This document shows positions 1 through 14,397 of a DNA stretch of 14,397 nucleotides, one piece after another. Every line of letters begins with the position of its first letter. Position 1 is the first letter of the stretch. Origin of the DNA: Candidatus Hydrothermarchaeales archaeon (GTDB lineage Archaea > Hydrothermarchaeota > Hydrothermarchaeia > Hydrothermarchaeales > JAZGAD01); contig JAZGAD010000040.1 of the NCBI GenBank assembly GCA_036444275.1, forward strand, positions 1 to 14,397, given 5' to 3'. The notes under the pieces were generated by a model. The model was not told the DNA's origin and did no database searches. It saw only the letters and a list, made by a program, of their open reading frames with translations. A program made the position numbers and the translations under genes.

Positions 1-146
1 GTAGTTACTTCTGCATCGCTCCTAACGTTTCCTGCGCTCTCTGCACTGACCATTGCTTGATATCCTGAGGCTAGAATATAGATGCCGGCTATAGCTACGC
101 CTAGAGTCAATGCTATTAATGCCTTCTTACTTGCTATTCCGGTCAT
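1..146 (-). CDS. Exported or membrane-anchored protein, 5' part only (runs off the left edge); probable third gene of the cytochrome operon
   Basis: Not in the ORF track; read by hand. ATG at 146 preceded by GGAGG (153-157). Open to the window edge: MTGIASKKALIALTLGVAIAGIYILASGYQAMVSAESAGNVRSDAEVT. Basic KK, hydrophobic stretch and a V-S-A site resemble a signal peptide or anchor. Lies 16 bp after the cytochrome b stop. Confidence 0.75.
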   Translation of the reverse strand, partial: MTGIASKKALIALTLGVAIAGIYILASGYQAMVSAESAGNVRSDAEVT

Positions 147-162
147 CTTGATCCTCCATCCA

Positions 163-996
163 TTATACTCCTATAAACCAGTACTTAAACAAGTCCACAA
201 ATGCTATTACAGTCATGGCGATAAATATCAGGAAAACCACTATGCCAAGTGCCCATATCCTCCTATTAAGAGCGTAGACAAAGCCCTGAATACGCCGCAT
301 AGGCATCTTATGCTCTATTAGCTCAGGTTTCTCGCGTTCTATCTCCTCAAGCTCCAGTGGGTGCATCTCCTCCATCTCCTCCATCTCCATCCTCCCATGC
401 AGGAATATCAGCGAACCAGGGAAGAACCTTGGGCTGTAGTGTACGGTATAGAAGTGCCCGAAGAACACTGTTAGAGTAGCGAGCAGTGCCTCGTAGCTAT
501 GAAGCATCCAGAATAGCTGGAATATCGGCAGGGTGATATACTGCAAGGCGATCTCCTTGAACCACATTACCAAGCCAGTAGCCGCTATAAGTGAGGTCCC
601 CCATGCAACTGACCAGTACTCCATCTTTTCCCCCCAAGTATAACGCCCCATTCTCGGAGGCTCATTAGTGAGTCTAAACGCATACCCTATCGAGCGAAGC
701 ATGTCGAATATGTCTTTCGGGGTAAACATTATAGGCCTCCTAAGGAGGGGTGCCCTATCTATAATTAAGTAGTAAAATATATGGACCAACCCAACTACGA
801 TAATACCCACGCCTGCGATGCGATGCAACAAGGCCCTATTTGCCAGTCCTCCAAGCAACTTCACGATCTCTATAGACCACCATGCCTGGGGATACTTCAA
901 CGGCATGCCTGTGACAACTAATAAAAAAAAGGTGAGAAACACTGCAATGTGTTGTATCCTCTGGAATACAGTAAGTCTCGCCACATAATCGCTCAT
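163..996 (-). CDS. Diheme cytochrome b membrane subunit (FdnI / Ni-Fe hydrogenase cytochrome b family, CbcL b-domain-like)
   Basis: QRIQH(16)...VTGMPLKY, LLH(58)RIAG, GRYTWGEKMEYW, TGLVMWF, MLH(166)SYEA, GH(181)FY, HPLE: four heme-b His ligands in transmembrane helices, plus an extra C-terminal TM helix. ATGA overlap with the upstream cytochrome c gene and a GGAGG RBS. Confidence 0.9.
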   Translation of the reverse strand: MSDYVARLTVFQRIQHIAVFLTFFLLVVTGMPLKYPQAWWSIEIVKLLGGLANRALLHRIAGVGIIVVGLVHIFYYLIIDRAPLLRRPIMFTPKDIFDMLRSIGYAFRLTNEPPRMGRYTWGEKMEYWSVAWGTSLIAATGLVMWFKEIALQYITLPIFQLFWMLHSYEALLATLTVFFGHFYTVHYSPRFFPGSLIFLHGRMEMEEMEEMHPLELEEIEREKPELIEHKMPMRRIQGFVYALNRRIWALGIVVFLIFIAMTVIAFVDLFKYWFIGV

Positions 997-2066
997 TCGC
1001 CTTCCTCCGTTCCTTCTTCTATTTCTCCTTCTTCCTCTTCCGTCCCTCTCGTTTTTTCTCCGATTTTATCTGACAAGTCAAGTATATTGAGCAGCAAGAT
1101 TATGAAGAGTACAATAGCTATGGTTTGGATGATATATAATTTCCCGAGTGTGAGTATGTGTATCGGTCCAATATAATAAGGCCTCGTCTTCTTCGTTGCA
1201 GTGCTTAGGAGTAGCGGCACTTTGGACAGGTCTAGGTGCATGGAGCCTGTTATCTTGGCTGTCAGCATCTTGTCTCCATGGCAGTTAGCGCAAATCTTTT
1301 TTACATTCGCTGGATTTACAGGGGACCTTGAATCAGCGCTTGGGAGTACATTGTGGGCATCTGAGCTTGTATCGGCATGGCACTCTCTACACGTCGGAAC
1401 ATCTTTATCTCCATGTTGGTAATACCTGCCGTGGAAGGTGTTGCGCAGGTATGATTCAACGGCATTCGAAATGCCATATTCATCTGCTACTTTTTTACTG
1501 GCGTGACATTCACTCTCTCCACGCCCACCACAGGTCTGGATGATGTTCTCTCTCGAGACCCATGAGCTGGCATCGTCTACGTCGGTGATAGCATGCGCTC
1601 CATGGCAGTCCACACAGACAGCAGGCTCTGCGGCACCTTCTCTTGCGATGCCGTGAACAAAGCTGACCTTAGGCGGATTTGCTATCTGAGTGCCCAGCGT
1701 ATAAAAACCTGGCTCCGCTCGTCCTGCTGCAGAGCCGTCCAGCTGATGGCACTTGGTGCAGACAGCTACATACTGCCTCTTCGTCAGCCCTTTTCTCAGC
1801 TTGGAGTGGAATACACCATGGCACTGGTCGCAGGTTACATCGTTTGCGGCATGTATGCTTTTACTCCATTCTCTCGGAGGAGTGTTCAGCCTGGTGTCAG
1901 GCTGGTTGCTGTGGCAGGTATAGCAGTAATCCCGGATATTCGTTGGATCAAGAGGAACTTCTTGGTCAATGCCTTGAGCATTTACAAGAGGAACTAGACT
2001 AATAATCAGAACTAAACATAGCACTAATTTGAGATTGCCACTTCTCATCACTCCCAGCCGTCTCAA
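993..2066 (-). CDS. Multiheme cytochrome c (6 CxxCH + 1 CX7CH) with signal peptide and C-terminal membrane anchor
   Basis: CYTCH, CDQCH, CTKCH, CVDCH, CGGRGESECH, CRECH, CANCH, with many spare His as distal ligands. N-terminal KLVLCLVLIISLVPLVNA|Q signal peptide; C-terminal TM LYIIQTIAIVLFIILLLNIL and an acidic tail. Start is TTG 2066 or ATG 2048. Confidence 0.93.
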   Translation of the reverse strand: MRRLGVMRSGNLKLVLCLVLIISLVPLVNAQGIDQEVPLDPTNIRDYCYTCHSNQPDTRLNTPPREWSKSIHAANDVTCDQCHGVFHSKLRKGLTKRQYVAVCTKCHQLDGSAAGRAEPGFYTLGTQIANPPKVSFVHGIAREGAAEPAVCVDCHGAHAITDVDDASSWVSRENIIQTCGGRGESECHASKKVADEYGISNAVESYLRNTFHGRYYQHGDKDVPTCRECHADTSSDAHNVLPSADSRSPVNPANVKKICANCHGDKMLTAKITGSMHLDLSKVPLLLSTATKKTRPYYIGPIHILTLGKLYIIQTIAIVLFIILLLNILDLSDKIGEKTRGTEEEEGEIEEGTEEGE

Positions 2067-2104
2067 GGTACCACCCTTCTTCCAATTGTAATGCTATGTT
2101 CTTT

Positions 2105-2119
2105 TTAATATACTTTTCG
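2105..2119 (-). promoter_or_regulatory. BRE + TATA box for the cytochrome operon
   Basis: Minus strand CGAAAAG-TATATTAA about 40 bp upstream of the TTG at 2066. Confidence 0.55.
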
Positions 2120-2171
2120 GCTTAATATTTAGGTTTTGGTATCGTGTATAGTGCATTCGATACTTGATATC

Positions 2172-2828
2172 CTAGTCGATATATTCCCCCAATCCTTTTT
2201 GTGCGGGGACCTTCTTTTCTGCTTCTAAATCGCTTAATATCCTGCTTACCTTCTTCCGTATGGAAGTTTGAACCTCTTCCAGGCTTTTGGAGGCGTCTAT
2301 CCTAGCAAAGATATCGTACTCCTTTTCCAAATCCAGATAGATCTCCCTTACCCTGACCAGGAATTCCTTTTTCTCGAAGTATTCCTTTTCCCGCATCGTA
2401 CCTCGCAATGAGTTCTTCGAGGATATTCGCTCAAGACCTGTCTCAGGTGGAACATCTAGTAATAGAACCATAGTTGGAGCTGGGGCAAACCTATTGATGT
2501 CCTTTACCCATCCTATACTCAGACCCTCCGCCCCTTGGTATGCGATGGAGGAGTAGAAGTACCTCTCTGTTATCACTACCTTCCCCGCCTCCAATTTCGC
2601 AGCTATCTCCTTGACGTGCTCGCTTCTATCAGCAGCAAACAATAAGGTTTCGGTCCTCGGGTCTAGACCACCTTCCTTTAGGAATTCCCTCAGGAGTTTG
2701 CCTATGGGCCCAGTGGTAGGTTCCCTAGTCAGGAAGGTATCATAGCCTTTCTCCTTTATCCACTTATTCAGCAACCTGCTATGGGCCCCCTTCCCAGAGC
2801 CATCGATTCCTTCCAAGGCTATGAACAT
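2172..2828 (-). CDS. tmk: Thymidylate kinase (dTMP kinase)
   Basis: FIALEGIDGSGK P-loop, TREP, LLFAADR, ERYFYSSIAYQG, P..V.LLDVPPE.GLERI, IDASKSLEEV. AGGTG RBS upstream. Confidence 0.92.
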   Translation of the reverse strand: MFIALEGIDGSGKGAHSRLLNKWIKEKGYDTFLTREPTTGPIGKLLREFLKEGGLDPRTETLLFAADRSEHVKEIAAKLEAGKVVITERYFYSSIAYQGAEGLSIGWVKDINRFAPAPTMVLLLDVPPETGLERISSKNSLRGTMREKEYFEKKEFLVRVREIYLDLEKEYDIFARIDASKSLEEVQTSIRKKVSRILSDLEAEKKVPAQKGLGEYID

Positions 2829-2937
2829 TTATGCACCTTGTTAGTGATTAAGTATTCCTACATATATTTGTTATTTCCATCACATATATAGGATTAAATA
2901 TTTATTAGCGCCTTAGAATTATCTCTAGGTCGCTATC

Positions 2938-3618
2938 GTGAGGTTGGAAGAGCTATCTTGGCCGGAAGTTAAAGAATATCTCAAGGAACGGAAGGACATA
3001 ATCCTGCCCTTGGGTTCGGTAGAGGAGCACGGGTATCACTTGCCTTTGTCAACAGATACAGACATTGCGCTTGCGATCGCAGACGGGGTAAGTGCGAGAA
3101 CCGGCGTCTTAGTGGCTTCCCCGGTGCACTACGGTGTTTGCAATACGACTAGGGCGTATGCTGGCACTACTAGTGTTACTTTTGATTCCCTTAGGTCTTG
3201 TCTCAGAGATATATTCATGAGTCTAGGGGATAGCGGATTCAAGGCTGTATACGTGATCAGTGGACACTTGGGTTCATCGCATGTGGCTGCACTAAAAGAA
3301 GCTGCACGTTTAAATTCGGTCAAGGTCTACTTCCTGGATCTGAGGGCGGTGGATACCTCTGACATCTTAGAAACTAAGCCCTTTCACGCCTGCGAGTCCG
3401 AGACATCTTTAATGCTTTATTTACACCCCAAAAAGGTGAAGATGGAGAAGGCAGTAGACGAGGAAATCGAAATCAGAGATTATCGTTTAGATGCCCTTAA
3501 AAAGACAGAGAGTGGTGTCTGGGGATGTCCAACGAAGGCGACGAGAGAAAAGGGAAAACGAATATTCGAAAAAATTGCAGAGGATTTTTCAGGATTTATT
3601 TCTTCTGCGCAAGGCTAA
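2938..3618 (+). CDS. Creatininase / creatinine amidohydrolase family protein
   Basis: ILPLGSVEEHGYHLPLSTD, SGHLG, HACESETS, SGVWGCPTKATREKG family motifs. Actual substrate unknown. Confidence 0.9.
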   Translation: MRLEELSWPEVKEYLKERKDIILPLGSVEEHGYHLPLSTDTDIALAIADGVSARTGVLVASPVHYGVCNTTRAYAGTTSVTFDSLRSCLRDIFMSLGDSGFKAVYVISGHLGSSHVAALKEAARLNSVKVYFLDLRAVDTSDILETKPFHACESETSLMLYLHPKKVKMEKAVDEEIEIRDYRLDALKKTESGVWGCPTKATREKGKRIFEKIAEDFSGFISSAQG

Positions 3619-3624
3619 AGAGCT

Positions 3625-3810
3625 TCACTTCCGCTCCTTTCGCTCCTGTTGCGCCACCATGTTACCCCTATAGGTCTTTCCACACTCGCAGTGTACCACT
3701 TCATAGGTGGTCCTTACACCACGGTTAAAGGTCTGGGTCTTTCCCACGACCATATCTGGTGTATGTTCTTGACCGCAAGCAGGGCATCTGATGCCTTCCT
3801 CAGGCATCAC
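3625..3810 (-). CDS. Small CPxCG-type zinc-finger / Zn-ribbon protein
   Basis: CPACG...HCECG knuckles in 61 aa. Start overlaps the TRAM stop codon (GTGATG), with GGTGGAG upstream. Confidence 0.65.
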
Positions 3811-4037
3811 TCCACCTTCTCGGCAAAGGCTACTCTTCGTCTCACACTGATAATTTTGACCTTAGTTTCTTCCCCTACTTTGGCGCCAGGAACAAAGACC
3901 ACGAATCCTTCGATTCTGGCCAAACCATCTCCATCTCTCCCCGTATCTTCGATCTTAACGTCGTAGGTCTTTCCCTCTTCAATCGGGGGGCTTTTACCGC
4001 CGTATCCATGGTTCCTCAGGCTTTCATCCCAATCCAT
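3807..4037 (-). CDS. Single TRAM-domain RNA-binding protein (archaeal RNA chaperone)
   Basis: [48 protein letters not shown]...AFAE is the classic single-TRAM sequence. Start reassigned to ATG 4037 (GGAG upstream) rather than TTG 4085. Confidence 0.92.
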
Positions 4038-4125
4038 ATTCCAACTCCGTCGCACTAAGCACTCCACTTTTGTAGAAGAATCCAAAACAAGTTTGAATTA
4101 TCCTTTCACTTCTACTCTCTGTAGG

Positions 4126-4133
4126 TATATAAA
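4126..4133 (-). promoter_or_regulatory. TATA box for TRAM / Zn-finger genes
   Basis: TTTATATA on the minus strand directly after the nucleotidyltransferase stop; implies a 5' UTR of about 65 nt. Confidence 0.5.
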
Positions 4134-4883
4134 TCATAGGGTCCATTTATCCTTATTTTCCTGTTTGGTGCCACGGGAAAAAAAGTCCTTATTAAGTGCG
4201 ATGAGATCCTGTATATTCGAGAGGTGCATATACTCCTCGCTGAGCACGCCCTTCACCTTGAGGCCATCGTCAATCATCATCTGAAAAGCATCAGCCAGTT
4301 CATATTCCCCCCGTCTTGAAAGTTTTACCCTCGGCAAGTACCTCTTTATGGACTCATTCACTACATAATAAGGGGAGGATGCCACGTTACTCAGGATCTC
4401 GTCCCTAGTGGGCTTCTCGATTATTCTAGAGATTGAATTATCCTTTTCTAGCACTACGGTCGCAGATGAGAGCATCTCTTCTTCGCTTAGCATCTTCAGG
4501 CTCAAGGTAACATCGCATTTTTCTGCCAGGTGATAGGCACAGAGCTCCTTCAAGTGCTCCCTAGGAAGGATGCAGTCGGTAGCAGCAACCAAAACATCGT
4601 CCTGAATGAAATCGGATGCGACGAGCAAGGCATGTCCTGTTCCAAGTGGTTTCCCCTCGTCGATATAGGTTACTCTGTAGTCGCCCTTGTCAAGGTAATC
4701 CCGTATCTGGTACCCTAAATGACTGATAACCACCGCTATCTCAGATATATTAAGGGCATTAAAGTCCTCTAGGATTTGTATTATCGCTGGTCTCCCGCCT
4801 ATGGGGAGAAGTGACTTAGCGATAAAATTTGTGAAGGGACGGAGTCTTTTTCCAATACCTGCGGCTAAAACTATTCCTCTCAT
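4134..4883 (-). CDS. Sugar-phosphate nucleotidyltransferase (RmlA / GlmU N-terminal-like NTP_transferase)
   Basis: GIVLAAGIGKRLRPFT..AKSLLPIGGRP, PLGTGHAL, IIEKP, SRRGEYELAD. No left-handed beta-helix domain. Substrate not assignable. Confidence 0.88.
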   Translation of the reverse strand: MRGIVLAAGIGKRLRPFTNFIAKSLLPIGGRPAIIQILEDFNALNISEIAVVISHLGYQIRDYLDKGDYRVTYIDEGKPLGTGHALLVASDFIQDDVLVAATDCILPREHLKELCAYHLAEKCDVTLSLKMLSEEEMLSSATVVLEKDNSISRIIEKPTRDEILSNVASSPYYVVNESIKRYLPRVKLSRRGEYELADAFQMMIDDGLKVKGVLSEEYMHLSNIQDLIALNKDFFSRGTKQENKDKWTL

Positions 4884-5626
4884 AGCTCTAATCTTAGCAA
4901 GTCGCTACCTATGATTATCTCTCCTTTGAAATATCCACTCAGAGACTGGAGCACCTTTGTCTTTATCTCTGGACTTTCTATCTCAGGGGGAAGATGCACG
5001 AGGACCAGCTTCTCCAACTCTATGCCCTCAAGCAGTTTACCCAAAGTGAGAGGAGTGCTGTGTCCGTCGGCTTCTCCTACTAGGACGTTGCATTCATGCA
5101 CAAGGAGTCCTGCCCCTTTAGAGAGCTGTGCAACAGCATCGCAGGGCTCGGTGTCACCAGAGTAGACCATCGAGGACCCAGCTGAAGAGACTTTGTAGGC
5201 CAGGCCAAGAAATCCATGGGCACTCGTTCTATAGGAGACAACATCCTTCCCTAATCTTACTTCCCCTCCATTCATTACTTCCTCGACGTCTAAGGCAAGC
5301 CGTCCTTGGAGATACGGATACGCCCCCAGAAGATGGGTAAGCCAGTCCTTTGTTCCCTCTGGACCATATATCCTCATGTCGTTTCTGCCTTTCAGCCAAT
5401 TCGCCTTCATCAAGCTTAAAAAATCACTGTCGTGGTCCAGATGATGGTGGGTGAAGAAGATAGCACTTATGCGGGCTGTGTCATATCCGCTTTCGGCAAT
5501 CCTGTGCAGTACACCAGAGCCGCAGTCGAAGAGGAGAAGGTTCTCATTGGTTTCCACGAGTAAGCTCGTGTGAACTCTTTCAGCAGTTGGTATCGCATAG
5601 CCGGTGCCCAAGAGTGTTACACGCAT
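4880..5626 (-). CDS. Metallo-beta-lactamase-fold hydrolase, RNase Z / ElaC-like (no exosite)
   Basis: VTLLGTG..P, LFDCGSG, THHHLDH (HxHxDH), IYGP, YSGDT, LVHEC, GHST, LVH. Start reassigned to ATG 5626 (GAGGA upstream). ATGA overlap with the downstream gene. Confidence 0.88.
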   Translation of the reverse strand: MRVTLLGTGYAIPTAERVHTSLLVETNENLLLFDCGSGVLHRIAESGYDTARISAIFFTHHHLDHDSDFLSLMKANWLKGRNDMRIYGPEGTKDWLTHLLGAYPYLQGRLALDVEEVMNGGEVRLGKDVVSYRTSAHGFLGLAYKVSSAGSSMVYSGDTEPCDAVAQLSKGAGLLVHECNVLVGEADGHSTPLTLGKLLEGIELEKLVLVHLPPEIESPEIKTKVLQSLSGYFKGEIIIGSDLLRLEL

Positions 5627-5650
5627 AGCTACATCCTCTTCATCAGATTT

Positions 5651-5658
5651 AAAAAAAA
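5651..5658 (-). terminator. Oligo-U (T8) tract after leuB
   Basis: TGA-cta-TTTTTTTT on the minus strand, 3 nt after the leuB stop. Oligo-U tracts are archaeal termination signals. Confidence 0.5.
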
Positions 5659-5661
5659 TAG

Positions 5662-6789
5662 TCAACCGATCTTGATCTTCTCCGCGATGGCGTCTCCTAC
5701 GTCACTTGTTTTCGAGTTGCCACCCATATCATAGGTCCTGACCTTCCCTTCCTCCAGCACTTCTGCTACTGCTTTCTCCAAGAGATCAGCACATTCTTGT
5801 TCTCCCAACTGCTCCAGCATCAGATGTCCTGCTAGTATAGCAGCGATAGGATTGGCCTTGTTTTGCCCCTTGTATTTGGGTGCAGAGCCGTGAATTGGTT
5901 CAAACATGCTAACCCCATCGGGATTAATGTTCCCACCTGGAGCTAAGCCCATGCCTCCTTGGATCATCGCACCCAAGTCTGTTATTATATCCCCAAACAT
6001 GTTGGGCGTCACCACTACCTGGTACCACTCCGGATTCTTAACAAACCACATTGTTACAGCGTCCACAAAGGCGTACTCTGTTTCCATCTCAGGATAGTCC
6101 TTGGCTGTCTCTTTGAAGACATCTCTCCATAGGCTATAGATGTGTGTTAATACATTGGCCTTGTCCACACTGGTAACGCGCTTAAAGCCTTTCTTCCCCG
6201 CCAGCTCGAAGGCAAATTTCATTATACGCTTAGTACCCTCCCTGCTTATTACTCCTATTTGATAGGCTACCTCGTTGTCCTGGTCCTGTGTAATATCTAC
6301 ACCGAACTTGAGTTCATAGAGCTCACGCTTGATCTCAAGAGCCGAGCTATGTTTTCTTGAGGTAAAGCGGTCGCCTATGCCTACGTAGAAGTCCTCTGTG
6401 TTCTCTCTTACCACATAGAAGTTTACATCTTCATGCATCTTGCCCTTCAGCGGGCAGGTCACACCAGGGTAGAGCTTCACAGGCCTGAGGTTTACATACT
6501 GGTCAAAGTAGAACCTGAGCTTCAGCAGGAGCCCCTGCTCCAAAATGCCGGTCTTTACCTTTGGATCACCTACTGCACCAAGATAGATGGCATCGCTTTT
6601 CTCGAGTTCCTTCAAAGCATCAAGGGGTAAAACTTCGCCTGTTTTTAGATAATGTTCTGCCCCATAGGGGTGGTAGCGCCATTTGAATTTCACCCCTGCA
6701 GCATCCCCGGCAGCCTCCAATACCTTGATTCCTTCCTTTATTACCTCTGGTCCTATGCCGTCCCCGGGGATAACTGAAATATCATACAT
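5662..6789 (-). CDS. leuB: 3-isopropylmalate dehydrogenase (isocitrate / isopropylmalate dehydrogenase family)
   Basis: [63 protein letters not shown]. Carries an arm insert recalled as typical of Methanosarcinales-type LeuB. Start reassigned to ATG 6789. Family is certain; substrate is likely but not proven. Confidence 0.85.
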
Positions 6790-6833
6790 GAATAGCTTTA
6801 AATTGAAGGTGATATAAAACAATTGTGATTTTT
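6790..6833. promoter_or_regulatory. Very short divergent promoter region, leuB / argC
   Basis: 44 bp between the two ATGs. TTTAAATT (+, 6797-6804) and TTTTATAT (-, 6819-6812). Confidence 0.55.
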
Positions 6834-7865
6834 ATGAGAGTAGGCATTATTGGTGCGTCTGGCTACACAGGCGGAGAACTTTTAAGGCTTTTAGCTATGC
6901 ACCCGGAGTGCGAGGTTTCCTGTGCTACCTCCCGGAGGTTGAATGGAAAGAGCATAGCATCGGTGCATCCTAACCTGAGGGGCATCTTAGATATGAAATT
7001 CGTGAAGCCTGACGAAGAAAAGATTGCTTCGAAATGCGACTTCGTTTTCACGGCAACGCCTCATGGTACCTCCATGAAGGTGGTGCCTGGTTTTGTGGAG
7101 AGCGGAATGAAGGTAGTGGATCTAAGCGGGGACTTCAGGTTCAAAGATACAAAAATATATGAGAGGTATTATCACGTTCGCCATGAGCATCCTGAGGTAG
7201 AAGCAGTCTATGGCTTGCCTGAGCTGCATAGACAAGAGATAAAAGACGCTAGTCTGGTGGCGAATCCCGGTTGCTATCCAGTGAGTGCCATCCTGGGCCT
7301 AGCACCTATGGTGAAGAGAGGTGCAGTGGACGTAGAGCGCATTGTCGTAGACTCCAAGAGCGGAATCTCGGGGGCTGGGGCTATACCTAGCGATAAGACC
7401 CATTTCATCGCTAACGCTGAGAGTGTCCTTGCATACAATGCATCTTCCCACCGCCATCTCCCGGAGATCGAGGAGGAGTTGCGCCGCATAAACGAAAAGG
7501 TGATGGTGTCGTTCGTCCCACATTTAGTGCCGCTGATACGGGGGATTTCTACCACGATTCACTGCTTCTTAGAGGCGGATATAGAGAGCGAGAGCCTCCA
7601 AGAACTCTACTCAAAGTTTTATAGTGGTGAGCCCTTTATTAGGATTATGGATGTTGGAGAGACCCCTAGGTTGAGTGCAGTTCGAGCCTCTAACTACATC
7701 GACATAGGATGCTTCGAGGTCGACAAAGAGAGGAAGCGTTGCATAGTCGTATCAGCCTTAGATAATCTTGTAAAGGGGGCCTCAGGCAATGCTGTGCAGA
7801 ATATGAATATAATGATGGGCTACGATGAGACCCTGGGTTTAACGCAAGTGGGGGTGCATCCGTGA
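6834..7865 (+). CDS. argC: N-acetyl-gamma-glutamyl-phosphate reductase
   Basis: GASGYTGGELLRLL, ATPHG, VVDLSGDFR, YGLPE, ANPGCY, SGISGAG, HRHLPEI, PHLVPLIRGI, DNLVKGASGNAVQNMN. Alternative start GTG 6825. Confidence 0.96.
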   Translation: MRVGIIGASGYTGGELLRLLAMHPECEVSCATSRRLNGKSIASVHPNLRGILDMKFVKPDEEKIASKCDFVFTATPHGTSMKVVPGFVESGMKVVDLSGDFRFKDTKIYERYYHVRHEHPEVEAVYGLPELHRQEIKDASLVANPGCYPVSAILGLAPMVKRGAVDVERIVVDSKSGISGAGAIPSDKTHFIANAESVLAYNASSHRHLPEIEEELRRINEKVMVSFVPHLVPLIRGISTTIHCFLEADIESESLQELYSKFYSGEPFIRIMDVGETPRLSAVRASNYIDIGCFEVDKERKRCIVVSALDNLVKGASGNAVQNMNIMMGYDETLGLTQVGVHP

Positions 7866-8329
7866 TGAAGGTTGGAGAGATTATGATCAAGGATGTTGTT
7901 TCCTTCAAGCCAGCTGACCCCATTCACTATGTAGCTTGGTCGCTGAGAGAGAAGAGGATAAGCGGCGGTCCAGTGGTGGATGATGGCAAAGTCGTGGGCA
8001 TTGTGAGCGAGCGCGACATAATGAGGCTTCTTGAAAAGCAGAATATTAGGATAAATTTGTTTCTGCCAAGTCCCTTTGATGTCATAGAATTGCCTCTAAA
8101 GCTTAAGCGGGAGCTCAACGAGATTGCAGAGGTGGTCCAGAAGACGGCTAGGACGTCTGTGGAGGAGATAATGGCCAAGAAGGTGTTCACTGTCACCGAG
8201 GATACACTGGTTGCAGAGGCAGCTAGGATAATGGGTGATATGAAGGTAAACAGGCTTCCAGTAGTGGATAAAGATGGAAAGCTACGGGGGATTGTTACTA
8301 GGGGAGACCTCATAGGAACGTTGGTGTGA
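7862..8329 (+). CDS. CBS-domain pair (Bateman module) protein
   Basis: VGEIM..VV, ISGGPVVDDGKVVGIVSERDI, VEEIMAKKV, VNRLPVVDKDGKLRGIVTRGDLI. Overlaps the argC stop. Confidence 0.92.
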   Translation: MMKVGEIMIKDVVSFKPADPIHYVAWSLREKRISGGPVVDDGKVVGIVSERDIMRLLEKQNIRINLFLPSPFDVIELPLKLKRELNEIAEVVQKTARTSVEEIMAKKVFTVTEDTLVAEAARIMGDMKVNRLPVVDKDGKLRGIVTRGDLIGTLV

Positions 8330-8336
8330 GTTTGAT

Positions 8337-8543
8337 ATGACCGAATTGATACTCGTAGTGGAGCCTAATAGGGAATCTGTAATAGAAGCCCTTAGAATCA
8401 AGGTAATGCTGAAAAAACTTGGGCTGGCAGTGGGTGGCATAACTATAAAAAAGGGAGTAGGAGAGCACATGCCACTGGAATTCATTGAGGACTTTCTTAT
8501 GCTCAAACTCGTCCCGGATATTATGACAAATTCCCGGTTTTAA
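8337..8543 (+). CDS. 68-aa protein resembling an internal / C-terminal segment of archaeal MinD (no ATPase motifs); micro-protein or gene remnant
   Basis: ELILVVEP..ESVIEALRIKVMLKKLGLAVGGITIKK...MPLEFIEDFL resembles the remembered MinD pattern (e.llVtnPe..si.D..k.......g..i.G.vlNr.....p...e..l). Starts 7 bp after the CBS gene and is followed by a U-tract. Confidence 0.6.
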   Translation: MTELILVVEPNRESVIEALRIKVMLKKLGLAVGGITIKKGVGEHMPLEFIEDFLMLKLVPDIMTNSRF

Positions 8544-8562
8544 GGTTCCAGCATATCGTTAC

Positions 8563-8575
8563 TTTTTTCTCTTTT
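8563..8575 (+). terminator. U-rich terminator of the argC-CBS-minD-like unit
   Basis: TTTTTTCTCTTTT about 20 nt after the stop at 8543, in a convergent intergenic region. Confidence 0.55.
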
Positions 8576-8626
8576 AAACTGTATGGGGCGGGAAGGCGTA
8601 GCAAAATGAGGCGGAGAGCTTATTTA

Positions 8627-9832
8627 CTAGAAGGTTGTCATCTCACCATTTATTACCCTCTCAGTTATCTTGGTTACCGCAGCTAGTTGATAGTCGACGA
8701 TGCTCTCGCATTTATCCTTTGCCTTCTCGAAGCTTTCTGGGTTCTTCAGTAAGAGCTGAACACTTGCTGCCTTGGGTTTGTCTATAGGCACACCTATTTG
8801 GCTCAGGAGCCTTATATCCACCTCTTGCACATCGTCTACTGATTCGGCTATATCCTTAGCGATCTCAGAGGAGAGTAGATTGTATATCTTGCCCACATGG
8901 TTAATAGGATTCTTCCCAGCAGCTGCTTCCATTGACATGAATCTATTAGGGGTTATCAAGCCGTTCACTCTATTACCACGGCCCACGCTACCGTCGTCTC
9001 CCATCTCTGCTGAGGTACCAGTAACCGTTAGGTAGACAGAGTCCCTATCATAGTCATCGGCAGTATTAATCATGACTTCCACATTCCTGTCAGTTATGCC
9101 TGCTGCAAGCTTCTCTATCTCAGAGCTCATCCTCTCCTTGACATCGATGTAATGCTCCAGGTGTGGAATGTATCTCGATACCATGGCGTCGGCCACAGTG
9201 AGTGTTATTTTATCATCCTCCCTAAGACCCATTACCTTTATATCCTCCCCACTCTCCGGAAACTTTTTCTTGAACGCTTGAGAGTTCAAAAGCTTCTCGG
9301 TCTCTAAAACAAGTTTTTCTGTCTCAGAGAAGGGGGCAAATGAAACCCCGAAGGATGTGTCGTTGGCAGTGGGGATATCGCTTTTCCTAGAGAACACGTC
9401 TACGAGGTCAGCTGAGCCCTGGCTTATCCGGGAATCAAGTAAAAGGTCGTTCTCGATATCCAGGTTTCTTAGTGTAGACTTGACATATTCCTTTGCTGCG
9501 TGAATAGCTATATGATCTACAGGTATCTGTTTATCTCCAACCCTAGTGACTGCTCTACCTGATAGGAGGATATAGATGGGCTGCAGCATCTTGCCTCCTC
9601 CGAATTCTGGCGCTGCTCTTCCGCCTACTATCTCAACCTGGTCTGTATTGTGATGTAAGAGCCTGCCAAAGGAGCTCATGTACTCCTTGCATAGAGCCCT
9701 GCTCACGGCATCTGCTATGCCGTCGGCAAGGGAATCAGGATGCCCTAGGCCCTTCCTCTCTACTACCTCTACTTTCTGCTCTTCTATAGGTGTCCGCTTC
9801 ACCTCTTCCACTATAATGTTTCTTCCACCCAT
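8627..9832 (-). CDS. mat: Archaeal-type S-adenosylmethionine synthetase (methionine adenosyltransferase)
   Basis: [76 protein letters not shown]. Confidence 0.97.
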
Positions 9833-9854
9833 AGTATCCCAGCAATTTGTACGT

Positions 9855-10841
9855 TTACTTTTTATATTTTGTGAAAGTCGCCTTAAGGCTCTCGGTGCGT
9901 AGGGAGATTTTTCTTTGCGGCTCTATGGTCATAAAGACCTCGCCATCTCTGATAATCCTGACTATGCCTCCGCTCTGGGACACAGTTATTCCAATAGCAT
10001 TCGTAGCTAAGCTCATCGCTGCCACAGCTGCATGCCTCGTCCCAAGGCCCCGGGGAACATCTATCTTGCTGGTGTCGACTGTAAGATACCTGCCGGCTGC
10101 CTCGATAACGCCGTCCTCGGTAATCACGAAGGCACCATCCAGCTGGGCGAGTTCCTTTATGGTCTCTTTGATATCTGGGCTTGTTATGATGCGTTCACCT
10201 ATGGCGTGCCCTTCGAAGGGATTCAGAATCATCTGTTTAGATTTCTCCATAACATTCTTGGAATCCCCTATCAAAAAGGCAGTTCCGATAAGTCTGCCTT
10301 CCCTTCCCTCCTTACCTATCTCTAGAGCGGTGTTCAGCACTGCTTCGAAGACCCCTTCCTTGATGTTTACTTCTCTGAGGAATTCGTAGAGGGCGAAATC
10401 CAGTTTTTCCTTTTCTAGATGATAGACAAAGATAGAGTCACCCTCCGATGTTAGGCTGGAACCTATCACCACTACTACGTCGTCCTGGTGCAGTATACCT
10501 TTGCTCATGGAGACCACTATAGCATCTTCGATCTGGGCCGACCTGGATGCACCTCTAGTCATAAGCTTCAGGGCATAGCTCTTTCTGGAGCGCCCATGTT
10601 TTTCTACATCCAGGAAGTCTATATTCAACGTGCTTATCATAGCCTTTTTGATTAAAGCATCAAAGGTTTCATCCTTGGCTGTAGCTGCGATCACAGGGAG
10701 ATCTGGGTCGTGCTCCATAACACCATCATATGCTACCCCCGTTTCGGTAAGGACTAGTATGGCGTTGGCCTTGATCTTGCCAGCTAATTCAACAGCTGAA
10801 TCTATGACGTCTCCTACAGTCTCCATTGCTATCACTATCAT
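9855..10841 (-). CDS. dacZ: Diadenylate cyclase, DacZ type (N-terminal pyruvate-kinase alpha/beta-like domain + DAC domain)
   Basis: N-terminal AVELA..IKANAILVLTETG...P.LPVIAAT (PK C-terminal-like). DAC motifs EGREGRLIGTAF, KELAQLDGAF, GLGTRHAA, VSQSGG. True start may be ATG 10826. Confidence 0.9.
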   Translation of the reverse strand: MIVIAMETVGDVIDSAVELAGKIKANAILVLTETGVAYDGVMEHDPDLPVIAATAKDETFDALIKKAMISTLNIDFLDVEKHGRSRKSYALKLMTRGASRSAQIEDAIVVSMSKGILHQDDVVVVIGSSLTSEGDSIFVYHLEKEKLDFALYEFLREVNIKEGVFEAVLNTALEIGKEGREGRLIGTAFLIGDSKNVMEKSKQMILNPFEGHAIGERIITSPDIKETIKELAQLDGAFVITEDGVIEAAGRYLTVDTSKIDVPRGLGTRHAAVAAMSLATNAIGITVSQSGGIVRIIRDGEVFMTIEPQRKISLRTESLKATFTKYKK

Positions 10842-10856
10842 TTAATGGGCGGCAAG

Positions 10857-10864
10857 GATATAAA
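10857..10864 (-). promoter_or_regulatory. TATA box for dacZ-mat
   Basis: TTTATATC on the minus strand, 16-23 bp from ATG 10841 and about 31-38 bp from ATG 10826. Confidence 0.45.
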
Positions 10865-10959
10865 TGATTACTACAGGCTTGGGCAAATCACATCGGCTAC
10901 ACCCAGGATTGTGTCTTGCACAGGATATTTAAGCTCCGCTTGAGGAATGTGTTCTATCC

Positions 10960-11586
10960 ATGATTCTCGCGTTGCAGATATGGCTCCTTGGAACTCTCTT
11001 CGGAGTTGTGTTATTCTTTCTAACCGGGGCGGCAACCCTTCAGAGCATTTTGAGTATACTACCTAGTCCAGTAGTAGAAGGTACCTTTGGCATCTTCCTG
11101 AAGAATTCGCTAGCGTCGCTGACTACCATCTATTTAGGCTTGGTCCTGTGTCTAGTGGAGCTGCGGATATATGAGGGTGTATCAAGAGAGACATATGCTT
11201 TTCTTGAGGGTCTCACATCTCCACTGTACCGATTCCTAGGGTGGCTGGACCGGAGATTCCAAGAGCTTAGGCCATTCTATAGGTCTTGTTATTTCTACCT
11301 AGCATTCGTGCCTAGTCTGAGTTTATTCGTAAATGGCATGGTATTAGGGCTTCTTCTCCAGCTCGATTTTAGATCTCTATACCCCCACGCTATATTCGAG
11401 ATCCCAGCGATACTTGCAAGCGCAATTATAGGTTTCTCGATACTGGGGGAATTGAAAGCCCCGATTGAGTCAGGCAGCCTTTACAGACTTAAAAAAGAGA
11501 TGCAGAAGGCATTTAAGGATAAAGTATCTTTGGTGATTGTTATTCAGATCGTGCTCCTTGTAGCAGCTATCCTCGAATCCTCTTGA
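10960..11586 (+). CDS. SpoIIM / DUF95 family membrane protein
   Basis: IFLKN, NGMVLG, PHAIFEIPA, VAAILES family motifs; multiple TM helices. Confidence 0.85.
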   Translation: MILALQIWLLGTLFGVVLFFLTGAATLQSILSILPSPVVEGTFGIFLKNSLASLTTIYLGLVLCLVELRIYEGVSRETYAFLEGLTSPLYRFLGWLDRRFQELRPFYRSCYFYLAFVPSLSLFVNGMVLGLLLQLDFRSLYPHAIFEIPAILASAIIGFSILGELKAPIESGSLYRLKKEMQKAFKDKVSLVIVIQIVLLVAAILESS

Positions 11587-11749
11587 ATATCTTACTGCCT
11601 CTTAGGTATACACCTGGTATTACGAGCAGTAGATGAGATGCGAGTACATAAGGCATAGGCTTCAGTTTTAGTATGAGCAAGCCGACCGGCCATACAAAGA
11701 CTCCCAGGATTATCATTGCTAAACCGATTTTTTCTCTTTCCATCCACAC
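11567..11749 (-). CDS. Small two-TM hypothetical membrane protein
   Basis: IGLAMIILGVFVWPVGLLIL and YVLASHLLLVIPGVYL helices with a basic tail. AAGGTG upstream of ATG 11743. 20-bp convergent overlap with the SpoIIM-like gene. Confidence 0.6.
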   Translation of the reverse strand: MWMEREKIGLAMIILGVFVWPVGLLILKLKPMPYVLASHLLLVIPGVYLRGSKIFKRIRG

Positions 11750-11956
11750 ACCTTTGCGCTATTATAATGGATATAATTTGCCTTTAATTAATACTATAGC
11801 TGCGTTGGAGCACTGAGAATAAAAAATGGGGCTATTGACTTCAAGAGATTACCGGTGCTAACGGGCGGTAGACTAGTATTATAACTCAATACGCCGTGAT
11901 GAAAATCTTAGTTTAGACTTTCGATATTTAGGTATCCCAACTTGTTGTAGGCACAG

Positions 11957-11996
11957 TTTTATATTGTTAGAAACGGAATTTAAAACAGAGGTGAGG
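11957..11996 (+). promoter_or_regulatory. TATA box and RBS for the Lrp/AsnC RAM gene
   Basis: TTTTATAT at 11957-11964 and GAGGTGAGG at 11988-11996, before ATG 11999. Confidence 0.6.
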
Positions 11997-11998
11997 TT

Positions 11999-12235
11999 AT
12001 GGTAACAGCTGGAGTTTTGATCAAGACAAAGCCTGGTTCAACCAAGAGGGTATTGGATGCCATAAGGGCGAAGGAAGGCATCTCTCAGGCATTTGCAGTC
12101 TTCGGGAGATACGACATAGTGGTGATGATAAAGGATGCCAAAGACCTTGATGATGCCGCTAGAATAGTCACGCAGGGTGTTGCGACCATAGATGGCGTGG
12201 CGAGCACAGAAACGTTAGTCGCAGCTAATATATAG
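11999..12235 (+). CDS. Stand-alone Lrp/AsnC ligand-binding (RAM) domain protein
   Basis: AGVLIKTKPG...V, AFAVFGRYDIVV, IDGVASTETLV. No HTH. Strong RBS. Confidence 0.9.
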   Translation: MVTAGVLIKTKPGSTKRVLDAIRAKEGISQAFAVFGRYDIVVMIKDAKDLDDAARIVTQGVATIDGVASTETLVAANI

Positions 12236-12250
12236 GTAGCAAATAACAAC

Positions 12251-12258
12251 TTTTATAT
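12251..12258 (+). promoter_or_regulatory. TATA box for the sepF-ZPR1-nip7-FKBP operon
   Basis: TTTTATAT preceded by an A-rich BRE-like stretch; GGAGGT RBS at 12282-12287. Confidence 0.55.
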
Positions 12259-12295
12259 GCAGTAAAGCACTAAATGCTTGCGGAGGTTCCAATCG

Positions 12296-12718
12296 ATGGG
12301 ATTAAGGGATATATTTCAAAAATTGTCTGGCCCAGAGGTCCCAGAGTCTGAGCTGAAGGAGTACGTAGAACTGCAGATCGAGGAGGGGGAGAGCAGGTTC
12401 ATCGGTCCAGAGAAATACCTAAAGGTGTGCAAGCTTAAGGGCTTCGTAGACGTGGATACCGCTGCTGGAGAGTTGAGCGACGGGAATATAGTCATCTTAG
12501 ATATAAAGCCCTTGGCAGAGCGTAGCATGAACGAGCTGAAGCATGCTGTGGATGAGATGAAGGACATCTGTGTATCCATGGGTGGTGACATCGCTGGACT
12601 AAGCGAATACCACCTGATATTGACCCCCCCTACAGTGAGGATAGAACGCACTTCTGAGTTGAAGGCTGAGGACTTCGAGGAGGCTATGGAACGGGTCAGG
12701 CGTAGGATGGAGAAATAA
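12296..12718 (+). CDS. sepF: Cell division protein SepF (archaeal)
   Basis: N-terminal amphipathic MGLRDIFQKL, EYVEL, GNIVILDIKPL, GGDIAGL....ILTPPTVRIER. Start reassigned to ATG 12296 on the GGAGGT RBS. Confidence 0.9.
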   Translation: MGLRDIFQKLSGPEVPESELKEYVELQIEEGESRFIGPEKYLKVCKLKGFVDVDTAAGELSDGNIVILDIKPLAERSMNELKHAVDEMKDICVSMGGDIAGLSEYHLILTPPTVRIERTSELKAEDFEEAMERVRRRMEK

Positions 12719-12728
12719 TTTGTAGTCA

Positions 12729-13256
12729 ATGTACTCTGGACTCCTCTGCCCCCTGTGCAAAAAGCACAGCCTTAATGCTACTTTTCATTGCCACGAGATC
12801 TCTTATTTTGGAGATGTAATGGAGAGCGTCATACAGTGTTCAAGCTGTAAATATAAACATGTTGACATCTTCACTTTGGAGGAGAAGGGCCATGTCAGGT
12901 TTACGTTAAAAGTGGCGGGCGAAGGGGATATGTCGGTACGGGTGGTGCGCTCTAGCCATGCTTCTATAGAGATCCCTGAACTGGGTGTAAAGATTACTCC
13001 AGGGGCTCAAGCCGATGGCTATATCTCCAATGTAGAGGGTGTCCTTTCTAGGTTGGAGGATGTCGTCTTGACTGCTGAATCCTGGAACAAAGGAAAGAAG
13101 GCAGAGAAATCTCGGGAGCTCCTGGAAAGGATAAAGAGGATCAAGCAAGGGAAAGAGAGTATACATTTAATCCTGGACGACCCCACGGGTAATAGCGCTA
13201 TCATCTCTAAAAAAGTAGTAAAGGTCAAGGTCAGCGAGGAGAAGAATGAAGTTTAA
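12729..13256 (+). CDS. ZPR1-type zinc-finger protein
   Basis: CPLC...ISYFGDV...CSSCKYK, RVVRSS.ASIEIPELGVKITPG, GYISNVEGVL, LDDPTGNSAI. Confidence 0.93.
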   Translation: MYSGLLCPLCKKHSLNATFHCHEISYFGDVMESVIQCSSCKYKHVDIFTLEEKGHVRFTLKVAGEGDMSVRVVRSSHASIEIPELGVKITPGAQADGYISNVEGVLSRLEDVVLTAESWNKGKKAEKSRELLERIKRIKQGKESIHLILDDPTGNSAIISKKVVKVKVSEEKNEV

Positions 13257-13734
13257 GAGACTAGAGAAAAAAGAATTTGATGCACTGAAGAAGCTGAAAC
13301 ATGAGTTTGGTGTTGACTTAGAGAAGATCCTAGATGACAAGGTATTGTTTGTAGCATTAGATGGAAGGAAGGAGGTATTCGCTACAAATAAACAGGCTTC
13401 TGAAGCTCTGGAGAAATTGAAGAGAGACCCTTACTCGATAGGCTTATACCTGGGCGAGATCAGAGGAGGGAGATTCATCTTGAGCCTAGAGGGTGCGTCG
13501 GTAATAGCTAGATACACTGACAAGAAGGTTATTGTCAGCAGGAAAGCCGAGCAGTTAGTTTTATATGGAAGGGATGTTTTCTCTAAGTCCGCTGTGAACT
13601 TCGAGACCCTCGCCGAGGGGGAGCGATGCCTTATTGTCAACGATAGGGATGAGCTCCTCGGTATTGGACGGGTAGAGAAGGGAATGGTAAAGAACCTCAT
13701 GGATAGAGGTTGGTACCTGCGCAAAGGAGAATAA
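13246..13734 (+). CDS. nip7: Nip7-like PUA-domain ribosome-biogenesis protein
   Basis: YSIGLYLGEI....F.LSLEGA, KAEQLVLYGRDVF, LLGIG, KNLMDRGWYLRKG. Confidence 0.8.
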   Translation: MKFKRLEKKEFDALKKLKHEFGVDLEKILDDKVLFVALDGRKEVFATNKQASEALEKLKRDPYSIGLYLGEIRGGRFILSLEGASVIARYTDKKVIVSRKAEQLVLYGRDVFSKSAVNFETLAEGERCLIVNDRDELLGIGRVEKGMVKNLMDRGWYLRKGE

Positions 13735-13736
13735 AG

Positions 13737-14397
13737 ATGGGCTTGAAAAAAGGCGACTTCATTAGGATAAATTACACAGGTAAAACAAAGGGAGCTAATG
13801 TCTTTGACACCACTCTAGAGAACGTGGCTAAAGAGCATGATATCTATGACGAGAAGGTAAAATTCAAGCCTGCACCAGTCGTCGTTGGTGAGGGACACGT
13901 GATCAAGGGTGTGGATGAGGCCTTAGTAGACATTGCAGTAGGGGGGAAGAAGAAGTTAGAGATACTACCTGAGAAGGGATACGGCCCGAGGGATCCAAAG
14001 TTGGTGAAGGTGGTGCCTCTAAAGGACTTCAGGAAACAGGGCATGACGCCTGTGCCGGGTATGCGTTTTGAATCTGAAGGCGGGATAGGGCGCGTGCAGA
14101 GTGTTGGAGCTGGCAGGGTGCGGGTGGACTTCAACTATGAGCTGGCTGGTAGGATCTTGGAGTATGAGGTTAGCGTGGAGGGGAAAGTGAACAAAGTTGA
14201 AGACAAGCTTAGGCTTCTCATGGAGCTGCGCTTTCCCTATGCCGATCATAATAAGCATGAGATAGCAATAAATGCTGGAAAGGCAGTGATAGTTCTCGCC
14301 AAAGAGACAGGATTCCGGAAGGAAGCTGCCGTGGGAAAACAACTGCTTGCAAGGGATGCCTTCAAGTTCCTGGATACGATAAAAGAGGTAGAGTTCA
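13737..14397 (+). CDS. Long-type archaeal FKBP peptidyl-prolyl isomerase (SlyD-like), 3' truncated by the window
   Basis: Not in the ORF track; read by hand from ATG 13737: MGLKKGDFIRINYTG...VFDTT...VVVGEGHVIKGVDEAL...PEKGYGPRDPKLV...GRVRVDFNYELAGRILEYEV. Open to the window end. Confidence 0.92.
   Translation, partial: MGLKKGDFIRINYTGKTKGANVFDTTLENVAKEHDIYDEKVKFKPAPVVVGEGHVIKGVDEALVDIAVGGKKKLEILPEKGYGPRDPKLVKVVPLKDFRKQGMTPVPGMRFESEGGIGRVQSVGAGRVRVDFNYELAGRILEYEVSVEGKVNKVEDKLRLLMELRFPYADHNKHEIAINAGKAVIVLAKETGFRKEAAVGKQLLARDAFKFLDTIKEVEF

Follow-up and report, generated by a model that had tools for sequence, protein, structure and literature searches.

The thymidylate (dTMP) kinase, Tmk, encoded on contig JAZGAD010000040.1 of a Candidatus Hydrothermarchaeales archaeon ends in a short conserved tail, QKGLGEYI-D, which is probably a functional PCNA-docking peptide (PIP box). 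A preliminary description of this DNA had proposed docking of the PIP type from the motif itself. The proposal is now favoured by the conservation of the motif, its position outside the kinase fold, the company of PCNA clients that carry the same terminal motif in this genome, and a model of the complex with PCNA that passed its controls, while the motif alone is not significant. PIP tails on archaeal DNA enzymes are already known; a metabolic kinase among the PIP-box clients is likely to be new.

The window analysed, to which the coordinates of tmk refer, is the whole stretch of 14,397 nucleotides from which the gene was read. The gene and the parts of its product are located as follows:

2172..2828, minus strand: tmk coding sequence including the stop codon, thymidylate (dTMP) kinase of 218 aa (open reading frame, PF02223 and TIGR00041)
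2259..2828, minus strand: kinase domain, residues 1–190 (Pfam match 5–190, AlphaFold2 pLDDT)
2202..2258, minus strand: residues 191–209, the end of the extended last helix and then the short basic linker EKKVPA (DSSP, entropies)
2178..2201, minus strand: PIP-box-like motif QKGLGEYI, residues 210–217, the proposed PCNA-docking peptide (alignment, complex model)
2172..2177, minus strand: final residue D218, which varies or is lacking among orthologues (gap in 45 of 66 rows), and the stop codon

Reading of the open reading frame confirmed the PIP-box-like ending QKGLGEYI-D given in the preliminary description, and its numbering of Q210, L213, Y216 and I217 is correct. The C-terminus reads IRKKVSRILSDLEAEKKVPAQKGLGEYID up to the stop codon, ending in KKVPA-QKGLGEYI-D, and coordinates 2175–2234 correspond to residues 199–218. 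Apart from the tail, Tmk is an ordinary soluble enzyme, predicted from its profile matches to be a dTMP kinase. The Pfam family Thymidylate_kin (PF02223) spans residues 5–190 with 168.7 bits (cut-off 27), and the NCBIfam equivalog TIGR00041 for dTMP kinase matches with 172.8 bits (cut-off 83.25); this is the sole Tmk match in the genome (1.49 Mb, 81% complete). The closest homologues bear names such as Candidatus Hydrothermarchaeales and Candidatus Pyrohabitans, in keeping with a genome of the Hydrothermarchaeota. K13, D67, R68, R89 and other residues of the core are invariant in 66 orthologues, and these conserved positions, including the P-loop lysine and the D-R pair, are what we take to be the catalytic core. 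The P-loop has the sequence GSGKGAH, with GKG instead of GK[ST].

The gene following tmk begins 105 bases downstream. Among the neighbours are genes for a multihaem cytochrome, a member of the creatininase family, a TRAM protein and a nucleotidyl transferase, and the profile matches of the neighbours revealed no replication or repair gene next to tmk within the window. No open reading frame of at least 50 aa in any other frame overlaps positions 2175–2234, so no second gene accounts for the conservation of the tail.

PMC4858679 gives the PIP consensus as Q-x-x-[LIM]-x-x-[FYW]-[FYW] (Qxxhxxaa). Q210, L213 and Y216 of Tmk fit it, and position 8 is occupied by Ile, a hydrophobic, non-aromatic residue. 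Among the 66 orthologues, position 8 is F in 17, L in 12 and I in 11, and is missing in 15; 15 of the 66 terminate directly behind a single aromatic residue. In Tmk itself the motif finishes one residue before the C-terminus. Another docking tail considered was the proteasome-docking HbYX signal, in which a hydrophobic residue, Tyr and any residue are the final three; it was rejected, since Tmk ends in Y-I-D and its orthologues in GDF, EYF, EDFT and similar sequences.

The chance level of the motif was estimated on crude open reading frames of the same genome (at least 80 aa, greedy non-overlapping choice, n = 1517), with the pattern Q..[LIMV]..[FYW] scored within the last 14 residues. The terminal motif was present in 15 of the 1517 frames, while 5.8 were expected from the internal-window frequency (about 0.4% of tails), and shuffling of the last 40 residues gave 5.7 ± 2.4 frames, the highest count among 200 shuffles being 13. 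With 5.7–5.8 matches expected and 15 found, the match of a single sequence is not significant, and about one third of the matches in the genome would be due to chance.

Conservation among homologues is more informative on the tail of Tmk, and the selective conservation of the motif positions that the preliminary description had proposed to look for at the C-termini of orthologues was indeed found. The strict motif is kept within the last 14 residues by 62 of the 69 best homologues (53–73% identical, 202–328 aa), although these rows are kin and do not count as independent evidence row by row. The exceptions are three proteins in which Leu replaces the aromatic residue (QTRLEDLL type, a form found in one genus) and four in which Gln is absent (GKTLDEFII, KKTLDEFII, NAELTDFIK and KGMDLRSY). 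The distance from the end of the motif to the terminus is 0–2 residues in 62 of the 65 motif-bearing homologues.

In the alignment of 66 rows (A2), from which the fragments P0057 and P0060, both tailed, and the fusion P0066 were left out, Q210 is conserved in 62 of 65 rows, [LIM]213 in 66 of 66, [DE]215 in 61 of 66 and [YF]216 in 63 of 66, the respective entropies being 0.34, 0.65, 1.49 and 1.17 bits. The x positions between them vary, with entropies of 1.7–2.3 bits, and so does the linker (residues 199–209), with 1.5–3.05 bits. Fixed motif positions with variable spacers characterise a short linear motif rather than a folded segment. As a control for decay, the chance tail motif QDFLERY of a TGT-like protein of the same genome was followed over the phylum; only 8 of 28 complete relatives have retained it, because its Gln drifts.

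The tail is an appendage to the kinase, lying past the end of the Pfam domain at residue 190. It is missing in the homologues ranked 70–120 (n = 51, about 200 aa, about 91% query coverage), where the three pattern matches are the fusion P0071 and two that fall within the final helix of the kinase. The pattern is also matched by seven of the 150 best representatives of clusters at 50% identity, and only three of these matches are appended tails: P0050, which belongs to this lineage, P0071 and P0252. Within the phylum, 38 genomes were searched, 35 of which had a Tmk match; 30 loci were read and yielded 29 complete open reading frames. Seventeen of the 29 Tmks are tailed, two have degenerate tails (NNAELTDFFKN and NDKDLRYFL) and 10 are tail-less, and the tail is therefore dispensable for Tmk function. 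On a tree of the kinase core (29 rows) the tail label needs three changes, against a mean of 9.5 for shuffled labels. The tree is poorly resolved, with 10 of 26 inner branches open, and is compatible with a single origin of the tail.

An AlphaFold2 model of Tmk was built from the 66-row alignment, and helices were assigned with DSSP. The mean pLDDT is 90.2, with values mostly above 90 in the kinase domain and a dip at residues 139–142. The last helix comprises residues 183–206. Beyond it, pLDDT falls below 50 at residues 207–212 and averages 51 over residues 211–218, and residues 207–218 are not confidently packed onto the kinase domain. The flexible linker that had been placed after the last helix at 'SRIL' is thus confirmed in part: the chain is flexible at approximately 207–218, but the helix continues beyond 'SRIL' to residue 206.

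Replication and repair proteins account for nine of the 15 terminal-motif frames of the genome, or nine of the 14 besides Tmk. They end as follows, the last letter being the last residue of the protein:

PolB (Pfam): QESLKKWF
PolD DP2 (Pfam): QVSLSDF
Fen1 (Pfam): QSDLDAWFN
RFC-like AAA+ protein (Pfam): QASLSEFGGGG
two Nre proteins: QRRLEDF and QLRLEEFLKV
metallophosphoesterase, Mre11-like (NCBIfam match to Mre11): QRKLGAFR
XPD-like helicase: QEEITWFHKH
EndoQ homologue (TIGR00375, 388 bits; PfuEndoQ 5zb8, E = 1e-124): QTKLDGF

Most of these nine carriers belong to families with established C-terminal PIP boxes. The remaining terminal-motif frames encode a PfkB-family kinase, PurF, a TcmP-like protein, the TGT-like protein and a 336-aa protein.

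Some of these remaining proteins deserve a description of their own. The PfkB-family kinase (L062:723-1646, minus strand, 307 aa) ends in QRSIEHFF. It scores below every NCBIfam equivalog cut-off, and its closest solved relative is the uncharacterised PfkB kinase 3kd6 (5e-20). Its tail, Q-x-x-[IL]-x-x-[FY], is kept in all 28 complete open reading frames from 30 phylum loci (counted by eye) and in 105 of 106 close homologues of at least 295 aa, after which identity falls to 29% and the motif is lost. PurF of the same genome ends in EQVSLPSFVDD, and the motif is kept in 25 of 28 relatives. It had been expected to belong to the PurF fold, but the PurF structures solved from B. subtilis and Arabidopsis do not share it; it may nevertheless be structural, because it lies only about eight residues behind the last conserved Cys motif. 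The 336-aa protein, with the tail QNIMGKFYEG, has only three relatives among the 38 phylum genomes.

The putative binding partner is present in the genome as one PCNA (L032:1501-2241, minus strand, 247 aa; PCNA_N 81.9 bits, cut-off 20.3), and PCNA was found in 34 of the 38 phylum genomes. A complex was modelled from the full PCNA of 247 aa (alignment A1, 28 phylum PCNAs) and residues 183–218 of Tmk (alignment A2). Modelling with the cognate PCNA had been suggested in the preliminary description, and it placed Tmk residues 206–218 in the PCNA pocket with a complex score of 0.77, the best of three controls reaching 0.20. Of 80 solved complexes, 58 attain the score mark, as do 2 of 110 mismatched pairs; these counts apply only roughly here because our own alignments were used. 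Three runs share at least 92% of contacts, and the pLDDT of the partner is at least 68.

The modelled contacts are with PCNA residues 40, 43–47, 124–128, 223–224 and 239–246, which presumably represent the canonical PIP site, that is, the hydrophobic pocket, the interdomain connecting loop and the C-terminal strand. In the 28 PCNAs, the contacted residues are mostly invariant or nearly so. Since many PCNA–PIP complexes have been solved, the pass of the model indicates PIP likeness, possibly through memory, and is not proof of binding.

Links between Tmk-like proteins and clamp-type motifs were also found outside the tailed orthologues. In P0066 and P0071 the kinase part is 52–53% identical to Tmk, and the Tmk domain (residues 9–194) is followed by a NucS_C nuclease domain (47 and 58 bits, cut-off 24) and by a terminal PIP-like motif (QSKLKKWE and QIKLKEWD, respectively). 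By their domain matches, these fusions combine Tmk, the nuclease domain and the PIP of a known clamp client in a single polypeptide. In addition, a second, sequence-distinct Tmk-like clade of 247–281 aa has long tails with PIP-like motifs, the last motif of each entry running to the end of the protein:

L162, Methanobacteriota: QTSIMDFL, then NSSLEEFRKK
L163, Thermoplasmatales: QTKVWDYFKGF
L164, Methanocellales: KKLTFDDLLVVK
L165, Methanoperedens: SKTLHDYL
P0252, metagenome protein: QRALTDFF and QKALTHF

The core archaeal PCNA clients, according to PMC4929162, are PolB, PolD, RFC, Fen1 and RNase H2, all of the core clients acting on DNA or RNA or loading the clamp; NucS and NreA are named there as clients that bind PCNA via C-terminal PIP motifs. 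The terminal boxes of NucS, NreA and EndoQ have experimental support. For EndoQ of T. kodakarensis, PMC4858679 reports that the terminal box is required for PCNA binding (KD 55 nM) and gives QRSITEFL and QRTLLQYI (PfuEndoQ) as validated EndoQ boxes. Tmk shares the terminal Qxxhxxa(a) with the archaeal C-terminal PIP clients (Fen1, PolB, DP2, the RFC large subunit, NreA, NucS and EndoQ), and in all of them the motif sits behind a flexible or basic stretch. The PfuEndoQ box, as quoted in that text, ends in Tyr-Ile, as does QKGLGEYI of Tmk. Tmk agrees with these clients in every sequence-level feature tested. Unlike them, it belongs to nucleotide metabolism, as a kinase of small molecules and not a DNA or RNA enzyme, and many Tmk orthologues have an aliphatic residue or none at position 8.

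Full-text literature searches on thymidylate kinase in combination with PCNA, PIP, archaea and Thermococcus returned no description of a PIP tail on Tmk. The word 'thymidylate' is missing from the main texts of the archaeal replication-interactome papers PMC2962436 and PMC3820547, whose supplementary prey tables might list Tmk. These searches and main texts agree with the preliminary description, whose author knew of no description of Tmk as an archaeal PCNA partner.

An objection to the PIP reading is that Tmk does not act on DNA, and the gain from tethering an enzyme with a diffusible product is questionable. Among other explanations, it is quite improbable that the tail docks a different partner, for example primase, another replisome protein or the next enzyme of the pathway, and that its PIP likeness reflects a shared amphipathic peg. 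Tails of this kind are not exclusive to PCNA, because PolD DP2 depends critically on its C-terminal PIP motif to bind primase (PMC8096248), and the docking of Tmk to PCNA rests on a model. However, the same motif is found on classical PCNA clients of this genome, the model puts the tail in the PCNA pocket with controls at or below 0.20, and the fusion forms bear a PIP of the NucS type.

The tail could also act in cis or between Tmk subunits, regulating or stabilising the kinase itself, e.g., at the LID or the dimer interface, with no relation to DNA. Small kinases can have regulatory extensions at the C-terminus, and the extension of the last helix to residue 206 in the model would accord with such a role, which we nevertheless consider very unlikely in view of the pLDDT of about 50 and the lack of confident packing of residues 207–218 in the AlphaFold2 model, the linear-motif conservation Q/L/[DE]/[YF] with variable spacers, and the common occurrence of tail-less Tmks in the same phylum. 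Least credible, to the point of being highly improbable, is a functionless lineage-specific extension that appears conserved through kinship. The linker columns have diverged to 2–3 bits while Q, L and the aromatic residue stayed fixed, the chance motif of the TGT-like protein decayed across the same genomes until 8 of 28 relatives kept it, and PIP-like tails recur on the distinct Tmk-like clade and on the NucS_C fusions; these observations stand against the occurrence of the bare motif by chance in about 0.4% of tails, the kinship of the aligned rows and the loss or original absence of the tail in 10 of the 29 phylum Tmks, all of which such an extension would explain.

If the tail is a PCNA-docking peptide, the last eight or nine residues of Tmk (QKGLGEYI-D) would form a PIP box on a short flexible segment behind the extended last helix, and the Leu and Tyr of the tail would occupy the hydrophobic pocket that lies beneath the interdomain connecting loop of the single PCNA of this genome. 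Such docking would tether dTMP kinase to DNA-loaded clamps. The reading that we prefer, in which the purpose is inferred, is that the clamp would serve as a landing pad and would couple the conversion of dTMP to dTDP, the last committed step towards dTTP, in place or time to DNA synthesis or repair patches; a possible gain of this coupling could be that dTTP is favoured over dUTP. A local supply of dTDP and dTTP at forks or repair sites is thus plausible. Regulation of Tmk by clamp occupancy would fit equally well, as would a role of the clamp in bringing several precursor enzymes together.

The last of these options can be extended to a broader proposal, in which the sliding clamp would be a scaffold for precursor enzymes in addition to DNA enzymes, a 'replitase' comprising Tmk, the lineage-specific PfkB-family kinase and perhaps PurF, in Hydrothermarchaeota and independently in other archaea, coupling nucleotide supply, chiefly that of dTTP versus dUTP, to forks and repair patches. 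It is raised because two or three nucleotide-related enzymes of one lineage have conserved clamp-type tails, and we regard it as rather unlikely.

Comparable ideas exist for other systems. DNA-precursor enzymes have been proposed to be physically coupled to the replication machinery in the dNTP synthetase complex of phage T4 and in the mammalian 'replitase'. Those are multi-enzyme assemblies derived from co-purification and kinetic coupling, whereas Tmk would offer a single sequence-defined clamp-docking peptide. Human thymidylate kinase and ribonucleotide reductase are reportedly recruited to DNA damage sites (work attributed to Hu et al. in 2012 and Niida et al. in 2010), which represents the same idea of placing dTTP-making enzymes at sites of DNA synthesis, there limiting dUTP incorporation. 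To our knowledge, the mechanism of recruitment of the human enzyme is not a PIP box, and the human case concerns eukaryotic chromatin, while that of Tmk concerns an archaeal clamp.

Physical coupling between DNA-precursor synthesis and the replisome has long been debated with little resolution, on evidence that is mostly indirect. If the only Tmk of a lineage carries a sequence-defined clamp-docking peptide, the question would gain a simple handle that mutation can address. Should binding fail, the tail would stand as a conserved short linear motif on a housekeeping enzyme; if the docking is true, the archaeal PCNA interactome would grow past the enzymes that act on nucleic acids.

A C-terminal Q-x-x-[LIMV]-x-x-[FYW] motif resembling the binding motif for the sliding clamp PCNA, as read at the end of the thymidylate kinase (Tmk), is found at the terminus of a PfkB-family kinase encoded elsewhere in the same genome:

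L062:723-1646 (contig C33:25722-26645), minus strand, PfkB-family kinase of 307 aa, C-terminus QRSIEHFF

All 28 complete ORFs read for this kinase in the phylum Hydrothermarchaeota have Q-x-x-[IL]-x-x-[FY] at the terminus, and of 106 close homologues 105 have it as well. It is the second small-molecule kinase of this genome, besides Tmk, to bear a clamp-type tail.

Among the homologues of Tmk, two metagenome proteins, P0066 (328 aa) and P0071 (327 aa), are natural fusions in which the Tmk part (residues 9-194) is joined to a NucS_C nuclease domain, scoring above the Pfam cut-off in both, and to a terminal PIP motif (QSKLKKWE and QIKLKEWD, respectively). Tmk-like kinases of a second clade are 247-281 aa in length and carry PIP-like motifs on long tails (QTSIMDFL, QTKVWDYF, KKLTFDDLL and SKTLHDYL); the hosts of this clade are MAGs whose titles name Methanobacteriota, Thermoplasmatales, Methanocellales and Methanoperedens. 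The ORFs, with approximate ends, are:

L162:1501-2346, Tmk-like kinase
L163:1501-2253, Tmk-like kinase
L164:1501-2271, Tmk-like kinase
L165:1501-2244, Tmk-like kinase

Similar termini were observed in further proteins of the Hydrothermarchaeales genome:

L064:517-1383 (contig C49:4516-5382), plus strand, TcmP-like protein of 288 aa, C-terminus QSDLKDYL
L066:445-1659 (contig C19), plus strand, Mre11-like protein, C-terminus QRKLGAFR
L066:3691-5466 (contig C19), plus strand, XPD-like helicase, C-terminus QEEITWFHKH
L063:446-1852 (contig C47:49445-50851), plus strand, amidophosphoribosyltransferase (PurF), C-terminus EQVSLPSFVDD

The match of the 288-aa protein to the three-Cys-motif partner protein TcmP is below the threshold (42.8 bits against a cut-off of 53), and the ORFs of the Mre11-like protein and the XPD-like helicase lie three kilobases apart. 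At the end of PurF, Q..[LIMV]..[FYW] is present in 25 of 28 relatives, and the solved PurFs that were compared lack this motif; the terminus could be a tail of the PIP-like kind, or else a structural end specific to the lineage.

The P-loop of Tmk itself has GKG in place of GK[ST]:

2778-2810, minus strand, Tmk P-loop (residues 7-17), GIDGSGKGAH

G14 is almost invariant across the 66 orthologues, and the residue after it varies between T, A and V in the alignment rows displayed. This P-loop is similar to the adenylate-kinase type.

The window also contains the following genes:

9855-10841, minus strand, DacZ-type diadenylate cyclase with DAC and PK_C/DacZ sensor-like domains
163-2066, minus strand, multihaem cytochrome c (357 aa) and membrane protein (277 aa), directly downstream of tmk

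Near the diadenylate cyclase are encoded an archaeal SAM synthetase, SepF, a ZPR1-like protein and FKBP26. The cytochrome yielded several CXXCH-type Pfam matches, and a Pfam search with the 277-aa membrane protein gave no match. Such a pair beside tmk is unusual for an archaeon, and it may be linked to extracellular or membrane electron transfer.
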